Part shown: positions 1 to 64,000 of the stretch, piece by piece | Layout of the letters: each line of letters opens with the position of its first letter | Position numbering within the stretch: the stretch's first letter is position 1 | Source of the DNA: a virus | Lineage: Duplodnaviria > Caudoviricetes | Virus record (IMG/VR): IMGVR_UViG_3300028048_003161 | Length of the DNA: 64,000 nucleotides | Direction: 5' to 3' (one strand) | Notes under the pieces: generated by a model | What the model saw: the letters and a program-made list of their open reading frames with translations, nothing else | Databases searched by the model: none | Told to the model about the DNA's origin: nothing | Program-made: the position numbers and the translations under genes

Positions 1-1
1 T

Positions 2-124
2 AGATTCATACCTGACCCTGTTAAATATGATCATATATTTACAGATGATGAGCTTTATAAGAAATATAACTTGACACAGGATGAAATAAGTATCATTGAA
101 TCAATAATTAAAGAACGTAAGTAA
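2..124 (+). CDS. 3' end (partial) of a probable Eco57I-like type IIG restriction-modification protein
   Basis: Frame 2 reads RFIPDPVKYDHIFTDDELYKKYNLTQDEISIIESIIKERK*, resembling the (F)VP..D....TD.ELYKKY.LT.EEI.FIES.IK C-terminus of Eco57I-domain R-M proteins; directly upstream of McrBC. Confidence 0.6.
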   Translation, partial: RFIPDPVKYDHIFTDDELYKKYNLTQDEISIIESIIKERK

Positions 125-144
125 AAAGTAGGAGGAATATAAAA

Positions 145-1674
145 ATGTTAAAGGTAAACATTCCAGAAAAAGAGGATATGTTAGTGTTTAGAAATGAGAG
201 CACTAAAGAGTTGGTTACAGTGTTTAAAAATGGTAGAGTGGCTACTAAAGAAATTTCATACCCTTCCATTGATGCTTTCTTAAAAGCAACAGGAATTGAG
301 TATTCAGACAGCAACTTGGTAGTTATAGACTGCAATAATAAATCAGCAGGAACTTTAGCAGATTATATAATCACAGATGAGACTAGTGATGAAAAAGACA
401 CAGCAGCTGAAACAGACACACAAGCAGCTGACACAGACACACAAGCAGAGGAAACAGACACACAAGCAGTTGAAGCAGAAGAAAAAGCAGCTGACACAGA
501 AGAGTCAGCAGAGGAAGTTGCAGATATAGACAGTATGATTTTAGAGGCATACAGGGATAAAGAGAAGAGGACAAATCAGATGACACATCAGATGTCTATA
601 ACAGACAGTGAGATTGTAAATAACTTGTCTGATGTAGACAGGGATATGTTTATTGGTCAGACAGATGCAATTGGTAAGGGCATTGCAGAAGTTGCAAACA
701 ACCTAGAAAAGATCAACAGTCAGTTAAGCGAAAAGTCATCTTCATCTAATAAAAGCAGTGACACAGAAGTTGAGCAGTTCGCTGATGCTGAATTACATCA
801 CAAACCTTTTGACAGCATTTGGTTACCTGGAGAATATACAAAAGATAGCTTAATTACAATTCTAAAAATTAGAAAAGCAGTGATGTTTTATTCAGCTCCT
901 GGTATGGGAAAGACAACTACAGCAATTGCACTTGCAAATGAGTTTGCAGGTGATGCATCAAGAGTAACTATTGTGCAGTTTAGTGAAAATTATAGTTACA
1001 CTGATTTCATTGGTGGACTTAGACCAAGTGAGGATACAAAGAGTGGTTTCAAGTATACAGATGGAATTTTTACTAAACTTTGTAAAAAGGCATACAGTGA
1101 CAGTGATAATAGATATGTACTTGTGATTGATGAGATCAACAGAACAAAAGTTGAGGAAGTCATTGGAGAAATGATGAATCTCATGGAAAGACGTGGTGAG
1201 CCTATTACAATTAGGAATGGTTCTAAACTGGTGATGCCTGATAACTTGTTTATTGTAGCAACAATGAATGCAATGGATAATGGAATTCATAAGATGTCAG
1301 CAGCTACTATTGATAGATTTGCAGTGATTGATATGAGTGAAGCAAGGATTAACATTGACAGCATTAAACCTGATTGTGATAGTTTATTGAAATCAGCAAT
1401 GAAAAAGGTATATGAGGCAGTGGTTACTATAAATGAATACTTGGAGAAAGATATCAAAGGCAAACAGAATATTATTGGACCTAGGTTCTTGTTTACTGAT
1501 TATTCAAGTGTGTCAGAATTAAAATTGATTGTAGACACTAGTGTTAAGCCTTCAATTTCAAAGAAAGAGCAGTCATTAAATGAGACAGACAAGGAAAGAA
1601 TTGTAGGACTTGTAGCAAAAATGGATGCACAGTTAGAGAATTACATTGAGCAGGAAAAGGACATGACAGAATAA
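145..1674 (+). CDS. mcrB: McrB-like AAA+ GTPase (modification-dependent restriction motor)
   Basis: Walker A SAPGMGKT, VQFSENYSYTDFIGG, Walker B VIDEINR, McrB signature MNAMD (NxxD); followed by McrC-like gene; GGAGG RBS. Confidence 0.85.
   Translation: MLKVNIPEKEDMLVFRNESTKELVTVFKNGRVATKEISYPSIDAFLKATGIEYSDSNLVVIDCNNKSAGTLADYIITDETSDEKDTAAETDTQAADTDTQAEETDTQAVEAEEKAADTEESAEEVADIDSMILEAYRDKEKRTNQMTHQMSITDSEIVNNLSDVDRDMFIGQTDAIGKGIAEVANNLEKINSQLSEKSSSSNKSSDTEVEQFADAELHHKPFDSIWLPGEYTKDSLITILKIRKAVMFYSAPGMGKTTTAIALANEFAGDASRVTIVQFSENYSYTDFIGGLRPSEDTKSGFKYTDGIFTKLCKKAYSDSDNRYVLVIDEINRTKVEEVIGEMMNLMERRGEPITIRNGSKLVMPDNLFIVATMNAMDNGIHKMSAATIDRFAVIDMSEARINIDSIKPDCDSLLKSAMKKVYEAVVTINEYLEKDIKGKQNIIGPRFLFTDYSSVSELKLIVDTSVKPSISKKEQSLNETDKERIVGLVAKMDAQLENYIEQEKDMTE
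403..510 (+). repeat. In-frame 21-nt tandem repeats in the McrB N-terminal linker
   Basis: gcagctgaaacagacacacaa / gcagctgacacagacacacaa / gcagaggaaacagacacacaa plus degenerate copies, encoding AAETDTQ-like heptads. Confidence 0.85.
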
Positions 1675-1709
1675 AAAATTGGACAGCAGATGTTTAATTG
1701 GAGGACAGG

Positions 1710-2741
1710 ATGCAATTAGAAAACATTGAGTGGAAAAACATATATCATATGTTGTGTTACGCTGTTGATGAATTAAGATACTTCAATGAGAATTGGATTG
1801 ACTATGAAGAAATCAATGGTGAGCATGATTTACTGGCTGAACTTTTGTGTAGCAGTTTCAAGTTAGTTTATGACAATGGTTATTTGTATGAATACATTTC
1901 AAAAGAAATTGTTACAGATAAACCTTATGGAGACATTAACATTGAAAAGAGCATTGAGACAGGAGTTCTTGCAGACAGGAAATTGGTTTGTACAGTGAAT
2001 AGTTCAGACATTGATAATAGATATAATCAGCTTATTAAGCTAGCATTTAATTTGTTATTGGAGTCAAACAATGTGATTAGTAAGAAGATTAGTATAAAGT
2101 TGGTTGCACGTCTAAAACAGTATGTTATGTTACTAGATGAGGTGACTGACATAGAGCCTAGTAGAGAGGTACTTATAGGTTTAGATGAGGCGACAGAGTG
2201 GTATAGACCTGTACTATCAGTTTGTAATTTAATTGTGAACGATTGGCTAGCATGGGATGAAAGTGGTGAGCAGAGACTTCTTAGTTTGGAGGATGGTGCA
2301 AGATTAAGATACATATATCAAAAGGCAACTAAAAACTACTACAGACAGTGGGGTAAGTACAAAGTCATTACAGAAACTTATAAGGCAGATGATAATGACG
2401 ACGACAGTAACTTTTTGTTAATACCTGATTGTGTGCTTGTAAACGAGAGAAAGAAAAAGTTATTAATTATTGATAACAAATGGTATGAGCGCAGTGATCC
2501 TAGGTCATCAATGGGAAAGACATTAACTTATGGTATTAGGGCAAAGAAAACAAAAAGAAAAGACTATGAGATTAGTGCAGTTACATTGGTTGCAAGTTCA
2601 AATAAAAGTGGACCTGCTTGTGTAGATAAAAGGACACCAGATATTGATGTTGAGTCATCATTATATTTTCAGAAAATGAACACTGATTTTGAAAGTATTA
2701 AGCAGTCATGGAATGACTTGGCAGACAAATACTTGAATTAG
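1710..2741 (+). CDS. mcrC: McrC-like PD-(D/E)xK nuclease subunit
   Basis: N-terminal KNIYHMLCYA typical of McrC; LIPDCVL...IIDNKWY PD-(D/E)xK motif; start taken at ATG 1710 after GGAGG. Confidence 0.8.
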   Translation: MQLENIEWKNIYHMLCYAVDELRYFNENWIDYEEINGEHDLLAELLCSSFKLVYDNGYLYEYISKEIVTDKPYGDINIEKSIETGVLADRKLVCTVNSSDIDNRYNQLIKLAFNLLLESNNVISKKISIKLVARLKQYVMLLDEVTDIEPSREVLIGLDEATEWYRPVLSVCNLIVNDWLAWDESGEQRLLSLEDGARLRYIYQKATKNYYRQWGKYKVITETYKADDNDDDSNFLLIPDCVLVNERKKKLLIIDNKWYERSDPRSSMGKTLTYGIRAKKTKRKDYEISAVTLVASSNKSGPACVDKRTPDIDVESSLYFQKMNTDFESIKQSWNDLADKYLN

Positions 2742-2867
2742 GGCATATAATTAAGTGAATAAGGCATAGGCAATAATGGGGAGTTGCAGCTTATATTAAG
2801 ATGTGGCAATAGTTAATAACCTTTTTGACACTACAAAATTAAAAGATCAGAAAGGAGATTTTGTTTA

Positions 2868-3545
2868 ATGCAGTTAACAATTTTAATGCCATGCTTAAAC
2901 GAGTCTAGGACAGTGGGTAAATGTGTGGATGATGCACACAAGTTTTTACAAAAGAACAATATTGACGGAGAAGTAATTGTAGCAGACAGCAGTAGTGATA
3001 TGTCAGCCGACATTGCTGAATCACATGGGGCAAGAGTAGTAAGTTGCAAGTCTAAAGGATATGGGGCACGAATTAAAAGAGGTTTATCATGTTCAAGAGG
3101 TAAATACATCATAGTTGCTGATTGTGATGGCAGATATGACCTTAGACATTTGGAAAGTTTATATAAAGCACTAAAGAATGGATTTGACTTTGTAGTAGGT
3201 GATAGGTTTGCGTGCTATATTGAAAAAGGTACACTATCAATTAGGCATAAGTTTGGTGCAAAGTTTGTTTCATTTATGGGCAGAAAAATGTTTCATAATG
3301 ACATTCAAGATTATACTTGTGGACTTAGAGGAATGAGCAAGGAGTCAGCTGATAATTTGGACTTTCATAGTGATTCTGGAGCACTTGCAACAGAAATGGT
3401 TGCAGACTATGAAAAGAGTGATTACAGTATGTGTCAGGTACCTGTATTTTTGTATAATAAACATGAGGTAATAGACACATTTACACCTAGTAAATGGTTT
3501 ACACACTTAAAAATGATGTTTAAAGTAAAACACAGTACAATATAG
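2868..3545 (+). CDS. Family 2 glycosyltransferase (DPM-synthase-like)
   Basis: ILMPCLNE, EVIVAD, KGYG, DxD motif ADCDG, FVVGDRF. Confidence 0.85.
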   Translation: MQLTILMPCLNESRTVGKCVDDAHKFLQKNNIDGEVIVADSSSDMSADIAESHGARVVSCKSKGYGARIKRGLSCSRGKYIIVADCDGRYDLRHLESLYKALKNGFDFVVGDRFACYIEKGTLSIRHKFGAKFVSFMGRKMFHNDIQDYTCGLRGMSKESADNLDFHSDSGALATEMVADYEKSDYSMCQVPVFLYNKHEVIDTFTPSKWFTHLKMMFKVKHSTI

Positions 3546-3737
3546 ATTGAAAATGGATAGACGTAAAAAGAATAAAAACTAGCATAAGCTAAAAAGCACA
3601 AGAAAACTGAAAATAGTGGACAGCAGTGGTAATTAAATCTGTTGTTCACTATTTTTATTTATGCACTAATATAAAAAGGTCCAGATTGTAGGGCAGTTAG
3701 ATATAATAAATAAAAGAAAAATTTAGGAGGCTGGAAA

Positions 3738-5894
3738 ATGGTTGATGCAGTATATATGTATATTAGGGGCTTATGGTTTAATACACAGGTCAATAGGTAT
3801 GTAAGAATTAGACCTTCTGATATCAAGTCTAACAATACAGAAGAGAATAACAAGCAGGTTGAGGAATATATTGACAGGATTGATGAGTTACTTGACCTTC
3901 ATCATAGAGTTAAGATGCTTGGTAAAATAGTTTGTATGCTCGGTCAGGTTCCTCTTGTAGACTTGGATGAAGAGGGAGATAACATCCCTAATTTGACCTT
4001 TAACCTTGTAGCTTGCATAGAATCAACATCAGACAGATTGACACATCATACAAGAAATATAAGAAGGGCATTAAAGAAATATGGATTAGACAGTACAGAT
4101 GGAGAAATCAGCACTTGTATAAAAGACAGTATTGATTGGATGGAAAATAAGCAAAACAAACAAATTGAACTTGCATTGAATTTCATCAAGGATCTTGGAC
4201 TACAGGGAGTGCTGGACACTATTAAAGAGACAAGTGGTTTAGGTTTAATAGAGGATATGCAGGCTACTATTGGACGAGACAGTAGATGGATTAAGTCATA
4301 CATGACTAAAATGAGAAATATTGCATATGATAATAACATTCCTTGGATCAAACTTCATGGTGATTTAGTAGAGTATCAGCATAAGAAGCAAAAGGAACTT
4401 GACTATAATTTGGACAGTGCATTACATAAAGGGATTAAGCAGTTCAAAGAGGCAAAGAAAGCATTAAGAATATCTGAAAGCAACATTAAACATATGATTG
4501 CTAACAACTACAATGAGCCTAAAGAGGCATTTAGTGACCTTTCAAATTATAGTGAGGACATTGTGGCGGAGAGTAAGTACAATGTTTATTTGATACAGGG
4601 TTTAGATCAGCAAAATCAGTTGAGATTTGTCAGCTCATCATTTGGAAAAGAGACAAGACGTTACAGAGATTATATGATGAACAATGGTGATGGGCATACA
4701 ACACCTGAAAAGGCAGAGAAGTTCAGATATGGAAAGCAGTTTACTGCAACTGATAGTTTTGATGCTAAACTCTTCTTAACAAGAGAGGACGCAGAGATGT
4801 TTATCTTTGAGCAGGAGTTAGAAATGAATGACTTCTTTAAGACAGAAGAGGTCCTTGAAATAAATGTGAAAGTCTTGTATGATAGATACAATAACAAGTA
4901 TAAGGAAATGAGATACAGTGATCCTACTAACCTCGGCTTAATGAAAGATGGGATACTTGTAGGGAATATTGATGGTGCAGCTAGTGATATCTATGATTTG
5001 CTTTCAAAATGGGCTGGTACAGCTGATCGAGTAAAAGTAGAGAATAAAATAAAAGAAGCAATAACTGAACAAGTTGACAAATCAATTAACATAGGATTTG
5101 ATAATTTTAACATTGAGAAGTTTATCAACAAACATGGAGTAGGAAAGGTAAGCTTCAAATTAAATGGGTACTCATTGGTTTATGCTGACAGGACAGCAGA
5201 TGGAACATTTAACATTTATGTCAAGCATTTCACAATTGGCAGGGTTAAAGACAAGAAGGGCTCAGAGAGAATGTTGATTGACATACTTGATAGTGGAGAG
5301 ATCAATGAGGGAAATGTTTGGGACTACTTGGTAGATACTAAAGCATATTCAGAAAGAGCAATTAGACATAACTTGACTAGTTTGTACGAGGGATATAGTA
5401 GATGGAGCATCCTTGTAAAAACATCTGTACATGGGGCAGACATTACAGACGTAGCAGTAAATTGTGAGATTGCATTAAAGAAAGTCAAACAGACACTGAA
5501 ATTGTTAGATAGTACATATGAAAGTTTAACAAATAAGGAAAAGAGTGGTACCATTGAGGAAAAAGGATTGGTCAGTAGGATAAACAGGGCGAAAGCAGAG
5601 ACAGGAAAAGCATACATAGTGGGAAGATGCAACATCAGTACAGTTAAACCTGGAGACATTGAGAAAATTGGCAGAGGAACAGGAATTACATTGTATTCAG
5701 AGGACGATGTATTTTCATCATCAATGAACAAAATAAAAGTGTTTAGTAGCTTCGCTGATGCAAAGAAAACCACAGATCAAGTTAGAGGTAAGCATTGGGA
5801 TAAGAGGTTTATCATGGAGGTTGGACATGAGAAAGAGTGCAAGATCACAGGTAAAATTGGGTTTAGCATAGAGAAAAAGGAACAATTAGCATAG
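3738..5894 (+). CDS. Hypothetical protein (718 aa)
   Basis: Long ORF with AGGAGG RBS; no motif recognised. Confidence 0.75.
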   Translation: MVDAVYMYIRGLWFNTQVNRYVRIRPSDIKSNNTEENNKQVEEYIDRIDELLDLHHRVKMLGKIVCMLGQVPLVDLDEEGDNIPNLTFNLVACIESTSDRLTHHTRNIRRALKKYGLDSTDGEISTCIKDSIDWMENKQNKQIELALNFIKDLGLQGVLDTIKETSGLGLIEDMQATIGRDSRWIKSYMTKMRNIAYDNNIPWIKLHGDLVEYQHKKQKELDYNLDSALHKGIKQFKEAKKALRISESNIKHMIANNYNEPKEAFSDLSNYSEDIVAESKYNVYLIQGLDQQNQLRFVSSSFGKETRRYRDYMMNNGDGHTTPEKAEKFRYGKQFTATDSFDAKLFLTREDAEMFIFEQELEMNDFFKTEEVLEINVKVLYDRYNNKYKEMRYSDPTNLGLMKDGILVGNIDGAASDIYDLLSKWAGTADRVKVENKIKEAITEQVDKSINIGFDNFNIEKFINKHGVGKVSFKLNGYSLVYADRTADGTFNIYVKHFTIGRVKDKKGSERMLIDILDSGEINEGNVWDYLVDTKAYSERAIRHNLTSLYEGYSRWSILVKTSVHGADITDVAVNCEIALKKVKQTLKLLDSTYESLTNKEKSGTIEEKGLVSRINRAKAETGKAYIVGRCNISTVKPGDIEKIGRGTGITLYSEDDVFSSSMNKIKVFSSFADAKKTTDQVRGKHWDKRFIMEVGHEKECKITGKIGFSIEKKEQLA

Positions 5895-5984
5895 ACGAGA
5901 AAGAGCATGCAGAGGCATAACAAGGGCTAAGCATTAAAGAAGGCAAGCTTCAAGATTATACAAAAGAATAGGGCATATGACAAT

Positions 5985-6025
5985 AAAGCAAGCACACCAT
6001 ATATTAAGTAGGATGTGCTTGTTTT
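5985..6025 (+). terminator. Probable intrinsic terminator
   Basis: aagcaagcaca...tgtgcttgtttt inverted repeat downstream of ORF 3738-5894. Confidence 0.55.
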
Positions 6026-6204
6026 AGATCATAGGGTACAAATAAAAATATGTTTTTATTAAAATTTAAAATAAAAAGAGAAGGCAGAGGGTTTTAATGA
6101 ACATGCATAGCAAAAAGAAAGCAGCATCATAGAGAAATTGAATGGTACAGATAGTACAAAGAGATATACACTTGGGGGATAATGTTTAGCATAGGAATAT
6201 GTGC

Positions 6205-6765
6205 TGGGGGATGCATAGAGAAATAAAAAGCTGATGCATCACTAAATTTAAGGTGGTGCATCGCTAGTTTTGAGTGATGCATAGAAATATGAAATGTTTA
6301 GCACTCAAATGGATGTATGCATAGGAGAAGTGGGAAACAATGATGCATCTATGATTTTTGGGGGATACACTGACAAATTGAGAGGGGATACATCGCTTAA
6401 TAAAACAAAGATGCATAGAAAAACAGGAAAAATTGATGCACCTCTAAAAAGAAGGATACACCTATGGTAGAGGGATGATGCATAGCAACATGAAGGGTAA
6501 TGCATCACTTGTTTCAGGGGGATTCATTGGTGGAAAAAGGGTGATGCACAGCTATGAAAAGTTGATACATAGTGAACTAAATGGTTTAATCACCTCTATA
6601 AAAGTTGATGCATAGCAAATTAAAAGAGTGATGCACCACTATAAAAGTTATATCATCGCTATAAAAATTGATATCATAGGACAAAAAGAGATGATGCATC
6701 ACTATGAAAAGCAGATGCCTCACTATTTAAGAAGATAATGCATCACTATGAAAATTGCATCATAT
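6205..6765. repeat. Non-coding phased array of ~25 degenerate GATGCA(T/C) motifs at ~22 bp period
   Basis: Cores at about 6210, 6233, 6255, 6276, 6316, 6342, 6364, 6387, 6410, 6435, 6455, 6477, 6499, 6521, 6543, 6564, 6607, 6630, 6693, 6714, 6737; best-conserved unit TGATGCATCACTATRAAAA. Confidence 0.85.
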
Positions 6766-6820
6766 ACAAAATCAATATATTTAGCATACAATGATAATTG
6801 AGTCATAGGAGGATAAAAAT

Positions 6821-7315
6821 ATGAACATTAAGATTTATACAGATGGAGCATGTTCAGGAAACCCTGGACCTGGTGGTTGGGGTTGTGTATTACAGGCATT
6901 TTTACCTGATGGACAGCTCTTTCAAAGAGAGCACAGTGGTGGATATAGGATGACTACAAACAATAGGATGGAGCTAGCAGCTATAATCAATGGTTTGACT
7001 TACATCAATGGAGTAGGTCATGATGTAGAAATCATTTCAGACAGTGGCTATGTTTGTAATGCATTTAACGAGGGATGGATAGATAATTGGAGAAGAAACA
7101 ATTGGACAAAGGGCAAAAATGGTAGACTACCTAATGCTGATATGTGGCGGACACTATGGAATTTAGTGACCATGCAGAGAAATGTTAAGTTTACATTGGT
7201 AAAAGGACATGAGAACACAGAGTTGAACAATAGATGTGATAAGATGGCAGTAGCAGCAAGAAAAGATACAGCTCATTTGGAATTGGACTTTGGATATGAA
7301 CAGGGACTAGCATAG
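6821..7315 (+). CDS. rnhA: Ribonuclease HI
   Basis: IYTDGACSGNPGPGGWG, TTNNRMEL, SDSGYV, VKGH, NNRCDKMA. Confidence 0.95.
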   Translation: MNIKIYTDGACSGNPGPGGWGCVLQAFLPDGQLFQREHSGGYRMTTNNRMELAAIINGLTYINGVGHDVEIISDSGYVCNAFNEGWIDNWRRNNWTKGKNGRLPNADMWRTLWNLVTMQRNVKFTLVKGHENTELNNRCDKMAVAARKDTAHLELDFGYEQGLA

Positions 7316-7330
7316 AGGTCAAGTTGGTTT

Positions 7331-8155
7331 ATGCAGAATAAAAATAAAATCAAGCAGGAACTAAATGAAAAGCTTTACAAAATGTATAATGCTAAGCATT
7401 GGCAAGATTACAATGGTTCAATTGAGAAGTATGAATGCACTATCAACAAAGAGCATGGACTTTTCAAAGAAAGAGTAAGCAAACAAAGTAAAGATCACAT
7501 CATGGAGCAAGTTGCATATGAGATAGCAAATGTACTTGGGGTCAGATGTTGTAAGGCATCATGCAGGAAAGTAAATAGTTTATATGGAGCATTTTCAAGG
7601 TTTGAGGTACAAGATATAAGAAATATAATACCTTATGAAAGTATAATTGGTACAGTTGAATTAAGTGCAGATGAACTTATGAAAAGGACAATAGTACTTA
7701 CAAAAGGTAGGTATAACAGTTTTGTTTTGGAGTTATATCAGTTTATAATATTTGACTACATCTTAGGACAGATGGACAGACACATGGAGAACTTATCTGT
7801 ATACAGGAATAATAAAAGACAGACAATATGGTATCCTTTGTATGACAATGGGTTATGTTGTTTTTCTACATTTGGTAATGATGCAGCTGTGAAATATATG
7901 GACATGGGGTATTTCTCATCAAGACTAGGATTTAGTGAGGAAATACTTCAGTGTTTAGTAGAGTATAGGCATTTGATTTATCCTGGTGACCTTAGAGAAA
8001 TAGTGAGGTATCATCTACTAAATGAAAATGTACTTGGTGAAATAATAGATAAGTCTAACAAATACAATCAACTTACATTAGAAAGAAGAAACTGTACAAT
8101 TAAGTTTATTATGAATAACATCAGAGAAATTGATAGGCTCAATATGACAGCATAA
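7331..8155 (+). CDS. HipA/CtkA-like Ser/Thr kinase
   Basis: LFKE, EQVAYEIA, FDYILGQMDRHMENL catalytic loop, PLYDNG. Confidence 0.8.
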   Translation: MQNKNKIKQELNEKLYKMYNAKHWQDYNGSIEKYECTINKEHGLFKERVSKQSKDHIMEQVAYEIANVLGVRCCKASCRKVNSLYGAFSRFEVQDIRNIIPYESIIGTVELSADELMKRTIVLTKGRYNSFVLELYQFIIFDYILGQMDRHMENLSVYRNNKRQTIWYPLYDNGLCCFSTFGNDAAVKYMDMGYFSSRLGFSEEILQCLVEYRHLIYPGDLREIVRYHLLNENVLGEIIDKSNKYNQLTLERRNCTIKFIMNNIREIDRLNMTA

Positions 8156-8192
8156 ATCATAGAAATTGTACAATTAAAATAAAGGAGAGGCA

Positions 8193-8774
8193 ATGGGAGT
8201 TTATTATAAGAGCAAGTTCACAGATTTTGCAGCATCTGAACCTCCTTACACAGACACAGTTTATTGTAAGGATGAGAATAGAACAGTTTGTATAATACAT
8301 ATAGATGAAAATTGGAACATGTACGGAGAAGTAATTGACCCTTACGATTTGTTTATTAGTCCTGTAAAACCTATATTTGGACCATTAAATCAAGAGCAGT
8401 GTGAGCGTATGTTGATGAAAGATGCACCTAAATCTAACAGGGTGGATGTAATGAGAGAACTTGATATGGAGTTTATGGACTATGCAAAATTGATGTATTG
8501 CACTAGGTTAATAAATCTCATTAACAATTATTGGCTAGCATGGTCAGAGGATGATAAGGTTGAGGACTATCATCCTAGGTTTAATAAAGAGATCATGAAG
8601 GAAAGAGAGGCAAGCATGATAAAACTTGACCCTGAGCCTGAAGATTTGGAACCTAGCACACCTTATTGGGTGCCTGACTGGAGTAAGAGTATGGAAAACT
8701 TTGATAGACCAGAGATCAACAGTGAGATTGATACATCAGACATGGAATTTGGTAGTTCAAGGTTTGACACATAA
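8193..8774 (+). CDS. Hypothetical protein resembling the N-terminal/partner domain of Firmicutes HipA-like kinases
   Basis: ..P.SNR.DV..ELDM...D...L..TR....NNYWL pattern; directly downstream of the kinase. Confidence 0.5.
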   Translation: MGVYYKSKFTDFAASEPPYTDTVYCKDENRTVCIIHIDENWNMYGEVIDPYDLFISPVKPIFGPLNQEQCERMLMKDAPKSNRVDVMRELDMEFMDYAKLMYCTRLINLINNYWLAWSEDDKVEDYHPRFNKEIMKEREASMIKLDPEPEDLEPSTPYWVPDWSKSMENFDRPEINSEIDTSDMEFGSSRFDT

Positions 8775-8804
8775 TACATCAAGAAGAAAAGGTAAACACT
8801 AGAA

Positions 8805-9065
8805 ATGGAACTATTTTGCATTGTATATTATATTTGCAGCTATATTGCAGGAATACCTGCTATAGTAAAATTGATTAAGACAAAGAAAAGTAATGACTAT
8901 TCATTAGCAGAGGCAATTATAACAATAGTTGGAACAACTTCATGGACAATATACATTTTCAGTACAAGTCAAAGCATATGGGTTTATGTGGGCACAATAC
9001 TAGATCAAGTTATTGTACTTGTCTGGGATGGATTAATCATTAAATATTTCAAGAAAGAGCAGTAA
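8805..9065 (+). CDS. PQ-loop / SemiSWEET-like small membrane protein
   Basis: 86 aa, three hydrophobic segments, IPAIVKLIKTKKSNDYSL...SWTIY matches the SemiSWEET pattern (PQ replaced by PA). Confidence 0.7.
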   Translation: MELFCIVYYICSYIAGIPAIVKLIKTKKSNDYSLAEAIITIVGTTSWTIYIFSTSQSIWVYVGTILDQVIVLVWDGLIIKYFKKEQ

Positions 9066-9076
9066 CAAATGAGGGA

Positions 9077-10465
9077 ATGAACATGAGTAGAGCAAGGACA
9101 CAGTATAAACTTGTTGGAAGATACTTAAATGGTAATGACACTAAATACTATGGTTTAGTATCAGAGGATAATAAACAGGTTAAATATACAAGTGAGCAAA
9201 TGGCATTTGCTGTAGGTAGAGAACAAGTAATAAATGTTAAAGCACAGTTATATAATGGCAAAGTACTGTTTAGAGGAACAGACTGTGACATTAGAAATTT
9301 ACCTACTATACAATTGAATAATAATGTAGTAACTAAGGTAAGTAATAGTAAGAAAAAAGAAATAACTAAAACTACAATGACAAAAGAACTATATATGATA
9401 ATTTGTAGTAACAAAAGTATAGGTATACTCGAAGATTACTTATTTTCATGCAAGTACAATGATGAAAATAACTCTATGTATATTACTGAACAGTACAAGC
9501 ATTCATATGGAAGTGATTTAACACAATATTTCTTTGGTGATGACGAAAAAGTACAAAGGTTTATACTGACAGATGATAATGATTATTTCTATTTAAAATA
9601 TGCAGACACTAATGAAACACTAGTAAAGACTAAAGATAAAATGCTAATTCTAAATTTATTAAATATAACAGACAAGCAAATAAAATCGGTATCAACACTA
9701 GAAGATTCATTGGATTTTATAAAACAGTCTTTTTCAGACTTCTGTGGGTCAGCAAATTATGCAGTTATTACATCTGCAATGCGAGGAGAAGATTATCAAA
9801 GCTTTAGCTTTGATACAGCATTACAGTTAATGGAAATATGTATAATGGAAATGAAGTATGTAAATATTACGAAGAATAAAAGTTTAGACAGTACATATAA
9901 GAGCTACATATTTAGAGGACAAGGAATACAGAAAGGAAGTATTGAGGACCATTCATTTAAGAGTACTACAACAAGTTTAAATGTTGCAAAAGAATATGGA
10001 AAAAATGGCATTATACTTGCAATTAAAAATGTAAAGATACGTGATATTATAAATGTACAAAGCGTAGCAGGATATGATAAAGATTTTATTTACTACGAAC
10101 ATGAATTATTATTAAGGGACTTTAGTATTTTACATATTGAAAATCAAATAGGTGTAATATCAAATATTCCTGTATATTCAGCTAGACTAGAAATGCCTGA
10201 CTACACTACTAGATTAAAGATGATACTAAAACAATTCACTGATGCATATGGAAAAAATGTACAGTTCGAAATCATTAAGCTTATACTAGGTAATCTAAAA
10301 TCACTATGTAACATAACTATAAATTGGGATGGTCTAGAATTAGAGGCACTAAATGGTAATTTTGTGAATATAGCATTCACAAATGATAAAAACACAATTA
10401 TAATAGATGATATAACATATAATAATTATGATGTGATAAATGTATTAAGAAACAAACTAATGTAA
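9077..10465 (+). CDS. Putative R-S-E type ADP-ribosyltransferase fused to an element-specific N-terminal domain
   Basis: YIFRG...FKSTT...VAKEYG...YEHELLL (R, STT, ExE motifs); N-terminal ~80 aa resembles ORFs 12139 and 16207. Confidence 0.65.
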   Translation: MNMSRARTQYKLVGRYLNGNDTKYYGLVSEDNKQVKYTSEQMAFAVGREQVINVKAQLYNGKVLFRGTDCDIRNLPTIQLNNNVVTKVSNSKKKEITKTTMTKELYMIICSNKSIGILEDYLFSCKYNDENNSMYITEQYKHSYGSDLTQYFFGDDEKVQRFILTDDNDYFYLKYADTNETLVKTKDKMLILNLLNITDKQIKSVSTLEDSLDFIKQSFSDFCGSANYAVITSAMRGEDYQSFSFDTALQLMEICIMEMKYVNITKNKSLDSTYKSYIFRGQGIQKGSIEDHSFKSTTTSLNVAKEYGKNGIILAIKNVKIRDIINVQSVAGYDKDFIYYEHELLLRDFSILHIENQIGVISNIPVYSARLEMPDYTTRLKMILKQFTDAYGKNVQFEIIKLILGNLKSLCNITINWDGLELEALNGNFVNIAFTNDKNTIIIDDITYNNYDVINVLRNKLM

Positions 10466-10602
10466 ACAAGTAATTGTATAAAGAAACATTACAAGGATTC
10501 ACTTTTAGATTAAATCAGCAGGGCATAAAAAGGAGAGGCATAGCAAGTAAGGCATAGTTAAGTAGAATTAGACATTAAACATTATGAAAGGAGCACTAGC
10601 AG

Positions 10603-11169
10603 ATGATAGTTTATCATGGTAGTAACAGCAACTTCAGGAAGTTAAAAATAAGCAAGTCCTTGGTTAAGCATACTAGTACATTGGGTAATGAGGGGTTAGG
10701 AATTTATTTCAGTACAGATCCAAGTGTAGCTAATTCATATGGAAAATACTTATATACATTGGAGATAAATGACAGAGCCTTTGTTGATATGAGAAAGAAA
10801 ACAAATTGTACAAAATACATTAGGAAAATAATAGGAGCAGTTTACAAGGAAACAGGTGTCAATATAGGTATGTATTTTGACTTTCAATCTACTATAGACA
10901 GACTCTATTATGGTGGACAAGCAGTGTTTTCAGTAGGGCATGACATAGCTGAAGTGCTAGATAACACAGATGAATTTTATGATAGTGGTTTAAGTCAAAC
11001 AAAGAAAAGCAATGTTTATAGAGTATTAAGACATATGGACAAGGAATGTCCTAAAGCTTATATGTTTAATTATCACATTAAGAACATTGGAGTTATAAAG
11101 GATGTCTCTGAAGAATATGTGAGAATCATTAAAAGAGAAAACATAGGCTTTGGAGTAATAAGTGGGTAA
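10603..11169 (+). CDS. ART-PolyVal-like (H-Y type) ADP-ribosyltransferase-domain protein
   Basis: VYHGS..F.........G.EGLGIYFSTD..VA.SYG. Confidence 0.65.
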   Translation: MIVYHGSNSNFRKLKISKSLVKHTSTLGNEGLGIYFSTDPSVANSYGKYLYTLEINDRAFVDMRKKTNCTKYIRKIIGAVYKETGVNIGMYFDFQSTIDRLYYGGQAVFSVGHDIAEVLDNTDEFYDSGLSQTKKSNVYRVLRHMDKECPKAYMFNYHIKNIGVIKDVSEEYVRIIKRENIGFGVISG

Positions 11170-11233
11170 CAATTAGACATGAAAAGAGGCATTTGGAAAT
11201 CAGAAAGGCACATGTGAGAAAGAGGTATTTGAC

Positions 11234-12112
11234 ATGAAAATTTTAGTTGTAGTCACTAACATATTTGTGTTTCTCGAGGAAACATCAGTGATTAAACAGT
11301 TAGGTTTAGCAAGGAACAGGGTTTATTATACAATCAATCCTAATTATGTTAAGTCAAGAACAACTAAAAACAACTTAATACATGATATTAACAGACTTGG
11401 TCTTGGTTTAGAATATATAACATGGGGCAGAATAAATGAGAGTACCTGGGATGTAATGTTATGTTCATCATATGCAGGTGATGGTACATATGAGAAATTG
11501 ATTAATACAAGAGTAAAAGTGAATGTACTCGTAGAGGATGGTAGCTATGACTACTTCACAGAGAATGTGTCGCATCCTGATTTTGTAAGGGGAAAGAATT
11601 TGTTTTTGTTTAGACCTCAAAACAGTGTGGCTGGTAGCATTTACAGATCAGTAAGACCTATAAAAATTGATGCTGATATGCAAAGAAGAATTATGAGTTT
11701 GTACAGTGATCAATTGAATGTCTTTAATAGATTACCTAATGGGTCATGTATTTTGTTTACTAGTCCATTGGAATCAGACTTTGGTATCATGGATCATGAG
11801 AAACAGGCAGTTGAGTTTATGGAAAAGAACTTTAGAAATAGAGTAGTAATACTTAAGAAACATCCAAGAGACTTAAGTGAGTACAAGTCAAGGCATCTTG
11901 ACATTGTGGAATGTAGCACTAATGTCCCTGGTCAGATACTTGATATTTTGTTTAATGGACCTAAGGTATTTACTTTCCCTTCAACAATATGTTTTATGAG
12001 TGGTAAGGTAAATGATATGCTTTTATTAAGAATGAAAACACATAATAAAAATTACAATGACTTCTATGAAAAAGTAGGTAGACTAAATTGTTTTAGGACA
12101 GTCATGATTTAG
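11234..12112 (+). CDS. Sialyltransferase-like GT-B glycosyltransferase
   Basis: VEDG, KKHPR and FPST motifs in the order seen in bacterial sialyl/polysialyltransferases. Confidence 0.6.
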   Translation: MKILVVVTNIFVFLEETSVIKQLGLARNRVYYTINPNYVKSRTTKNNLIHDINRLGLGLEYITWGRINESTWDVMLCSSYAGDGTYEKLINTRVKVNVLVEDGSYDYFTENVSHPDFVRGKNLFLFRPQNSVAGSIYRSVRPIKIDADMQRRIMSLYSDQLNVFNRLPNGSCILFTSPLESDFGIMDHEKQAVEFMEKNFRNRVVILKKHPRDLSEYKSRHLDIVECSTNVPGQILDILFNGPKVFTFPSTICFMSGKVNDMLLLRMKTHNKNYNDFYEKVGRLNCFRTVMI

Positions 12113-12138
12113 AAAAAGTAAGCATGGAGGCTTAGACA

Positions 12139-12564
12139 ATGGGCATATTTGAAATGTTTAGTAGCAGAAAAGATTACAAGAGAGAAGAAGAGATTGAACG
12201 TAGTAGGTCTGGAATAATACAAGAGGTTGAGAGAGGAAACCTTAGTATGAAAGACCTAGACAGGAGACAAAAGTTGTGCAACAAGATTGTTACTGTAGAA
12301 AAGACAGGTAAGATTGGTCAATGTCATATAGTTGCAGTAGTGATTAGCATGGCAGATGGTGACGACTACATAGTAGAGGATTGTACAGGTAAGAGGTTTA
12401 TTGTTGATAAGGCATCAACTTTTGAATTAGCAAAGAATAAAAAGATTGAAAACATTAAGTTTGTGAAAGATCACATTCAAGGTTATAATGGTTTTAGGTT
12501 GGGTTCATTACCTCATGTCTATTATAAAGAGGCATTGGAAATGTTAAAACAACATAAAAAATAA
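12139..12564 (+). CDS. Hypothetical protein with element-specific repeated domain
   Basis: C-terminal half (IVAV...Y...G..F.V.K....LA....I.NIK...RL.SLP) resembles the N-termini of ORFs 9077 and 16207. Confidence 0.65.
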   Translation: MGIFEMFSSRKDYKREEEIERSRSGIIQEVERGNLSMKDLDRRQKLCNKIVTVEKTGKIGQCHIVAVVISMADGDDYIVEDCTGKRFIVDKASTFELAKNKKIENIKFVKDHIQGYNGFRLGSLPHVYYKEALEMLKQHKK

Positions 12565-12600
12565 AAGAAAGGATAATGAAACAAAAGGAGGAAAGACATA

Positions 12601-13662
12601 GTGAAGAAAAGGCTAGTAATTTTAGGAGTGATTTGTACAATGTTGTTTAGTTGTACAGCTTGTTCAGATTCAAGTTCAACATTGAATGGAGCAGTTGATG
12701 CAAGTGTAAGTAGTGGTTCAAATGCATTTGGTGTTGCTGAGAAAAGTGAAAGCAGTGATAATTACGAATATGACAGTGGAGATAGTGATTATGACAGCAA
12801 TAGTGATGAGAGCGACACAGGTGATAATGAGAACAACAGCAAGACTGAAGAGGCAAACATTGACACAAAGGCTAAAAACATTAATGATAAACTAGTATAC
12901 AGTTATGATATTGAGTATACAGTTTATGGAGAAAAGAATAAGAACAAAGCAATTAAGAAAGTAGATGATGCAATTGAAAATTACAATGGCTTCATTGAAA
13001 ATTCAACTAGTTCAGAGTATAATTGCAGAGTGACAGTAAGAATCCCTAGTGAATACAGAGATAAGTTTGTTGAGGCATTAACAAACAAGTTAGATAAAGA
13101 GAATTATAGGATAAACAAGCAGGTTGAGAATTTGAAGTCAACATATGCTGATTACAAGAGACAGTATGAGATTGCTAAATCAAATTATGAAGCATACAGT
13201 AAATTGTTAAAGCAGGCAGATGAATTAAAAGATGTGCTTGAGATAACTAATTATGTGAACACTGCTAAACAAACAATGGACGATATGGAAAGACAGATGC
13301 AGGATATTGATACTGATGTAGCATATTCAACTATTGTGGTAGACATTAACTTTAATAGTGATGACATTAGGAGGTCAGAAGATGAGCCATTGATAAATCA
13401 AGCAATACATGCCTTTAAAGATGGAATAAGATCATTCTTTTTATTGATTGTTAATTTATTGTTATTCATTATTGGTAATCTGTTATACTTATTAGTATTT
13501 GGTTTAATCATTTGGTTTATTGTGGCTAAACACAAGAAGAAAAAGAGACAGAAACAAGAAAAGAATTCAGCAGTGGAAAATAAAGAAAGCACAGAGAATG
13601 AGAAAGCAAATACATCTGAAGTTGAAACAATTACAGTGGATATGAATGAGAACAGTAAATAA
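12601..13662 (+). CDS. DUF4349-like lipoprotein with C-terminal TM helix
   Basis: Lipobox-like CTAC, VTVRIPS, coiled coil, VAYSTIVV, C-terminal hydrophobic helix and basic tail. Confidence 0.75.
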   Translation: MKKRLVILGVICTMLFSCTACSDSSSTLNGAVDASVSSGSNAFGVAEKSESSDNYEYDSGDSDYDSNSDESDTGDNENNSKTEEANIDTKAKNINDKLVYSYDIEYTVYGEKNKNKAIKKVDDAIENYNGFIENSTSSEYNCRVTVRIPSEYRDKFVEALTNKLDKENYRINKQVENLKSTYADYKRQYEIAKSNYEAYSKLLKQADELKDVLEITNYVNTAKQTMDDMERQMQDIDTDVAYSTIVVDINFNSDDIRRSEDEPLINQAIHAFKDGIRSFFLLIVNLLLFIIGNLLYLLVFGLIIWFIVAKHKKKKRQKQEKNSAVENKESTENEKANTSEVETITVDMNENSK

Positions 13663-13681
13663 TTAAATACAACATATAAGT

Positions 13682-13720
13682 AAAAGACATATACATTTGG
13701 TTTAGTGTATATGTCTTTTT
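13682..13720 (+). terminator. Intrinsic terminator
   Basis: aaaagacatatac...gtatatgtcttttt hairpin with U-tract. Confidence 0.75.
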
Positions 13721-13723
13721 ATA

Positions 13724-13752
13724 TTGAAAAATAGGGTAATAAGTGTTATAAT
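13724..13752 (+). promoter_or_regulatory. SigA-type promoter for the NADAR gene
   Basis: TTGAAA-17bp-TATAAT with extended TG. Confidence 0.7.
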
Positions 13753-13783
13753 ATAAGTAAAGAGTTAGGAAAGGAGATAAGAC

Positions 13784-14263
13784 ATGATCAAGTTCAGTCG
13801 GGCGCATGGTAAATACGCGTGTTTCAGTAATTTTTATCCTTGTGAGATTTTGTTCGGTGGTATGCACTTCAAGAACAGTGAAGCAGCTTGGCAGGCATTA
13901 AAGACACTTGATGAGAATGAGAGACTTTCATTTCAGAATTTAGGACCTTCTGAAGCAAAGAAAAAGGGAAGAAGTGTTAAGTTGAGAGAAGATTGGGAAC
14001 TTGTTAAGTACAAGTTGATGGTTGCAGTCTGCTTGGCTAAGTTTAGGCAAAATCCTGATTTAGGAAAGATTCTGCTTGAGACAGGCGATGAGGAGATTCA
14101 GGAGAACACTACAGGTTGGCATGACAACATCTGGGGTCATTGTGAGTGTCCTAAGTGCAGAGATAAGAGTTACACTAACTTACTTGGTAAAGCACTCATG
14201 GAGGTCAGAGACTTTCTGAAAACAATGGATGACATGGGAAAAGGTTGGAAAGTAGAAGACTAA
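13784..14263 (+). CDS. NADAR family protein (YbiA-like)
   Basis: FSNFY, SEAAWQA, AKKKGR, DWELVK, KFRQN, WHDNIWG, NLLGKALMEVR. Confidence 0.9.
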   Translation: MIKFSRAHGKYACFSNFYPCEILFGGMHFKNSEAAWQALKTLDENERLSFQNLGPSEAKKKGRSVKLREDWELVKYKLMVAVCLAKFRQNPDLGKILLETGDEEIQENTTGWHDNIWGHCECPKCRDKSYTNLLGKALMEVRDFLKTMDDMGKGWKVED

Positions 14264-14329
14264 ACAGTAGAGAAAAGGAATAGGACAGTTAAAATGAAAA
14301 ACAAGACATGAAGAAAGAACAAACTTGTC

Positions 14330-14950
14330 ATGGTAGTTGCAATTTGTTTAATGATGTGTACACTGGTTGGTGGTTGCGGTATCCTTGATTCAAAGGTAAA
14401 TGACATTAAAGGTAAGCTTGTAGGAAATGACTACAACATTTACTTTTATGATAACTTTGGTAACAAGACAGGGTTTGTGTCAGGTGAAAAAGTAGGTATG
14501 ACGGGTAATCCGATTAAGGTGCAGAGTGTATCTGATAGCGGAGACATCATTACTACATATCAGCTCTCATCAATTATTACACTTAACATTGATGGTCATG
14601 AACTGGAGACTTGTGGAGATACAATGATCTGTGCTCAGAAAGGACTTGAGCCTGATGTAGATTTTAAGTCATCTGATATTATCAGTGAGTCATCAGGAAA
14701 ATTAACAGACAATGCTGCAATTTCAGGGTTTGTCAATAAGTACAAGAATATGTTTGGCAAGTCACGTGTAATTGTGGTTAAGTCACAGTTAGGACAACCT
14801 ATTACAGCATATTCAGGAGAAAAGGTCTATTGGGAGGCTCCTGAGGACCTTCCTAAAATGACAAAGCTTATGATTGATGGTAAGGCTTTATATGTGCATA
14901 GAGATAACTTTCAGATTATAGATAAAGGCTTATTGAAAAATGCAGAATAA
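14330..14950 (+). CDS. DUF5052-like lipoprotein; upstream in-frame start at 14294 interrupted by TGA
   Basis: Lipobox VGGC, KSQLGQPI.AYSG, LPKMTKLMIDGKALY; ATG 14294 gives MKNKT*RKNKLVMVV. Confidence 0.7.
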   Translation: MVVAICLMMCTLVGGCGILDSKVNDIKGKLVGNDYNIYFYDNFGNKTGFVSGEKVGMTGNPIKVQSVSDSGDIITTYQLSSIITLNIDGHELETCGDTMICAQKGLEPDVDFKSSDIISESSGKLTDNAAISGFVNKYKNMFGKSRVIVVKSQLGQPITAYSGEKVYWEAPEDLPKMTKLMIDGKALYVHRDNFQIIDKGLLKNAE

Positions 14951-15066
14951 GCACTAAGGCAGAGCACCCTGCAGTGAAAACTGTGGGGTGTAATTTTGTT
15001 TATAGCTGTGGCATTGATAAAAATTGGGTATGCAGTATAAGATGTGCATTGGTAATTTTAGGTATA

Positions 15067-15095
15067 TTGACAATTTATTAAATTTGTGATATAAT
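15067..15095 (+). promoter_or_regulatory. Consensus SigA promoter
   Basis: TTGACA-17bp-TATAAT with TG extension. Confidence 0.8.
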
Positions 15096-15273
15096 ATGGT
15101 AAATGAAAGACCTTATGTAAGAAAGAAAGTTGACTAGCCACAAAGTAAGAAAATACATAATTTTTGAGTGACATGCATATGTCAAAAAATTAGATATGCA
15201 GTGGGGTCAAAATTGGGTACGACATAGGAGTTAAAAAATTAAAAATTTTTAATAGGTTGGAGGTACATATGAT

Positions 15274-15603
15274 ATGCTAGTGGACATTAAGGAAGTGAGG
15301 GATGGACTAAGGATAAGAGGGGCAACACCTTGGAAATCTTTTGACTATGGTGTTTGTGATGACTACACTTAGGTACTGGAGAAATACAAAGAGGAAATTA
15401 AGAGTAACAAGAAATATGTGGTTGTGTTACAGGTCATTCATAAACAAGGGAAATCTAGTTTAGATGGGTGGAAATGGAGTAAGCATGGTCCATATATTGG
15501 TAAGCAGAAACAAGAAGCAGAGTACTTGTTTAATGAACCTTTAATCACAGAGGTTTATGAATATAGCATTTTTGAATTAGGAGGACATGAAAATGAAAAG
15601 TAA
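15274..15603 (+). pseudogene. Hypothetical gene interrupted by an in-frame TAG at 15370
   Basis: GGAGG then ATG 15274; MLVDIKEVRDGLRIRGATPWKSFDYGVCDDYT*VLEKYKEE... continues in frame into ORF 15418-15603. Confidence 0.55.
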
Positions 15604-15952
15604 AAGCAATGTAGCAGGAAGAATGAAAAGTAAAAGCAATGTAGCAGGAAGAATGGACAGCAAGATTGTTGCAATGAACAACAGAAGAAAAGTAACTGAC
15701 ATGAGCGAAGAGAATAAGAGACAGGCATGGAAATGGATTGGTATTTTTGTAGGTGTTATGTTACTTTTGATTGTAGGTGGTTACTTTGCAGTTCCTGCAA
15801 TCAGACAGGCAGAAATAGGTGTTTGGCAGGCATTTATGAGAAAGTCAATTGGAGACAAAGTTGACTGCATCTTGATTGTTGTTTGTGCATTTGCATTTTT
15901 AATTTCAATCAATAGGACATTAAGAAAGGCAAGGCTCAACAGAGGGAAATAA
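15587..15952 (+). CDS. Small membrane protein
   Basis: Two hydrophobic helices; GGAGG RBS. Confidence 0.7.
   Translation: MKMKSKSNVAGRMKSKSNVAGRMDSKIVAMNNRRKVTDMSEENKRQAWKWIGIFVGVMLLLIVGGYFAVPAIRQAEIGVWQAFMRKSIGDKVDCILIVVCAFAFLISINRTLRKARLNRGK
15593..15652 (+). repeat. Perfect 30-nt tandem duplication (MKSKSNVAGR x2)
   Basis: atgaaaagtaaaagcaatgtagcaggaaga repeated twice. Confidence 0.9.
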
Positions 15953-16011
15953 AGGCAAGCAATAGAAAAATAAAGAGATTGCAATTAAAATAAAATAATA
16001 ACATTATTAAG

Positions 16012-16050
16012 AAACTAGTATACACAGCAATTTGGCGTATACTAGTTTTT
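16012..16050 (+). terminator. Intrinsic terminator
   Basis: aaactagtatac...gtatactagttttt. Confidence 0.75.
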
Positions 16051-16206
16051 CAATTTTATTGTAACTATAGGTGTACATGTGTATAAACTGGGCATACATT
16101 ATGGTTTATCTAAAGGAATATTAAATATAGGATTGACCCTCCTGTTGGCATAAAGTGGAAACAGAAATAAGTTTTTATTTATTTTTAATTTATGGGAGGT
16201 ATCTTT

Positions 16207-16935
16207 ATGTATATACTTGTTGCACGTATATTTGACAAGAGGGAGCTTGTTGGATATAAGATGAAAGACATGACAAATGGGGAGGCTCATCTTGTCACAA
16301 AAGGGGATGCATGTAGATTAGCAGCTAATGAGCAAATAGTTGATGTCAAGTGCATTCAGTCAAAATTAGGTTCAGATAGTTTAGTAAGTACTGGCAGTAC
16401 TAGATTGAGGGATTTGCCTAGGATTGATGCAAAGGACATTAAGAAAAAGTCAGTATCATCTAGTAAGTTCAAATACAGTGATAGGATAGCGTGTGTGATT
16501 AGGGATACCTGTAATAATAGAAAAATGAACACAGTGTATACAGAATCACACATTAAGGAAATTATTAAACAGGATGTAAATAGGGGAGTCATTGATATAA
16601 GTGAAAAGAACTCATTAAGTATGGGTATACTCATTAGAAAATGTGGGAGCAATGAGTATATGGTGCTTAATGAAAATGATTATGACCTGCCTTTTCATAG
16701 AATAGCAGATGATAAGGATAAAATAAAGCAAGTTGAGACATTGGGTAGCCATGATCAGCAGTTATTAAGTAAAGGTGAACTTGTATTATTGAGTTCTAAT
16801 CCTAAAATAAATTGTATATTCAGTAATGCACTTGTGATAGGTCCTACTAAATTTAGTAGATACACAGGTGGTTTAGAGGATTGGCTGAATCAGTTTAGTA
16901 TAGTATTTGGAAATAATGACGGACAGGATATATAA
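16207..16935 (+). CDS. Hypothetical protein with element-specific N-terminal domain
   Basis: GGAGGT RBS before ATG 16207; N-terminus similar to ORFs 9077 and 12139. Confidence 0.7.
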   Translation: MYILVARIFDKRELVGYKMKDMTNGEAHLVTKGDACRLAANEQIVDVKCIQSKLGSDSLVSTGSTRLRDLPRIDAKDIKKKSVSSSKFKYSDRIACVIRDTCNNRKMNTVYTESHIKEIIKQDVNRGVIDISEKNSLSMGILIRKCGSNEYMVLNENDYDLPFHRIADDKDKIKQVETLGSHDQQLLSKGELVLLSSNPKINCIFSNALVIGPTKFSRYTGGLEDWLNQFSIVFGNNDGQDI

Positions 16936-17061
16936 TATTACATAAACTAGACAAGTTATGAAAAGAGTAGTACAGTGGAAAATAAAATGAACATTAGATG
17001 ATTAAGCTTTACTTATAATAATTTAAGTAGGGCTTAATTTTTTAGATTTTGGGCATCAGTA

Positions 17062-17090
17062 TTGACAAAATAGGGTTTATGTGGTAATAT
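17062..17090 (+). promoter_or_regulatory. SigA-type promoter for the PC4-like gene
   Basis: TTGACA-17bp-TAATAT with TG extension. Confidence 0.6.
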
Positions 17091-17180
17091 AATATTTGTA
17101 GTTAAGAAGTAAATATGTAGTACGTAGTCTTAATTACTCTACAAAATTTAGTGCGTGAGAAACGCAAGGAGGACAGTGCT

Positions 17181-17507
17181 ATGGCATTTGAAAACGAAAT
17201 CAATGAACAGGTGGCTCAGATCGACAAGAATAATCGTGGAGATTACATGGTAGTTTCTAAGATCACCAACAAGAACACAGGAACAGTGAGTGCAGACATT
17301 AGACAGTTTTACACTGACGAAAATGGAAAGGTAGCTCCTACTCGAAAGGGTACCCGTGTCAACACAGAAATCTTACCTGACGTGATTAAAGCATTACTTC
17401 AGATTCTGGAGCCTGATGAACTGGAGGACATTGGAGAGTTTGTCGAAAACATGGGTGCTGATGAACTTGAGGATCCTGAGGACACTACAGAAGAGGAAGA
17501 GGCATAA
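17181..17507 (+). CDS. PC4/YdbC-family single-stranded DNA-binding protein
   Basis: ADIRQFYTD..G.V.PTRKG signature of the PC4 fold; acidic SSB-like C-tail; AGGAGG RBS. Confidence 0.8.
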   Translation: MAFENEINEQVAQIDKNNRGDYMVVSKITNKNTGTVSADIRQFYTDENGKVAPTRKGTRVNTEILPDVIKALLQILEPDELEDIGEFVENMGADELEDPEDTTEEEEA

Positions 17508-17780
17508 GCCTCAATGTAGAAATAGGAGATGCAGGTCATTAAATCTTAAATTGACATTGTGTATGATTGAAATTACATAAAACAAGGTAATCATTTATGG
17601 TTGTGATTGTCTTGGTATAAACCGACTAACAACATATGTGATTGAGATTGTAGACATTGGAAATTTTAAGGTTTATCCTTTAAGAAGAAAAATTGAATAT
17701 TGTGGACTTCTGACATAACTAGGAAAGCAGAGTTGGTGACTGATTGAACAGTTTAAGCAGAGGTCAAAGCTGCGGAAAAA

Positions 17781-17822
17781 AGTAAGGGAACAGTACTTAA
17801 TTGTATTGTTTCCTTATTTTTT
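17781..17822 (+). terminator. Probable intrinsic terminator
   Basis: taagggaacagtac...gtattgtttccttatttt. Confidence 0.6.
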
Positions 17823-17871
17823 GCATTAAAATAAAAATAAGGAAATTTATTTTAATTAGGAGTGTGGTAAA

Positions 17872-20106
17872 ATGTTAATGAGTAGGACATTGTGTTCAAT
17901 GGTGATGGCAAGTTTATTATTAACATCTACAAGTACAATAACAGTTAAGGCAGAGAAAATTGAAAATACAGTAGAGACAAATGGACAAGGCGTACAAGGC
18001 GTAGAGAATACACTAATTAACATCAAGAGTTTAGATGATCAGTTGGACGAACTCTACAGTAAGATTGGTGAGCACTTGGGAGTAGACAAAAGCATAGTTA
18101 AACAAATTCATGCACTTTGTGGAAGTAAAGCAGTTTATGCAGATAAGAAGCCTAGCATCTATAACGATTTGACAACATATAAGCCAATGGGTATATACAG
18201 AGGAAAAGGTGAGCAGGGTATTTTACAGAAAGCAGACTTCATAGAGTGTGGAGATGATAACATAGATAGACCTTCAGAGTATTTTTTACCTGATGCACTA
18301 TATAGTGTGTCTTATGACATAGTATCCTTAATGAGTCAGAGGTTTAATTGTGATAGAGGACCTATGCAAGAATACTTTGACAACTTAAAAGAGGATGTTA
18401 AGCAGAGGATTGTGTTCTATGAGGCAGTAATGGAATATACAGATTGCAAGGAAGATACAGTTGATGAAATTTTCAAAGCATATGAAAAGTGTTTATATGA
18501 CAAGCAGAAAGATGAGAATGTCGTTGAGACAAATAAAGATGGACAGTTAGAAATTAAAAGCAAGTTTAGAAAGATATTCAATGACATTGGAATTAAGAAT
18601 GAGACAAGATTAAATTATTTAGCTATCATTTTAAGTTATGATAAGGATTTGGCAGTTAATGATAATACAGAGAGTACAAAAGATGAGTACATTGTACCAT
18701 ACAAACTCAACTATACAAGTAGAGAGAATATGATGTTAGCAGCGGCTTGTTTAGTTGGAAAAGTCAGGTATGTTTGGGCTGGTGGACATAGTGGTGCATC
18801 TTACATAGATGGAATAAATCCTGCATGGGAAATGTGGAGTGACTTGTACACAGGAGATAATTATGAGAAATGTATACAGCCTCATGGTTCTTGGTGTCCT
18901 GAACATGGACAAAGCAGTGGTGAGTGTACACAGGGAGGAATCATAAGAAGTTTAGATGATTACATTAGTAAAAGGTCAAAGACATTTGGAACAGATGAAT
19001 TAGATCAGGATAAATACAGAAAGCTTTTAGCAAAAGTTAATTACAGTAATGGAATTAGTACTCATACATTGGATGGTTTAGATTGCAGTGGATTTGCATC
19101 TTGGCTATACAATCAAATTACAGATAAGTACAATGTCAACTCAACAGCTAGATGCTTTACTAAACAGTCAGGGATTAAAGAAGTTGCATTTGGAAGTAAG
19201 ATGTTACCTGGAGATGTGTTTTCATGGACATCACATATAGTAGTAATTGTTGGACAGGTAAGAAAAGGAAGTAAGGCATATGTGACAGTTGAGGAAACAC
19301 CTCATGTATTGAAATATGGAGTAGTTTATTATGCAGGTGCAAGTTCAGCTGACATAGAATATGGAAAGAAGATAGCATCTGAAGCAAACACCTTGATTGG
19401 TGGAATACCTTCTGGAAAAGAAACACCTCATGTTTATTGTATGAATAACGTAGGGCACTATACAGAGGAAGAAGAGGTTGAGGTCACAGATGAAAAAGGA
19501 AAGAACAAGCATAAAAAGAAAAAGGCAGGAAAAGGGTCAGGAAAGAAAAAGGTAGACGTGTCAGTTGTAGACAATGACTTGAGTTTATTAGCAAGTGCAC
19601 TTGAAAGTACAGAAGAGAGCACTGAACAAGAAACAGAGACAGAGGAAAGTACAACAGAGGACAATACAGAAGAAAAAGCTGACAGCAAAAAAGAAAACAC
19701 AACAGAGAAGTCTGACAGCACTGACAGTGAAAAAGAAAATAAGACAGAGGATAAAGAAAACAAGACAACGGATAAAAAGGACAAGGGCAGTTCAGATAAA
19801 AAGGACAAGAACAGCAAAAAAGATAAGAAAGACAGGAAGAAAAATAAGAGAGACAAGCACAAAAAGAAAAAGACAAAGAAAGTTAAGGTTGATAAGCAGT
19901 ATATTTCAATTGGTAGGTTTGAAGGAACATTCATTGATGAACAATTTGGACATGAGAGTTTTGAGGACTTGACAGCACTGGAAATTATAAGACATACAAT
20001 TAAGAAATTACCTATGAGTTATATAAGTGGTTACAACATTTATAAGGGTAAGCTTTTTGATAAAAAGACAGTTGCATCAGAATTAGGAGTAAAAGTAAAT
20101 GAATAA
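17872..20106 (+). CDS. Secreted NlpC/P60 cell-wall hydrolase with Lys/Glu-rich low-complexity insert
   Basis: Signal peptide; GKVRYVWAGG, GLDCSGF (catalytic Cys), PGDVF...SHIVV (His). Confidence 0.8.
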   Translation: MLMSRTLCSMVMASLLLTSTSTITVKAEKIENTVETNGQGVQGVENTLINIKSLDDQLDELYSKIGEHLGVDKSIVKQIHALCGSKAVYADKKPSIYNDLTTYKPMGIYRGKGEQGILQKADFIECGDDNIDRPSEYFLPDALYSVSYDIVSLMSQRFNCDRGPMQEYFDNLKEDVKQRIVFYEAVMEYTDCKEDTVDEIFKAYEKCLYDKQKDENVVETNKDGQLEIKSKFRKIFNDIGIKNETRLNYLAIILSYDKDLAVNDNTESTKDEYIVPYKLNYTSRENMMLAAACLVGKVRYVWAGGHSGASYIDGINPAWEMWSDLYTGDNYEKCIQPHGSWCPEHGQSSGECTQGGIIRSLDDYISKRSKTFGTDELDQDKYRKLLAKVNYSNGISTHTLDGLDCSGFASWLYNQITDKYNVNSTARCFTKQSGIKEVAFGSKMLPGDVFSWTSHIVVIVGQVRKGSKAYVTVEETPHVLKYGVVYYAGASSADIEYGKKIASEANTLIGGIPSGKETPHVYCMNNVGHYTEEEEVEVTDEKGKNKHKKKKAGKGSGKKKVDVSVVDNDLSLLASALESTEESTEQETETEESTTEDNTEEKADSKKENTTEKSDSTDSEKENKTEDKENKTTDKKDKGSSDKKDKNSKKDKKDRKKNKRDKHKKKKTKKVKVDKQYISIGRFEGTFIDEQFGHESFEDLTALEIIRHTIKKLPMSYISGYNIYKGKLFDKKTVASELGVKVNE

Positions 20107-21058
20107 ATTAGGACAATTAAAAAAGAAAGAGAATACAAAGGAAAAAGAAGCAAAGAACACAGCAAAAGAAAGGAAAGAGCCTTATGACATAGTTGATACA
20201 GCATTTGCAATGTCAATTGGGTTTATAGTGGTCATACTTTTAATGCTTGGTTTGGCATCTGTCTGGAAAGATAGCATTGAAGAAAAATATGAAAAGCAAT
20301 TTAATATAGCTGATGCACAATATACAAAACTAGACATTAAGTTCAATGACTTAATCACAAGCAAAGAAGTTTATAACAAGTTGAATAAGAGTTGTAAACA
20401 GTTTGTGAGTGAAGGAGATAATGAGGATACAGATAAGGTAAGTAATGGTTACACAAAGAGCAATGGAAAATACATTGATACAGAAAAGCAGACAAGTTCA
20501 GAAAAAGAAGAGACAAGCAAAGATGGCTTGGATGAAATGAATGAGACAGGTCCTATTTATCTGAATGACATGCTAGTAATGAGATACATTAGTGATTCTG
20601 GAGAAATGAAAGTAGTTGCAGCTAAAATAAATGAGAGTACAGGAGAAATTAAGACAAGCGCACTTAATGATTTAGAGACAGGGGAGGTCAATGATTGGAA
20701 AAGCAATAATAGAGATACAAAGATTACAGGTACAATTACAGAGGATGCATACTTACAAGATGTAATGACAATATTTGTTAGCTTAGTAACACAGAAAGAC
20801 ATTGATTATACATTGAAAAGAGAAGCATTACAGTTCTTTACAGAGGATGGTTACAATAGTATGATTAAGAATCCTAACAGATTGTTGGTAGATAAAAACA
20901 GTTTGGAGGTTAAAAACATTGTAGCAGGTAAATCATCATTGGAAAATAAGAATAAAGACAGGGTATTGTTACAAATGGTAGTTGGTAAAGACAGTTATGT
21001 TAATGTGGTGATCAAGTTAAATAAAAACAATAAAATCTTTGACATTGATATAGTTTAG
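20099..21058 (+). CDS. Bitopic membrane protein
   Basis: Single N-terminal TM helix, large extracellular domain; overlaps the hydrolase stop. Confidence 0.7.
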   Translation: MNKLGQLKKKENTKEKEAKNTAKERKEPYDIVDTAFAMSIGFIVVILLMLGLASVWKDSIEEKYEKQFNIADAQYTKLDIKFNDLITSKEVYNKLNKSCKQFVSEGDNEDTDKVSNGYTKSNGKYIDTEKQTSSEKEETSKDGLDEMNETGPIYLNDMLVMRYISDSGEMKVVAAKINESTGEIKTSALNDLETGEVNDWKSNNRDTKITGTITEDAYLQDVMTIFVSLVTQKDIDYTLKREALQFFTEDGYNSMIKNPNRLLVDKNSLEVKNIVAGKSSLENKNKDRVLLQMVVGKDSYVNVVIKLNKNNKIFDIDIV

Positions 21059-21130
21059 TGATGGCATACGAATGGGCATATAGTTCATTGAAAAGAAATT
21101 AAATTATTTATGAAATGAGGAAAATTAAAA

Positions 21131-22804
21131 GTGGCGATCATATGTAATAATGAGGTAGTGCCTGAAGAAAAGAATATATTACTTGACAAATGGAAGTTTC
21201 CTTCAGTGGATGGAGAGTGTGAACCTGAAAAACCTCCTATGTGCATGTTTTATAATACAGCAAGAGCATTACAGTTATTATTTAAGCATATAAAAAATAA
21301 TAACAAGATAGTTTTAGGAACAGACGTAGACGTTGATGGAATTGGAACAACTTATATATTAAAGAAAGCACTCATATATTTAGGTTCTAACAACCATGTG
21401 ATTTTGATAAATCAGGAGAAAACTCATGGTATACAGGAGAATCAGGTGAGGTTCTTTAATGAGAAATATAAGGTTGATTTGGTAATCATTACTGATTCAA
21501 GTAGTAACGAGTTGGAATTGATAAAAGCACTTAAATGTGATGTATTGGTCATTGACCATCATGATATATTGCATGAAGAGTATTTTGGTAAATGCAATGA
21601 TGGAATACATAACTTTGTAATTGTTAACAACAATGTTGATAATTTTCAACAAAGTATTGATATTGAGTGGCTTAACAAGATTAAACCTGGAGCATTTGAT
21701 AATATAAGAGAGTACAAAGCAGAACCTGATATGTCTTGTGGTTTGGTAGTATATGAACTTATGAGGGTTTGTTTTAGGGCAGTAGGTGATGAGCGTACCA
21801 TTGAAAATTCTCTTTTGTATCAATGGGCTGGTGTGACATTGTTTACTGATGTAATCAATACCTTAAATGACAGGAATCAGTATTATTTGAATAAGACAGT
21901 GTTTAGTAGAGAAACAGAAAGAGCACTTGGTTCAATACTTAGGGCAATGAATAAATTCAAAGCAACATTGGATAAATCATTTATTACATACTCATTAGCA
22001 CCAATAATAAATAAGGCAATACGTGCTGGAAAGGGTGCAGAAGCAGTTGATATTGTTTTGAATAATCCTGATAACATATTGGAACTTAAAAAGTATGCTG
22101 AACTACAGGAGATTGCAATTAAGAAAGCAACAACAGTTGAGGTAATAGACAGTGATACTGGGTTAAGGACATTAGCACCTAGAGTGTTTACAGGGAAAAC
22201 AATAGTGATGGATGTAACAAAGATTGGTGTGCATCGTAACTATAATGGAGTAATTGCGGGGCGGTTGTCCGGAGATACACATAAAGATGCTGCTGTTTAC
22301 TCTGTTCTTGAGAATGGGATTTGTTCAGGGTCATTCAGAGGAATTTACAAAGACGTGAATTACAGAAAATACTTTGCAGATTTTTCAAGTGACATATATG
22401 CACAAGGTCATCCTCCTGCATTTGGTTTCAAATGTACAAAAGAGCAGTTGGACGAAATAATGAATACATTGTATACTATTGAGCCTACAGAGGATCCTAG
22501 ACCTTGGATTACAGCTGGGAACATTAAACCTGAGGCAAGAGGTATATATCATATAGACAACATGGACGAGTTTAGGAGGGCAGGATATGTTTGGAGGATA
22601 GCAACAGGAAATTCAAAAGTACCATCACAAGATGAAATTAGTATTAGAGTGAGTGCACTTGATGTTACATTGAGAGAAACAAAAGGAAAATTGTTTATCT
22701 ATGATGCACTTGGTTTTGAATGTAAAGCATTTAAACCATTGAGTGGCAGTTATTTTGACATTTACCTTGAATACACAAATGAAATAACTGCATATATAAG
22801 GTAA
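21131..22804 (+). CDS. recJ: RecJ-like DHH/DHHA1 single-stranded DNA exonuclease
   Basis: DVDVDG, ITD, IDHH, APIIN...R, SGSFRG, GHPPAFG. Confidence 0.8.
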   Translation: MAIICNNEVVPEEKNILLDKWKFPSVDGECEPEKPPMCMFYNTARALQLLFKHIKNNNKIVLGTDVDVDGIGTTYILKKALIYLGSNNHVILINQEKTHGIQENQVRFFNEKYKVDLVIITDSSSNELELIKALKCDVLVIDHHDILHEEYFGKCNDGIHNFVIVNNNVDNFQQSIDIEWLNKIKPGAFDNIREYKAEPDMSCGLVVYELMRVCFRAVGDERTIENSLLYQWAGVTLFTDVINTLNDRNQYYLNKTVFSRETERALGSILRAMNKFKATLDKSFITYSLAPIINKAIRAGKGAEAVDIVLNNPDNILELKKYAELQEIAIKKATTVEVIDSDTGLRTLAPRVFTGKTIVMDVTKIGVHRNYNGVIAGRLSGDTHKDAAVYSVLENGICSGSFRGIYKDVNYRKYFADFSSDIYAQGHPPAFGFKCTKEQLDEIMNTLYTIEPTEDPRPWITAGNIKPEARGIYHIDNMDEFRRAGYVWRIATGNSKVPSQDEISIRVSALDVTLRETKGKLFIYDALGFECKAFKPLSGSYFDIYLEYTNEITAYIR

Positions 22805-22838
22805 AGAAAAGAAGTAGAAAGGAAGGAATTAAAAGGAC

Positions 22839-23684
22839 ATGAAGATTGGAAAGAAAGCACAAAATAAGGAGTTATCTACAAGACCTGAAAAGAATAACTC
22901 CAAGAAGAGTATGGCATTGATCATTGTCATTGCAATAACCGCAGTACTTATTTTATGGGTCTATACCATGGGTAGAAAAGCAGAAGAGACAGTGGATGTT
23001 GTAATGTTATCTGACAATGTTTATAAGAATCAGGTAATTACAGAGAGTGTACTTAAGAAATATCCGATGCTCAAGGGAGAATTTGAGAAATATGCAACTA
23101 CTACAGATAGTGGTGAAAAGAAAAGACGTATTTTACTTTGGAGTGAAAAAGATATGATCATTAACTCATTCGCAGCATATCCATTAAAGTCAGATACAGT
23201 TGCAATGTATAATGATTTCATTACTTCTAAAGTAGATAACAGTGATTCAGTATTGTATTCATTCCCTGGTAAAAACATTGTTTCACTTGATGCAGGTCAG
23301 CAGGATTTGGAGTCATTCAAAGCATACCTTCAGCCTGGAGATAGAATCAATGTAACAGCTATTTACAAAACAGACGAGGCTGTAAAAGAGGGGGACACAA
23401 GTACAACAGTAGAGACATATAAAGAGGAACCTGTGTTTGTAGGAATTATGTTAGCTGACCTATTAAATTCACAGGGAGATTCAATTCTTGATCTGTATCA
23501 GCAGTATAATGACATGTCAACTTATGAACAGGCAAACTTAGATGCTTCTGAATCATGGATACAGAGCGTTACACCTGCAAATATTATGGTAGCATTAACA
23601 CCTGAAGAAGAGTCAGAGTATTACAAATACTTAAGCAAAGACAGCGTAACATTTAAGATTTCTCTGCCTCAGAGGTCTAACTAA
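22839..23684 (+). CDS. Flp/Tad pilus assembly protein CpaB/RcpC-like (SAF domain)
   Basis: N-terminal TM, SAF-like region, LQPGDRINV; first gene of the tad cluster. Confidence 0.7.
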   Translation: MKIGKKAQNKELSTRPEKNNSKKSMALIIVIAITAVLILWVYTMGRKAEETVDVVMLSDNVYKNQVITESVLKKYPMLKGEFEKYATTTDSGEKKRRILLWSEKDMIINSFAAYPLKSDTVAMYNDFITSKVDNSDSVLYSFPGKNIVSLDAGQQDLESFKAYLQPGDRINVTAIYKTDEAVKEGDTSTTVETYKEEPVFVGIMLADLLNSQGDSILDLYQQYNDMSTYEQANLDASESWIQSVTPANIMVALTPEEESEYYKYLSKDSVTFKISLPQRSN

Positions 23685-23732
23685 TAACAGTTAAAGTTTG
23701 AGAAGTTTATGTTTAGAGTTTAGATAGGAGGC

Positions 23733-24656
23733 ATGGAAATGGCATTTGGTTTTTTCAAAGAAAAAGTTAGGCAGCTTGAAAAAATGGATCCTAACGACAC
23801 TTCAGGAGTGAATTTAGCAAAGGAAACATCTGATAAAGCAGTTGAGATTATTAAAGAGCTGTCAGGTAGAGATATAGACACAAAGGTAAAAGTAATAGAC
23901 AACTTGATTGTGTTTACTAATGCAGCTGGTGGTGCTGGAGCATCTACAATAGCTACGAATGTAGCATATGAAGCTATTCAAAAGGGATTGAAAGTTGTGC
24001 TTTTAGACTTGAATTTACTTTGTCCTGTACAGCATACATATTTAGGAGTTGAGCAGCAAATGACAAAACCTGACTTGGTGGGATATTTACTTGGTCAGAA
24101 CTCATTGAGTGATAGCATTGATACTTCTAATAAGATCAATTTGATTTTTGCAAACAACAGAACAATCAATGATTTAATCAATTGTAATGATGCAATTGCA
24201 ATTGAGAATTACAAAGACATGTTAACAAAGTTGAGGCAGTTTTATGATCTTGTAATTGTTGATTGTCCTATGCGAATTGATGATATGCTCTGCAATACAA
24301 CATTGTATTACGCAGATGCAATCTACATGGTTTGGGATGAGGGTGTTGGTTCTGTAATCAACACAGAGAAATTAAGAAGGAACATGGCAGCAACTGGTAT
24401 TGACAGTTTCACAAAAATGAGAGTCATTTTGAATAAGAGAACATCAATTCATTTTTCTGATTATCCATTGACAAAAATGAATATTGAACTTATGGGAGTA
24501 TTACCTTTCAGTGTTGATATCATTGATAACTCCTTAAGAGAGAGAATCTTCTGTGAAAAGGGTTCAAGTAGCAATGAGGAATCAAATGAGTTTGCACGTA
24601 AAATGATAGGTTTATCAAATAAGATACTTAGTATTGCAGGATATACAGGAAAGTAA
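23733..24656 (+). CDS. TadZ/CpaE-like MinD/ParA-family protein
   Basis: Deviant Walker A AGGAGAST, VVLLDL, YDLVIVDCP; precedes TadA. Confidence 0.8.
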   Translation: MEMAFGFFKEKVRQLEKMDPNDTSGVNLAKETSDKAVEIIKELSGRDIDTKVKVIDNLIVFTNAAGGAGASTIATNVAYEAIQKGLKVVLLDLNLLCPVQHTYLGVEQQMTKPDLVGYLLGQNSLSDSIDTSNKINLIFANNRTINDLINCNDAIAIENYKDMLTKLRQFYDLVIVDCPMRIDDMLCNTTLYYADAIYMVWDEGVGSVINTEKLRRNMAATGIDSFTKMRVILNKRTSIHFSDYPLTKMNIELMGVLPFSVDIIDNSLRERIFCEKGSSSNEESNEFARKMIGLSNKILSIAGYTGK

Positions 24657-24677
24657 ATTTAAGGAGGCATAGGGTTT

Positions 24678-26195
24678 ATGAACACTAAAGAGTTGCTTGA
24701 ACTCCAGTCAAAAAGAGGAGCAAGACTTACAGCTATTAGTGATGGCTTTACAAAGACACTTGAAAGCGTTACTAATGATTGTCGTAAGGCAATAGAGGAA
24801 CAGTCAGACAAGTACAGAGACTTGGATGCAGTTAACAAGAAAGAAGCAATTAAGAAAATCATCATTGATTTTGTAATGAATACAAAACCTCTTGTTGAAG
24901 GGTACATTGATGGTGAAAATAAGCCTGATACAGTTAAGTTGGTAGATAAGTTAATTGAGGACATTACTAACTATGGTATACTTACTCAGGCAATGATGGA
25001 TGAGAAAGTATATGAGATTCGTTGTAATGGTAAAGAGCTCAAGGTAGAGATTGAAGGTCATGTACAAGACTTACTGGACAAGGAAGGAAACATCATTTCA
25101 TTTGAATCACCTGAACAGCAGGAAGTAATTATTCGTAAGCTTTTGGGTGATGTGAGATTGACACCTAAGGATTGCTTGGTCAACGCTAGAACAATTGAGG
25201 GATACAGAATCGCAGCTATTCACTCATCTGGTTTAAGTCCTGACCCTAATGATCCTACAGGCGAGCATTATCATGCTTTTGTATTACGTAAGTTTCGTAA
25301 GAGTAAAATGAAACTTGGAGAGATAGTACTTAAGCACACAATGTCAGACAATATGGCAAGATTGTTAGCATTATGTACTGCAGGTGGTTTAACATTCTTC
25401 ACAGTTGGACCTACAGCTTCAGGTAAAACAACAACAAACAATGCTATTTTACAGTCAGTACCAGCAACAACGAGAACAGTTCTTATTCAGAACCCTTCAG
25501 AGATTGATCTGCGTTTTAAGGACGACTCAGGTCGTGTTTATAATGATGTGCTTCATTTGGAGGCAACAGAGAAAGAGCATCCGACAGAAAAAGACCCGAC
25601 AATGACAAACTGTATGGACATGACATTGAGATTGTCTCCTACATTTGTTTGTTTTGGTGAGGTTCGTACAAATGGTGAGTTTAAGCAGTGTATGAAAATC
25701 ATGCAGGCAGGTCACCCAATCAATACTACATTCCATGCAGAGAGTAGTGAGGGTGCAATTAAGCGTTTCCAGACAGCATATCTTGCAGAGTCAGGCAATG
25801 AGCCTTCACACTTAGCATTGAGTACAATTGTTGGTCTTGTAAATATCATAGTTGTACAGAAGATTATGAGAGATGGTACACGTAAAGTAATTCAAATATC
25901 AGAGGTTGTAGGGGTTGATCCTAACAATAATGAAAAAGCATTACTTAATGACCTTTACATATTTGATATCAATGGTGAGCCTGAATATGATGAGGCAGGC
26001 AATGTTGTTAAAATTAGAGGTCAGCATAGGAGAGTTGGAAAGCTTTCAGAAAGAACAATTAGGAAATTCCAGCTTGAGGGTGTATCACAGAAAAGATATG
26101 ACTTCCTGCTTAAGGATGTGAAAGAGGCAGAGAACGAGGTTGAGGTTTATACAGGTAATGACATTGATAGATATGGAATGCCTAAAGTAGTATAA
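24678..26195 (+). CDS. tadA: TadA/CpaF pilus assembly ATPase
   Basis: GPTASGKTT, LRLSP..VCFGEVR, AGH..TTFHA, DGTRKV.QISEV. Confidence 0.9.
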   Translation: MNTKELLELQSKRGARLTAISDGFTKTLESVTNDCRKAIEEQSDKYRDLDAVNKKEAIKKIIIDFVMNTKPLVEGYIDGENKPDTVKLVDKLIEDITNYGILTQAMMDEKVYEIRCNGKELKVEIEGHVQDLLDKEGNIISFESPEQQEVIIRKLLGDVRLTPKDCLVNARTIEGYRIAAIHSSGLSPDPNDPTGEHYHAFVLRKFRKSKMKLGEIVLKHTMSDNMARLLALCTAGGLTFFTVGPTASGKTTTNNAILQSVPATTRTVLIQNPSEIDLRFKDDSGRVYNDVLHLEATEKEHPTEKDPTMTNCMDMTLRLSPTFVCFGEVRTNGEFKQCMKIMQAGHPINTTFHAESSEGAIKRFQTAYLAESGNEPSHLALSTIVGLVNIIVVQKIMRDGTRKVIQISEVVGVDPNNNEKALLNDLYIFDINGEPEYDEAGNVVKIRGQHRRVGKLSERTIRKFQLEGVSQKRYDFLLKDVKEAENEVEVYTGNDIDRYGMPKVV

Positions 26196-26238
26196 GAATA
26201 AGACAGATTAAAGTAAGTGATAGCAGGGAGGAAAGGAA

Positions 26239-27237
26239 ATGAGTTCATCATTATTTGCTAATATAGCAAGTGGAAACGGTGCAACGCCTATCACAATTAT
26301 CTTCATCATCCTGTTAGCAATAATGTTGCTTGTGCAGATAACTAATCTGCCTATGATAGCATTGTTGCACAGAGGTTTAGGTTTACTGAAAACAGGGTTT
26401 GGTAAATTCATACATAAGAGAGAAGATAACTACCATAGAGATTTGGAGATAGGCAAGATAAATGAAAAGAGGACAAAGGTTAAATTGTATAAGTTCCTTA
26501 GCGAATTGATTATAGACCTTAACCTTTATTCCACAGGAATCTTACCATATGAGTTGTTGACAATGGTAGTTATCATAGTCGCAGTGGTGGTTACAGTTAT
26601 CTGCAAGATCTTGTTTGGATCAATCGCTATGACTTTTATAATGACACCTATCGCAATTATAGCAACATTCTGTGTAATGTATACTAAAGCAAATGTAGCT
26701 CATGATACTCGTATTGAATCAGTAATTGATGCAGAGAACATTATCTGTAATAACATTAAAATTGGTGTGGTTGCAGCTGTTAAAGATAGTATTAACGTTA
26801 TACCTAAGAACATTAGACCTGCTTTTAGAGACTTCATTGACAATGTTGAGCAGAAAAACTATCATATCAAGACAGCATTGTTAGAGTTGAATCAGCAGTT
26901 AGGAAGTGTAGCAGATGACTTCATAAAGAAATGTATTGTCTTTGAATTGGAGGAAGAGCATGGTATTGCAAATATGTTTCAGGATGTTGTAGAGATCAAC
27001 AACATCAATATGGAGTTTAGAACAGATATGAAACGTAGTTTCGAGGAAGTAAAAACACAGTTCATTACTGGTGTTAGTATGATACTCGTATTCCTGTTCG
27101 GTGTCATTGCTATTTATGATGTAGTCAGAAATTTCTATTTCAAGACAGCAATTGGAAATGCAATACTTGCAGCTGATGCTTTAATAATTGTTATTGAGTT
27201 TATGTACATTACATACTTAAGAGCAAAAGAGCTTTAA
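26239..27237 (+). CDS. TadB-like membrane platform protein
   Basis: Multi-TM architecture directly after TadA. Confidence 0.7.
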   Translation: MSSSLFANIASGNGATPITIIFIILLAIMLLVQITNLPMIALLHRGLGLLKTGFGKFIHKREDNYHRDLEIGKINEKRTKVKLYKFLSELIIDLNLYSTGILPYELLTMVVIIVAVVVTVICKILFGSIAMTFIMTPIAIIATFCVMYTKANVAHDTRIESVIDAENIICNNIKIGVVAAVKDSINVIPKNIRPAFRDFIDNVEQKNYHIKTALLELNQQLGSVADDFIKKCIVFELEEEHGIANMFQDVVEINNINMEFRTDMKRSFEEVKTQFITGVSMILVFLFGVIAIYDVVRNFYFKTAIGNAILAADALIIVIEFMYITYLRAKEL

Positions 27238-27245
27238 TAAAGGAG

Positions 27246-28304
27246 GTGAGAACATTGGATACAAAGAATGGTACAGCTGGTGGTGGGGAGATACTTCAGT
27301 ATATTGGGAATAACAATGGTTCTTCATCACAAATGGATGAGGGAGTACTTAAACAATTTGCAATGTTACCTTGGGTGAGATTGATTGTTATTGCACTCAT
27401 AATTGTGGCAGCATTTCTAATAATCATTAGGATGTTTAAGGTCAAGAATCCTCTAAGGGGTAAGGCTATCACACATGAGTTAGATAACATGGACAAAATC
27501 AGAAAGCATGATGAGTCTATTGTTAGAGCAAACAGAATTATTTCAGCAATCACTAACCTTGTTGAGAGAACACCTTTTGCCTTGAGTAAGTCCTATATAG
27601 AGTATTGGAACTACAATTTATATAGGGCAAATGTAAGAATACCTGGCAAGGCAAGAGTAATGAAGGCAATAGAGTTTAATGCATTGGTTAAAGCTACTGA
27701 AGCTTTTGTTGTATTACTTGGACTCTTGGTATCAGTATTCTTCAATGGTCCTCTTGGTTTACTACTTATAATTTCAGCAATAGTAATGTGCAATACATTT
27801 CCTATGATGATTGTAAGACAGACAGTAAAAGCAAAAGACATGGAAATTATTGAGAACTTTGCACAGTTCTATTTGATGATACATTATGTATTATTAGCAA
27901 GTTCAGGTACTCCTATTAGTGGTACAATGAAGTCTTATGATAAGACAACTGATAGTGAGGAAATGCACAGGTTTGTTGACACATGTATTCATTATATTGA
28001 TACATATGGTGAATATGAAGCTACAAACTATATTGCTAAACAATACAGAGAAATTCCTCAAGTTGGCAAGTTAATGAGATTGATCAGACAGGCTAACGAG
28101 GGTGGTGATGTAAGAGCAGAGCTTATTGGTTTTAGAAACGAGCTTCTTGAAGCAAAGAAGTACACACTTCAAAAACATAAAGAGAAGCTTGTAATGAGAG
28201 CACAACTCTCATTCAATATATTGTTGCCTATTTTGATTCAGGCAATCATAAGTGCAACTGCTATATATCTGCCAGATATTATGGGAGCAGCTAGTGTATT
28301 CTAG
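27246..28304 (+). CDS. TadC-like membrane platform protein
   Basis: Multi-TM T2SS-F-like layout (LIRQANEGGDV...L), second platform gene. Confidence 0.7.
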   Translation: MRTLDTKNGTAGGGEILQYIGNNNGSSSQMDEGVLKQFAMLPWVRLIVIALIIVAAFLIIIRMFKVKNPLRGKAITHELDNMDKIRKHDESIVRANRIISAITNLVERTPFALSKSYIEYWNYNLYRANVRIPGKARVMKAIEFNALVKATEAFVVLLGLLVSVFFNGPLGLLLIISAIVMCNTFPMMIVRQTVKAKDMEIIENFAQFYLMIHYVLLASSGTPISGTMKSYDKTTDSEEMHRFVDTCIHYIDTYGEYEATNYIAKQYREIPQVGKLMRLIRQANEGGDVRAELIGFRNELLEAKKYTLQKHKEKLVMRAQLSFNILLPILIQAIISATAIYLPDIMGAASVF

Positions 28305-28373
28305 TAGACCAGAATATAGGCATGAGAATTATAGAAAAGAAAAATTATTTAATTAAAAGTGGAGGTAGAAGAG

Positions 28374-28646
28374 ATGAAAGTAAGTAAAATTTTCGTTGTC
28401 TTAATTACAGTCGTTGTTTGTGTTATTATTGGTGCCTTTGTTATCAATATCTTAATGCCAAACACAGTAACATCAGTGGTTGATACAGTTGAGAATCAGA
28501 TTCAGCATGCAACTGGTATTTCGCTTGACCTGAATGGTAATGGTGTAGCAGGTGCATCTGGTAACAACATTGCTAAAATGAAGAGCAGTAACAAGGATAA
28601 GTCTAACTCAACTAGCAGTAGTAAGACAGTTGATGGTTTCCAGTAA
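28374..28646 (+). CDS. Putative major pilin (non-canonical N-terminus)
   Basis: Small protein with N-terminal hydrophobic helix after tadC, followed by a GC-rich hairpin. Confidence 0.6.
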   Translation: MKVSKIFVVLITVVVCVIIGAFVINILMPNTVTSVVDTVENQIQHATGISLDLNGNGVAGASGNNIAKMKSSNKDKSNSTSSSKTVDGFQ

Positions 28647-28686
28647 ATCATTTAAGGAATGGTAACAATCGTAAAGTAAAATTAGG

Positions 28687-28717
28687 GGTACCTGGGACAA
28701 TGGTCCCAGGTGCTTTT
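28687..28717 (+). terminator. Hairpin after the putative pilin (attenuator or mRNA stabiliser)
   Basis: ggtacctgggac-aatg-gtcccaggtgct followed by ttt. Confidence 0.65.
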
Positions 28718-28734
28718 AGGTTTGGGAGGCAACA

Positions 28735-29607
28735 ATGGCAGAGAATGTTAAGTTTATATTTAAGTCACTGATTAAAGTACCAATCTTTATACTTGTTGCA
28801 TTCTTCATATTTAACATCTTTACTTTCTTTTTCATTTACTTCAAAATGTTGGGAATATCATATGTGGTTATGCAAACAGCAGTAGAGAATAATTACTTGC
28901 CTCAACAGGAGTTAACAACACTCAATAAGTACATGAAAAATCTGAATAAGATTTCATATGTAGAGAATGCACACGTAGTTGTAGATAATGATACATCAGG
29001 AGCAACATTATACAATGGTTCAGGAAATTACCTTGATGAAAATGGTAATGCAAAGGCTCTTAAGTCTGATGGACATAACTCAGTAACTCGTAGACAGTAT
29101 GGAAATTATATTGTCACAGGTGTTTATTGTAAATACAGAATAATTTGGCCTCTGCAGTATGTCGAAACAATGCATGACACTAATGCAGGTGTAGCTGGTA
29201 CAAATAGTAATAATAACAATACAGTAGAAACAAGTAACACTACATTGGCAAATAGGAGAAGTGATTCAAAACATGCAGTCTTGATACCAATTAAATTGGT
29301 TTATACAATACCTGGTTTGAAGTACTATCCTGATTTGGGTGTAGACTATACTAATAATGTATTTGACATAGATGAGAATCCAGACATCAACGATGATGAT
29401 ATCAACAATGGCAATTGGGATGACATTGATGATGGATATGACGATGATGATGGAGACTATGTTGATAGGGATACATCTGGGGACGAGAACTACAATGGAG
29501 ATATATCAGATGGACTAGACGACAATTTGGATGGCGACGATGGCGACGACTTTGATAACGGTGATGACGGCGACTTTGGAGACCTTGACGACAGTGATTT
29601 TGAGTAA
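28735..29607 (+). CDS. Putative minor pilin (TadE-like) with Asp-rich C-terminal tail
   Basis: N-terminal hydrophobic helix; last ~80 aa are D/G/N-rich. Confidence 0.55.
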   Translation: MAENVKFIFKSLIKVPIFILVAFFIFNIFTFFFIYFKMLGISYVVMQTAVENNYLPQQELTTLNKYMKNLNKISYVENAHVVVDNDTSGATLYNGSGNYLDENGNAKALKSDGHNSVTRRQYGNYIVTGVYCKYRIIWPLQYVETMHDTNAGVAGTNSNNNNTVETSNTTLANRRSDSKHAVLIPIKLVYTIPGLKYYPDLGVDYTNNVFDIDENPDINDDDINNGNWDDIDDGYDDDDGDYVDRDTSGDENYNGDISDGLDDNLDGDDGDDFDNGDDGDFGDLDDSDFE

Positions 29608-29622
29608 TAAGGAGTAAAGAAT

Positions 29623-30870
29623 ATGACAGTAAAAACAATATTTAGGACTCTGATAGGTACAATAATCATTATGGTTGTTGGGTCACTGCTTGTTGAGGTA
29701 TTTAATATCTCTGTAATTTCTTTACAGATCACACAGTTATCAAAAGAGGCAGCCAAGCAAGCTTGTGAGTTATTTTCACAGGAGTCATATAGACAGTTAT
29801 CAAATGAAGACGAGACAGCTGTTTATGGTGGTATGTACAGTATGAATGATGTGAAAGCAGAAGATGGTCATACATACATATCTGGTAAATTTTATGGAGC
29901 ACTCACAGATGATGCTGACAAGGATGCAAAAACTATATGGGCAAAGATTTATAAGAATAGTGACTTTGATAGTTTTTGCAGAGGTACCTTATCAACTAAC
30001 AGTAGAGGAACAAAGTTTAGCATAGACTCAGGTATTCAGGCATTAACAAATTTACAGTTGCTCGATAGAGGAATATTTGGAGATACAACTCAATCAAGTA
30101 CAGTAGATGAAGGTTGGGGTCATGATGATTATAGTGACGAGGCTCAGGTAGCTTCTGATAAAGCAAAAGCTAAGCAGTATGCAAATGAAATGTATACAGC
30201 AGTTAACTTGGGTGTGCCTTATATGGATGATGAGATACTCAATAAAATGTATCAGTGGAATTTAGCACAGTTACTTTCAAATTGTAATCCTGCTAACATT
30301 CATAAATCCGATGAGCCAACTGATCCTTCTAGCTATTACGTTGAGTTTAAGGGATTCAAGGTATTTTGTGACAAGGCAAGAATAACAGAGTACAGATACA
30401 ATGTGTTCAGCATTTTACCTAATACACCTTCAGAGTTGACAAATGCATTTAATGTTGGAGATTCACTTGATTTGTATAATTTAACACATATTCAATATAA
30501 TCCTAGCAGTGGTCAACTTGGTAATACAAATTTGAAAGAGCAGTTGGAAAAGAATGGAACTTCATTAGTTCAAGAGAGTGCTCCTTCATCATTTATAGGA
30601 GGTGCAGGTAGATTAAGTAATAGATATGACAATGCACTTGTAACTACAGTTAGTTTAAATTACAATGCACCTCTTACTTATGCAGGAATCACTCCAATTA
30701 AAAATATATTCAATTGGGTAAACAGCTATAGCGTTTCAGGTGTGGATAATGCAAGTAATTCACATTCAGGTGCAAAGTGGAATACCAGGGTTGCATATTT
30801 TGATGCTGATACAGCAGCAAGTGATGGATACTCTTCAACTGGAGAGTATGTATTTACTCTTATTAAGTAA
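29623..30870 (+). CDS. Putative minor pilin/adhesin (TadE/TadG-like)
   Basis: N-terminal hydrophobic helix followed by QLSKEAAKQA, reminiscent of TadE/G. Confidence 0.55.
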   Translation: MTVKTIFRTLIGTIIIMVVGSLLVEVFNISVISLQITQLSKEAAKQACELFSQESYRQLSNEDETAVYGGMYSMNDVKAEDGHTYISGKFYGALTDDADKDAKTIWAKIYKNSDFDSFCRGTLSTNSRGTKFSIDSGIQALTNLQLLDRGIFGDTTQSSTVDEGWGHDDYSDEAQVASDKAKAKQYANEMYTAVNLGVPYMDDEILNKMYQWNLAQLLSNCNPANIHKSDEPTDPSSYYVEFKGFKVFCDKARITEYRYNVFSILPNTPSELTNAFNVGDSLDLYNLTHIQYNPSSGQLGNTNLKEQLEKNGTSLVQESAPSSFIGGAGRLSNRYDNALVTTVSLNYNAPLTYAGITPIKNIFNWVNSYSVSGVDNASNSHSGAKWNTRVAYFDADTAASDGYSSTGEYVFTLIK

Positions 30871-30882
30871 AGGAGACAGTTT

Positions 30883-31749
30883 ATGGGTAATGAGAAAGAA
30901 TTAGAAAATGAAGCTCTTGACTTTGATGTTGAAGAGAATACACTTGGAGATATGGAAGTTGCAGAGGAAAGTTTAGATGAGCAGACAGAAGAGGCAACAC
31001 AGGACTTAGGTAGTACAGTTGATAATTCAGAAGAGACTAATGAAGTAGAAACTGACAGCACTAGTAATAAAAAAGATAAAAAGAAAAAGGAAAAGAAAGC
31101 TAAGGCTAATAAGAAAAAGACAGCTAAGGAAAGTGAAAATGCAGAAGAAAAACCTGTTGAGCAGGTTGAAGATGTTGTGCTATACATCATAACTGATAGA
31201 CATTTACCGAATATGATACAATACTATAGAGAAAGGGGTGTAAACGTATCAAATATTTTTGATAGCATAGAGGATGCCAGGTCAGCATTGATTTTGAATA
31301 TTGAGAAATCAAGACTTGTAATTTTAGACACAGGAATGGGTCAGTTCTCAAATATGGGAACACGTAGACAAATTATTGACCTCATTGGTATTAGTGATGA
31401 GGAAAACAGAATTTCTGTTTATTACACTGATAGTGTAATCAAGTCAGAGGTTGAGTATTCTGACGAGGTTATGGGAAGAGAGATCAGTTGGCATAAGTAT
31501 AGATCTACAGCTGATGTTATAGCACACATTTTGAAACATAAAAATGAGCATTATGTATTGAATTTCAACGCTGACAAAGATGGTTCAGACTCAAAACCAG
31601 TTTATATGGACAGACCTGGATTTAAGGTTGACGTTGAGAAAGTACCTGTAATTGGGACAATGGCTTTCACATCTAAAGATGTTATGAGACATTTAGATGA
31701 GGAGAGTGCAGAAGTTAATCAATTAGAGGCATATGAAGTTCATATGTAA
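30883..31749 (+). CDS. Hypothetical acidic protein
   Basis: ORF with RBS; acidic N-terminus, possible receiver-like alpha/beta domain. Confidence 0.65.
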   Translation: MGNEKELENEALDFDVEENTLGDMEVAEESLDEQTEEATQDLGSTVDNSEETNEVETDSTSNKKDKKKKEKKAKANKKKTAKESENAEEKPVEQVEDVVLYIITDRHLPNMIQYYRERGVNVSNIFDSIEDARSALILNIEKSRLVILDTGMGQFSNMGTRRQIIDLIGISDEENRISVYYTDSVIKSEVEYSDEVMGREISWHKYRSTADVIAHILKHKNEHYVLNFNADKDGSDSKPVYMDRPGFKVDVEKVPVIGTMAFTSKDVMRHLDEESAEVNQLEAYEVHM

Positions 31750-31778
31750 TAACTCATAATTTTAGGAGGGAACAGATT

Positions 31779-32336
31779 ATGAGAAAGAAATTGACAAGTT
31801 TAATGTTGGTTCTTGCATTTGTAATTACTTCAATACTTGGAGTAATGGGTGGAACTACAGAGGTACAAGCAGAGGACTGCATACCTTTTAAGTCAGCTCA
31901 CTCAATCAAAGTTGATGGAGTAATTTACAGGACAGCACCTTTACCTGATGGAGATGCAGAGAGTGTAGATTCAGACAAGGTTTATGGAGTTACAGCAATA
32001 GGTTGGATGCCTTACTCATGTGCGGATCAGAATGGACTTCTTAAATGTAAATTCTACATTGGTAAAGGAAAGCAGAGAACAGGATATGTACCTGTAAGCG
32101 ATGTAGTAACAGACAGTCCTAAAAGATGGGCATTTAAGAGAAAAATAAGTGGCACAACAAATGTAGCAGCACAGACATATAAAACAGATTATTCAGCATA
32201 CAGAAAGTTAAAGGCAGACAAAGTGATAAGCACAGCTGGATTTGCTATGTATAATAGTAAAGCATATGTAGTATTTAAGGTGAAAAGGATTGGTAATTTA
32301 CTCATAAACGTAAATGATATTAGCATTACTGGTTAA
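31779..32336 (+). CDS. Secreted protein
   Basis: Sec signal peptide ending VQA; strong RBS. Confidence 0.7.
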   Translation: MRKKLTSLMLVLAFVITSILGVMGGTTEVQAEDCIPFKSAHSIKVDGVIYRTAPLPDGDAESVDSDKVYGVTAIGWMPYSCADQNGLLKCKFYIGKGKQRTGYVPVSDVVTDSPKRWAFKRKISGTTNVAAQTYKTDYSAYRKLKADKVISTAGFAMYNSKAYVVFKVKRIGNLLINVNDISITG

Positions 32337-32357
32337 TTATTAACCAGTGAGTAAAGA

Positions 32358-32397
32358 AAATAGACCTAGTATTCAGAAATGGGTACTAGGTCTATTT
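32358..32397 (+). terminator. Intrinsic terminator ending the tad region
   Basis: aaatagacctagtattc...gggtactaggtctattt. Confidence 0.75.
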
Positions 32398-32556
32398 GCA
32401 TGTAAATATAATAAGTAGTTATTTATTAAGTTGTTTGAAGTGACACATGAACATGTAATTGAATAAATTAAAAATGTGTAATTTATTATTGCGTTGTTTC
32501 AGACATCTAAATATAATAAATGTAAAAAATTATTTATTTAATGGAGGTAAATTAAA

Positions 32557-33909
32557 ATGAGTTTTGTAGCAGCTGATTTAGGTGCAAGCAGTACACGATA
32601 CACTAGTGACAGTGGAAAAATCGATGTGTTGCCTAATAACATGAAAACACTGCCTGATATGAATGTATCACTTATCATTCCTGACTCTGGAGACATTGAG
32701 AGTTGTTTAGAGGCTCAGATTACAAGAGATGGGCAGGATGCAATGGGATTCTTCCCTACAAATGTACTCATGGGAATCATGGCAGAGAAACATCGTGGAA
32801 TTGACGAAAGACCTTCAGTCAATACACACAAGCATAAGCAGAAAATCAACTATGTTTCAGCTATTATGGCATGTGCAGTAAGTAAACTCAAGCATCCTGA
32901 GTTAGCTGAGCATGTAGACCTTTACTTAGCTACACCTCCTATTGAGGTTCATGCAGCTAAGGAGGCTTTTGCACAGGTACTTTGTGGAACTTACACAGTT
33001 TATTTTCCAAAGTATAACAATGGAGTAAGCGTGACATTTACTGTTGATTCAGTAAAATGTTATGCAGAGTCATATATGGCTTCAGCAGCTTTCTTCTTCA
33101 ATATGAATGGTACACCTAAGGAGGAGACAAGACAGTACTTAAGTGGTACAGTGCTTCACCTTGATATTGGTGCATCTACATCAGATCTGTCCATTACAAA
33201 GAATGGTAAGTTCCTTGATAAGTCAGGACAGACATATCGTATTGGAGGTAATGTGGCACGTGACAACCTGATTGACCAGATCTGTCAGAAATTTGCTATT
33301 GATTTACCATTAGCAGATGCTGAAAAGGTCATGGCAGAGGGTAGGATGCAACAGGGTATGGGATTTGTAGACGTAAGTGACCTTGTAATGGTTGCTAAGA
33401 GAGAATTAGCTCAGCAGTTAAATGAGTATCTTGATACATACTTCAAGAGGATTCAGATCCCTATTCAGATGGTAAATGCCATTGTTGTTTCTGGTGGTGG
33501 ATCAATGCAGAGTCAGTATGCAACACCTGAAGGAGAGATGGTTAAGACATCTGAACCTTTAAGTTACTTTGTAACTCAGGAGTTACAGACATGGTCACCT
33601 GGAACAGCAGTAATTCCTTTTGGAGACAATGCTAGGTTTGCAAATGTCACAGGTTTGTTTATTCGCGCAAAGATTGATGAAATCAAGCGTAAACAGCAGG
33701 CAGCAGTTGCATCTCAGCCTGTAACACCTACAGTTCAAAGCGTTGCTCAGGGCATTGGACAGACACAGCAGGTACAGCAGGTAGTAAATAATGGGGCAGT
33801 TGCAGGAGCAGGTCAGACAGTAGGTCAGACAACACCAACATATACTGGAGCACCTGGACAGGTAATGCAGGATAGACAGCCTGGACAGGAAGGACAGATT
33901 ACACAGTAA
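32557..33909 (+). CDS. Actin-like ATPase of the ParM/StbA (Alp) family
   Basis: Phosphate-1 ADLGASSTR, connect AES, phosphate-2 LDIGASTSD, adenosine VSGGGS; Gln-rich C-tail. Confidence 0.85.
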   Translation: MSFVAADLGASSTRYTSDSGKIDVLPNNMKTLPDMNVSLIIPDSGDIESCLEAQITRDGQDAMGFFPTNVLMGIMAEKHRGIDERPSVNTHKHKQKINYVSAIMACAVSKLKHPELAEHVDLYLATPPIEVHAAKEAFAQVLCGTYTVYFPKYNNGVSVTFTVDSVKCYAESYMASAAFFFNMNGTPKEETRQYLSGTVLHLDIGASTSDLSITKNGKFLDKSGQTYRIGGNVARDNLIDQICQKFAIDLPLADAEKVMAEGRMQQGMGFVDVSDLVMVAKRELAQQLNEYLDTYFKRIQIPIQMVNAIVVSGGGSMQSQYATPEGEMVKTSEPLSYFVTQELQTWSPGTAVIPFGDNARFANVTGLFIRAKIDEIKRKQQAAVASQPVTPTVQSVAQGIGQTQQVQQVVNNGAVAGAGQTVGQTTPTYTGAPGQVMQDRQPGQEGQITQ

Positions 33910-33922
33910 AATGTAAATTAGT

Positions 33923-33962
33923 ACAGAGAACCACTAAGGCAGACATGGTGGTTCTCTGTTTA
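33923..33962 (+). terminator. Hairpin between the actin gene and the coiled-coil gene
   Basis: acagagaaccac...gtggttctctgttt. Confidence 0.65.
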
Positions 33963-33981
33963 TGTCAGAGAGGGAAAGAAA

Positions 33982-36900
33982 ATGACTAATGAATCAATTA
34001 GTATAATCATTAAGGTTGGAAAAAAATCTAATATGAAATTTAGTCATAGCAAGGCTTATAGAGCACTAATACCTGAAGATTTGGAGATATTGCATAGAAA
34101 TCATCCTGATTGTCATTTGGCAATTATTGAGAACATTAAGGAAGATGAAGAGGATGCAGTAAGAAAGTTTATTCAGTCGTTTGAGAGTGAAAGTGATGAC
34201 AATAAAGTTTTGTTCTATATACCTGATGAAGATGATTTGGCAACATTAGGTTTAGCAGATGAACTTAATTTTGATATATACATGACACTTGAAGATATCT
34301 ATTTTGCTATGAAAGACTTAGGATACAGTTTGGATGTAGCAGCAACACTGGATAGTAGAAGAGAACACTTCAAGGAAATGTCAAAAACAGATGATTTGGA
34401 GGGTGTCACAGATATCTTTGGTGGCATTGGAGAGGGTCAGGACAGCATTGATATAGATGTGGACAATGAGACAGAAAATCAACATGAGGACTTTGGTGAT
34501 TCAGACACTTCAGAGAAGCAAACTAGCAAGGTTAGTTTAGCAAAAGAGACATCAGAAGAAAATGAGACAGACTTATTTGATGGTATGGGTTCATTTGAGG
34601 ATGGACTTGATACAGCTGAAGAAAAAGAAGATAACACACAGGAAACAAAGGATGCGCAGGAAACAAAGAGTAGTACTTCAGAATTAAGTGAAGTAAACAG
34701 TGAAGAAATTGATAAGATTAGAACAGAATTAAGAGATACTAAGTATGATTATGGAGTAGCAGTTAAGGATGTTCAAGAGGCTAACAAAAGAATTGAGGAC
34801 CTTGAGAGTGTAATTAAGGCACTTAAGGATGAAAAGAAAGACATTGTAGATAGATTTAATGCAATTAAGGACAATGGAGAAGTATTTGATGATGCAGACT
34901 ACAGTGAGTTAAAGAGAAAATTACAGCAGAGTGAAAGCAGTATTGAAGAATTAACTGCTGAATTAAATAAAGAGAAGTCAGAGGTTGAAAAACTTACTAC
35001 AGACCTTAATGATAAGGTTGAACAGCTAAACGAGTTAAATAGTAAGGTTAAATCTGGTGAAATACATGCAGAAATAGTTGCAGACTATGAGAAGAAATTA
35101 AGTGAACTTTCAAATAAATACAAAGATACATTAGAGAAATTTGAGAATGAGCAGGGTAAGGTAAGTGAGATTAGTGATAGTTCAAGTAAAGAACTTGAGG
35201 TAATGAGTTTAGACCTTACAAATGTAAAAAATGAGCGTGACAGGTTTAAGGGAGACATTGATAGACTTAACAAACAGCTAACGAACAGTGAAGAAAAAGT
35301 AGAAAGCATTACAAAAGAAAGAGATGATCTTAAGAAAAAGGTTGAGTCACTTGAGAAAGAGAAGAGTGACGTAACAAAAGAAAGAGATGATCTTAAAGTT
35401 GAATGTGATGGACTTAAGAGTGAGAGAGATACACTCAAGATAAATGCAGGAGACCTTGAGACAGCTAAGGAAAACTTAACAGAAAGAGTGGAGTCACTTG
35501 AGAAAGAAAAGAGTGACCTTGAGAAAAAGAAGTCAGACATTGAGGGAAAACAAGCAGGTTTAAGAAGCGAGAAAGAAAAGCTTATAAATGAAAAGAGAGA
35601 ACTTGCTAATGATAAGATCAGACTTACAAATGAAAAAATTACACTTGAGGATGAGATAAAAGAACTTAAGGATAGACAGAAGAGCCTTGAAGCAGAGAAG
35701 AAAGACCTTGAGAATAAGAAAAACAGCCTTGCAGAAAAAGTAAATCAACTTGAGAGTTTGGAGGGTACCTCTGAAAAGAATGAAGAGTCACTCAATGAGA
35801 AAATTGAAACCTTGGAAAAAGAAAAGAGTGACCTTGAAGAAAAGATTAAGACATTTGAAAGTGAAAAGGAACAGTTAAATAAAAAAGTAAGTACAGCTGA
35901 AGATAAAGCAGATGCAGCTGAATTTGCTAAATTTGAGGTTGAGGAAACAGCAACAGCACTTAAAAAGAGTGTTGAGACACTTGACAAAAAATTAAATGAC
36001 AAGCAGAGTGAAATTGGACAGCTGAAAGCAACAATAACTAATTTGAACTTACAGTTAGATGAGTGTAGGGCAGACTTAAGTTTAGCAACTGAAGCAAACA
36101 GTAAGATTCTGGAGCAGCAGGGAGATGCAGATAGCCAGTATAAAAGTGAGATTGACAGTCTTAAACAGCAGATCAGTGGTTTAGAGACTAAACTTAAATT
36201 AACAAATGAGCAGTTGGAACAGAAGGAACAGCAGTACAGCGTGCTTGTTGCACAGCAGGCAGATAAATCAGCAGGAGCAAATGCATTAGCTAGCACAAAT
36301 CAGACACTGGAAATTGTCAATAAAACATTGTCAGAACAGTTAAGCGTAGCAAATAAAGAAATAAATGCACTTAAAAACAGTAAGACTAAACTCACAAGTG
36401 AAGTTAAGACTTATAGGGATAGATGTAATCAGTTAGATAGTGCATTGAAAAATACAGTTAAGGCACTTGGGAGTGGGGCAAGCAACACAGAGAAAAAAGA
36501 GCAGACAAGTGATAGTGGTAGCAGTAGCATGGGAGGTCAATATCTGACAGTTAAACCTATCAACTATACAGGGTCAGCTAAGATCATACCAGTATTTGGT
36601 TGTGGAGGTACAGGTATAACAACAGCAGCTGTGTCATTGGCAAGTAAAATCTGCTTAACATCAAATGTACTATACATTGATATGGACATTACACAAGCAT
36701 CAGCTGATGCATGGTTTAGTCAGACACCTTTATGTGGTGGTCTCAGTGGTCTTGGTTTAATGGACATTGAGTGTACAGGACTGGGTATCTTCTATGAAAA
36801 AGGGTTTAACATTTTCAATAATAATTTGGACAAGATTATTAAGAATGTTGAACATACAAAAGGTGGAGGAACAGACTATTTAAGTGGATTGATACATAGA

Positions 36901-37332
36901 GTGGATGATGAAAGAATTGCGAATGCAGACTATACGTCTTTGTTTAATAGACTTGGAGAGAAATATACATACATTGTTATTGACCTTGGTAGAGTGGGAA
37001 ATAGCAGAGTCAATGATAGTTTGATCAAAGCAATTTTTGATATATCAGCTACAAATATGGCAGTTGTACCTCAGAATTATTTTAGTATACGTAATTTTAT
37101 TCTTAAAGTCAGTGAGGCTAAATTAGATATGCGTAAGTTAAAGTTGATAATCAATATGTGTACAGCGACTGCACTTGACAGGAGAACTAAACAGGCATTA
37201 ACAAGTAAATCAATTTCAAAGTATGCCATGATTTTGTTAGATCAGAACATGGTGTGTATAAAAGATACATTCATACATAACAAATTGAACAGAGATAAAT
37301 TTGCAGCTTTTGTAAATTCAGACCTGTTTTAG
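33982..37332 (+). CDS. Giant coiled-coil protein with C-terminal degenerate MinD/ParA-like domain
   Basis: ~600 aa heptad E/K/L region; C-terminal IIPVFGCGGTGITT, VLYIDMD, YTYIVIDLG. Confidence 0.75.
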   Translation: MTNESISIIIKVGKKSNMKFSHSKAYRALIPEDLEILHRNHPDCHLAIIENIKEDEEDAVRKFIQSFESESDDNKVLFYIPDEDDLATLGLADELNFDIYMTLEDIYFAMKDLGYSLDVAATLDSRREHFKEMSKTDDLEGVTDIFGGIGEGQDSIDIDVDNETENQHEDFGDSDTSEKQTSKVSLAKETSEENETDLFDGMGSFEDGLDTAEEKEDNTQETKDAQETKSSTSELSEVNSEEIDKIRTELRDTKYDYGVAVKDVQEANKRIEDLESVIKALKDEKKDIVDRFNAIKDNGEVFDDADYSELKRKLQQSESSIEELTAELNKEKSEVEKLTTDLNDKVEQLNELNSKVKSGEIHAEIVADYEKKLSELSNKYKDTLEKFENEQGKVSEISDSSSKELEVMSLDLTNVKNERDRFKGDIDRLNKQLTNSEEKVESITKERDDLKKKVESLEKEKSDVTKERDDLKVECDGLKSERDTLKINAGDLETAKENLTERVESLEKEKSDLEKKKSDIEGKQAGLRSEKEKLINEKRELANDKIRLTNEKITLEDEIKELKDRQKSLEAEKKDLENKKNSLAEKVNQLESLEGTSEKNEESLNEKIETLEKEKSDLEEKIKTFESEKEQLNKKVSTAEDKADAAEFAKFEVEETATALKKSVETLDKKLNDKQSEIGQLKATITNLNLQLDECRADLSLATEANSKILEQQGDADSQYKSEIDSLKQQISGLETKLKLTNEQLEQKEQQYSVLVAQQADKSAGANALASTNQTLEIVNKTLSEQLSVANKEINALKNSKTKLTSEVKTYRDRCNQLDSALKNTVKALGSGASNTEKKEQTSDSGSSSMGGQYLTVKPINYTGSAKIIPVFGCGGTGITTAAVSLASKICLTSNVLYIDMDITQASADAWFSQTPLCGGLSGLGLMDIECTGLGIFYEKGFNIFNNNLDKIIKNVEHTKGGGTDYLSGLIHRVDDERIANADYTSLFNRLGEKYTYIVIDLGRVGNSRVNDSLIKAIFDISATNMAVVPQNYFSIRNFILKVSEAKLDMRKLKLIINMCTATALDRRTKQALTSKSISKYAMILLDQNMVCIKDTFIHNKLNRDKFAAFVNSDLF

Positions 37333-37355
37333 TTTAGGAAGGAGATAACAGAGAA

Positions 37356-38192
37356 ATGGGTACACGTAGTATTAGATTTGGTTCACAGCTGACATTTGAT
37401 GAGGACAAAGAGAAAGATATTATTGACACTATTGATACATTGAATTCATCTCATAAAATGGGTCAGTTCATGTCTAATTTGATTAGACTTGCATTTGATA
37501 ATCCTGAAATACTTAGGGTTGGTGCAGATGGTTTAGAGAAGCAGGCAATGCTTCAGCAGGTGGAAAGCAGCGGTATGTCAGTTAACAGACAGCGGTTTAT
37601 GTCTGAAGTTACATCAGAGATTTCTGATATGAAAAAGAAAGTTGATGAGGTGTACAATATGGTGTTTAAGTTGTATACATTGGCTTTAATGAATAAGCAT
37701 TTGGAAATTGAAAATAAATCAGACAATTCATTAAGGGCAACATTTGTATTAGAAAGACAGCTTAGACAATTACAAGATTCACTTGGTGTAAATATAAGTG
37801 ATGCAGTGTATGAGTCTGATAAGGTCGCTGACGTTCATGTAAGAGCAGAGGATTGTTTAGAGTATATCATTGAGACATACGATGGAATCATTGATGAAAT
37901 GAAACAGGCAATTGCAGTAGGACAGCAGCCACAGGTAGTTGTTCAGCAGGCAGTAGGAAATACAGGAGTTGCTGGAAACAATATGGTAGTTGGCAGTACA
38001 GAGGCAATTAGATCAGTAGAAACTGTAGGAAATACAGGGGCAGTTGAGACACAAGCAGTTGTGAATGATGCAAGCACAGCAAATACAAGTACAAGCACAG
38101 CAGTTCAAACCGAAACACCACCTGAAGAGGAAATAATTGACTTTGGGGATACAGATGATATCTTGGATGCAATGAACTTCTTTGATGATTAA
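37356..38192 (+). CDS. Hypothetical protein, candidate ParR-like adaptor
   Basis: N-terminal strand plus two short helices (RHH-like by pattern only), coiled coil, low-complexity acidic tail; third gene after the actin homolog. Confidence 0.45.
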   Translation: MGTRSIRFGSQLTFDEDKEKDIIDTIDTLNSSHKMGQFMSNLIRLAFDNPEILRVGADGLEKQAMLQQVESSGMSVNRQRFMSEVTSEISDMKKKVDEVYNMVFKLYTLALMNKHLEIENKSDNSLRATFVLERQLRQLQDSLGVNISDAVYESDKVADVHVRAEDCLEYIIETYDGIIDEMKQAIAVGQQPQVVVQQAVGNTGVAGNNMVVGSTEAIRSVETVGNTGAVETQAVVNDASTANTSTSTAVQTETPPEEEIIDFGDTDDILDAMNFFDD

Positions 38193-38195
38193 AGG

Positions 38196-39410
38196 ATGAG
38201 ACATGGAGGATTTAGGGAAATGACATTTGATAAGTTATTAGGTTTATTGGAGGAAAATGAATTACATGAGTTGGTTGACTTTATGAAGTCAATGATACGT
38301 CTTGATGAGTATTCAGAGACACCTTATCTGATAAATCAGACATTGAAATTATTGTCAGATGACAGTCCTTTGTATAACCTTGTCACTGATGGAAATAAAA
38401 GAGCACTATGTATAATGTTACAGAGATACTATGAGAATTGTTTCGACTACTCACTTGGAGATGATGAGATGGAGGACAAGTTGAAATATGGAAAGATCAT
38501 GGTATATAAGATTTGTGCAGCAAATGGTTTGAGATATGCAACTGAAAAAGAGGTTGAACTTGGTGTCAAGGGTTTACAAGAAGAGCCTATTTATCCCGCT
38601 ACACAGGAAACATATGAAATGCTTTGTTTATTACAGTGGACTTTAACAGGTTCTGCTTATTATTTCAGACAGGCTGGCTACAAATTAGAGTATGGAGATA
38701 ATAGAGAAGTTAAGAATACATTTTATGAAATGGTTCAAATGTGTGCAGAAAAACTAAACAACTTGTTTGAGTGGATTAAGGACTCTGGTAGAGTGGAAAA
38801 AGCACTTCGTATCATGGCTAAAATGAAAAGGAACAAGGGATATAAATATGCTAGCTATGAAAAAGATGAAGTGACAGAGGATATTCCAATCAAACAAATT
38901 GTTTATAATATTTGCAAGACATTTCCTAGAGGGAGTGAGAATCCTGAATACAGGAGGGCTTTAGCGATAGCACTTAATAACTACAATAATAAAAAGAGAA
39001 TGACCGTTATGGAAGTTTCTTTTCTACGTACTGTTTATGAGAAATTTGCAGTAGATAGGACAGCACATAAGGAGATGGCAGAGAAAGAGGCACAGGCTCA
39101 AGTAGATGTGCAGTTGAAAGAGGAATGTCAGGCACTGTTAGATGCTAGAAATACACGAGATATTGATTCTCAACACTTTTGTTATAAGATAATTGACACA
39201 TTAAAAAGAAATGGTTACACTAGATGTTCTGCAAAACAACGAAAAATTATTGAGTCGGCCTTGCAAGACATTGGATATGACAAGGATAAAAAGAAGACTA
39301 ACATTGTGGAACCTAAGGTTGAAATCTTATCTGATGATATGATAGACGCTTCACTTGGTACATTGGCAAGTGCAGTGAACATGGGATTGTTTGATGACTT
39401 GGATGAATAA
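38196..39410 (+). CDS. Hypothetical protein
   Basis: 404 aa ORF, codirectional. Confidence 0.7.
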   Translation: MRHGGFREMTFDKLLGLLEENELHELVDFMKSMIRLDEYSETPYLINQTLKLLSDDSPLYNLVTDGNKRALCIMLQRYYENCFDYSLGDDEMEDKLKYGKIMVYKICAANGLRYATEKEVELGVKGLQEEPIYPATQETYEMLCLLQWTLTGSAYYFRQAGYKLEYGDNREVKNTFYEMVQMCAEKLNNLFEWIKDSGRVEKALRIMAKMKRNKGYKYASYEKDEVTEDIPIKQIVYNICKTFPRGSENPEYRRALAIALNNYNNKKRMTVMEVSFLRTVYEKFAVDRTAHKEMAEKEAQAQVDVQLKEECQALLDARNTRDIDSQHFCYKIIDTLKRNGYTRCSAKQRKIIESALQDIGYDKDKKKTNIVEPKVEILSDDMIDASLGTLASAVNMGLFDDLDE

Positions 39411-39461
39411 CATTTTGATATATTAAGTATAAGATTTTTGAGAGATTGAGAGGTAAGTCTA

Positions 39462-40097
39462 ATGAGCAGTCTTTGTATAAGTTCAGACTTCTTTGATTTC
39501 TACGACTACTTGAACAATAAGTCTTCTCCGATAAGATATGACAGACAATTAAGTAGATGTAGACAACGAGGAGTGGCATTGAAGTTTCTAAGGGCTCTTG
39601 GTATTAAGACAATAGACATTCAACCTGTAAGTCAGTACATAGAAAGTGATGGACCTTTGGTGGTTTATACTGATATACGGGGTCATAGTGGCAATGGCAA
39701 GAGAATAGAGACAGTTGCAGAAGCAAGGTTTTTGCATGAGAATTGTATAGCAAGCAAGTTATTAACTTTGGATGAACTTCTAACAATGAAGTTTATACAG
39801 ATAGGTAAAAGAAGATACACTTTATACTTTAAGAAAAGTAAAGAAGATCATCCATTAAATGTTGGTACACTGGTGGATATTAAGAGAGCACCTGATGAAT
39901 ACAATAGAGTCATAGGATTGCCTATATTTTCAATAGATTACATTTCTCATAATAATGATGTTTTAGCAACTGACTTTAATGAGGTAGAGTGTCTTGAGAG
40001 ATATAAAATGGATAACTATATAAGTGCAGAAGAGACAGTAACTGAAATTATTGATGCACTTATAGCTTATAATAAAGTGAATGTTAAGGAGAATTAA
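39462..40097 (+). CDS. Hypothetical protein, possibly degenerate ATP-grasp fold
   Basis: IFSIDYI......LATDFN resembles the ATP-grasp C-terminal motif. Confidence 0.5.
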   Translation: MSSLCISSDFFDFYDYLNNKSSPIRYDRQLSRCRQRGVALKFLRALGIKTIDIQPVSQYIESDGPLVVYTDIRGHSGNGKRIETVAEARFLHENCIASKLLTLDELLTMKFIQIGKRRYTLYFKKSKEDHPLNVGTLVDIKRAPDEYNRVIGLPIFSIDYISHNNDVLATDFNEVECLERYKMDNYISAEETVTEIIDALIAYNKVNVKEN

Positions 40098-40101
40098 AAG
40101 G

Positions 40102-41001
40102 ATGGGTAATACATTAGAAACAAAGGGAGCTTATACAGAGGAGCATACAGCATTAGCATTAGCAAAGTACATTTCTGGCATTGATACAGTAAAAACTCGC
40201 ATAGGGGAGTTTGGAAGTAGTCATTATGACAGTGGCGTGAAGGACCTGGTTGTATCAGGACATCAGATCTTTGACATGGGAGAAAATCCTGTTTACGTTT
40301 ACACCTCAATGGATACAGTGATTGATGCACGAGTTAAGTTTGGTAGGGTTAATGGAAAGAGTACTACACAGCTTATCAATTTATTGGTTAAGCAAGGAGT
40401 AATTACTGGCGAGACAGGTGATGAAATCATTGAGAAAATCAAGGACATCAATACAAATAAGCAGGTCATTGTTCCTTTTAAACCTCATACAGACTGTAGA
40501 GTTACTTATGAGATAGGAAATACAGTCAAGAAAGATTGTGGTGCAACTATTAAGTTTGTTAAGTGGTTTAGTAACAAAGAAACTATGCAGTTAGATTGTA
40601 AGCTGGGTTTTGAACTTAAGGAGACAGCAACAGAAAAAACAATTACACATGATATTACAGACTATATGCATGGATTCAAAGCAAATGCAGTAATGTTGCA
40701 TGCAAATGACAGTAAGAAAAATGATGAGATGATTAAGGTTACTAATCAATGTATCATTGAACCTGTCGAGGTTACAGATGGAAGAACAACAGCAGCCATT
40801 GATGGAACTTTCATGTACTTAAAAACTGGAGATGCAATGGAGATTGTAGGGCATTGGAATCCTAACAACGAATTTGTATTTACAGAGAAAAAGAGTACAA
40901 AGACAGTGAAGTTCTTGAAAGACAATATCAACATTATTGCAGTACATAGGAAGTATATTGCACCTTACATGTTGTATGAAGCTAATCACTTTGAAATTTA
41001 G
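40102..41001 (+). CDS. Hypothetical protein
   Basis: Long ORF; start taken at ATG 40102. Confidence 0.65.
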   Translation: MGNTLETKGAYTEEHTALALAKYISGIDTVKTRIGEFGSSHYDSGVKDLVVSGHQIFDMGENPVYVYTSMDTVIDARVKFGRVNGKSTTQLINLLVKQGVITGETGDEIIEKIKDINTNKQVIVPFKPHTDCRVTYEIGNTVKKDCGATIKFVKWFSNKETMQLDCKLGFELKETATEKTITHDITDYMHGFKANAVMLHANDSKKNDEMIKVTNQCIIEPVEVTDGRTTAAIDGTFMYLKTGDAMEIVGHWNPNNEFVFTEKKSTKTVKFLKDNINIIAVHRKYIAPYMLYEANHFEI

Positions 41002-41034
41002 TTAGACAGGTTATAAATTTGGTTGGAGGATACT

Positions 41035-41952
41035 ATGAAAATACATTTGATTTTTGATTTTATGCATATCTATTACAAGTACTTTTTCAGAAAGGGTTTA
41101 AAGAGACTTTCTGCTCCGATTGATTGGAATGGTACTGTAATTGAGAAAGACACTACTTTGATTTTTCATCCTTTGAGTGATATTGAATCACAGAGAAGAA
41201 GTTTTGAGTCACAAGGCAATGATGTGACAGTATCAGTTTGTTTTGATAGTAAGTCACACAGAAATGATAGTGAGGACTCTGATTATAAGTCAGGTAGAGA
41301 ACACAGACTTTCTGAAGAGGATATTAAAAACATTGATTATATTAAAGAGAGATTGGCGATTGCTGGACATAATACATACAAGTTAGATGGATTTGAGGCA
41401 GATGATTTAGTAAATTACATTTGTAATAAATACAAAGATCAGTATGATTATACAGTCATCTTTACAAATGATAAAGACTTGATTGTGAATGTGTGTGACA
41501 ATGTGATTGTTATGAGATACAAGAGCGTTGATGGTGGTTATAATCCTGTAAGACGTGACAATTATGAGTCATACTTGGAGCCAGAGTTCAAGGTGTTCAT
41601 TCCTTACAATGCATTAGGTTTATACCTTGCAACAGTGGGAGATAAGTCAGATCACATTAAGGGCATTAACAAGTTTGGACCTGTAGCGTTTAAGAAATTG
41701 ATTACAAAAGTTGCAGCAAAGAATGACGTTAACTGGTCAGAATGCGGAGATTATCACAAGGCATTTGAAGTAGCTCAAATGTGCAAGGAGTTTTTAACTG
41801 ATGAACAGTATCAGGATATGATGGACAGCTTTGCATTAGTTGCTAACCTTAAAGTAGAGGATGGGTGGTTAGAGGCACCTGAAAGAAAATCTACAAGGGA
41901 AATGAGAGAAGATGCTTATGGTGGATTAAGGATGATGACTTTAATTCCTTAA
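41035..41952 (+). CDS. Stand-alone 5'-3' exonuclease / flap endonuclease (Pol I N-terminal domain family)
   Basis: CFD, YKSGR, FEADD, TNDKDL, GDKSDHIKGINKFGP (H3TH). Confidence 0.9.
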   Translation: MKIHLIFDFMHIYYKYFFRKGLKRLSAPIDWNGTVIEKDTTLIFHPLSDIESQRRSFESQGNDVTVSVCFDSKSHRNDSEDSDYKSGREHRLSEEDIKNIDYIKERLAIAGHNTYKLDGFEADDLVNYICNKYKDQYDYTVIFTNDKDLIVNVCDNVIVMRYKSVDGGYNPVRRDNYESYLEPEFKVFIPYNALGLYLATVGDKSDHIKGINKFGPVAFKKLITKVAAKNDVNWSECGDYHKAFEVAQMCKEFLTDEQYQDMMDSFALVANLKVEDGWLEAPERKSTREMREDAYGGLRMMTLIP

Positions 41953-42125
41953 GTTGAGCAGTGACAATAAAGGACTTGCAGGTAGGATAACTAGTGATGG
42001 GCATTTGAGCTGGTTATCCTATTTTCTTGCAGATATGGCATATTTGCTGACTAGTTTACATATATTTGGACATATGACTCAATATAAATAATAATTTATA
42101 TTATAAATTAAGGGGTGAATGAGGC

Positions 42126-43100
42126 ATGGAAGCAAATATCAACAGTCAGTTACTAAATATGGGGTTCACACAGAATGAAATTAATTACTATGAATATGTT
42201 GTAAGCAACAATGGCAAAATTACGCCTCAAGCTTTACAGAGTTACGGTTTATCATTTGGTGAGGCAAAAAGACTTACCTATATGAAAAAGATACTTACAG
42301 GTGCAGTTAGTATACAGTCAGAAAGTGACATGATCACTCATGTTAAAAATATGACAGGTACAAGCAGACAGAATGCAAAAGATTATGTTTATCAGCAAAA
42401 CTTAATGAATGGTTATGCACAGAATCATTATAGTAAGGATGAACTTATTAAGCACCTGAAAGAGACTAATGGGCGTAAGAGAAAAATTCGTATACAGGAC
42501 TTAAAAGTGAGTACAGTCACTACAGTACCTAATGTTGCAGTGGTTGCAGGCATCAATATTGAACCTTTTACAATTTGGAATAGTAAGCAGTACAGTGGAA
42601 AAGATATGTTATATCCTGTAGCAAAAGTAAGTGGACAGAATATAACAATAGAGACAAGTAAGAAACCTAAGTTGGAATATGGACAAAATAAAGAGATACC
42701 TGGAATGCTGAAAATACTTGGTGTGAGAAATAATGGGCATGTAGTAGTAACATTCAATAGGAAATATTGTGCATTATGTAACAGATACATCATTGTTGCA
42801 TCTTTGAGAAATCCTCAATTTCATTTAGGTAAGCATGAGATTGTATGCTTTGAAGGCACTAAGATCTATGTTTATGCAGTAAACATGGGAACTAGAGACA
42901 AAGTAGGATATGCAGGTGGCAATAAGAGAATTTATGCATATGGAATTTTCCCTGGTGACATAAGATCAAAATTGGACAACGTAGCAAAGAGAATATATGG
43001 ACAACTTGGTGGAGTTTGTTCAGCATATTACGAGGCTAATTCAGGCTATAATATTATAGATAAGGAGAAGAAAGAGGATATACCTAACGTAGAGGTATAA
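42126..43100 (+). CDS. Hypothetical protein
   Basis: 324 aa ORF. Confidence 0.7.
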   Translation: MEANINSQLLNMGFTQNEINYYEYVVSNNGKITPQALQSYGLSFGEAKRLTYMKKILTGAVSIQSESDMITHVKNMTGTSRQNAKDYVYQQNLMNGYAQNHYSKDELIKHLKETNGRKRKIRIQDLKVSTVTTVPNVAVVAGINIEPFTIWNSKQYSGKDMLYPVAKVSGQNITIETSKKPKLEYGQNKEIPGMLKILGVRNNGHVVVTFNRKYCALCNRYIIVASLRNPQFHLGKHEIVCFEGTKIYVYAVNMGTRDKVGYAGGNKRIYAYGIFPGDIRSKLDNVAKRIYGQLGGVCSAYYEANSGYNIIDKEKKEDIPNVEV

Positions 43101-43110
43101 GGATAGACAA

Positions 43111-43830
43111 ATGAGAAGGATAGTTACTCTTAAGTATAATAATGATGATACAATAAATATAATAGGAGATGCAAGTGCAGATGTACTGATTGCACAGGCT
43201 ATTAAGTTGTCACCAAGGTTACTAGGAGATAGGGCATTGTATATTACAGAGGATCTTGAGTTTGTGAAAGAACAAGATCTGGATAGTAGCATTAGGATTG
43301 CAAGTAAACCTAAGAGAAAATTCATGGTATCATTTATAATGGATAATGTGGTGCAAGTGGTTAAGGTTTGTAGCGATAGTCCTGTTGGAGCATGTCATAA
43401 GGTCAGAATCAAGTACAGTGTAGAAATACCTGGCATAGCAATTGTTTATGAGTTTGATCAAGAGAAAAATAAAATCTCCGTTGATAGTATAACAAAGAAG
43501 CTTATGTCTGGAGAGATGAGGATTGACAGAGTTTTGAATAAAGCATATAAGCTATTAGGAGAGACACCTGAACTTGAGGATTTCAGAGAAGATATAGTGA
43601 CTATGCTTAACATGATTAGAGACTGTTCAATGGGGATGTACAGTGGTGTTGATAATTACACAATGTTCAATATGATCAGTGCAGTGGTTTATTTTGTAGA
43701 TCCTGTGAATGTACATAACTATAAAATACTTGGCAGTAAGGAAAACTTAAAATACATTGTTTTAACTTATGTTACAGTAATTAGGAGATATGATACATTG
43801 AGGAAACAGGCAATGATGCATAAGAGTTAA
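43111..43830 (+). CDS. Hypothetical protein
   Basis: 239 aa ORF. Confidence 0.65.
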   Translation: MRRIVTLKYNNDDTINIIGDASADVLIAQAIKLSPRLLGDRALYITEDLEFVKEQDLDSSIRIASKPKRKFMVSFIMDNVVQVVKVCSDSPVGACHKVRIKYSVEIPGIAIVYEFDQEKNKISVDSITKKLMSGEMRIDRVLNKAYKLLGETPELEDFREDIVTMLNMIRDCSMGMYSGVDNYTMFNMISAVVYFVDPVNVHNYKILGSKENLKYIVLTYVTVIRRYDTLRKQAMMHKS

Positions 43831-43936
43831 AGAGTAAGAGAAAAAATTAAAAATAATTTAGTCATTAGGTATAAAATGATGCAAGATTATCTACATTTAT
43901 GTATATAGATGTAGATAATTTAATTTTAGAGAGAAA

Positions 43937-44266
43937 ATGAGGGCGGCGATTAAAATGGTGGACATGGGAGTAAAGGTACTAAACATTGGAGATAAAATAT
44001 GGATCAGTGATACTTTTGAGAATGTCACTGGCATGAATAAATATAAGCAGTATGGTTTATTGAATGAGCCTCAGGAAAGAGTAATAAGGACAATTGACAT
44101 AAATAAGCATGGCATTGTAATTTATGGAACAGGCAAGGAATCATTCAACAACAGCTTCATTGGACTCAAGAATGTGTTCACTAGCAAGACATTAGCAAAG
44201 ATAGACAATATGCAAAGGAGGATTAAACATGAGAAAATGGTTGCTGGGCAAACTTGGAGTATTTAA
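43937..44266 (+). CDS. Hypothetical protein
   Basis: 109 aa ORF. Confidence 0.6.
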   Translation: MRAAIKMVDMGVKVLNIGDKIWISDTFENVTGMNKYKQYGLLNEPQERVIRTIDINKHGIVIYGTGKESFNNSFIGLKNVFTSKTLAKIDNMQRRIKHEKMVAGQTWSI

Positions 44267-44387
44267 GTTGCGTAACAAAGCAGAGATGCAGGTACTTACA
44301 GAGTTAGAGAGCTGTGGTAAGTTTAGTATTGAGCAGCTTGATTATATTGCAAGCAGTGTAAAGAAAGGATTTGGACAGATAAAATGA
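44229..44387 (+). CDS. Small hypothetical protein (52 aa) absent from the ORF track
   Basis: AAGGAGG RBS, MRKWLLGKLGVFKLRNKAEMQVLTELESCG...; TGA overlaps next ATG (ATGA). Confidence 0.6.
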   Translation: MRKWLLGKLGVFKLRNKAEMQVLTELESCGKFSIEQLDYIASSVKKGFGQIK

Positions 44388-44716
44388 GAAGATCAGACAT
44401 ATTGATAGAGGGGTTTGATAACATTGAGAAGTTGTGTCAGTACCTTTATATGAGTGAAGATCATAAGATCAATGTTAAAAACAGCATTGGAGTTCCTTTA
44501 GAAGTCAGAATGGATGAAAATATGAGATTCAAGGTAAAAAACCTGAACTTTCCTGATTGTCCAGAGACATATAATGATTTAACATTTGAGTCATTATTAG
44601 GGATTGTTGATCAGTTAAAAGAGCAGGATGCAGTTGAATACCCTGACAGGTTTGATAACAGATGGCAGGAGATTAGTGAAATGACAGCAATGAATTTATC
44701 ACTTAACATTCATTAG
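44384..44716 (+). CDS. Hypothetical protein
   Basis: 110 aa ORF, translationally coupled. Confidence 0.65.
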   Translation: MRRSDILIEGFDNIEKLCQYLYMSEDHKINVKNSIGVPLEVRMDENMRFKVKNLNFPDCPETYNDLTFESLLGIVDQLKEQDAVEYPDRFDNRWQEISEMTAMNLSLNIH

Positions 44717-44803
44717 AGAAAGAATTAGCATTGGTAGAAAGTTGAATAAGCAGGACAAATAAAGAGTTGGACAGGACAAATAAAGAAAGGACATATAAAG
44801 AAA

Positions 44804-45253
44804 ATGAAGAGACCTAGCAAAGACAAATATTACTTAGGAATTGCAGAAGCAACACTGGAGAGAAGCACTTGTTTAAGGAGACATTATGGTGCAGTGATTG
44901 TCAAGAATGATCAGATTGTTAGCACTGGTTATAATGGATCACCTCGTGGAGAGGATAACTGCTGTGACATTGGTTATTGTGAAAGAGAGGCACAGGGAGT
45001 AGCAAAGGGTGAGCGCTATGAGTTGTGTGTAGCCATTCATGCAGAGGACAATGCAATTATGAATGGTGGTAGAGAGCATGTCAAAGGTGGTACAATGTAC
45101 ATTGTTGGTAAGGAATGCAGTGATGGTTCATATGCTAATCCTTGTCCTTGTATGATGTGTCGTAGAAAGATTGTAAATGCAGGCATTTCTAGGGTAGTAG
45201 GTTTATTTCAGGATGGAAGCATCAAGGAAATCGACTTCAGCACTCATGGTTAA
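44804..45253 (+). CDS. dCMP deaminase (ComEB-like)
   Basis: RSTCLRR..GAVIV, STGYNG, HAEDNA, PCMMC zinc motifs. Confidence 0.9.
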   Translation: MKRPSKDKYYLGIAEATLERSTCLRRHYGAVIVKNDQIVSTGYNGSPRGEDNCCDIGYCEREAQGVAKGERYELCVAIHAEDNAIMNGGREHVKGGTMYIVGKECSDGSYANPCPCMMCRRKIVNAGISRVVGLFQDGSIKEIDFSTHG

Positions 45254-45313
45254 AGAGATTAACATAGAATAATTAAGTGGTTTAGCAAATAGAAATTAGT
45301 GGAGGACATAAAA

Positions 45314-46630
45314 ATGGCAGAGTTAAACGTTGAAGATAAGATGGTGCGTACAACAGTTAAGCTTAGATTAAAGATTAGTTCATTCTATTCTGCAATCTAC
45401 AGTTCACTTAGTCATAACGAAAGTGACATGGTTGAGAAAATGGAGTTCTGTGGTAAAAATATGTATTACAATCCTAAATATATTGAGGCACTTGAATCTG
45501 ATGAGGTTACATTTGAGGCAATGCATTTAGCAGTTCATATTGGTTTATTGCACGTAGTCAGACTTGCAAGAAAGAAGCAAACACGTAAGTCTGTAAACTA
45601 CAAACTGTTTAATATCGCATGTGATCTTATTGCGAATTCCTTACTCTATGAGGAATTTGGGGTTGGACCTGAAAGACCTGTAACATACATTAAGATGCCT
45701 AAGGGCGAGTTCTTCTGTTCTACAGTAAGTGTTGATACAGACACTGTAGAGGACTTATATGAGTATATGTTGTCACAAATGGACAATGATAAGGACTTTA
45801 TTACTGTTAGAGGTAAAAAGCAACTTTCTGATTATGACAATATGCAGAATTATGCTGAACTTAAGATTGATAAAAAAGACATTGAAAATTATACACCTGA
45901 CATCAATACTACAGAGATGTCTGATGGAGTTGCAGATGCAGACGCTGTTGAGAGACAGTCACGACAGATGTTAAATGCAGCTTACATGAAGAGTAAGATG
46001 ATGGGCGATGGTGCTCAGGCAGGAGTTGGTGGAGTTGGTTTAGCACGAGAAGTTGGTAAGATCATGTCAAGTCATATGGATTGGCGTAAGTATCTTAAGA
46101 GATTCTGTATCAAAATGAAAGAATCAGAGGCTTCATTTGCTACACCTGACAAAAGAATGTATTACCAGAGTTTAATCTATCCTGGACATAGTAAGAAATT
46201 AAGTAATGAGATTGACAACGTTAAGATTTGTTTTGATACCAGTGGTTCTATTTCAGAGGACGATCTGGGAAGATTTCTTGGACAGGTACTAAAGCTGACT
46301 ACACAGTATAAAGTAGATGCTGATCTTATTTGTTGGGATGGGGATGTTGAGTCAGTAACAAACCTTAACAAGAAATCAACATTGAAAAACAATAAGATGT
46401 ACGGTGGTGGAGGTACGGATCCTTCATGTATCTTTAGATACTTCGACTCACCTGCTTGTAAGCGTAAACCTTATGTGACAATCATCTTCACAGATGGTTA
46501 TATCCTTGAAGAAGGACTGAATAACCCTTCTTGGGGTCGTAAGTACAAGGATACACTTTGGGTATTAACAAAAGATTACAATAGAGATTTTCGACCTCCA
46601 TTTGGAAAAGTGACAGAGGTTGAGCAGTAG
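45314..46630 (+). CDS. DUF2201-type metallopeptidase-like + VWA domain protein
   Basis: YYNP, HLAVH..LH (degenerate HExxH), NIACDL..N, MIDAS DTSGS, GGGGTD, IFTDG. Confidence 0.8.
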   Translation: MAELNVEDKMVRTTVKLRLKISSFYSAIYSSLSHNESDMVEKMEFCGKNMYYNPKYIEALESDEVTFEAMHLAVHIGLLHVVRLARKKQTRKSVNYKLFNIACDLIANSLLYEEFGVGPERPVTYIKMPKGEFFCSTVSVDTDTVEDLYEYMLSQMDNDKDFITVRGKKQLSDYDNMQNYAELKIDKKDIENYTPDINTTEMSDGVADADAVERQSRQMLNAAYMKSKMMGDGAQAGVGGVGLAREVGKIMSSHMDWRKYLKRFCIKMKESEASFATPDKRMYYQSLIYPGHSKKLSNEIDNVKICFDTSGSISEDDLGRFLGQVLKLTTQYKVDADLICWDGDVESVTNLNKKSTLKNNKMYGGGGTDPSCIFRYFDSPACKRKPYVTIIFTDGYILEEGLNNPSWGRKYKDTLWVLTKDYNRDFRPPFGKVTEVEQ

Positions 46631-46717
46631 AAAGGATAAACAGTTGAAATGAGAGTTTGACAAATAGAAAAATGAGTTAAACTCTCATTTTTAATTTTAA
46701 TGAAAGAGGCAGACAAT

Positions 46718-47104
46718 ATGAGTAATGTTAGGATCAAGAGAGATAAATTAGTTTATACAGTTGAAAAAGTAATTGACAATAAAGAAATTAAAAGAGCAGA
46801 TGAAGTAGAGGAAGTACACAGTAAGTTTAATGATACAGTGATAAAGATCTATTATTTTCGTGCAAAGACAGGGGAGAATGGAGATTATGCAGTGATTCAC
46901 AATACACATACAGGTAAAATATTAAGGGTGTACAATTGTACTAAGGTATATGTGCAGGAAGAGTATATCAATTGGACATTAACTAAAATGTCAGACAATA
47001 GTATTTGGTACTTCAACTCTAAAAATTTCAGAAAGCGTTGGTTTGCTAATTTAGTAGAAAGTAGGAATTGGCATAGAAAAATGAAGAACAGACATAGTAA
47101 CTAG
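46718..47104 (+). CDS. Hypothetical protein
   Basis: ORF with GAGG RBS. Confidence 0.6.
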   Translation: MSNVRIKRDKLVYTVEKVIDNKEIKRADEVEEVHSKFNDTVIKIYYFRAKTGENGDYAVIHNTHTGKILRVYNCTKVYVQEEYINWTLTKMSDNSIWYFNSKNFRKRWFANLVESRNWHRKMKNRHSN

Positions 47105-47460
47105 ACAGTGGTGAAAAATTGTGGTATGCATTGTAGGTTCTAACATATTTTAATAATTTGGTTTGTTGATGACAAATGAAAGGTTAGGTGTCATAAATTG
47201 AATAAACTAACGAAAATTGGCAATAATAACAGTGATAGTGTAATCTACATAGATTTACTATTAAGGAATGCAGTCGTACAATCGTGGGGTATGCATTAGC
47301 GAAAAATTGGGTTCGACATATGGTTTCAAAAAATTAAAATTTTTCGAGGTTTTAATAAGCATTGGAAAATTAAACGACATTCGATATGCATTCAAAATTG
47401 AAATAGAGTTTCAGAAATGAAAAAGTACATAGTAAAGTGTATGATGGAGGCATAGAGAAT

Positions 47461-47733
47461 ATGGTAAAGCAGAGTAAAAGTAATGAGGCATATGATAGAG
47501 CATTGGATCTAATTAGTAAGTTCATGACTAATAGAGAGTACTGCACTGATATTGACTATGAAGCATTAGTGGTATTATTAGATGGTTTAACGGACATTAT
47601 GTCTGAAAACAATAAGGCACTAATAAAAGAGCTATTGCAGTTGAGTGGTTTGGACAAGGATGTAAGTTTGGCAGCTGACAGAATAATTAAGCATGGAGGA
47701 AAATTAAATGGGCAATACAATAAGCATGAATAA
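47461..47733 (+). CDS. Hypothetical protein
   Basis: GGAGG RBS before ATG 47461. Confidence 0.6.
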   Translation: MVKQSKSNEAYDRALDLISKFMTNREYCTDIDYEALVVLLDGLTDIMSENNKALIKELLQLSGLDKDVSLAADRIIKHGGKLNGQYNKHE

Positions 47734-48220
47734 CATAGGAATGAAGTTAATTGCACCTGATGGTACTTATGATATCATTAAAGTAATTGCAGATACAGAT
47801 GAATTATGGGAAGAGGTCAGGTCTAGAAATTCAGGAGAGAATAAGTATAATTACAGATACATACTTGACAATAGAATTACTTCTAATATAGAAGTTGTGA
47901 CAGAAGAGACTGGGGATTGTGCAAGGGTTGTTTATGATTATGCATTTACAGGAATGGAAGGTTACCTTGTACAACTTGTGGAGGTACTAGATAATAGTGA
48001 GAGTGACAGTGTAGTTGAAGGAGTTGCATTGACAGATGCATTTCTTATAGGAGCATGCATTGAGGAATTAAAGAAATGCAGTGGCGTAAAAGAGTCAGAA
48101 AATGGTAGAATGAAGATTGAGCATGGAGATTGGAGTGTTACATTTTTCAGGCATAAGTTAATTAAGATTGGTGCAGCTGCTAAATCAATAGTACATATTG
48201 AATTTGAAGCAATGCAGTAG
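47708..48220 (+). CDS. Hypothetical protein
   Basis: GGAGG RBS, overlaps previous ORF. Confidence 0.65.
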   Translation: MGNTISMNNIGMKLIAPDGTYDIIKVIADTDELWEEVRSRNSGENKYNYRYILDNRITSNIEVVTEETGDCARVVYDYAFTGMEGYLVQLVEVLDNSESDSVVEGVALTDAFLIGACIEELKKCSGVKESENGRMKIEHGDWSVTFFRHKLIKIGAAAKSIVHIEFEAMQ

Positions 48221-48305
48221 AAAGTTAAACAATGGACATGGTTATAGTCATTGAAAATATAATAAATAAATTTTTATTATTTTATTATTTTTTAGGGGTG
48301 TAAAC

Positions 48306-48560
48306 ATGAGCATTGGTTTATCAGAGATAATACTTATTGGTTTAATAGTATTAGCATTGTTCAAACCTGAGAAACTTAAAGAATATGCAAGAGCATTAGG
48401 AAAAGCACTTAGGTACTTAAAGGATGAAAAAGAGAAGATTGATGATAGTGTTATAACACCTGTAAAAGAAGCAATGGAGCCTGTAACTGATATCAAGAAA
48501 GACATTGATGAGACAGTTGGAAGCATTAAGGATACATTGACAGCAGATAATAAAAAATGA
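48306..48560 (+). CDS. tatB: Twin-arginine translocase subunit, TatA/TatB family
   Basis: SIGLSEIILI..LALFKPEKL...AR.LGK; E in TM and PEKL hinge typical of TatB/TatA. Confidence 0.75.
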   Translation: MSIGLSEIILIGLIVLALFKPEKLKEYARALGKALRYLKDEKEKIDDSVITPVKEAMEPVTDIKKDIDETVGSIKDTLTADNKK

Positions 48561-48594
48561 AAAGAACAAATGATTATAGGAGGATAACATTATC

Positions 48595-48783
48595 ATGGGT
48601 ACAGGAATTTTTGAGATTTTTCTGGTTGTTTTGGTAATATTTCTGTTTGTGGGACCTAAGCAGTTGCCAAAGTTGACAAGAGCAGTGAAAGATTCAATTC
48701 ACGAGATCAAAGACGAAGTAGGCAAGGATAAAGAAAAGTCAGACAGTGAAGATGAGGAAGAGGACAGTAAGAAAGAGGCATAG
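48595..48783 (+). CDS. tatA: Twin-arginine translocase subunit TatA
   Basis: GIFEI..V....LFVGPKQLPKL.R..KD amphipathic helix, acidic tail. Confidence 0.85.
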   Translation: MGTGIFEIFLVVLVIFLFVGPKQLPKLTRAVKDSIHEIKDEVGKDKEKSDSEDEEEDSKKEA

Positions 48784-48797
48784 GAGCGGTTGGAGCC

Positions 48798-49544
48798 GTG
48801 AAGAGACACAAGAAAAATAAAGATCCTAACAGCTTAACTTTAGGTGAGCATTTAAGAGAACTGAAGAAACGTGTATTTAGCATATTACTAGCATTTGTTG
48901 TAGTATTTATACTAGCCTATGTGAAAAGTGAAAACATATTAGCATTTGTGATGTCTTTAGGTAAAAGGGCAGGATACACATTTGTATATATTTCACCTCA
49001 AGAAGTAATTCTACAGCAGTTAAGAATTGCAGGAGTGTTTTCAATAATTGTGGTATTGCCTTTGATAATTTATCACATTGCAAGGTTTGTTTCACCTGTA
49101 TTTACAAGTAAGCATGCTTTTAGAAAGTTGATACTTATAGGAATTGGAGCAATCCTGTTCTTTGTAGCTGGTACACTATTCGCTTATAAGGTGTTACTTC
49201 CTTTTGTATATCAGTTCTTTTATGGGCTAGGAAATGACTTAGGGATTCAAGCCAATGTATCATTGGATGAATATTTGTCATTGTTCTTAACAATTGAAAT
49301 TTGTTTGGGGGTTGTGACAGAAATGCCTTTAGCTTGTTTGGTTTTAACAAGGGCAGGAGTAATAAATTCAACCTTGTTGAAAAAGGGAAGGGTAGTAGCA
49401 ACAGTGATAATATTCATTGTTGGAGCAATTATAACACCTCCTGATGTGGTTTCACAGTGTATGGTTGCAATACCTATGGTTGGTTTATATCAGTTAAGCA
49501 TTTGGGTAAGCACTTTAGCAGAAAAGAAAAAGAGAGGTAAGTAA
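48798..49544 (+). CDS. tatC: Twin-arginine translocase subunit TatC
   Basis: TLGEHLRELKKR, SPQE, FVSP, EMP, AIITPPD, LYQ; six TM helices. Confidence 0.95.
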   Translation: MKRHKKNKDPNSLTLGEHLRELKKRVFSILLAFVVVFILAYVKSENILAFVMSLGKRAGYTFVYISPQEVILQQLRIAGVFSIIVVLPLIIYHIARFVSPVFTSKHAFRKLILIGIGAILFFVAGTLFAYKVLLPFVYQFFYGLGNDLGIQANVSLDEYLSLFLTIEICLGVVTEMPLACLVLTRAGVINSTLLKKGRVVATVIIFIVGAIITPPDVVSQCMVAIPMVGLYQLSIWVSTLAEKKKRGK

Positions 49545-49547
49545 GAA

Positions 49548-49673
49548 ATGAGTGACAGCACAAAGAAAATTACAATTATTGGCACTGGTGCCATAGTTAT
49601 AGCTGTTATTATTGGTGTAGTTCATACAGTTGCAAAGATTGTTCCTGCTATGGTTGATGATTATGAGGACTAG
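49548..49673 (+). CDS. Small membrane peptide (41 aa) within the Tat/rSAM cluster
   Basis: GAGG RBS; MSDSTKKITIIGTGAIVIAVIIGVVHTVAKIVPAMVDDYED*; single TM. Confidence 0.55.
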   Translation: MSDSTKKITIIGTGAIVIAVIIGVVHTVAKIVPAMVDDYED

Positions 49674-49721
49674 GAATTATAAAAAGTGAGACAAGTAGTT
49701 TATTTTAGGAGGCAGTCAGAA

Positions 49722-49991
49722 ATGAAAGAGGATACAGAGAGTAAAATAACTAGAGCAGAGTTCTTAAAGAAATCTGCATTAGGAATGGCTGCTGTAGCAC
49801 TTGCAGCAAAGTTTGGAACAGGTATTGTTTCAACACCTAGTCCTACACAAAGTAAGAGTAGTGGAGGTACTTGTGTGAGTGCAGTAGCACCGAGTGATAA
49901 GACAGTTGTTTGGATTGACACAGCTCATGGGGGTATTACAAAATATTGGGATGGACATGAGTGGAAACCTACAGTTGCTACTTGGGGTTAA
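49722..49991 (+). CDS. Small Tat-signal protein (variant TRAEFLK motif)
   Basis: AGGAGG RBS; ITRAEFLKKS plus hydrophobic h-region; C-terminal APS...WIDT...KYWDG..W module. Confidence 0.7.
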   Translation: MKEDTESKITRAEFLKKSALGMAAVALAAKFGTGIVSTPSPTQSKSSGGTCVSAVAPSDKTVVWIDTAHGGITKYWDGHEWKPTVATWG

Positions 49992-50019
49992 ATAGGAGCA
50001 TAAGAGTAGAGGTTTTAAC

Positions 50020-50598
50020 ATGAAGGCAAAAAAGGTAAAAGAGTTAAAAAGGAAACTCAAAAATGAACTGCGTAGAAGAAATGGTTATGGTTCAGTTGCT
50101 CATTTAGCTGCTAACAGGTACAACTTTGATGAGCAACCAGAAGATGGTAAGCCAATTAAAGCAGAGCATGGAGAAAAAACAGTTAATCTATTACTTCAAA
50201 TAGAGGACATTGAAGGTCTGACAGCAGTCAGGAAAGGTGATCCGATACCTGAAGCTTTTAACGAAAAGCTTATTGAAGTTGTAGAAAAGCTTGCAGGAGA
50301 AGAAATGAATGGTGAGTCAGAGTTCACTGCAAGAGTGATACATACAAACAAAAAGGCAGAGAGGTCATCTTGTAGAGCAGAATGTACAGGTTTATGTGTA
50401 GGAAGTTGCATAGGGTTTTGCAATGGATGCCATGGTTGTACAGGATGTAGCGGTACTTGTGAGGGTGAACGTGCAATTACAGGTGCTGAACAGAGAAGAG
50501 TGAATAGATGCGTTAGGACAATGAGAACATCAGTTGATAATTCTAATTGGGCAGGAATTAAGGCAGGTATTTATAATGAAGTAATTAAAAATAAATAA
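50020..50598 (+). CDS. Cys-rich CXXX-repeat precursor/target of the radical SAM maturase
   Basis: CRAECTGLCVGSCIGFCNGCHGCTGCSGTC (9 Cys at 3-4 residue spacing) upstream of a CXXX-type rSAM. Confidence 0.75.
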   Translation: MKAKKVKELKRKLKNELRRRNGYGSVAHLAANRYNFDEQPEDGKPIKAEHGEKTVNLLLQIEDIEGLTAVRKGDPIPEAFNEKLIEVVEKLAGEEMNGESEFTARVIHTNKKAERSSCRAECTGLCVGSCIGFCNGCHGCTGCSGTCEGERAITGAEQRRVNRCVRTMRTSVDNSNWAGIKAGIYNEVIKNK

Positions 50599-50613
50599 TT
50601 TTGGAGAAAAATA

Positions 50614-50931
50614 ATGGAGAAACTAGACATTAAAGACAATGGATTGCATGTTTATGATGTACCTGAACGTTATCAATATGTAATTAACAGAGGTACATTT
50701 GAATTGAGTAAGGCAGCAAGCAATATTGCTTTTATGCTTGACAAACATTTGGATGATCCTGATTGGTTGGACAGTGAGTTGTATCAGCAGCTCGAGCATA
50801 GGTTGATTGAGACATCAATTAACAACTGGGTTTATACAAATGGTGCATTACTTGCTATGGGAATTGACCCTGCAAAGTATGCTTGGAAAATAAGCAGAGA
50901 CTATACAGAAATAGCAGTTCAAAGGAGATAA
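50614..50931 (+). CDS. CXXX-system accessory protein (putative)
   Basis: 105 aa; H.DD...S.LYQ..E and C-terminal W.I pattern weakly like the repeats of ORF 52506. Confidence 0.55.
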   Translation: MEKLDIKDNGLHVYDVPERYQYVINRGTFELSKAASNIAFMLDKHLDDPDWLDSELYQQLEHRLIETSINNWVYTNGALLAMGIDPAKYAWKISRDYTEIAVQRR

Positions 50932-50933
50932 AC

Positions 50934-52442
50934 ATGGAAAAGCAACGTAGGAAAAGAAAGAAATTCCTTCAATTTAACGAATGGATTTCTAATATGTACC
51001 CTGAATATGTGAGACAGGCTCAGGAAAGAGCAGGTGGGGTATCACTTACAGACCTGGAGAAAGAAAATCATAGGGCAATTCCTTTATCAAAGGAATTTAC
51101 ATTTCAGGTTACAGACAAATGTAATTTAGCATGTACATATTGTTATCAGATCAACAAGTCAACAAGGAGGATGCCATTTGAAACTGCAAAGATTGCAGTT
51201 GATAAGTTATTAAGCGGCGCAGATGGGTTTGGTGATTACGTCAATCCTGAAACATCACCAGCTATTGTACTTGACTTCATTGGTGGTGAGCCTTTCTTGG
51301 AGGTTGAACTCATTGATCAGATTGTGGATTACTTTAGAGAACAAGCTATTAAGCTTAGACACCCTTGGGCAGAGAAATTTGCAATCAGCATTTGTACAAA
51401 TGGAGTACTTTACAAGGATCCTAAGGTACAAAAGTTTTTGCAGAAGAATACAGCTAATTTGAGTTTGTCTGTCACAGTTGATGGAATTAAGGAACTTCAT
51501 GATGCTTGTAGAATATTCCCTGATGGCAGACCTTCATATGATTTAGCTCATGGAGCAGCACTTGATTGGATGGCTCGTGGTTATGACATGGGAAGTAAGA
51601 TCACAATCGCACCTAACAACATTAAGTTTTTATCAAAGAGTCTTAAGCAAATGGTTGAGGATGGTTACTATGACATCAATGCTAACTGTGTATACGAGGA
51701 TGTTTGGAAACCTGAACATGCAACAGAACTTTACTATCAGTGTAAAGATTTCACAGACTTTATCAAAGATAAGATTGATCTGTTTGATTATAGTTTCTCA
51801 CTTTTACAAGAAAGATGTGGTAACCCTCTGTTAGAGAGTGATAACAATAACTGGTGTGGTGGTACAGGAGACATGTTAGCAGTAGATCCTGATGGAAGAA
51901 TCTTCCCTTGCATCAGATATATGGAGAGTAGCCTTGGCACACAGCAGAAGCCTATTGTTATTGGTGATGTGTGGAGAGGTATTGCACAGAAACCTTGTGA
52001 GAAAGAATGTTTAGAGTGCATGGGAAAAATCACTAGACGTTCACAGTCAACAGATGAGTGCTTCTATTGTCCAATTGGACAGGGTTGTGGCTGGTGTTCA
52101 GGGTTTAATTACCAGACATTTGGTACAGTCAACAAGAGAGCAACATTTACATGTGAGATGCATAAGTCACAGGCTTTAGCATCCTGCTATTTCAATAACA
52201 GTTTTGCTTTATTAAGCGAGAGATACAAAGATTTTGCAATGGACTTATGGGTTCCTGAGCAGTGGGCAGTTCCTATGATTGGTCAGGAAGAATATGACAA
52301 GCTTGTAGGAATGTGTAGACAGCTTGGTAGGTATGTAAATGATCAGAATGCTACAATGGTTAAGATACATGCAGATGAGGGCAGCGGTGAAATTTCTGAT
52401 TACATTCATAATCAGGATAAGATTGAGGTGCTGGCACGATAA
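50934..52442 (+). CDS. Radical SAM/SPASM peptide maturase, CXXX-repeat target family
   Basis: FQVTDKCNLACTYCYQ (CxxxCxxC), FIGGEP, SPASM CGGTG...GRIFPC and CFYC...GCGWC; start ATG 50934 after AAGGAG. Confidence 0.9.
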   Translation: MEKQRRKRKKFLQFNEWISNMYPEYVRQAQERAGGVSLTDLEKENHRAIPLSKEFTFQVTDKCNLACTYCYQINKSTRRMPFETAKIAVDKLLSGADGFGDYVNPETSPAIVLDFIGGEPFLEVELIDQIVDYFREQAIKLRHPWAEKFAISICTNGVLYKDPKVQKFLQKNTANLSLSVTVDGIKELHDACRIFPDGRPSYDLAHGAALDWMARGYDMGSKITIAPNNIKFLSKSLKQMVEDGYYDINANCVYEDVWKPEHATELYYQCKDFTDFIKDKIDLFDYSFSLLQERCGNPLLESDNNNWCGGTGDMLAVDPDGRIFPCIRYMESSLGTQQKPIVIGDVWRGIAQKPCEKECLECMGKITRRSQSTDECFYCPIGQGCGWCSGFNYQTFGTVNKRATFTCEMHKSQALASCYFNNSFALLSERYKDFAMDLWVPEQWAVPMIGQEEYDKLVGMCRQLGRYVNDQNATMVKIHADEGSGEISDYIHNQDKIEVLAR

Positions 52443-52505
52443 TAATAGGTATTAACTATTTGTTTAATAGTTAAGATATAAATAATTAAAAAGGAGATAT
52501 TAAAA

Positions 52506-53177
52506 ATGAAGATTACAGAAAAGATTATCAAAGTAAGCACGGAGGATACCAATAATGTGCAGACTTTAGACTTGAGACAGCAGGCTTTGGAGAACACAAT
52601 TGTTTCGTTTGTAGAGATGCATGCACTTGATGAGACACCTGCAGTACAGGAGAGTCCTATGATGCAGAGATACGAAGAGCGTTATGAAGATGCTCTGATG
52701 GCGTTTGATTCAGCTAAGTCAGCAATCGCTGATAAGTACATCGACGAAGAAATGCAGAAGATCTGTTCTAAGTGGTCACTTGAGTACAACACTTGTGAGT
52801 TAAAGTGTGAGGTTTCAGAGGGATTCAAGAATGACGATGCAGCTATTAAGGATGTGATCATCACAGTTTCAGAGGAAGATGCAAAGAAGATTCATAAGCT
52901 GGACATTAAACAGCAGGCACTTCAGAATATCGTTGCTTCATTTGCAGAGATGCATGCACTTGACAGTACATATGCTGCTCAGGAGAGTACTATGATGCAG
53001 AGATATGAGGAAAGATATGCAGAGGCTTTAACAGCATTTGATACTGCTAAGTCAGAATTAGCAGACAAGTATATTAGTAAAGAGATGCAGGAAGTTGTAG
53101 CTAAATGGTCATTAGAGTATGACAGCTGCGAACTTAAGTGCAAGGTACCTGCTGATTATGAGTATAAAGCAGAGTAA
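52506..53177 (+). CDS. CXXX-repeat modification system accessory protein, tandem duplicated domain
   Basis: Two ~105 aa copies sharing QQAL..SF.EMHALD..QES.MMQRYEERY..AL.AFD.AKS..ADKYI..EMQ...KWSLEY..CELKC. Confidence 0.7.
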   Translation: MKITEKIIKVSTEDTNNVQTLDLRQQALENTIVSFVEMHALDETPAVQESPMMQRYEERYEDALMAFDSAKSAIADKYIDEEMQKICSKWSLEYNTCELKCEVSEGFKNDDAAIKDVIITVSEEDAKKIHKLDIKQQALQNIVASFAEMHALDSTYAAQESTMMQRYEERYAEALTAFDTAKSELADKYISKEMQEVVAKWSLEYDSCELKCKVPADYEYKAE

Positions 53178-53302
53178 TAAAAGAGAGATAGACAGGACAG
53201 CTTAAATTGGTGCACATGTTGGTTTAATACTGACATGTGCATTGATTGATGTTTATAGAGAAGAGACATTAAAGGTAGACATAAGAGAGGGAGGATAAAG
53301 CA

Positions 53303-54085
53303 GTGAAAAACAAGGTATTAGCTTTATTTTTAACATTAACAATTACATCTGCAACGTTTACAGGTTGTGGAGAGGCTAAAACAGTAGTTGCACCTGTACC
53401 TAGCACTCAATCAGAAGTGCAGACAAATAATACAGAAGTTGCAGAGGTAGTCAATGAAGAGACAGAGGGTACAGAGGTTGCTGATGAAGCACCAGTAGAA
53501 GTAAACAAAGAGTACAGGTCAATACCTGGTGGTAATCTTGTAGAAGAGGCAACTGATACATCTTCAAAATACAAGATTCATTGGAAGTATGGCAGTTCAG
53601 ACAGCAAGATTGAGTTTGAGTCAGTTTATGGAAATATTGGATCATTCAAAAATGAAGAGCAGCCAGATGATGATGGAGTAGTTAGACTTTGTACACAGAC
53701 AGACTGGGTTTCAGTTGTAGACTGGGGTGGTTCTGATGACTACACAGCTAAGGCACAGGCAAAAGATCTGAAAGCAAAAGATGCATTGAAAGCATTTGAC
53801 AGTCTTAAGCCTGATTATGATAAAGCAGTGACAGATGACAGTAACAGTGACGAATTAAAGGTTTATACAGCATTTGGTAATGCAGACAGTGCTGATGGCA
53901 TTCATGGTTATGTGGTTAACATCAGGAACTTCAAACTTCACAAGTCAGCTAATGTCATTGTTGAGGGTAGAGAGGGACTTAACTACAATGATGAGTACCT
54001 GAAACAAATTGTTGATACAATGCACATTGGTACATTCGATGACACTGAGGTCGTTGAGAGTAAGAGTGATAAAAGCAGTAAATAA
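53303..54085 (+). CDS. Lipoprotein
   Basis: Signal with FTGC lipobox. Confidence 0.75.
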   Translation: MKNKVLALFLTLTITSATFTGCGEAKTVVAPVPSTQSEVQTNNTEVAEVVNEETEGTEVADEAPVEVNKEYRSIPGGNLVEEATDTSSKYKIHWKYGSSDSKIEFESVYGNIGSFKNEEQPDDDGVVRLCTQTDWVSVVDWGGSDDYTAKAQAKDLKAKDALKAFDSLKPDYDKAVTDDSNSDELKVYTAFGNADSADGIHGYVVNIRNFKLHKSANVIVEGREGLNYNDEYLKQIVDTMHIGTFDDTEVVESKSDKSSK

Positions 54086-54123
54086 TGGATTAGCAGGTAA
54101 TTAAAGAGACTTGCTTAAAATAG

Positions 54124-54161
54124 AAAATGCTCAACATTTAGAATAGGTGTTGGGCATTTTT
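54124..54161 (+). terminator. Intrinsic terminator
   Basis: aaaatgctcaaca...tgttgggcattttt. Confidence 0.7.
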
Positions 54162-54196
54162 GATTAAAGAGAGAAAGAAAAAGGAGGGAGGAAAAT

Positions 54197-55240
54197 ATGA
54201 AGAAGTCAAGAGTAATTAGTTTATTAACAGCTATTGTAATTGGGGCAAGCTTAACAGGTTGTGGTATGGACTTGCACTATACAGTAGATACACAGGGTAA
54301 GACACATGAAGAGAATACAATCTACGTAACAGATGAAGAAGATAAACAGCTTGGTTTTGCTGAAAGTGCTAAGGATAAAGATAATGGCATAACCTACATG
54401 GGCACTCAAGAAGTCAATGGTAAGCAGTATAGAGTTTATCATGCAGTAGAGACAGAGAAAAACAAGGATAAGGACGCCATTAAAATTGGCGGACCTCAAT
54501 TGTTTGACAAGACAGAGTTTGTAATGAGTTACAATAACTCAGGTAAGTCAGACAATGCCACAGAGTGGCAAAACGTGTATGTTAGTATGAATGATCCTGT
54601 ATTGTTTACAAATGGCGAACTTTCAACTAATGGAAAGAACGTTGAGTTTAAGAATGTGCAGGATAAAAAAGGTACTGGTCTGCTTTATGTTTATACGAAG
54701 TCAGCTAAAAATGGTGTAATGCTTTCTAGTAAAAATATGAATACAGTTACATCTGAGAAGATGAAGCAGGGTGGAACAATGAATGTTACAGAGAAAAATG
54801 CAATGGTTACATCTAAAGTAGGTTATGGACTTACAAAAGATGGAACAATCAACATTGTAACTCCTGATAAGGTACAGAAGGTAACAGTGAATGGCAAGGC
54901 AGTTTCATTTAAGGGCAATAAGATTAAGCTTAGTAAGAGTGGAACATACACAGTAAAAGTAAAGACAAGGTACTTTAATAATAAATTCAAGCTTGTGGTT
55001 GATAAAACTAGACCTACAATTACAGGTAGGATGTCAGATAAAAAGATGGATGTATCAGTGACAGATAATGACAAAAACATGAGTGTTTATGTGGATGACA
55101 AAGCATCATTTGCAACTGCAAAGAAATTAAAGGGTGGTAAATATAATATGACAATGAAAGTCACTGGAAATGGGAAACATACAGTAAAAGCAGTAGATTC
55201 AGCAGGAAATGTACATAAAGTTACATTTACAATTAGATAA
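54197..55240 (+). CDS. Lipoprotein with C-terminal Ig-like beta domains
   Basis: LTGC lipobox; VDKTRPTI...GKHTVKAVDSAGN Ig-like motif. Confidence 0.75.
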   Translation: MKKSRVISLLTAIVIGASLTGCGMDLHYTVDTQGKTHEENTIYVTDEEDKQLGFAESAKDKDNGITYMGTQEVNGKQYRVYHAVETEKNKDKDAIKIGGPQLFDKTEFVMSYNNSGKSDNATEWQNVYVSMNDPVLFTNGELSTNGKNVEFKNVQDKKGTGLLYVYTKSAKNGVMLSSKNMNTVTSEKMKQGGTMNVTEKNAMVTSKVGYGLTKDGTINIVTPDKVQKVTVNGKAVSFKGNKIKLSKSGTYTVKVKTRYFNNKFKLVVDKTRPTITGRMSDKKMDVSVTDNDKNMSVYVDDKASFATAKKLKGGKYNMTMKVTGNGKHTVKAVDSAGNVHKVTFTIR

Positions 55241-55253
55241 TGGAGAAAAGATT

Positions 55254-56258
55254 ATGAGTGATATAAAAAATAATGGTTTAGCAGAGGATGAGGTCATTGA
55301 GGACTTCTCCTCTTCTGTAATACCAGAGGAAAATTCAAAAAAGAGCAATAAAAAGAAAGACAACAGTAAGTATTTTAAGAAAATACTTCTGGGGATAATC
55401 ATGGCACTTGTGTTGATTGGTATTGGCATATATGCAAAGAGCAATAGTGAACAAGATAAGCATATCAATGTAAGTGACAATACAGAAAGTAAAAATGGTT
55501 TGGCAGTTACAAATAATGGTGATACAGAAGTAGTTGGTGATGCTAGCACAGAAATTGTGAGTAGTACAGAGGCTACAGGCAGTGAGGACATTGATAAAAT
55601 TGTAAGAAGCAACATTGTAAAAAGCAATGTACCTAAGAAAACAGTGAAAGGTACAAAGAGTAAACCTGCTAAGGCAGGTGAATGGGTAAAAGTACCTGTA
55701 ACAATTAACACTAAATTAAATGATAAAGCATCATTTGATAATTACAAGTCATATGTTTATGTGAAAATGAACAAGGTAGTTTCTGGGTATGATCAAGTTG
55801 TTGAATATATTAACAACTATAATGCTTTAAGCAACATAGTTGTAAATGTAGATAACAATGATAAAAAAGATGTCAAGATTGCAATGTATGAGTTCGAGCT
55901 TGTGTATAATGATGAGTACCCTACTTACATGTCAAGGGATAAGATTTATGCAATGCCTGATTTGAAGTTATCACTTAAGGGAACAGTGGATCAGCTTGAT
56001 AATAGAAAACTTGACAAGAAGAAATCAAGTGATTACATTGTAGTTGGTTCTAAAATTTATAATGTGGCTGATGCAACAAGTATTACAGATAAGCAGGTGG
56101 ATGAAACAAATGGTACATCAATAAATAACAAGATAGTTTATAGGTTTGTGGTTTATGTACCTAAGGGTGCAAATAGTGACAACTATGTTGAAAAGGTTAA
56201 CATTAAGATTGATAAAAACAAGCAGGATGCTTATTTTATAGGGCAAGCAATAAAGTAA
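55254..56258 (+). CDS. Membrane-anchored extracellular protein
   Basis: Single TM after basic stretch; start ATG 55254. Confidence 0.7.
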   Translation: MSDIKNNGLAEDEVIEDFSSSVIPEENSKKSNKKKDNSKYFKKILLGIIMALVLIGIGIYAKSNSEQDKHINVSDNTESKNGLAVTNNGDTEVVGDASTEIVSSTEATGSEDIDKIVRSNIVKSNVPKKTVKGTKSKPAKAGEWVKVPVTINTKLNDKASFDNYKSYVYVKMNKVVSGYDQVVEYINNYNALSNIVVNVDNNDKKDVKIAMYEFELVYNDEYPTYMSRDKIYAMPDLKLSLKGTVDQLDNRKLDKKKSSDYIVVGSKIYNVADATSITDKQVDETNGTSINNKIVYRFVVYVPKGANSDNYVEKVNIKIDKNKQDAYFIGQAIK

Positions 56259-56282
56259 CAAGTTACGGGTGGAAATAAAGAG

Positions 56283-57047
56283 ATGTTACATTGGGATGAA
56301 AAAGATGCATTAAAAGCGTTAGGGGTTGATCAAGAAACAGAATTAAAGCAGAGGTATTTAGATTATAATGCAAATGATAGAGAGGAAATTACATCTGAAT
56401 TATATTCTTTGCTTAAGAAGAATAGAGCAAAGCAGATGAGGAATAACCTGTTATACATTGCTGCAATAACTGCTATCTTTCTTTCTTGTTTTCTGGTCAT
56501 CAGATATGTAAATGACTTCAGTGAATCATTACTGGCTACACAGAATATTTCAATCAGTTTCCCTTCTAGTTTGATATATGACAATGAGAGAGATAGCGGG
56601 TATCAAGCAAATTTCATTAAGGATCATAACTTAAATGATATAAGCACAGGTGCTGATGGGGCATTAGTATTAAGTCTTAATAGGGAAGATAGGGATGCAT
56701 TAAGGAATTACTACAAGCAGTTAATGAATGACTATAAAGACACTTTAATTAAGGATGATAGTAATGATATTGTTAAGGTCAATATAAGTAAGGACTATAA
56801 GAAAATAACCATTACAGTGGATAGTGATGAGGTTAGCAAGCTTGATTACTTGCACAGCAGTATAGTTTATGCTCAAGTTCAGAAATATATGATTGTCAGC
56901 GGTAAAGAAATAAGTGATTACAGTGATGTTATGATTAAGAGCAGTGAGAATGGAAAAGTACTTGGAACATTGAACGATTACAGAGTAAAATTCGACGATG
57001 TAATTAGTGATTACAGCGTTGAAATTAAAAAAATTACTAAAAAATAA
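56283..57047 (+). CDS. Membrane-anchored protein
   Basis: Single TM helix. Confidence 0.65.
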   Translation: MLHWDEKDALKALGVDQETELKQRYLDYNANDREEITSELYSLLKKNRAKQMRNNLLYIAAITAIFLSCFLVIRYVNDFSESLLATQNISISFPSSLIYDNERDSGYQANFIKDHNLNDISTGADGALVLSLNREDRDALRNYYKQLMNDYKDTLIKDDSNDIVKVNISKDYKKITITVDSDEVSKLDYLHSSIVYAQVQKYMIVSGKEISDYSDVMIKSSENGKVLGTLNDYRVKFDDVISDYSVEIKKITKK

Positions 57048-57055
57048 TAACATTG

Positions 57056-57088
57056 AAATGTCTCACAGACCTGTTGTGAGACATTTTT
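57056..57088 (+). terminator. Intrinsic terminator
   Basis: aaatgtctcaca...tgtgagacattttt. Confidence 0.75.
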
Positions 57089-57148
57089 ATATTGTAAGTA
57101 TATTTAATAAATAATTTGTTTAATATAAGAAAGCGAGGATTTTTAATT

Positions 57149-58297
57149 ATGGCAAACTTAAGCATTCCAGCAGTTAGTGTAGGACAGTTCAATCAGATCG
57201 TGGAGCAGCAGATCAGAGAAGAGAACTACAGACCTATTATTGGTTTAGGCAAGGGTGGTATTGGTAAGTCTGAATCACTGGGAGACCTGGCAAAGAGACT
57301 TGGTATTGGATATATTGACTTAAGACTTCTGTTATATACAGAGACAGACTTAAAGGGTATTCCTTATCCTAGCGTTGATCATAAGAAAACAGTCTGGCTG
57401 ACAAATGATATTTTACCTCAGTTTGATGCAGAGCATCCTGAAAACAGCAGAGATCCTGAAAGAGGAATTCTTGTACTTGATGAAGTTACATCAGCAAGTA
57501 AGAGTGTAAGAACAGCAGCTTATCAGCTCCTGCAGGAAAGAAAGTTAAATGACTATGTACTTCCTGAGAAATGGCTTGTAGTATGTATTGGAAATGGTGA
57601 GGACGATGGCGGTGAGTACAATGGTATCGAGCCTAACTTTGCTAACAGGTGCTCTGTTTATGAGGTAGTTGCAAAGTTTGATGAGTGGAAAACATGGGCG
57701 GTTGCACATGGGGTAAATCCTATGGTCATTGCTTATCTGAATACTAACAATCAGGATTTTCACAACTTCAACCCTGATTCTGATACAGACCTTGTGTTTG
57801 CATCGCCTCGTTCATGGAAGGCAGTAAGCGACATTCTGAATATGAATGAGTTCAATCCTGAAAATGAAGTGTTACTTGCAAGAATGGAAGCTAACGTAGG
57901 TAGTGGTCCAGTTGTAGCATTTAAAACTTTCATGGAGTACAAAAATCAGATGCTGAATACAGATGCTATTTTGGCAGGAGATTTTCCTGAGGTTGATAAC
58001 ATTCCTAATGAGGTTCTGTACATTACCTTAACAAACTTAAGCAGTAAGATGGCAGAGATTTTTGAGAGATGCCAGAAGAAGGGTGGCTTTGATGATGTGG
58101 CTCTGCATCAGGTAGGAAATGCAGTACGTTGGGTACTTGATCCTGATAGACCTAAGGAGTTCAGTGCTATGGCAGTAAATGACCTTATCAGATCAAATAA
58201 GGATGCATTTACAAGTTTATTAGGAAGTCAGCAGTTTAAGAATATCTGTCCTGAACTTAGTAACTTTGCATGTACTAACAGAAACATCTACAGATAA
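57149..58297 (+). CDS. MoxR-like AAA+ ATPase (usual partner of DUF2201/VWA proteins)
   Basis: GKGGIGKS, DLRL...DLKGIP, LVLDE, GN, ANR, SPRSW. Confidence 0.85.
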   Translation: MANLSIPAVSVGQFNQIVEQQIREENYRPIIGLGKGGIGKSESLGDLAKRLGIGYIDLRLLLYTETDLKGIPYPSVDHKKTVWLTNDILPQFDAEHPENSRDPERGILVLDEVTSASKSVRTAAYQLLQERKLNDYVLPEKWLVVCIGNGEDDGGEYNGIEPNFANRCSVYEVVAKFDEWKTWAVAHGVNPMVIAYLNTNNQDFHNFNPDSDTDLVFASPRSWKAVSDILNMNEFNPENEVLLARMEANVGSGPVVAFKTFMEYKNQMLNTDAILAGDFPEVDNIPNEVLYITLTNLSSKMAEIFERCQKKGGFDDVALHQVGNAVRWVLDPDRPKEFSAMAVNDLIRSNKDAFTSLLGSQQFKNICPELSNFACTNRNIYR

Positions 58298-58314
58298 GAT
58301 CAACAGGTGAGAGC

Positions 58315-59292
58315 ATGAGACTTAGGGTTCATAGCAGTAAGAAAGTAAAAACTACAGAGAAACAAAAGAAGATCAACAGTGAGAAAAAGGCTAAAGGGCC
58401 TAAGATTTCTAAGAACTACAGGGATATTTCAATCCCTGTGGCATCTGGAAATGGAGAGGTCAAGGCTGATTTAACACAGCTAACATATGGAATGATTGAT
58501 AACTGCGACTTGATTTCTGTTTATACAGAGGATGGAACAGTTGAACTTACAGGAAGTTGGATTGAACTTATTATTTCAATGATGGACACTATAATTAGTG
58601 ATAATCCTGATAAGTTTAGAGAGATCTTCATGGAAAACGAAGTAACAAGTCCAGAAATGAATGTAGACAGCACTTATGGAAAGTACACATTTGACTCAAG
58701 AGAGCAGTACAAAGTTTATAGTATCTACAACTCGGGTTATTATTTAGAAGCAATATTTAATAATTCGAATATCTTTTCAGCAATTGTAGGTCTCACTAAG
58801 GCTTTGAGGATACCACTTAATTTAATTAAGTTCAACATGGTATTAAAGGGAGCAGATTTGAGTAAACTTGGTACTGACATTATTGAAGATAATAGCAGAC
58901 AGGTGGATGTAGATGATATAAACATTGTTGCTAGAAATGGTGTATTTTTGAGAAAGGTATCAATACTTGGTATTGTTGTTGATGTTCGTAGGTTAGATGT
59001 TGCACTCCTTATTGTTTTGAAAATAATCAGTAAGGTTTATGGAGATACATTATTTGATGATTTGCAGACAGTAGGAAATACAGGAATATGCAAGGAAAGT
59101 GATTGTATTGAGGATAAATATGAAAAGATAGACAATACAGATTATGTGGTTTATACAGATGGAAACGTGAATGACATAACCGATATGCTCATACAGATAA
59201 GAAATGCACTGGCACTAGACAGTGACCTGTTTAATTTCACAATAAGGACACTTAAGAAAAAGAGTGAACTTAAGGAATATGAAGTAGACTAA
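58315..59292 (+). CDS. Hypothetical protein
   Basis: 325 aa ORF. Confidence 0.7.
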   Translation: MRLRVHSSKKVKTTEKQKKINSEKKAKGPKISKNYRDISIPVASGNGEVKADLTQLTYGMIDNCDLISVYTEDGTVELTGSWIELIISMMDTIISDNPDKFREIFMENEVTSPEMNVDSTYGKYTFDSREQYKVYSIYNSGYYLEAIFNNSNIFSAIVGLTKALRIPLNLIKFNMVLKGADLSKLGTDIIEDNSRQVDVDDINIVARNGVFLRKVSILGIVVDVRRLDVALLIVLKIISKVYGDTLFDDLQTVGNTGICKESDCIEDKYEKIDNTDYVVYTDGNVNDITDMLIQIRNALALDSDLFNFTIRTLKKKSELKEYEVD

Positions 59293-59331
59293 AGAGAGGC
59301 AGTTAGAAAGAAGAGGAGGCATTGATAGAAA

Positions 59332-60933
59332 ATGTATAAGATCAATTCAAAAGTTGACAAGCCTGACATTGGTAACATGTCCATTACAATTGATAAGATG
59401 ATGCGTCGTGGAGTAAGAATCAACATTAACAAATGTCAGAATCTTCGTGACTATTATCTGAACTTGATGAATGTGTTAAAAGAGGACTTTGCTACAAAAT
59501 ATGGTGTATCAAATCCTAATAGTAGTAATCAGTTGGTTGCTTATTTGAGCAGTAAGGCAGATGAGGTAAGCCTTGGTGTCAAGAATGACATTCTGAATAT
59601 ATGTTATGACGGCGAGACAGGTAAGTGGACAACTAACAAGGAGGCAATGCATAAGTTGTCAGACTTGGGGTATGCTTTCGCTCAGGATTTATTGGATTAC
59701 AGGGCAGCTAAAAAATATGCAGAGACACTTAATATGTTGTGTGCATTCTCTGATGAAGGTGGTTTAGTGCATCCTAGAATCACATTGGGCAAGACAAATA
59801 GAGTAAACTACTCTGATCCTGCACTTATGACAATTCCAAAGACATTGTTATGGGATGTAATTACATCTTATGAGGATGGAAATACATTGTACAGTGTTGA
59901 TATCAAGAATCAGGAGCCTAGCATTCTGATTAACCTGACAGGGGCAGAGGAGTTATATTATGCATTGGAAAGTCCTGATGGACTTTATGAAACAATGTTT
60001 AAGCAGTGTTTCAGTCCAACTACGAAAGCAACAATTCTGGTAGATACATTGCCTGAAAATAGAGTATACAGTATTGAAGAGTTGAGAAAGCTTGGAACAG
60101 TTTCACCTGCAACATATTCAGCAATTAGACCTAATTGTGAGAATATGACAATCAATGGTAAAAAGATTGATGCAATTGAGGTTGTTTGTGCAGGCAGTGA
60201 GAAAGGTTTAAGACCTGTATTACCTGATACAGTGAAAGTAATTCTTGAGGACAGTGAGGTTTGTGATGTACCTGTAACTTGGGAGAGCTGTGACAAGAAG
60301 TATAAGAAGAGTGCAGACTATGCACTTGTTGGACACCTTGGTGGGGTTGATATGACAGTATCAAAGGCTGAACGCAATGAGTTTAAGACAGCATACTTAG
60401 CATTGTCTTACGGGGCATCTAAATTTGGAATTAAGAAAATTTGTAAAATTATTGATGGCGCTAGAGTGTATGATTACATTACAAAAATTGAGGCGATCAA
60501 GAAGTACAGGAGCATGATTACTAAGTACAGTAAAGAAGGAAATACTTGCATTGGTACAACATTTGGTACAATGCTGGATGTTGGTGAGATTGATAATGAG
60601 AGAGCAAAGATTAGAACAATGCTGGACTTACCTATTCAGGGTACAGGCGCTGATATTTTAAGCCTACTCATTAAGAGGTTTGAAACATACACTCAGGAGC
60701 ATGGACTTGCAGAGTATATGAGTTTATACTTCACTAGACATGATGAGTTAGTCATTGAGGTTAAGAAAGAGTATTGTGATAAGACATCAGAGGATGAAAT
60801 CAGTAACATCTTAACAGATATGATTGCATATCAGATTGATGATTGGGTACCTGCAAAAGTAGAGGTTAAGAAGCTGAATAACAATGAGAGCATTGATGTT
60901 CAGAGAGGATTTGCATCTGAAGATGAGGACTAA
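59332..60933 (+). CDS. Family A DNA polymerase, polymerase domain only
   Basis: NPNS..QL, TNR..YSDP.L..IP, motif A VDIKNQE, motif B RNEFKTAYLALSYG, IQGTGADI, motif C RHDEL. Confidence 0.9.
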   Translation: MYKINSKVDKPDIGNMSITIDKMMRRGVRININKCQNLRDYYLNLMNVLKEDFATKYGVSNPNSSNQLVAYLSSKADEVSLGVKNDILNICYDGETGKWTTNKEAMHKLSDLGYAFAQDLLDYRAAKKYAETLNMLCAFSDEGGLVHPRITLGKTNRVNYSDPALMTIPKTLLWDVITSYEDGNTLYSVDIKNQEPSILINLTGAEELYYALESPDGLYETMFKQCFSPTTKATILVDTLPENRVYSIEELRKLGTVSPATYSAIRPNCENMTINGKKIDAIEVVCAGSEKGLRPVLPDTVKVILEDSEVCDVPVTWESCDKKYKKSADYALVGHLGGVDMTVSKAERNEFKTAYLALSYGASKFGIKKICKIIDGARVYDYITKIEAIKKYRSMITKYSKEGNTCIGTTFGTMLDVGEIDNERAKIRTMLDLPIQGTGADILSLLIKRFETYTQEHGLAEYMSLYFTRHDELVIEVKKEYCDKTSEDEISNILTDMIAYQIDDWVPAKVEVKKLNNNESIDVQRGFASEDED

Positions 60934-60965
60934 ACACAGGGTAGAGTAGGTGTAAAATAGTGGAG

Positions 60966-61008
60966 TAACAAAAGGACATGATTTTTATGAAAACATGTCC
61001 TTTTGTTA
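60966..61008 (+). terminator. Intrinsic terminator
   Basis: taacaaaaggacatg...catgtccttttgtta. Confidence 0.75.
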
Positions 61009-61131
61009 TACAGATTGAACACTTGGAGAAACCGGATAGACTAGTTTGCGTTTGGAATTGAGCAAAAGTATGAACTTATAAAATATAAAAAGTATATTAA
61101 ATTTTATTTATTTTGGACAGGAGATACTTAA

Positions 61132-62775
61132 ATGAAAGAGCATGGGATAAAGAAAGGAACAGCATTAGTAATTAGTCTTGGGCTTATGATTGTAATGGTA
61201 ATTAGCAGTTTAGCAGGATGCAGTACACTCAAGAATGAGATGTTAGACGCAATGAATAAGAAAGAGAACATTCACATGTCTGTTGCTAACGTTGGAGAGG
61301 ACAAGGACACAGAAGATGTGCAGTGGATTGAATTAGATCAGCTTACAAGTTATCCAGATATCAGAAATAAGTTTGATGATGCATTCAATACAACAAGATT
61401 TGACAAGAGTTCAAAGAATGGTTGCATTTATGTTGATACAGATGGTAACTGGTGTGGAAACAGCACATTATATAATGCTTTTATGAACAAGGTATTTGTT
61501 GAAGATCATTGGAAAGATAGCAATAATCAACATGAGATTGCAGAGGTTGCTAAGAAAGAATTCAGTGATATCAATAGTGATTACACAGGATTTATGGCAG
61601 CAACAAATGTTTATTTTAACTTGATGCCTGTGAATGAAGATGGTACATCAGGAATGAATAACAACATCAGTAGAAAAGTTGCAATGTCAGTGTTATATAA
61701 AGCTGATAACAGTGTAATGTTAAAAGATACAGATAGCAAGTTTAGTGAAGCAGTTGGAAATAGGGCAGAGGCAGTTGAAAATAGCGCAGAGGCAGTTGGA
61801 AATAATGAGAGTGGTACAGAGATTGCAGAGAATGGCACAGAAAAAGAGGTAGATGCAGTAGAAAGTACAGAGAGTGTCATAGAAAGTAATGTGAATGATG
61901 TAGGAGTAAATGAATATGACAATACAGCACAAGAGAGTGAGCAGTATTGTTATTTGCAGACAGATGATGGTTCATTAAATAGCATTACTTATAATGAGAC
62001 AATGTCAAAAGCTGAATTGATATATGCATTGGTTAATAAATATTACAGTGATGAATTAAAGAATTACAGTGGAAATGAGGAATTTACAGATTGTAAAAAT
62101 GCAGGTAACTTAATTGATAAGTTAGGTTTCAGTGGTAAATATGGTTGTAAGTCATTTACTTTAGAATATGCATTACAAAATAAAGACAGTGGACTTCCTA
62201 GTGATATGTTTAATGCAATGTGTATTGCAAAGGAACATGGGATTGTTGATGAAGAGACAGGTTGGAATGAGGGTGTTACAGGAGAGTACTTGATTGACAA
62301 GATTACAAAGACATATATGAGTTTATGTGAAAAGAAGTATTTAGTCAGTGCAAACGCTGGAGCAAACACAGGAGTTAATCTGATAGACAAGGAACTTGAG
62401 GAAGAGAAAAAGAAAGATCCAGAGGAACTTGGAGCAGTAACAGTTAAGAAAGAGAGTGATATTGATACAATTGATGGACTGCTTGATAAGTATGGAGATG
62501 AAATTGATGTTTCTGACAAGGAACTTGAGGAGGATAAGAAAGCAGCTAAGGGTGTAGACCTTGATAGTGTTGATAAGTACATGTGGGTTGATAATTGTTA
62601 CTATTTGAATATTAGAGTAGGTCCTGGAACAGAGTACAGAATAGTTAAGTCAGTACCTAAAGGAACAAAGGTACACGTGGTTGGCAAATGTAAAGACAGT
62701 GATTGGTATAGAATGATCTGTGATGGAAAGATTTGTTATCAGTATGGAATTTACCTGTCAAACAAGAAAAGTTGA
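61132..62775 (+). CDS. Lipoprotein with C-terminal SH3b domain
   Basis: LAGC lipobox; LNIRVGPGT.Y.IV..VPKGT.V.V...WY SH3b motif; internal 21-nt repeats near 61750-61805. Confidence 0.8.
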   Translation: MKEHGIKKGTALVISLGLMIVMVISSLAGCSTLKNEMLDAMNKKENIHMSVANVGEDKDTEDVQWIELDQLTSYPDIRNKFDDAFNTTRFDKSSKNGCIYVDTDGNWCGNSTLYNAFMNKVFVEDHWKDSNNQHEIAEVAKKEFSDINSDYTGFMAATNVYFNLMPVNEDGTSGMNNNISRKVAMSVLYKADNSVMLKDTDSKFSEAVGNRAEAVENSAEAVGNNESGTEIAENGTEKEVDAVESTESVIESNVNDVGVNEYDNTAQESEQYCYLQTDDGSLNSITYNETMSKAELIYALVNKYYSDELKNYSGNEEFTDCKNAGNLIDKLGFSGKYGCKSFTLEYALQNKDSGLPSDMFNAMCIAKEHGIVDEETGWNEGVTGEYLIDKITKTYMSLCEKKYLVSANAGANTGVNLIDKELEEEKKKDPEELGAVTVKKESDIDTIDGLLDKYGDEIDVSDKELEEDKKAAKGVDLDSVDKYMWVDNCYYLNIRVGPGTEYRIVKSVPKGTKVHVVGKCKDSDWYRMICDGKICYQYGIYLSNKKS

Positions 62776-62801
62776 GAGACAGTGAGTAGTTTAGATGCTA
62801 G

Positions 62802-63224
62802 CAGGTAAGAATAAGTGATGAACTTGGAAATATTAAAGAGATCATTACAAGTTTGGTTGATAAGTTTACAGAATGTACAAGTTGCATTGGTAAAGTAGTT
62901 GAAAGCAATGATTCAAATACAGAAAACATTGATGAAGTGATGAAAGCATTTGAGACATTGGATAAGGGCATTTCAAATACATCAGACATTGCAAATGAGA
63001 TCAACACAGTAATTGGAAAATCTGTACATGAGATTGAGAGTATCAACAGTCAGATTGAAGAGATTCAACGTGGGGCAGAAAGTTCAGCAGCTGCAAGCGA
63101 AGAGGTCACTGCTAGTTCAGAGGAATTGACAAGTTTAATGACTGGGGTTGGCAGTGATATGAAATTGCTCAACAGTAAAGCACAAGCATTAGTTGAGAAA
63201 TTAAACAAATTCAAAGTAAATTAA
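62802..63224 (+). pseudogene. Truncated methyl-accepting chemotaxis protein C-terminal fragment
   Basis: AESSAAASEEVTASSEEL...AQALVEKLNKFKV MCP tail; frame is closed by TAG at 62799 and lacks the conserved signalling hairpin and an RBS/ATG. Confidence 0.65.
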
Positions 63225-63240
63225 GGTAAAAGAAAAACTT

Positions 63241-63293
63241 AAAAACAACATTCATACAAGACATGATGGGCTGTGGTATGAATGTTGTTTTTT
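63241..63293 (+). terminator. Probable intrinsic terminator
   Basis: aaaacaacattcatac...gtatgaatgttgttttttt. Confidence 0.7.
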
Positions 63294-63543
63294 ATTGGTA
63301 AAATGTAGTATGCAGTGGGGTAAAAATTGATACGCAGTATATGAAGGGCATTGTTTTTTATTCAATAAAAATTTTAATGAAAATTATGGGCATTAAGTGA
63401 TAGGATTAACATAGATGGGTGGTTGGAATAACAGTGGGTAATTGTGGCATACATTGAAAGATAGATCATATACATTTTGGCATACATAGTATACTTTATG
63501 CAGCACATTGGGTTTTGGGCACAGGATTAGTAATGCATTGAAG

Positions 63544-63572
63544 TTGACAGTGGGAGGTTTATTTGGTATAAT
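63544..63572 (+). promoter_or_regulatory. Consensus SigA promoter
   Basis: TTGACA-17bp-TATAAT with TG extension. Confidence 0.8.
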
Positions 63573-63612
63573 GTTAGTATAAGGTTGAGAGATAAGAAAG
63601 GAAGGAAATGAC

Positions 63613-64000
63613 ATGGAATTATTTAGTACTGACATTGTACTTAACAGAGAAGAGACAATGAAAATTGTGAAGGACTTTATTAAGAAGGAACACGAATATG
63701 CAAGGGATGGTTTAGGATCATATACTTTAATGATGGACAGAAGTAAGAATCAGACCATCTACAATGAGAGTCCAGGAAGTACTTTGGAAAATTATGTAGG
63801 ATACTCATTAGAAAACGTAAAGACATTTGATGTGTCTGGACAACGTGAACATGAACTCTGGGCATATGAATGGGCGACATTTAAGTCAGTCATGCAAAAG
63901 TTATACAGACTTCATAGTAATCAGATGTTAGCTCTGTGTTTTAACTTCATATGTAGTACTACAGGACAGTTAGATACTGATGACAGCTTCCAGGTTGGTA
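63613..64000 (+). CDS. Hypothetical protein, 5' part (runs off the window)
   Basis: MELFSTDIVLNREETMKIVKDF... open to the window end, downstream of promoter and AAGGA RBS. Confidence 0.65.
   Translation, partial: MELFSTDIVLNREETMKIVKDFIKKEHEYARDGLGSYTLMMDRSKNQTIYNESPGSTLENYVGYSLENVKTFDVSGQREHELWAYEWATFKSVMQKLYRLHSNQMLALCFNFICSTTGQLDTDDSFQVG

Follow-up and report, generated by a model that had tools for sequence, protein, structure and literature searches.

The largest gene-free gap in the 64,000-nt stretch of viral DNA analysed here (the window) holds an array of 33 slots for a short direct repeat, spaced about two helical turns apart, and an array of the same word occupies the same place in a related element. 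The array is highly non-random. We put at roughly 80% the probability that it is a selected, helically phased docking array for a protein.

The window is 35% GC and shows a strong strand skew (C 12%, G 23%); all of its 62 credible genes except two small ORFs are carried by the + strand. The gap measures 926 bp (5895-6820), in agreement with the ~925 bp given in a preliminary description of this DNA, and lies between an uncharacterized 718-aa ORF and the RNase HI gene. The neighbourhood encodes McrB, McrC, a GT2 glycosyltransferase, the 718-aa protein, RNase HI, a HipA-like kinase and SemiSWEET. The McrB-like AAA_5 ATPase and McrC-like genes form a pair at 145-2741, upstream of the glycosyltransferase gene. 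Within the gap, a terminator-like hairpin is followed by a very AT-rich stretch, then by an unbroken series of short units and finally by the RNase HI ribosome binding site (RBS; Table 1). The AT-rich leader is 93% identical to the related element (L002, see below) over 6035-6074, which exceeds the identity of the array itself, and could constitute a promoter region or a site of unwinding. When 50-mers of the window are ordered by AT content it comes seventh, and hence is not unique.

Table 1. Features in and around the gap, and the candidate binder gene (window coordinates)
Feature	Position	Strand	Remarks
Terminator-like hairpin, then T run	5985..6027	+	Closes upstream ORF 3738-5894; RNA fold of 5960-6100 dominated by the hairpin (z = -4.3)
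AT-rich leader immediately 5′ of the array	6028..6100	.	12% GC over 6028-6077; conserved in L002
Array, 5′ part	6102..6209	+	Two clear A-type units (6102, 6124) and three decayed slots; 72-80% conserved in L002
Array, main body	6210..6756	+	25 slots, 22 with a clear core; PWM, spacing, TRF and phase statistics
Array, 3′ end	6757..6820	+	Three A-type units in decay; that at 6800, the last, overlaps the RNase HI RBS (AGGAGG)
RNase HI gene (rnhA)	6821..7315	+	First gene 3′ of the array in both elements; Pfam RNase_H 1.4e-33, PHROG 531 9e-48
Candidate binder (putative), adaptor gene of the actin partition module	37356..38192	+	N-terminal strand-helix-helix, acidic C-terminal helix

Units and phase of the array

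Scanning with a PWM derived from the units identified 26 non-overlapping clear units (cut-off, at least 8.7 bits), every one of them on the + strand and separated by 20-25 bp, or by multiples of this across decayed units. At a stricter level (at least 12 bits), 21 of the 22 + strand matches in the whole 64 kb fall inside the array. A phase-locked walk from 6102 to 6800 counts 33 slots, on average 21.8 bp apart; in 7 of the 33 the core is decayed (e.g., TTAGCATAGG). The six core positions cited in the preliminary description (6455, 6477, 6499, 6521, 6543 and 6564) all correspond to unit starts in the PWM scan. The spacing of ~22 bp proposed there also stands, and the ~25 cores compare with 26 clear units and 33 slots. 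The interval 6205-6765 locates the array properly but falls short of its full extent, from about 6102 as far as the RBS (about 6812).

The exact word GATGCA occurs 11 times in 6100-6800. With the core relaxed to [GA]AT[GA]CA, the 701 bp contain 17 copies, where the frequency in the remainder of the window predicts 2.9 (Poisson P about 1e-8). Units consist of a core, (G)ATGCA(T), a tail of one of two types (TAG.. or YCACTAT) and, after one more turn, an A-tract. A-type units conform to GATGCATAG and B-type units to GATGCAYCACTAT(A/G)AAAG, the two types being irregularly mixed. The palindromic core of the preliminary description, GATGCATC, is present but complete in only three units (6233, 6342 and 6693), so that the invariant part is AT.CA rather than the palindrome.

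Core positions are coherent at a period of 22.0 bp (R = 0.90). None of 2000 random placements, each allowed its own best period, scored as high (maximum 0.81). The autocorrelation suggested earlier as a check is weak when carried out base by base; this reflects the 20-25 bp jitter in unit spacing, the periodicity residing in the positions of the motif. No 11-bp half-period was found in the array by autocorrelation. Tracts of at least four A reach, in the array, 2.3 times their density in the window. They too show the 22-bp phase (R = 0.72), with their centres about 12 bp, or approximately one helical turn, from the core. Superimposed on the basic period are local higher-order repeats of 43 and 63 bp, both within 6535-6711 (TRF periods 43, 63 and 21-23).

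Several other identities were considered and rejected. The units are too short and too degenerate for a CRISPR array, as noted early on: they span 22 bp in total and lack spacers, as opposed to near-identical repeats of 24-48 bp with unique spacers. A search of the whole window against the covariance models of Rfam 15 at gathering score gave no match, and a tRNA search found none. A sigma-70 promoter in each unit was dismissed since the -35-like TTGATG and -10-like TATAAA words are wrongly spaced, as judged by eye, and consensus scans showed nothing conserved between the elements. The likeness of B units to T7-type promoters (CACTATA) amounts to a 6-7 bp match that the A units lack. It was treated as chance and is further discounted by the absence from the window of any gene of the size of a single-subunit RNA polymerase. 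A CsrA-type sponge would call for GGA words, which precede only about eight units and are not conserved in L002. Finally, restriction-site avoidance or a decoy function does not fit the data, as ATGCAT is not avoided outside the array (37 copies versus about 19 expected from base composition).

The array in a related gut element

Sequence collections were scanned with a pattern of two adjacent units. Metagenome contigs yielded one true relative (L002), a stretch of a 464,735-bp contig from human gut (ORTT01000003, ENA). Pattern matches in six other loci (L001, L003 and L004-L007) were discarded as single chance matches in unrelated DNA. Searches of phages and plasmids, by DNA and by protein, and of genome contigs revealed no relatives, nor did searches of viral contigs with ORF 3738, the adaptor (see below) and the array pattern. 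A giant-virus MAG contig (L029), included on account of its RNase H, has at 1903-2322 a tandem array of about 22 units of 15 bp (CTTAGGGGATCGTTT), overlaid by higher-order periods of 30, 36, 66 and 102 bp; these units are unrelated to the array studied here.

L002 is syntenic with window positions 6732-17717, at 84-95% DNA identity. It contains 19 units of the same word at the same place (R = 0.88 at 22.25 bp), and the last unit adjoins the rnhA RBS in both elements. The preliminary description had stated that absence of the array from related elements would count against its reading; the array is present in L002. The two arrays differ by gain or loss of whole units: a block of about five, one unit each way and about six at the 3′ end. 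In aligned units, the A, T, C and A of the core are 94-100% identical and the linkers about 70-75%, the core figure being somewhat favoured by the alignment because repeated cores assist any aligner. For comparison, the third codon positions of four downstream genes are 85-94% identical. Linkers thus change faster than neutral sites do, with core word and phase both maintained. Furthermore, tails switch between A and B type from one element to the other while the core stays. Judged from this sequence comparison with a single related locus, the core word is under selection.

These data bear on the simplest alternative, namely that the array is a neutral or selfish tandem repeat, driven by slippage and having no binding partner, in a gap that tolerates it. 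Turnover by whole units and the local higher-order duplications are what a satellite would show, and tandem duplication alone would yield direct orientation and a constant period. Yet most units are old and diverged, and still their four core positions are 94-100% identical while the linkers have fallen below the synonymous-site identity of neighbouring genes. In addition, phase is held over all 33 slots despite the 20-25 bp jitter, and the position of the array is kept in L002 although the adjoining ORF 3738 is absent. A satellite is quite an unlikely explanation in our estimate. The findings agree instead with the general idea of a nucleoprotein scaffold advanced in the preliminary description: the core is conserved, the phase is kept through whole-unit insertions and deletions, the A-tracts are phased, and the array is found at the same site in L002.

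ORF 3738 (3738-5894), the 718-aa ORF upstream of the gap, has no Pfam or PHROG match; its sole homologues are 90-96% identical, one of them on a 549,993-bp contig. In L002 the gene is missing and the array lies directly 3′ of the glycosyltransferase gene. ORF 3738 is thus an accessory gene, inserted between that gene and the array. The ORF, named earlier as a potential binder, is also removed from consideration as the partner of the array, since L002 has the array without the gene.

Replication and transcription as possible roles

Iterons are the closest counterpart to the array in period. Known sets comprise 7 x 22 bp in the R6K gamma origin, 4 x 22 bp in pPS10, 17-bp units in RK2 and 19-bp units in P1 oriR/incA. 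The array shares with such sets the tandem direct repeats running one way (+ strand only), the helical phasing at about two turns (mean 21.8 bp) and the AT-rich neighbour, and cooperative binding to the same face would be expected. Plasmid iterons measure 17-22 bp and are bound cooperatively only if helically in phase, cooperativity being lost upon displacement by half a turn; origins reviewed carry two to seven of them (PMC4980987). The array differs in having 33 units, in lacking an adjacent rep gene, DnaA boxes and a skew switch, and in a conserved core of only about 5-7 bp followed by two alternative tails.

The preliminary description had pointed to a replication origin on the grounds that RNase HI is encoded next door, and had proposed GC skew as a sign of it. 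This did not hold up. GC skew ranges from +0.19 to +0.41 in every 2-kb bin of the 64-kb window with no change of sign. Together with the same gene orientation on both sides, this indicates that the array is not at a bidirectional origin, a test that would miss unidirectional replication. No DnaA boxes within one mismatch are present in 5895-6820, which led us to reject a DnaA-box origin, and a scan of 30 window ORFs gave no Rep-type initiator, nor does any flank the array. These negative results, and a number of units far above the two to seven of reviewed origins, make a classical origin unlikely. As to the RNase HI gene, homologues (34-48% identity) occur on 25 IMG/VR phage contigs that have no such array. 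A general link between RNase H and the array was therefore rejected, the RNase H neighbourhood being specific to this element family.

A replication initiator could still bind the array as an iteron-type set. Such a set might belong to an origin or, as its size makes more plausible, serve as an accessory array for copy control, titrating the initiator or handcuffing origins in the manner of P1 incA and the extra RctB sites of Vibrio chromosome 2. Direct repeats in one direction at 21.8-22.0 bp match classical iterons, and a conserved AT-rich stretch adjoins them. The conserved part of the B unit (about 13 bp, in two parts) would suit a two-domain winged-helix Rep, and the element has replication genes, for RNase HI and a 5′-3′ exonuclease. 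Against this stand the same missing Rep-type gene, DnaA boxes and skew or strand switch, along with the excess of units, and we regard the initiator reading as doubtful. A further alternative is that the array serves solely in transcriptional control, as an operator or silencer that takes no part in replication or partition: a repressor would coat the 700 bp and so govern the operon for RNase HI, the HipA-like kinase and SemiSWEET. The array does reach the rnhA RBS in both elements and has a terminator-like hairpin upstream. Consensus scans revealed no convincing sigma-70 promoter inside the array common to both elements and no consistent one between the array and rnhA, suggesting that transcription of the rnhA operon starts in or before the array and probably crosses it. 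Moreover, intergenic DNA elsewhere carries GCATAG boxes at about 2.7 times the density of coding DNA, and ORF 10603 is preceded by three. But 33 sites far exceed the needs of any operator, and the products of the operon give no obvious reason for control this heavy; a purely regulatory array is, in our opinion, unlikely.

The same orientation of the array with all genes, and its probable transcription into rnhA, could also mean that the array acts as RNA: a purine-rich leader with about 30 AUGCA words, serving as a protein sponge or forming an R-loop processed by RNase HI, for example in replication priming. RNase HI is the first downstream gene, and the sense RNA folds better than shuffled sequences (z = -3.5), although the self-complementary ATGCAT cores alone would give such a signal. 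There is no Rfam match, the strand composition inside the array is the same as in the rest of the element, and what is conserved between elements is not the GGA-type words but the DNA-like features, i.e., the two-turn phase and the phased A-tracts. A role as RNA thus appears very unlikely.

Three boxes of the A-type core, GGCATA(G), are found 14-15 bp apart at 10522-10558, in the 137 bp of non-coding DNA ahead of the ART-like ORF 10603. They may represent a small operator for the protein that binds the array.

A candidate maintenance site

An actin gene at 32557 lies 25.7 kb downstream from the array. Neither a GATGCA box nor a tandem repeat array is present in the 220-bp gap that precedes the actin operon (32337-32556). 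This gap does contain a terminator with a perfect 14-bp stem, a promoter (TTGCGT-17-TATAAT) judged good by eye and two copies of CAT(G/C)TAAATATAATAA, 105 bp apart. Lack of a local repeat array suggests that, if the operon encodes a partition system, its centromere is elsewhere, and the orphan array is a natural candidate. Of the 30 window ORFs scanned, none looked like a ParB/SopB-type gene.

The protein that might link the two is the product of ORF 37356, which has 34 relatives, several of them on contigs of 450-506 kb. Alignment of these shows a conserved N-terminus and a conserved acidic motif (DFG..D....FF) at the C-terminus, separated by a disordered linker of about 75 residues. A structure model of low confidence (pLDDT 49) places a strand-helix-helix at residues 2-48 and a short helix at the C-terminus. 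Sequence searches of Pfam and PDB returned no match; a language-model search gave a weak lead (score 0.77) to PF10784 (R1 ParR/StbB). As modelled, the layout is ParR-like without a family match, and an RHH-type adaptor is a plausible assignment.

In the type I and II centromeres used for comparison, repeat units measure 6-12 bp, or 20 bp when made of two half-sites. R1 parC has 10 x 11 bp and pSK41 tandem 20-bp repeats of 10-bp halves; sopC of the F plasmid has 12 x 43 bp. The present array recalls parC in its tandem direct repeats, which would be expected to be coated by an RHH protein into a superhelical scaffold, and in the presence on the element of an actin-type module with an adaptor whose N-terminus is predicted to be RHH-like. 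It departs from parC in lying 25.7 kb from the actin operon, in having about three to eight times the units of R1 and pSK41, in lacking a half-site period of 10-11 bp, and in a candidate adaptor that matches no sequence family. The likeness to sopC lies in a long one-direction tandem array of several hundred bp with a short palindrome in its units, and here too there are 43-bp repeats, of higher order; the basic period, on the other hand, is 22 bp, and the palindrome is seldom complete. The array is unusual for its size among iteron- or centromere-like arrays.

Centromeres of types II and III are built of direct repeats in tandem, and those of type II are located directly upstream of the partition operon (PMC5016525). 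The proteins that coat type II and III sites are small and of RHH or winged-helix type, and the sites of both types precede their own operon. The distance to the actin gene weakens the centromere reading accordingly, as do the absence of an 11-bp half-period and the fact that a 22-bp direct-repeat period is that of classical iterons. Function as the centromere of the actin system is possible, without the position that defines such sites. A different precedent is provided by pSM19035, in which separate parS arrays overlap the promoters of maintenance genes and act both as centromere and as operator (PMC5016525). In this plasmid parS1-3, bound by the omega repressor (type Ib), each overlap the control region of a maintenance-related gene; the present array may be comparable, in that it abuts the rnhA RBS in two elements. 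It differs in that parS sites are made of 7-10 contiguous 7-bp heptads as compared to 33 units of 22 bp.

As the likeliest of the readings, we tentatively propose that the array is a centromere-like maintenance site of a plasmid-like element of ~0.5 Mb, doubling as operator of the rnhA operon. One sequence-specific DNA-binding protein, from the element or from its host, would read AT(G)CA in the major groove every two helical turns, and the phased A-tract one turn further on would help to bend the DNA or narrow it. Roughly 26-33 protomers aligned on nearly one face would build up an unbroken nucleoprotein filament over about 700 bp. This filament might provide the handle for an actin-type partition machine, through the RHH-like adaptor encoded by ORF 37356. 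As it would end on the rnhA RBS, it might also act as operator or roadblock for the operon of RNase HI and the HipA-like kinase, much as maintenance genes of pSM19035 are controlled from its dispersed parS arrays. It is also conceivable, if rather improbable, that several dispersed arrays make up a "regional centromere" around the replication zone, coated by the RHH adaptor and pulled by the actin filament together with a giant coiled-coil tether.

Should the array be the centromere of the actin system, type II partition would be able to work with centromeres that are remote, very long and multiple. A regional centromere, if real, would be the largest by far and the first multi-array centromere described for actin-type bacterial partition. 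If the array is instead a sink for an initiator, iteron-type copy control would extend to replicons of half a megabase. Under either the centromere or the initiator reading, the array would define the DNA word of a DNA-binding protein. To our knowledge, neither an origin nor a centromere has been mapped on the giant extrachromosomal elements of uncultured gut Firmicutes. With 33 sites that are conserved and cleanly in phase, the array offers a concrete handle on such elements, one that can be put to test at the bench.

Follow-up and report, generated by a model that had tools for sequence, protein, structure and literature searches.

To our knowledge, the actin-based partition systems known so far consist of two proteins. 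In ParMRC of plasmid R1, the parC iteron array lies upstream, the gene for the actin-fold ATPase comes first, and the adaptor ParR has about 117 aa. Alp7A/Alp7R of pLS20 and BtParM/ParR of pBMB67, both from plasmids of Bacillota, are likewise two-gene systems with small adaptors and without a coiled-coil or ParA-fold partner. TadZ/CpaE and other ParA/MinD proteins of the lysine-less or landmark kind have a localisation role and are not motors. TadZ/CpaE unites this fold, with an atypical Walker A motif, and possibly a receiver-like N-domain; the two are directly joined and encoded beside tadA. Coiled-coil third proteins that modulate or anchor a cytomotive partition system have been described in TubZRY (type III) and as KfrA of IncP/IncU plasmids (PMC7762940, PMC7783346).

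Here we describe a window (the whole stretch of 64,000 nucleotides that was analysed) in which an actin-like ATPase and a candidate adaptor are separated by the gene for a very long coiled-coil protein. A sequence-only reading of this DNA had suggested a hybrid segregation or cytoskeletal module. On balance, we favour the reading of a DNA partition system of type II-like design that includes a conserved third subunit, carried by a giant, plasmid-like element with single-strand coding from gut Bacillota.

Organization of the locus

All three open reading frames claimed by that reading are present on the plus strand, as are the other features placed below between 32358 and 41952. They encode the actin-like protein (ALP, P0001; 450 aa, with the ATPase core in residues 1-380) at 32557-33909, the coiled-coil protein P0002 (CC; 1116 aa) at 33982-37332 and the putative adaptor P0003 (P3; 278 aa) at 37356-38192. 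The Tad-like operon upstream is closed by a terminator-like, perfect 14-bp inverted repeat (32358-32397), found by repeat search and in the sequence itself, which would split the ALP gene from the Tad genes in transcription. The AT-rich region that follows (32398-32556), taken as the promoter region of the ALP gene, holds two copies of the 16-nt repeat CATsTAAATATAATAA at a spacing of 105 bp and a putative promoter, TTGCGT-17-TATAAT, read by eye at approximately 32491-32519. The hairpin that had been noticed after the actin gene was found at 33923-33959, where a 14-bp stem with a T-run (TTTAT) behind it, a possible attenuator or terminator, lies within a 72-nt spacer with a folding energy of -22.7 kcal/mol. 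Strong hairpins of unrelated sequence occur at the same position in 10 of 12 relatives.

P0002 and P0003 are followed at 38196-41952 by conserved genes for proteins of 404, 211 and 306 aa (X1-X3) and by a 5'-3' exonuclease gene (FEN; 41023-41952, Pfam 3.1e-16). The series CC-P3-X1-X2-X3-FEN forms a tight operon, with intergenic gaps of 3-51 nt or overlaps, and the three genes of interest can thus no longer be viewed as a self-contained unit. Neither Pfam nor NCBIfam contained a family match for X1-X3, sequence searches of the PDB with two of them returned nothing useful, and the 404-aa protein had no usable match in the Atlas.

Compared with ParMRC, the locus shares an actin gene placed first on an extrachromosomal replicon. 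It differs in that a coiled-coil pseudo-ParA gene stands between motor and adaptor, a hairpin follows the actin gene, and the operon continues through four further genes to FEN, rather than comprising the two genes of a type II system. Nor is there, beside the three genes, a counterpart of the parC iteron array within the window, where the two-copy 16-nt repeat is the only one upstream of ALP; a repeat array common to the regions upstream of ALP in nine relatives was not found either. A tandem-iteron centromere is therefore absent next to the genes, and one may lie at a distance. Candidate repeated sites are the GATGCA arrays at 6.2-6.8 kb and the repeats in the ALP promoter region.

When compared with phage and plasmid collections by blastn, the locus found no match. 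GC content within the window is 31-39%. Two described groups of elements were considered as its identity and set aside. Hodor megaplasmids have a GC content of 44.6-47.1%, which does not fit, and carry Rep_3, ParA, ParB, ParM/StbA and sortases (PMC12934698), whereas no ParA-ParB pair was seen in a 268-kb relative. Inocles are oral and smaller, with an average GC of 32% or 24%.

The actin-like ATPase

The proposal of a ParM-family actin with intact motifs is borne out by family, alignment and profile comparisons alike. ALP matches Pfam ALP_N (27.5 bits, above the cut-off), MreB-like_C (25.7 bits) and PHROG 691, annotated as a partition protein (1.8e-16). It has all the ATPase motifs of the actin fold (phosphate-1, phosphate-2, adenosine and connect), and in 13 relatives no variation is seen in phosphate-1 (D7-G9), phosphate-2 (D203-T208) or the adenosine motif (G313-G315). 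In the PDB, the family profile matches BtParM (4.4e-12), Alp7A (1.6e-9) and Dh-cParM1 (2.8e-4), as well as MreB and MamK. PilM is absent from these profile matches and from the Pfam matches of the window's copy; many ALP relatives carry a precomputed match to PilM_2. Among annotated proteins, those nearest to ALP are ParM/StbA from 350-kb plasmids of Bacillus thuringiensis and the partition protein encoded by Bacillus phage G; a single-sequence search of IMG/VR with ALP found no relatives. These comparisons support the assignment of ALP to the actin-like proteins of the plasmid-segregation kind, with BtParM and Alp7A as the closest solved relatives. The Gln-rich tail that had been reported is real in the window's copy (residues 380-450, rich in Q, V and G) but is missing from many relatives, and is thus not a conserved feature of ALP.

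The coiled-coil protein

P0002, whose conservation extends over no fewer than 225 sequence clusters, consists of four parts. Its N-terminal alpha/beta domain (approximately residues 1-125; 33982-34356), conserved in the alignment, has no match in Pfam or NCBIfam; the Atlas gave CheY-like leads only, among them the N-domain of Rv3660c, at weak scores of 0.79-0.81. Alignment and composition place an acidic disordered linker (31% D+E) at 34357-34701, bearing D-phi-F-G motifs (TDIFGG, DLFDG); such a motif occurs in 37 of the 128 family representatives, where shuffled sequences would predict 5.2. The coiled coil of about 600 aa (34702-36516) was recognised by heptad power and by coiled-coil matches in Pfam, the periodicity being strong at approximately residues 225-840 (3-18 times background). 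Its gene segment includes 21-nt (7-aa) tandem repeats at 35581-35755 (TRF period 21), and its length is polymorphic among near-identical elements.

The C-terminal domain (36577-37329) was modelled by AF2 with a pLDDT of 78 and a pTM of 0.82, and the best PDB matches of the model in Foldseek are MinD, McdA, ParA2, FlhG, FleN and Soj (E ~1e-7, TM 0.56-0.66), as expected of a predicted SIMIBI ParA/MinD fold. In place of the deviant Walker A motif, KGGxGK[ST], the window reads F-GCGGTG-I-TT; the degenerate GCGGTGITT (residues 873-881; 36598-36624) contains no lysine. Both Walker A lysines are absent from all 14 aligned relatives, and across 132 family representatives the P-loop Lys position is occupied by Ile (72), Val (43) or Thr (15), leaving only two with Lys (130 without). 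The DxD of Walker A' (D41 and D43 in C-domain numbering) and the Walker B aspartate (D142) are invariant in the aligned relatives. Heptad analysis, structure comparison and alignments thus uphold the earlier description of a coiled coil joined to a ParA/MinD domain that lacks the Walker A lysine. With both lysines lost but the P-loop Gly/Thr, the DxD and the Walker B Asp retained, the domain is, judging from its residues, most likely a nucleotide-binding or purely structural docking module and not a motor.

The TadZ-like gene at 23733-24656 does have the degenerate P-loop ascribed to it, reading AAGGAGAST without lysines. P0002 nevertheless departs from TadZ/CpaE: its two globular domains lie about 700 aa apart, across the acidic linker and the coiled coil, the slot beside tadA is held by 23733-24656, and profile similarity is poor. 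The TubZRY and KfrA systems differ in turn by their tubulin or ParA motors, and TubY and KfrA, far shorter proteins, lack a ParA/MinD-fold domain; homology of P0002 to either was not detected.

The putative adaptor and its predicted docking

P0003 begins with a putative RHH-like segment (37356-37505) for which AF2 predicts a strand (residues 3-15) and two helices (20-31 and 35-48) at a pLDDT of 71-81, and which is conserved in 23 sequences. The prediction is compatible with RHH, but Pfam and NCBIfam contained no family match for P0003, sequence searches of the PDB gave no RHH match either, and the RHH-like start claimed for this protein is therefore confirmed only in part. A helical core (approximately residues 64-188) and a variable disordered linker (189-257), encoded at 37506-38126, come next. 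Dominated by this core, the fold search returned generic helical bundles only (Z up to 8.2, residues 67-179). No membrane segment is predicted. At 278 aa, and with its large helical core and about 70 aa of disordered linker, P0003 is quite different in build from ParR. It ends in a conserved acidic motif, EE-I-I-D-F-G-D-x-D...L..FF (38127-38189), in which D262, F263 and F275 are nearly invariant.

The earlier suggestion that this protein is an adaptor gains from the behaviour of this C-terminal tail in silico, which is of the ParR type. Predicted complexes of ALP with the tail scored ipSAE 0.74, 0.75 and 0.74 in three runs, the best of three controls reaching 0.02. The mark used is attained by 58 of 80 solved complexes and by 2 of 110 mismatched pairs, and the score may partly lean on solved ParM-ParR complexes already familiar to the model. 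The runs share at least 66% of their contacts, with a partner pLDDT of 52-53. These contacts join residues 177-187 and 368-377 of ALP to residues 260-277 of P0003 and involve conserved positions on both sides (F180, F181, G185, G366, L367, I369 and A371 of ALP; D262, F263 and F275 of P0003). The tail is predicted to dock into a hydrophobic cleft of ALP, as ParR does on ParM.

Conservation among relatives and a plasmid parallel

The synteny on which the sequence-only reading had staked its proposal holds in all relatives. The order ALP-CC-P3 is kept wherever a related locus is long enough to reveal it, even where identity falls to 25-30%, on metagenomic contigs of 221-483 kb. However, the whole 20-kb block is colinear (Tad genes, actin, hairpin, coiled coil, adaptor, three X genes, FEN), so that synteny by itself fails to tie the three genes together.

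A similar arrangement occurs on a pXO16-type 350-kb plasmid of Bacillus thuringiensis (NZ_CP045024.1), likewise a giant replicon with single-strand coding. At 242491-246365, it carries genes for a ParM/StbA, for a 583-aa protein composed of an N-domain, an acidic GDLFEEF segment, a coiled coil and a C-terminal alpha/beta domain, and for a 269-aa protein that resembles P0003 in its adaptor size, similar N-terminus and acidic C-terminus. Demonstrable homology is confined to the ALP (26% identity, phmmer 1.5e-17). The coiled coil of the 583-aa protein is much shorter and its C-domain has no P-loop remnant; hhalign gave E-values of 0.21 against P0002 and, for the 269-aa protein against P0003, 0.018, both at low probabilities. 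Homology of these two proteins is thus not established statistically, and we regard the likeness as an architectural parallel only. These genes stand without Tad genes, and a plasmid-wide search found no TadA, no ParA/CbiA and no tubulin. Since an analogous trio exists on a plasmid with no TadA homologue, the link to the Tad pilus that had been suggested is unnecessary.

Discussion

In the partition system that we favour, ALP would form filaments with ATP, as its family suggests. P0003 would be a ParR-like adaptor, dimerised by its helical core, whose N-terminal strand-helix-helix may bind repeated DNA sites as a dimer and whose acidic C-terminal helix would enter the cleft between the two connecting helices of ALP, thereby coupling DNA to filament ends; this last step is supported by the in silico complex and its controls. 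P0002 would form a rod of about 90 nm with its pseudo-ATPase domain as a nucleotide-binding or docking module, and could hold the actin-adaptor-DNA complex in place, or at a set distance, with respect to the nucleoid, the membrane or the pole. The hairpin after the ALP gene may keep the filament subunit in excess of tether and adaptor. By analogy, TubY and KfrA offer a precedent for a coiled-coil third subunit. The lack of tubulin and of a ParA-ParB pair in the 268-kb relative, and of TadA, ParA/CbiA and tubulin on the pXO16-type plasmid, speaks for the same reading.

The three proteins might instead be a cytoskeletal scaffold of the adjacent Tad-like pilus or secretion machine, positioning or powering it and not segregating DNA, with P0002 as a stretched, TadZ-like landmark made of a receiver-like N-domain and an atypical ParA/MinD domain. 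Directly upstream of ALP, every gut and bioreactor relative has Tad-like genes (TadZ-like, T2SSE ATPase, two polytopic membrane proteins, pilin-like), the TadZ-like protein and the C-domain of P0002 both lack Walker lysines, and the CheY-like leads for the N-domain and the PilM_2 matches of ALP relatives point the same way. Yet the terminator-like repeat and a promoter region of its own set the ALP gene apart, the locus already encodes a TadZ-like protein, and the C-domain of P0002 shows no particular closeness to that protein (hhalign probability 6.8%). The profile of ALP matches ParM, Alp7A, MreB and MamK, not PilM, P0003 lacks the membrane segment that would liken it to PilN, and the pXO16-type plasmid keeps its comparable genes in the absence of a TadA homologue. 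We consider this scaffold unlikely. A 136-kb Bacillus subtilis plasmid, on which an ALP lies near a T2SS-type ATPase, was also considered as support for an association of ALP with a pilus and was discarded, that ATPase and the genes in between being dissimilar to those of the window.

The company of FEN and X1-X3 in one operon could point to replication or repair, with the three proteins, these neighbours and an upstream RecJ-like DHH protein acting as an organising centre that would place or scaffold the replication of a very large, low-copy replicon. The order DHH, ALP, FEN recurs on the pXO16-type plasmid, and AlpC/AlpA of prophage CGP3 provide a precedent, AlpAC including an actin-like protein that the viral DNA needs to be replicated efficiently (PMC4446434). 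The operon, however, yielded no recognisable replication initiator, primase or polymerase, and such a role would overlap with segregation without excluding it; we judge it about as improbable as the pilus scaffold. Less probable still, and to our mind a distant prospect, is a huge phage that, while infecting, would use its actin system to position its DNA or its assembly sites, in the manner of PhuZ or AlpC. One relative is entered in IMG/VR as a viral contig of 268 kb, ALP has a relative in the partition protein that Bacillus phage G encodes, and one-strand coding with many paralogues has been called 'phage-like' for pXO16 (PMC6199540). That 268-kb relative, however, yielded neither a capsid match (PF05065) nor a real terminase, its weak terminase match being an FtsK/SpoIIIE-like protein; the window itself contains no virion genes, and pXO16 is a conjugative plasmid (PMC6199540).

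The partition reading can be carried further, to an undescribed three-subunit actin segregation machine with P0002 as an obligatory partner, which we put at somewhat under even chances. P0002 would then be a rod of variable length whose dead ParA/MinD domain, a fossil of type I partition, was recruited for docking, and a large and almost wholly uncultured clade of giant, plasmid-like, one-strand-coding elements of anaerobic Bacillota would share the machine as its means of maintenance. The P0002 family is found on giant elements that are abundant in anaerobic digesters and the human gut but uncharacterised, for which the look-alike locus of pXO16 offers a cultivable, conjugative model system. 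P0002 joins elements of type I (ParA fold) and type II (actin) partition in one locus. Should it prove to be a tether or spacer, it could account for the positioning of very large (220-480 kb) and presumably low-copy replicons and, if this holds true, would clearly exemplify the conversion of a motor ATPase to a structural role.

Three proteins and their proposed assembly

All three open reading frames that the sequence-only reading had placed at 32557-38192 are present exactly there: ALP, a 450-aa actin-like ATPase (32557-33909, + strand); CC, a 1116-aa coiled-coil protein (33982-37332, +); and P3, a 278-aa putative ParR-like adaptor (37356-38192, +). We incline, with some reserve, to the view that they form a partition apparatus of type II-like design, extended by a conserved third subunit, in which ALP would polymerise, P3 would bind DNA, and CC would act as a tether or spacer. 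Computed support comes from actin family membership, a ParA/MinD fold with family-wide lysine loss, synteny, and controlled in silico docking of the adaptor tail on actin.

ALP passes the Pfam cut-off for ALP_N and matches PHROG 691 ('partition protein'). When compared with the PDB, its family profile matched BtParM (4.4e-12) and Alp7A (1.6e-9), together with Dh-cParM1, MreB, CorM and MamK; PilM was not among these matches. A word-indexed search gathered 237 clusters of the family, the longest contig reaching 720 kb. Alignment with 13 relatives bears out the intact actin motifs, with phosphate-1, phosphate-2, adenosine and the connecting helices invariant; the Gln-rich tail is present in some copies but absent from others. 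A strong hairpin lies 3′ of the ALP gene in 10 of 12 relatives, and the recurrence of its position despite unrelated sequences argues for a conserved attenuator, which would set the expression ratio.

CC begins with a conserved alpha/beta domain (residues 1-125), for which no Pfam family matched and CheY-like leads were weak. This is followed by an acidic linker (residues 126-240) with D-phi-F-G motifs, found in 37 of 128 family representatives against 5.2 expected, a coiled coil of strong 3.5-residue periodicity (residues ~240-845), a short G/S-rich hinge, and the C-domain (residues 866-1116). Modelled together with eight relatives (pLDDT 78, pTM 0.82), the C-domain adopts the proposed ParA/MinD fold, its closest structures all being of that class (MinD, McdA, ParA2, FlhG, FleN, PF-32, BcsQ and Soj; E ~1e-7, probability 1.0). 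Its Walker A motif, F-G-C-G-G-T-G-I-T-T, does lack the catalytic lysine: both deviant Walker A lysines are missing from CC and all 14 aligned relatives, while all of these sequences keep the glycines, both threonines, a DxD motif and the Walker B aspartate. CC shares the fold of the ParA/MinD ATPases but fails their defining lysines. An exhaustive profile search (E ≤1e-30) returned 225 clusters at 50% identity, with the C-domain always C-terminal; the proteins span roughly 620-1330 aa, with a median of 867, and 130 of 132 carry I, V or T where the P-loop lysine would stand. On these sequence comparisons the C-domain is therefore a discrete, old family, as opposed to a recent pseudogene.

The rod varies in length. 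Among proteins with C-domains at least 94% identical, total length ranges from 897 to 1166 aa, and coil lengths lie up to 239 aa apart between elements. The differences are indels within coil and linker, some of them multiples of seven (7, 49 and 77 aa) and others not; rod length is a strain-level polymorphism. Tandem repeats of 21 nt lie at 35581-35755, inside the coil region (34702-36516) of the CC gene.

In an alignment of 23 P3-family sequences, a conserved N-terminus (residues 3-48) precedes a helical core that is likewise conserved, a disordered linker that varies, and the conserved C-terminal motif DE-(I/V)-(I/V)-D-F-G-x-A-D...L..FF. The RHH-like start proposed earlier survives as a predicted strand and two helices (pLDDT 71-81), but sequence search matched no RHH family and a fold search of P3 gave no informative match; an RHH is plausible on the predicted structure. 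Complex prediction of the P3 tail with ALP gave a score of 0.74, whereas the best of three controls reached 0.02 (contact agreement between runs at least 66%, partner pLDDT 52-53), although, since solved ParM-ParR complexes exist and the score may partly mirror them, the result speaks for likeness as much as for binding. The connecting helices of actin and ParM form a hydrophobic cleft, bound by ParR and many actin-binding proteins. Predicted contacts join P3 260-277 to ALP 177-187 and 368-377, its two connecting helices (plus 19-21 and 214-219), and conservation at these positions ranks among the highest in both proteins.

Gene neighbourhood and synteny

Nearly all long ORFs of the window lie on the + strand, and no nucleotide match to it was found among deposited phages and plasmids. 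Its GC content (31-39%, with strong G>C skew) excludes a Hodor identity, and Inocles are set apart by their description, which does not fit. Between the hairpin that closes the Tad-like set (a perfect 14-bp stem, 32358-32397) and ALP lies a 160-bp AT-rich promoter region. Here the 16-nt repeat CATsTAAATATAATAA occurs twice (32399-32414 and 32504-32519, spacing 105 bp) and could be an operator; one relative (L001) has an analogous repeat in two copies, 119-124 bp apart. Between P3 and the 5′-3′ exonuclease gene FEN (41023-41952) are proteins of 404, 211 and 306 aa (38196-41001), colinear in all relatives, which may be parts of the same machine; family, PDB and Atlas searches gave no match for them.

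Metagenomes from human gut, bioreactor and other sources supplied twenty related loci on contigs of 221-483 kb, among them a 464,735-bp human-gut contig whose C-domain is 96% identical to that of CC; additional loci were drawn from Logan and ENA. The block begins with the genes for the TadZ-like protein, the T2SSE ATPase, the two membrane proteins and the pilin-like protein, continues through three genes to ALP-CC-P3, and ends with proteins of ~390, ~210 and ~305 aa and FEN. Every sufficiently long locus keeps this whole order, down to 25-30% identity. Synteny is thus confirmed, but as a property of a 20-kb colinear block, without singling out the trio.

Partition and its alternatives

Several observations count against partition: a centromere array was sought beside the three genes and none was found, the RHH is only predicted, and the operon runs on into FEN, with gaps of 3-51 nt, or overlaps, from CC onwards. 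The locus may work similarly to ParMRC, but it misses the adjacent iteron centromere and two-gene operon that define that system, and so we do not class it as a plain member. Third, coiled-coil partition proteins exist for tubulin and ParA systems (TubY, KfrA; PMC7762940, PMC7783346); our literature search turned up no such protein in an actin system and no fusion between a coiled coil and a dead ParA domain.

The trio could alternatively organise replication, with FEN in the same operon, a role we consider unlikely. It is equally doubtful that it serves as a scaffold for the Tad machine, whose genes 5′ of ALP encode a TadZ-like ParA/MinD protein (23733-24656), a T2SSE ATPase (from 24678), two polytopic membrane proteins and a pilin-like 95-aa protein. 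TadZ proteins lack the Walker A lysines. The degenerate P-loop that the earlier reading ascribed to TadZ is present here: the TadZ-like gene (Walker A AAGGAGAST) also lacks both lysines. By profile the C-domain is not specifically close to it. A huge-phage function seems very improbable. Among the nearest annotated relatives of ALP (~25% identity) is gp506, a 'partition protein' encoded by the 497-kb Bacillus phage G; the C-domain family also occurs on one 268-kb IMG/VR record (G001), in which a capsid family, a true terminase, a tubulin and a ParA-ParB pair were sought and none was found. Its FtsK/SpoIIIE-like translocase of 767-808 aa (L031, 82887-86123) is better explained as a Gram-positive conjugative coupling protein than as a phage terminase.

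Plasmid parallels and distribution

Equally near to ALP (~25%) are ParM/StbA of 349-350-kb Bacillus thuringiensis plasmids. On one of these, NZ_CP045024.1 (349 kb), a DHH protein gene lies 5′ of ParM/StbA, and downstream follow a 583-aa protein (N-domain, acidic stretch with GDLFEEF, coiled coil, C-terminal alpha/beta domain), a 269-aa protein with an N-terminus weakly aligned to P3 and an acidic C-terminus, and, farther 3′, a FEN-like gene. Only ALP, DHH and FEN are statistically sound sequence matches to the window; the 583-aa and 269-aa genes offer an architectural parallel to CC and P3. The FEN match (260417-261604; L027 38418-39605; phmmer 5.3e-11) is annotated 'potassium transporter TrkH', which looks wrong. 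No TadA homologue, CbiA/ParA or tubulin was found on this plasmid. The HD-789 plasmid NC_018516.1 (349,599 bp) gives the same match and, from its size, we infer that it is pBTHD789-1, the 350-kb plasmid equated with pXO16 (PMC6199540). pXO16 is conjugative, with genes nearly all of unknown function and in a single orientation throughout (PMC6199540), a style shared by the element of the window.

The C-domain family is essentially invisible to genome collections, occurring in one of 185,579 species genomes, on a 4.4-kb contig (JAGALE010000276.1, L029) binned with a water deer caecum MAG assigned to Lachnospiraceae, a weak hint at the host. G001 encodes two further proteins of the CC design (L032, 76436-79891). 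The first, an open frame of 853 aa of which 751-759 can be read in L032, has a long acidic linker of FGGDMY/DIFG repeats and a C-terminal ParA/MinD-like domain reading GCGGCGTST, the lysine absent; the next gene encodes a protein with a comparable N-domain, followed by a coiled coil and a C-domain of alpha/beta type. In these elements, pseudo-ParA 'landmark' proteins seem to form a paralogous theme.

Follow-up and report, generated by a model that had tools for sequence, protein, structure and literature searches.

A proposed mobile-element operon joining a dedicated Tat translocase to a CXXX-repeat radical SAM cassette from phage tail modules

Why would a mobile element carry its own Tat translocase next to a radical SAM (rSAM) maturation cassette, and which protein would that translocase export? 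These questions are raised by nine codirectional genes on the + strand (positions 48306-53177) of the 64-kb stretch of DNA analysed here (64,000 nucleotides; hereafter the window), which encode two TatA/B paralogues, TatC, a 41-aa open reading frame (ORF), an 89-aa pre-protein, a 192-aa cysteine protein, an rSAM/SPASM maturase and three TIGR04116-like domains. All genes listed in the initial annotation of this locus are present on this strand and at the coordinates it gave, and the Tat genes and the rSAM gene match their family profiles. We propose that the cluster represents a single operon, located on a giant extrachromosomal mobile element with coding on one strand, that the host is a gut Clostridia-type, Lachnospiraceae-like bacterium, and that this operon joins two modules, i.e., a dedicated Tat translocase and a CXXX-repeat maturation cassette from phage tail modules. 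The apparent purpose of such a private folded-protein exporter would be to put a phage-derived Cys-repeat protein outside the cell. The features are as follows:

48251-48280, + strand: sigma-70-like promoter candidate, TTGAAA-18-TATTAT, 5' of the first tat gene (consensus scan, 10/12 matches; weak evidence)
48306-48560, + strand: TatA/TatB-family paralogue 1, 84 aa, N-terminal IGLSEI, hinge FKPEKL, possibly TatB-like (PF02416, 39.6 bits, cut-off 21)
48595-48783, + strand: TatA/TatB-family paralogue 2, 62 aa, hinge FVGPKQLPK, acidic tail (PF02416, 32.3 bits)
48798-49544, + strand: TatC, 248 aa, full length (PF00902, 170 bits; TIGR00945, 167 bits, cut-off 132.7)
49548-49673, + strand: 41-aa ORF with a single transmembrane segment, doubtful gene (possible ribosome binding site)
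49722-49991, + strand: 89-aa Tat-signal protein, ATG at 49722 behind an AGGAGG site (weak match to TIGR02811 "TAT target", 20 bits)
50020-50598, + strand: 192-aa candidate rSAM target (weak TIGR04117 match, 18.8 bits)
50614-50931, + strand: 105-aa helper, distantly TIGR04116-like, translationally coupled to the maturase (hhalign against a TIGR04116-like alignment, probability 89%, E = 2.4e-6)
50934-52442, + strand: rSAM/SPASM maturase of the CXXX-repeat target family, 502 aa (TIGR04115, 441.9 bits, cut-off 350)
52506-53177, + strand: 223-aa tandem duplicate of a TIGR04116-like (CXXX_rpt_assoc) domain (TIGR04116, 22.5 bits in two stretches, cut-off 50)
53205-53247, + strand: intrinsic-terminator-like hairpin with a 19-pair stem that closes the cluster (sole strong + strand terminator-like site in 47400-54300)

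The intergenic gaps measure, in cluster order, 34, 14, 3, 48, 28, 15, 2 and 63 nt, and the promoter candidate falls inside an 85-nt AT-rich gap 3' of the preceding gene. Translational coupling, a single promoter-like site and a single terminator favor one transcription unit; the bracketing by promoter and terminator is a consensus-scan result only. The cluster contains neither a peptidase nor an ABC exporter gene, in agreement with the initial annotation, and no virion genes were detected in the 64-kb window.

Paralogue 1 scored below the cut-offs of all NCBIfam TatA and TatB models, and the top NCBIfam model for paralogue 2 was tatB TIGR01410 (35.8 bits, under its cut-off); a longer and a shorter TatA/B protein are kept as a pair in 7/8 related loci. 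The TatC match covers positions 1-208 of the 208 in the PF00902 profile. Alignment to Aquifex TatC (4b4a), together with a motif comparison over about 120 TatCs, indicated that residues matching E. coli E15 and F94 are retained and that the one matching E103 is replaced (SKHAFRK). This Arg-binding Glu is missing from most TatCs of the same clade (the window and about 28 related TatC clusters). Of two TatC residues to which a key role in RR binding is ascribed (PMC13673990), this TatC thus lacks one, and its activity is not assured. We propose that the two TatA/B paralogues and a TatC with an altered RR-binding site form a dedicated translocase. The 41-aa transmembrane peptide of the initial annotation exists as an ORF with a possible ribosome binding site, but no homologue was found in any related locus and it may therefore not be a gene.

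The one obvious client of this Tat system is the 89-aa pre-protein. The Tat-like signal claimed for it is present, although its length is 89 aa from the ATG at 49722 rather than about 90-101 aa. From the N-terminus, the protein consists of an n-region with a single Arg (ITRAEFLKK), an Ala-rich h-region, a c-region Lys, a linker and a module of roughly 40 aa with four beta strands (VWIDT...KYWDG..W...WG); its AF2 model shows a helix at 11-30 and the beta module at 50-86 (pLDDT about 85). A search of the 64-kb window for further Tat-like signals found none. The single-Arg pattern is [ST]-R-x-[DE]-F-L-K; F-L-K, a weakly hydrophobic Ala-rich h-region and a c-region Lys (i.e., the Tat hallmarks except the second Arg) occur in 7/7 aligned signal proteins, and the Arg, like F-L-K and the c-region Lys, is retained by all members. 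The beta module is homologous to the C-termini of phage fibre and BppU-like proteins (E 1e-11 to 1e-24); it terminates fibre, BppU_N-type and virion-structural proteins of many phages and is found elsewhere as 2-15 repeats within large unrelated proteins. Rather than as a docking site, it may serve as a general unit for binding surfaces or glycans.

The 192-aa protein comprises a conserved helical N-domain (about residues 1-97), a linker, a CXXX/CXXC array and a 45-aa tail exclusive to the window copy. Its nine Cys at 118-147 show the CxxxC/CxxC spacing reported initially, one further Cys lies at 164, and no signal peptide is present. Homologues occur in 84 loci; C118, C122, G124, C126 and C130 are invariant in the family alignment (A2), and a conserved Asp/Glu acceptor position is absent from the array. 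A PDB fold search with the AF2 model (pLDDT 74) gave no match, and BFVD matches were uncharacterised gut-phage proteins only. In one relative, the Cys array is fused to an ALK_LTK_GRD polyglycine-II domain.

The start codon of the maturase is the ATG at 50934, 2 nt past the stop of the 105-aa gene, and the CxxxCxxC and SPASM motifs assigned to it are indeed found (CNLACTYC at residues 63-70 and the C-terminal cluster CFYCPIGQGCGWC at 376). It scores above the TIGR04115 cut-off and below that of the PapB model (158 bits, cut-off 340). Homologues number 4197 at E<1e-20, and inteins occur in those on large contigs. The adjacent "small accessory gene", which by itself had no family match in profile searches, could be identified as distantly TIGR04116-like by the hhalign comparison; its homologues lie immediately 5' of the rSAM gene in L004, L006, L167, L168 and L170. 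The 223-aa accessory protein is duplicated as described, its halves being identical at 64/106 residues, and single- or double-domain homologues are located 3' of the rSAM gene in L004, L005, L006, L167 and L168.

The window cassette is nested in a phage-tail lineage, and in phages it sits between tail and lysis genes. In 54/84 loci, a fibre, BppU_N or virion-structural gene with the beta module at its C-terminus ends at -150 to +200 nt relative to the Cys-repeat gene, and in 25/84 the Cys-repeat gene follows fibres with other C-termini. These sequence relationships indicate that the maturation cassette derives from phage tail modules and that, as its passenger, the signal protein carries the C-terminal module encoded by the fibre gene that precedes the Cys-repeat gene, both of which are new here; the initial annotation had recognized neither the tail-fibre module nor the origin of its "carrier". 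In the window, the module gene and the Cys-repeat gene may be neighbors simply because this order was inherited.

Co-occurrence of Tat and rSAM genes was assessed from both directions. Searches from the rSAM identified three loci (L004, L005 and L006) with TatA-TatA-TatC and the signal protein within 8 kb, in differing gene orders, and searches from TatC or the signal protein identified the compact order of the window in L167 (a 396-kb contig), L168 and L170 and, as far as the contig end, in L169. TatA-TatC, signal protein and rSAM cassette thus recur, in shuffled order, in the window and these seven loci; among related loci with this TatC type, the signal protein was present in 8/8 and the rSAM in 7/7 that reach far enough. 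The linkage of Tat and cassette is not due to chance, and tatAC is conserved next to homologous rSAM loci. In the rSAM tree, six Tat-linked rows group with L003 (no Tat within 8 kb) into a single clade (SH-aLRT 96), which lies inside the phage-type clade (98). The only TatC of the isolate genome holding L006 is that of the element, and three host genomes of phage-type cassettes have no TatC at all. Overall, the recurring linkage, the lone TatC in this isolate, the tatA-tatC operons of Gram-negative bacteria (below) and the absence of an ABC exporter or peptidase support part of the initial interpretation, in which the element brings its own Tat. No Tat was found in about 75 closest phage-type loci (0/~75) or in 22 Firmicutes "fused" loci; Tat is not required by the rSAM system as such. 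Related contigs also carry ArdC-type genes as well as FtsH, DnaJ and SASP genes.

Gram-negative "split" classical CXXX systems show S/T-RR-x-F-[FL]-K signals on 45/46 target ORFs, and tatA-tatC lie directly 3' of the TIGR04116 gene in 12/29 of these loci; in two Bacteroidales genomes, the operon-borne TatC is the only TatC. As these Tat-linked systems fall on the other side of the rSAM tree from the clade of the window, Tat was recruited at least twice.

We hypothesize that Tat serves the export of the rSAM-matured Cys-repeat protein(s) of the element, a reading we regard as having about an even chance of being correct. The rSAM, guided by the TIGR04116-like helpers, would act on the 192-aa protein while it is still cytoplasmic and modify its Cys array; by analogy with the nearest characterised relatives, the likeliest chemistry would be Cys-to-carbon thioether staples. 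As a stapled product, necessarily matured in the cytoplasm, would be ill-suited to Sec threading and the usual hosts appear to lack Tat, the element would supply its own. As the 192-aa protein has no signal, it would most likely leave the cell bound to the 89-aa protein, the passenger of which corresponds to the module ending the phage fibre protein encoded immediately 5' of the Cys-repeat gene; we consider this specific hitch-hiker route a tentative proposal, somewhat less probable than Tat-dependent export in general. The exported pair would then sit on the cell surface. As the closest phage relatives work without Tat, the ancestral Cys-repeat protein was probably a cytoplasmically assembled virion part that needed no export. 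This absence of Tat, the position of L003 inside the Tat-linked clade with no Tat nearby and the 25 loci with other fibre C-termini count against our hypothesis.

Alternatively, Tat may serve signal-bearing clients only, i.e., the 89-aa protein and perhaps other Cys-repeat proteins with Ala-rich signal-like leaders; the 192-aa protein would then be cytoplasmic or particle-bound and its adjacency to tat inherited from the phage gene order (fibre end, Cys protein, helper, rSAM). That the phage-type cassette does without Tat is consistent with this explanation, as are the extra CXXX proteins in L005 and L006 with K-rich n-regions, Ala/Val/Thr-rich h-regions and AxA-like ends. Moreover, L006 has the signal protein, Tat and rSAM and no protein with the N-domain of the 192-aa family, indicating that the signal protein is not tied to that domain. 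In favor of our hypothesis, the signal protein gene of L006 is again directly followed by a CXXX protein gene. The 192-aa family is, moreover, kept beside or near Tat in 7/8 Tat-linked loci, always in a short form (144-192 aa), the leader-type CXXX proteins have no Arg motif, and maintaining a whole Tat system seems costly when Sec could handle a beta module of 40 aa; we view this explanation as rather unlikely, if the strongest of the alternatives.

It is considerably less probable that we are dealing with a jumbo phage or a phage-like entity, with the exported 89-aa protein acting as a free receptor-binding fibre tip that coats the receptor of the host (superinfection exclusion or prevention of readsorption) and the rSAM cassette separately building a virion fibre part. 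The module at the ends of BppU_N-type and virion-structural proteins, the position of phage copies of the cassette between tail and lysis genes and the inteins, which are frequent in phage genes, would fit; on the other hand, the window has no detected virion gene, a search of IMG/VR with the TatC alignment gave no match, the ArdC-type, FtsH, DnaJ and SASP genes of related contigs fit a plasmid-like replicon better, and the use of Tat rather than Sec is left unexplained. Least probable, in our view, is that the variant TatC no longer transports RR proteins and that the system either is decaying or serves as an insertase, the uncleaved signal holding the 89-aa protein in the membrane, and is functionally unrelated to the rSAM cassette. 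In haloarchaeal TatCt, the absence of F94 and E103 has been read as an inactive RR site (PMC13673990), the E103-type Glu is missing here too, and the window signal has no clear AxA site close to its h-region. Conversely, all three tat genes are full length and undisrupted, and the set persists across proteins that share only 35-50% identity, which argues for selection; the F94 and E15 equivalents and the signal residues are retained, and the cassette linkage holds in 8/8 loci.

With regard to known systems, the window resembles the NCBIfam/TIGRFAMs CXXX-repeat system (targets TIGR04114/04117, rSAM TIGR04115, second maturase TIGR04119, associated TIGR04116), as its maturase passes the TIGR04115 cut-off, its target has a Cys-every-fourth array and TIGR04116-like helpers flank the enzyme. 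It differs in that helpers and target score far under the cut-offs. Where other targets carry a short leader or an RR signal, that of the window has a folded N-domain of roughly 115 aa; the window cassette falls within a phage-tail lineage, and no TIGR04119 partner or fused domain is found in the window or its clade. We found no paper on the CXXX-repeat family, which is defined by bioinformatics only, and no publication on the system seen in the window. The Bacteroidales/Spirochaetota form (e.g., L001, MT837480.1) likewise has a dedicated Tat in a CXXX rSAM maturase operon, with tatA-tatC at the operon end; there, however, the signal is on the target itself and is canonical twin-Arg, as opposed to a separate single-Arg protein, and TatC keeps the E103-type Glu. 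The opposite tree positions of the rSAMs and a TatC only about 27% identical to that of the window show that the recruitment was independent.

Tat hitch-hiking of a signal-less partner is represented by E. coli hydrogenase-2 HybO/HybC (Rodrigue et al. 1999, as cited in PMC13673990). Similarly, the signal-less protein of the window is encoded beside a small protein bearing the only Tat signal; unlike HybO, however, the candidate carrier is a 40-aa module without cofactor, the putative cargo is a radical-SAM-modified repeat protein, and binding between the two is hypothetical. The nearest characterised relatives of the maturase, PapB/freyrasin (NF047865) and QhpD/QhpC (TIGR03906), are Cys thioether-staple rSAM/SPASM systems (158 and 91 bits); the window enzyme scores well under both cut-offs, and its putative target array differs from theirs in having no conserved Asp/Glu acceptor. 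QhpC is cross-linked in the cytoplasm and exported afterwards, by an ABC exporter after leader cleavage, for which the window cluster has no genes. Bacillus subtilis phoD-tatAd-tatCd is a substrate-dedicated minimal TatAC of Gram-positives and likewise represents a TatA/TatC set co-encoded with its client in a Firmicute, whereas the window set is on a mobile element with hosts apparently lacking Tat and has two TatA/B paralogues, a single-Arg signal and a TatC without E103. Finally, T4 gp37-gp38 and lambda Stf-Tfa are pairs of a phage fibre and a downstream tip/adhesin or assembly protein, and the tight coupling of a fibre-gene end to a small downstream gene in the 54 loci above is comparable; the Cys-repeat proteins resemble neither gp38 nor Tfa in sequence or fold and are accompanied by a dedicated radical SAM enzyme, and in the window a Tat signal stands in place of the fibre shaft.

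Family scans bore out the gene cluster described in the initial annotation, i.e., two TatA/B-family genes, a tatC gene and a radical SAM (rSAM) gene of the TIGR04115 family, with some corrections. Nine ORFs on the plus strand occupy 48306-53177 with intergenic gaps of 2-63 nt, and the cluster is bounded by the following two features:

48251-48280, plus strand: promoter-like site, on the 5' side of the cluster
53205-53247, plus strand: terminator hairpin, the sole strong one, on the 3' side of the cluster

The protein with a Tat-like signal, initially given as approximately 90 aa, is present and has 89 aa, starting at an ATG (49722) after an AGGAGG site; this is the only Tat-like signal within the 64-kb window. 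Two bases separate the maturase start (50934) from the stop of the preceding 105-aa gene. The 41-aa ORF was ruled out as a conserved part of the system, as it is conserved nowhere among the related loci. Scans against Pfam and PHROGs found no family for the 89-, 192- or 105-aa proteins. Directly past the terminator, two genes without family matches (53303-55240) encode proteins with lipoprotein-type N-termini (...TFTGC and ...SLTGC), which are probably Sec/Lsp clients outside the cluster.

Coding runs on one strand throughout the 64 kb, and among the replication and repair genes are those for a RecJ-like and a PolA-like protein, a 5'-3' exonuclease, and an AAA ATPase with a VWA partner. Virion genes were not detected within the window. 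The nearest relatives of the maturase and of TatC sit on contigs of 150-396 kb. We treated the element carrying the cluster as a giant extrachromosomal replicon. The TatC alignment gave zero matches in IMG/VR, and single-protein scans of genome contigs and of IMG/VR gave no matches. On either side of the cluster region, 11 kb apart, lie genes for a 443-aa VWA/metallopeptidase-like protein (45299-46630; PHROG 1314, 228 bits) and a MoxR-like AAA ATPase (57116-58297; PHROG 1297, 235 bits), and 44804-45253 encodes a likely dCMP-deaminase-type protein, judged by its HAE...PCxxC motifs only.

The maturase matched TIGR04115 over positions 2-359 of the 359-position profile (441.9 bits; cut-off 350) and carries CxxxCxxC together with a C-terminal Cys cluster, while the PapB-family model NF047865 (ranthipeptide maturase) gave 158.2 bits, under its cut-off of 340. 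The second maturase, TIGR04119, whether separate or fused, was found neither in the window nor in any of the 34 "no-T119" loci of its clade. It does occur in the classical loci, 29 of them split and 22 fused. Two close maturase homologues of approximately 810 aa (P0030 and P0037) contain intein-type domains (PF14528 LAGLIDADG and PF13403 Hint). Among the helpers, the 223-aa protein consists of two tandem copies that share 64/106 residues, and it matched TIGR04116 only weakly, in two stretches (22.5 bits; cut-off 50); the 105-aa protein shows kinship to TIGR04116-like helpers at the profile level only (hhalign 89%).

The candidate target, the 192-aa protein, reached 18.8 bits against TIGR04117 (cut-off 50). 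Its Cys array is short, with 9 Cys at residues 118-147 (5 at 4-residue spacing, the rest at 3), and a frameshift remnant was ruled out as stops occur throughout the other two frames. The initial view that the precursor has no h-region holds, since the 192-aa protein has neither a signal nor an h-region; it is encoded beside the signal-bearing 89-aa partner, as would be expected of a hitch-hiker and its carrier. Members of the 192-aa family share a conserved helical N-domain of approximately 100 residues and a near-invariant first block, SSCRxxCTGLCxxxC, followed by a Cys array of highly variable length (141 to 650 aa in total). A model of the N-domain had no fold match in the PDB (Foldseek) and matched only uncharacterised gut-phage proteins in BFVD.

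The TatC protein is full length (PF00902, 170.4 bits against a cut-off of 25.1, over profile positions 1-208 of 208; TIGR00945, 167.4 bits, cut-off 132.7) and aligns to Aquifex TatC 4b4a with an E-value of 4.5e-31. The two TatA/B-family paralogues matched PF02416 with 39.6 and 32.3 bits (cut-off 21); since both score under all NCBIfam cut-offs for TatA and TatB, neither can be named as A or B. According to a 2026 review (PMC13673990), F94 and E103 of E. coli TatC are the key residues for binding of the twin arginines (RR). Alignment to 4b4a and approximately 120 homologues showed that the window TatC keeps the E15- and F94-type residues (RFVSP for F94), while the E103-type Glu is replaced by His/Ala (SKHAF, as compared to xxE[KR][KR] elsewhere), so that only the F94 equivalent of the RR-binding pair is left. 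This Glu is also missing in approximately 28 related clusters (≥39% identity to the window TatC), with the TatCs of loci L006 and L170 as exceptions within the group, and is kept in every more distant TatC among the approximately 120 homologues (GLYxxE[KR]).

The signal of the 89-aa protein, T-R-A-E-F-L-K, does not match the twin-arginine consensus S/T-R-R-x-F-L-K; F-L-K is present, as are the h-region and the Lys of the c-region. In 7 aligned relatives the residue after the first Arg is A, G, K or L, and the co-encoded client signals read TRAEFLK, TRKEFLK, SRLDFLK, TRADFLK, SRGEFLK (twice) and SRKEFLK. Among 26 cluster representatives with signal plus module, obtained by a library-wide profile search, K is the commonest residue at the second position (16), ahead of A and R (3 each), S (2), and E and T (1 each). 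In the single RR member studied, from L170, the signal is paired with a TatC that has Glu in the E103 loop. A strict co-variation, in which TatC loses the Glu where the signal loses the second Arg, was nevertheless rejected: six loci and L170 agree with it, but L006 retains the Glu and yet has an R-A signal. The trend suggests co-adaptation but does not amount to a rule.

An AF2 model of the 89-aa protein predicts a helix at residues 11-30 that a loose linker joins to a four-strand module (pLDDT about 85). This module of approximately 40 aa (W-I-D-T / K-Y-W-x-G / W) also occurs in 2-15 copies in proteins of 250-3600 aa (P0263-P0354); it is absent from Pfam, and its multi-module relatives gave only a weak DUF2510-like match. 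It appears to be a previously undescribed repeat found in fibre and surface proteins. The same beta module follows an RR signal (DRREFLK) in a 138-aa protein encoded elsewhere (L171:4713-5129), next to glycosyltransferase genes and two further radical SAM genes; the 4.7 kb upstream contain no Tat genes. This locus is possibly a different modification system sharing the module.

Conservation of tatAC beside homologous rSAM loci, set initially as a check on the proposed association, was found both from the rSAM side and from the TatC and signal-protein side. The signal protein is present in all 8 loci with this TatC type, and the cassette, i.e., Cys-repeat gene, helpers and maturase, in 7 of the 7 that reach far enough, in varying order. 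The compact gene order of the window is repeated in three loci (L167, L168 and L170) and, as far as the contig end, in L169. The order in L004 is rSAM, PspA-like gene, helper, TatA, TatA, TatC and signal protein; in L005, TatA, TatA and TatC lie 7 kb upstream of the rSAM gene, and the interval encodes the signal protein and a coiled-coil protein of 755 aa. The same set of parts recurs in L006, which comes from the isolate Lachnospiraceae bacterium 47-T17. In a maturase tree, the Tat-linked rows together with L003, the one clade member without Tat inside 8 kb, form a single clade (SH-aLRT 96) nested within a phage-type clade (98). The initial description of the Tat system as self-contained fits the one testable case, the L006 genome, where the single TatC is the element's own; no TatC was found in three genomes with the phage-type cassette.

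The PspA/IM30-family gene of L004 (9379-10062) lies between the rSAM and tat genes; PspA reportedly relieves saturation of Tat export in E. coli (DeLisa 2004, listed among the references of PMC13673990). Between TatC and the signal protein, four Tat-linked loci have a gene whose product measures 574-847 aa and, in the cases read, is coiled-coil and membrane-anchored:

L005, 1721-3988: large protein
L006, 6381-8873: large protein
L169, 10731-13274: large protein
L170, 1941-3665: large protein

In L004 a 678-aa coiled-coil protein (3085-5121) is encoded directly ahead of the Cys-repeat gene. Homology among these large proteins was demonstrated only for the L005/L006 pair (phmmer E 5e-43), and no homologue was found in the window.

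Scanning species genomes with the maturase alignment revealed three architectures. In split loci (n = 29; Bacteroidota, Spirochaetota, Proteobacteria, Acidobacteriota and others), with the rSAM gene and a separate TIGR04119 gene, a canonical S/T-RR-x-F-[FL]-K signal occurs on 45/46 Cys-repeat ORFs, and tatA-tatC immediately follow the TIGR04116 gene in 12 of the 29 (e.g., L001). In fused Firmicutes loci (n = 22), the targets are peptides of 52-75 aa with neither signal nor Tat. In 2 of 5 Bacteroidales genomes tested, the sole TatC lies in the CXXX-repeat rSAM operon (L067 in genome G007 and L085 in G008), and CXXX proteins may thus be the main Tat clients there. The Gram-negative maturases are placed across the tree from the window maturase, and the TatCs of their operons are no nearer to the window TatC than are other bacterial TatCs. 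Tat was hence joined to CXXX cassettes at least two times, which argues for a functional reason, i.e., a product made in the cytoplasm first and exported later.

Relatives of the cassette point to phage tails. A member of the 192-aa family was present in 84 fetched loci, and IMG/VR alone contributed 250 maturase-bearing contigs, of which many are phages of 58-60 kb. In 54 of the 84 loci a fibre-like gene (125-974 aa) ends just ahead of the Cys-repeat gene (-150 to +200 nt), although many loci are near-copies from one sample and the 54 is therefore not a tally of independent events; the pairing was found across Lachnospiraceae, Oscillospiraceae, Eubacteriaceae and other hosts. The fibre-like proteins match PHROG virion-structural families or Pfam BppU_N. 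Homology links their C-terminal stretch of approximately 40 residues to the passenger carried by the 89-aa protein (E 1e-11 to 1e-24; shared pattern AP..., W-I-D-T, K-Y-x-x-G, W, W-G), which makes the 89-aa protein a fibre end with a Tat signal in place of the shaft. Its gene occupies the ancestral place of the fibre gene, ahead of the Cys-repeat gene. In a further phage group, an 816-aa protein (L147:6670-9120) combines an N-terminal Cys-repeat region with a C-terminal ALK_LTK_GRD (polyglycine-II) domain (328 bits), and after its gene come those for a helper, an rSAM enzyme, a GH25-CHAP-SH3 endolysin and an integrase.

The cluster is well supported as a functional unit, while its mechanism is unproven; the parts demonstrated are the component list and the conserved linkage. 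We hypothesize that the rSAM enzyme would staple the Cys array in the cytoplasm, with the TIGR04116-like helpers taking part, that the stapled 192-aa protein would dock onto the 89-aa protein, and that the element's own Tat would co-export the pair for display on the cell exterior. The stapling chemistry is inferred by analogy with the distant relatives PapB and QhpD, both of whose models scored under cut-off. Modelling of a complex between the N-domain (residues 1-133 of family alignment A2) and the beta module (residues 55-101 of alignment A3) gave a score of 0.09, which is read as "no answer".

Several observations weigh against this scheme. The phage ancestors of the cassette require no export; other fibre C-termini precede the Cys-repeat gene in 25 of the 84 loci; the module, being repeated in very large proteins, may be a general surface-binding unit; and L006 lacks the 192-aa family, its signal protein directly preceding a CXXX protein with an Ala-rich signal-like leader. 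Because of these points, we consider the evidence evenly balanced on whether Tat serves the export of matured Cys-repeat proteins, and hitch-hiking of the 192-aa protein on the 89-aa carrier appears the weaker, rather doubtful proposition. Rather unlikely is the full picture of giant Clostridia elements with a private, partly orthogonal Tat, in which an E103-less TatC reads [ST]-R-[K/A/G/L]-[D/E]-F-L-K on a minimal carrier, composed of signal and docking module, that ferries a Cys-ladder protein of phage fibre-tip origin, stapled in the cytoplasm, to the surface. The N-termini of the extra CXXX proteins of L005 (6266-7308) and L006 (9101-9691) combine a Lys-rich n-region with an h-region rich in Ala/Val/Thr and an AxA-like end, without an Arg motif.

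Literature searches on the CXXX system, Tat-exported RiPPs, Tat in phages or plasmids and fibres modified by rSAM enzymes yielded no relevant paper, and no description of Tat joined to CXXX cassettes was found; Tat plus CXXX cassette is a real, conserved combination of known kinds for which we found no publication. If the proposed mechanism is true, it would be the first case of a RiPP-like radical-SAM product exported in a Tat-dependent manner (as a hitch-hiker). It would also be convergent with that of Bacteroidales, whose CXXX targets have RR signals and their own tatAC, and would imply a rule that rSAM-matured cross-linked proteins exit by Tat, on their own RR signal in Gram-negatives or on a carrier in these elements. 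A TatC without one of the two RR-binding residues, paired with single-Arg signals, bears on how Tat signals are read. The CXXX-repeat family, with over 4000 maturase homologues, is biochemically unstudied, and isolate 47-T17, which has the Tat-linked form, makes experiments feasible.

Overall, the cluster would be a case in which a giant mobile element has turned a phage tail-tip module and its dedicated maturase into a cell-surface system. Compared to the phage tail-fibre CXXX cassette, the window keeps the order and the homology of the Cys-repeat, helper and rSAM genes, whereas the fibre gene is cut down to its C-terminal module after a Tat signal and flanking tail or lysis genes are absent, so that the window lacks the complete cassette within a tail module.

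Follow-up and report, generated by a model that had tools for sequence, protein, structure and literature searches.

A candidate Tat cargo with a one-arginine signal and a phage-fibre-type module, encoded between a divergent TatC and a CXXX-repeat protein in a viral contig

The window described here, a 64,000-nucleotide stretch of IMG/VR virus record IMGVR_UViG_3300028048_003161, carries between positions 48306 and 53177 a cassette of genes that are all co-directional (+) and that encode, in this order, two TatA/B-like subunits, TatC, a 41-aa peptide, a short protein that we call mini, a CXXX-repeat protein, accessory protein B, a radical SAM maturase and accessory protein A (Table 1). The closest relatives of the window, L001 and L034, are 93% identical to it, as is the TatC of L034, and L034 is a human-gut contig of 464,735 bp with the Tat/mini/CXXX/radical SAM module at 6459-11395. 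Since this near-identical module lies on a 465-kb contig, the window probably comes from an extrachromosomal element or megaphage of about half a megabase; no virion genes were seen within the window.

Table 1. Genes and features of the cassette in the window
Feature	Coordinates	Strand	Basis
TatA/B-like subunit 1, 84 aa	48306..48560	+	PF02416 39.6 bits (above cut-off 21); TIGR01411 38.8 bits, below cut-off
TatA/B-like subunit 2, 62 aa	48595..48783	+	PF02416 32.3 bits (above cut-off 21)
Divergent TatC, 248 aa	48798..49544	+	PF00902 170.4 bits (cut-off 25.1); TIGR00945 167.4 bits (cut-off 132.7)
Single-pass membrane peptide, 41 aa	49548..49673	+	ORF list; only in closest relatives (L001); no family match
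Shine-Dalgarno of mini gene, AGGAGG	49707..49712	+	Read from the sequence; 9-nt spacer to ATG
Mini gene ORF, 89 aa	49722-49991	+	ATG start, Shine-Dalgarno upstream
Mini Tat-type signal peptide (putative), residues 1-30	49722..49811	+	Motif, h-region, Lys30
Mini fibre-type beta module (predicted), residues 50-89	49869..49988	+	A-P-x-D...W-I-D-T...G-G-I-x-K-Y-W-D-G-x-x-W...W-G
N-domain + CXXX-repeat protein, 192 aa	50020..50598	+	TIGR04117 18.8 bits, below cut-off 50
Accessory protein B, 105 aa	50614..50931	+	Own HMM matches L001, L006, L034, G001
Radical SAM/SPASM maturase, 502 aa	50934..52442	+	TIGR04115 441.9 bits (above cut-off 350)
Accessory protein A, tandem duplicate, 223 aa	52506..53177	+	Two domains match own accA HMM

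The mini gene is a real open reading frame with a strong ribosome-binding site. Its product begins M-K-E-D-T-E-S-K-I-T-R-A-E-F-L-K-K, with both acidic and basic residues in the n-region, and residues 9-18 read I-T-R-A-E-F-L-K-K-S. An h-region of 12 uncharged residues (SALGMAAVALAA) follows and is closed by Lys30, after which come a Ser/Thr/Pro-rich linker and a 40-residue Trp-rich C-terminus with four tryptophans. The preliminary description of this gene had read T-R-A-E-F-L-K-K and the hydrophobic region behind it as a Tat-like signal and the remainder as a short Trp-rich beta passenger, and both readings are borne out, the passenger being a 40-aa module with four predicted strands. An upstream in-frame GTG at 49686 would add F-R-R-Q, and with it an RR; this start was rejected, as the arginines would lie 20 residues ahead of the h-region, and it is superfluous, since the homologues in L002 and G001 begin directly at M-T-R-A. 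The mini protein gives no Pfam or PHROGs match, nor any match to DUF2510 (PF10708) at E values up to 0.1. A scan of all window ORFs of at least 40 aa in six frames, for R-x-x-[FLIVM]-[LIVMF] near the N-terminus followed by an uncharged hydrophobic stretch, found no second Tat-like signal, as had been claimed from first inspection; its other matches are lipoprotein or transmembrane starts, one internal TatC start and antisense frames.

While a word-indexed homologue search returned only two near-identical relatives of mini, and tblastn of the protein against phage and plasmid collections gave no match, phmmer, run exhaustively against 1.84 billion cluster representatives, yielded 161 matches, 43 of them with the same N-terminal signal. 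The first arginine is invariant in all 43, and it is preceded by Ser or Thr in 41 and followed by an F-L-K-K consensus. The residue after the arginine is Lys in 25 (58%), Ala in six (14%), Arg in five (12%), Leu in two, Glu in two, and Met, Thr or Ser in one each, so that the consensus of the family can be written [ST]-R-K-[DE]-F-L-K-K with a variable second position. The motif being conserved in the 43 family members, R-A in mini is not a chance occurrence; and as only five of them carry the canonical RR, the possibility raised at the outset that RA is a private decay of an RR signal falls away, and the signal is better described as a variant of the Tat type. These sequences support a family rule of one arginine, most often RK and not specifically RA. 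In three of the phmmer matches (P0021, P0031 and P0152) the one-arginine signal precedes between two and six module copies in a larger secreted protein, and P0031 scores 23.8 bits against DUF2510, just under the cut-off of 24.

The region behind the motif is also shared. In a tabulation of the 43 homologues in which one row is mis-anchored, the uncharged stretch is exactly 12 residues long in 26 and the first charged residue behind it is a Lys in 32, the mean hydropathy of the best 12 residues is 1.93, as against 2.1-2.9 for the lipoprotein signals of the window, and A-x-A occurs in 26, often followed by a conserved T-V-S-D-N-L; mini itself is without the D-N-L motif that comes after A-x-A in most relatives. 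Two consecutive arginines are absent from mini (R-A), while the other parts of a Tat signal are present: the capping Ser or Thr, x-F-L-K, a short and weakly hydrophobic h-region and a basic c-region. Because the second arginine is missing, mini reaches only 12.7 bits against the Tat signal profile TIGR01409, below its cut-off of 16.7. Weak profile matches connect the mini signal with the formate-dehydrogenase TAT target family TIGR02811 (E 5e-4), and the mini family with the NapA signal peptide 2pq4_B (E 1.7, its second-best PDB match). By these sequence features the N-terminus of mini is a signal peptide of Tat type and not a membrane anchor, the h-region of 12 residues closed by Lys being too short for the latter.

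The genomic distribution of mini points in the same direction. The mini gene is preceded by tatC in the window with L001 and L034, in L002/L035, L004/L005, L006, L008, G001, G313 and G052, and mini is just downstream of tatC wherever enough DNA is at hand. In some loci a protein of 570-830 aa is encoded between the two (L037 9096-11588 on the minus strand, L006:1941-3665 and L003:1-297); it starts with a membrane helix and has a long coiled coil and, at its C-terminus, a conserved domain. Co-occurrence was examined within the family to which Lachnospiraceae bacterium 47-T17 belongs (Lachnospiraceae-type), in a sample of 401 genomes of which 95% lack a TatC above the Pfam cut-off. Among the 19 that have one, sixteen score 189-214 bits and three 88-162 bits; full-length mini is found in three of the 401 genomes (G001, G052 and G313), and these are exactly the three with the low-scoring TatC, mini and TatC being on one contig and 2-3 kb apart in each. 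By our own calculation, the chance of all three mini genomes falling among the 19 TatC genomes is about 9e-5. Tat is thus rare in the sampled family (19/401), and its canonical systems there are tatA-tatA-tatC trios. Conversely, 22 Tat-less viral contigs and a Blautia wexlerae MAG that have the CXXX/radical SAM module have no mini protein. A profile search of viral contigs with the TatC alignment gave no match, blastn of the module DNA against the phage collection likewise gave none, and the TatC matches in that collection are at most 34% identical and mostly host-DNA-like.

On this basis mini would likely be a cargo of the private Tat system of the element. We considered whether its N-terminus could instead be an ordinary Sec signal or membrane anchor, with the neighbouring Tat genes serving other cargo. 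The missing second arginine, the TIGR01409 score and the frequency of A-x-A sites in the family would all fit such an arrangement, but the conserved [ST]-R-x-x-F-L-K, the short Lys-closed h-region, the strict co-occurrence with a divergent TatC in a family where most genomes have none, and the lack of any other Tat-like signal in the window make it improbable.

The site at which TatC receives the twin arginines is altered in the TatC encoded with mini. Cryo-EM of the E. coli TatBC-substrate complex (2026) has shown that the first arginine (Arg1) is held via water by E15 and stacked under F94, that the second (Arg2) forms a salt bridge with E103, that the pocket for the Phe of the motif is formed by F94, L9, H12 and L13, and that the E103A mutant is inactive and binds no substrate (PMC13323110). 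Aligned to Aquifex TatC (4b4a), the window TatC keeps His18, Glu21 and Phe97, the equivalents of E. coli H12, E15 and F94, while its TMH2-3 loop, P-V-F-T-S-K-H-A-F, is without Glu. The signal-binding set H12/E15/F94/E103 is therefore incomplete, the E103 equivalent being replaced by His or Ala in a loop alignment that is uncertain by one residue. Equivalents of H12 and F94 are retained in all mini-associated TatCs that cover the region, and that of E15 in 7/7 (L008 is partial). At the E103 position, by contrast, the eight mini-associated TatCs have His or Ala (window), Lys, Lys, Val, His, Asn or no residue, with Glu only in G001, i.e. in one of eight versus 16/16 canonical TatCs of the same bacterial family, subject to the same one-residue uncertainty; four of the eight have a Glu three residues earlier in the loop. 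All sixteen canonical loops read P/Q-G-L-x-x-x-E, and that of Aquifex P-A-L-Y-S-H-E. In the TatC tree the mini-associated proteins lie on one side of a single branch (support 93/92, with long branches). Among the canonical systems, the TatC neighbour in L051 is a flavoprotein starting S-R-R-D-F-L-K-G, and L058 (G035) has an otherwise canonical TatC with Ala at the E15-equivalent position (H-L-A-A-L-R-K-R).

The E. coli second arginine tolerates replacement by K, N or Q with slower export (PMC1182353), from which we infer that the non-basic residue in the mini signal would need a different receptor. It had been proposed that the co-encoded TatC is specialized for the variant signal, and at the level of the clade this is supported by the loss of Glu103. 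A one-to-one match of loop and signal does not hold: locus-by-locus co-variation was rejected, since G001 combines RA with Glu, and L006 and G052 combine RR with its absence. As there is no strict match by locus, the comparison supports a joint relaxation, in which the signal would have lost Arg2 and TatC the partner of Arg2, and not a receptor tuned to RA.

AlphaFold, run with a 31-sequence alignment, predicts that residues 11-32 of mini form the signal helix and residues 50-89 four strands (pLDDT above 90), with a disordered linker in between. The top match of Foldseek against the PDB is 7qof_l (E 0.058, probability 1.0, TM by target 0.74, rmsd 1.2 Å over 37 columns, for a tiny domain), and a VIA all-against-all search places the same chain first of 48,161 (Z 4.3, a low absolute score, again for a tiny domain). 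This chain is residues 1-38 of the trimeric head fibre gp21 of phicrAss001, whose N-terminal domain is plugged as a trimer into a hexon pocket in the virion (PMC10172136). The mini family profile also matches 7qof_l, at E 1.2, with a common pattern A-P-x-D...W...K-Y-x-N-x-x-W. Lower-scoring structural matches include the trimerization domains of collagens XV and XVIII and tailspike ends, and among predicted viral structures the module matches tail fibre and structural proteins. Most of the 161 phmmer matches, moreover, are signal-less proteins with a phage-fibre-like start and the module at the end. The predicted fold thus points to a phage-fibre docking or oligomerizing unit, with modest scores as befit a domain of this size.

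The gene that starts 28 nt past the mini stop encodes a 192-aa protein with a charged helix at its start, no hydrophobic stretch and no signal peptide, and without a match in Pfam or PHROGs. It has a conserved helical N-domain of 115 aa and a core S-S-C-R-x-x-C-T-G-L-C-V-G-S-C-I-G-x-C-N-G-C, and ten homologues share the blocks R-R-N-G-Y-G-S and S-S-C-R-x-x-C-T-G-L-C-V-G-S-C. It misses the TIGR04117 cut-off, yet the core with Cys at every fourth position is present and, judged by this sequence, the protein would work like a member of that family without belonging to it; it is the presumed substrate of the radical SAM enzyme, and the proposed passenger of mini. The fold of the N-domain is predicted with moderate confidence (pLDDT 59 overall, 66-82 in the N-domain) and gives no Foldseek matches, its best VIA hits (Z 4.6) being unrelated helical proteins. 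The maturase, whose ORF is open from 50883 and whose length is counted from the ATG at 50934, belongs at the equivalog-domain level to TIGR04115, the 'radical SAM peptide maturase, CXXX-repeat target family'; it scores 158 bits against the PapB family, below cut-off, and 204 bits against phrog_1802. Accessory protein A is present as a single copy of about 105 aa in L002, L006, G001 and the Tat-less phages, and accessory protein B matches no known family, Pfam and PHROGs giving nothing for it.

The mini and N-domain CXXX genes are adjacent well beyond the window. The gap between them is 11-28 nt in five Tat-positive lineages (window/L001, L002, L004, L006 and L007/L008), and in G313, too, the two lie next to each other. 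A signal-less module protein of 62-71 aa is encoded directly upstream of the N-domain CXXX gene in three Tat-less loci, L040, L066 and L067, and in L042, also Tat-less, a fibre-like protein of 427 aa with the module at its end is encoded one gene upstream of the N-domain CXXX gene, so that the association is seen in four Tat-less loci and six Tat-positive lineages. A module protein followed by an N-domain CXXX protein is thus a gene pair in its own right, with or without Tat, and the existence of signal-less pairs in Tat-less loci suggests that the signal peptide was added to a binding partner that already existed, as would be expected of a hitch-hiker adaptor. The adjacency is broken in G001, where mini is followed by the gene for a CXXX-only protein that has an Ala-rich signal itself, the N-domain protein being encoded on a different contig, and in L003, where mini lies 2.3 kb from an N-domain CXXX gene that is flanked by signal-bearing CXXX proteins. 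Such CXXX-only proteins beside Tat/mini genes, at 8278-8868 (-) of L037 (G001:C14) and at L003:352-963 and 1386-2135, have Ala-rich, Arg-poor signals ending V-F-A or A-Y-A. In L064 (1751-2998), the gene behind that of a signal-less module protein encodes no CXXX protein but one of 324 aa with pentapeptide repeats of N-G-T-x-S type and scattered Cys, which may be an analogous partner of the module protein.

In Tat-less phages the N-domain CXXX gene immediately follows genes for baseplate wedge, baseplate and tail-collar fibre, which indicates that the CXXX/radical SAM module is at home in the tail-fibre region and that export is not intrinsic to the N-domain CXXX protein. This arrangement is carried by L015:3107-12060 (IMG/VR UViG 2806310948_000001) and by another 21 viral loci like it, in phages of 40-72 kb without Tat; in loci of the L015 type the N-domain CXXX gene is followed by those for a 265-aa CXXX-only protein, accessory protein A and a TIGR04115 maturase, which suggests tail-fibre parts modified by a radical SAM enzyme. 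The occurrence of signal-less module proteins beside CXXX genes could also be taken to mean that mini is never exported and is a fibre assembly factor, whose N-terminal helix serves for interactions in the cytoplasm or for association with the membrane. This we regard as highly improbable, given that mini has the full architecture of a signal peptide and that this architecture is seen only where TatC is present.

The explanation that we favour is therefore built on mini as a dedicated Tat cargo. Mini would be exported by a minimal TatA/TatA/TatC translocase of the element, by means of a signal that is a Tat signal in all but Arg2 ([ST]-R-x-[DE]-F-L-K-K, a 12-residue h-region and Lys), and the cognate TatC would come from a fast-evolving clade that has kept the contacts to Arg1 and Phe and mostly lost the Glu that bridges to Arg2. 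Its passenger would be a phage-fibre docking or trimerizing module of 40 aa, with which the N-domain CXXX protein forms a conserved gene pair. Radical SAM/SPASM enzymes act in the cytoplasm. There the TIGR04115 enzyme would cross-link the Cys repeats, possibly through thioethers, the module protein would bind the cross-linked product, and this complex would reach the cell surface through Tat by hitch-hiking on the one-arginine signal. The signal is on one partner only, mini bearing it and the adjacent 192-aa protein being signal-less, and a cross-linked CXXX product would need an exporter of folded proteins. A prediction of the complex of mini (30-89) with the CXXX protein (1-150), run without controls, scored 0.11 against a mark of 0.32 and counts neither way.

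The role of mini as a piggy-back carrier, which had been suggested from the cassette itself, is plausible in view of the conserved gene pair and is weakened by the broken adjacency in G001 and L003 and by the different partner gene in L064, and we put the chance that mini carries the N-domain CXXX protein through Tat somewhat below even. A different outcome is that the private Tat system exports mini alone, and that mini acts by itself outside the cell, as a trimeric fibre-tip decoy or wall anchor or as a cap for signal-bearing CXXX proteins, with the N-domain CXXX protein staying in the cytoplasm or leaving by another way. The CXXX-only proteins with Sec-like signals of their own beside mini in G001 and L003 favour this outcome, as do the module repeats of P0021 and P0031, two larger secreted proteins headed by the mini-type signal, and the apparent nature of the N-domain CXXX protein in Tat-less phages, that of a tail-region protein assembled in the cytoplasm; but it leaves the adjacency of module and N-domain CXXX genes unexplained, with and without Tat alike, and gives no reason for using a folded-protein exporter on a 50-aa passenger. 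We consider export of mini alone rather unlikely. The hitch-hiking explanation as a whole, i.e. a dedicated Tat cargo, a co-relaxed TatC and a co-exported CXXX protein, we regard as evenly poised between right and wrong.

That Tat signals, dedicated TatAC pairs and hitch-hiking exist is already known; what is new is the pairing of a one-arginine family with a TatC clade lacking Glu103 and, as a candidate, a carrier built from a fibre module. Full-text literature searches turned up neither a description of such a Tat system on phages or elements nor one of a natural one-arginine signal family, and nothing on the CXXX-repeat system, which is named in databases and for which no bench work was found. 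The salt bridge between Arg2 and Glu103 is central to signal recognition in E. coli, and a clade without both would, if true, show a rewiring of Tat specificity and offer a ready-made orthogonal pair of signal and receptor for testing. In its boldest form, which is speculative and which we think rather doubtful, the proposal is of a natural orthogonal Tat pair: a Glu103-less TatC clade that reads a one-arginine motif, used by giant elements and prophages in mostly Tat-less Lachnospiraceae to bring a phage-fibre-derived, cross-linked cysteine-ladder protein to the surface, piggy-back on a 50-residue trimeric fibre-dock adaptor. Three little-studied subjects would also be linked: mobile-element Tat in mostly Tat-less hosts, the CXXX radical SAM system and the reuse of phage tail-fibre parts at the cell surface.

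The signal of mini is nearest to canonical Tat signals (S/T-R-R-x-F-L-K, as in NapA and TorA), with which it shares the Ser/Thr cap, Arg1, F-L-K, the weak h-region and the basic c-region, although Arg2 is fixed there while position 2 is variable in the mini family and Ala in the window. Variant and engineered signals show that one arginine can be enough for Tat export (PMC1182353), and TtrB and Rieske (K-R) and the R-K, R-N and R-Q mutants of SufI and TorA resemble mini in this respect. The known natural variants, however, exchange Arg1 for Lys, whereas the mini family keeps Arg1 and admits residues down to Ala, Leu and Glu at position 2; and, unlike the known variants, it is accompanied by a TatC without Glu103. 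A dedicated translocase has its counterpart in Bacillus subtilis, a Firmicute, where TatAd/TatCd form a minimal pair encoded beside its dedicated cargo gene phoD. A minimal TatA-TatC next to its cargo gene is common to both, but PhoD has an RR signal and TatCd keeps the Glu, and here the genes are borne by a mobile element whose host family mostly lacks Tat.

For the proposed co-export, the closest parallels are hydrogenase-2 HybO/HybC and DmsA/DmsB, described as hitch-hiker Tat export (Rodrigue et al., 1999, as cited in PMC13673990), which likewise have the signal on one partner, a small protein, a signal-less adjacent partner and maturation in the cytoplasm. The passenger there is a cofactor enzyme, whereas here it would be a Cys-repeat protein modified by a radical SAM enzyme, and the candidate carrier extends only about 50 aa past its signal. 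The CXXX-repeat radical SAM system of TIGR04115/TIGR04117 type has the same maturase family and a substrate with Cys at every fourth residue; in the present cassette the Tat signal is on a separate fibre-module protein and the CXXX substrate has a 115-aa N-domain. The docking domain of phicrAss001 gp21 is a beta module of about 38 residues that resembles the one of mini, but it stands at the N-terminus and inserts into a hexon of the capsid, while that of mini is C-terminal and follows a signal peptide. Finally, in Methanococcus voltae CrpA/CrpC a SPASM radical SAM enzyme places thioether (ranthionine) cross-links on a Cys-rich protein (PMC13692751). The same SPASM thioether logic, applied to a Cys-rich protein rather than a short peptide and with N-terminal domains as a guide, would apply here, although CrpA/CrpC involve another enzyme group and another repeat, and neither an export system nor a fibre module.
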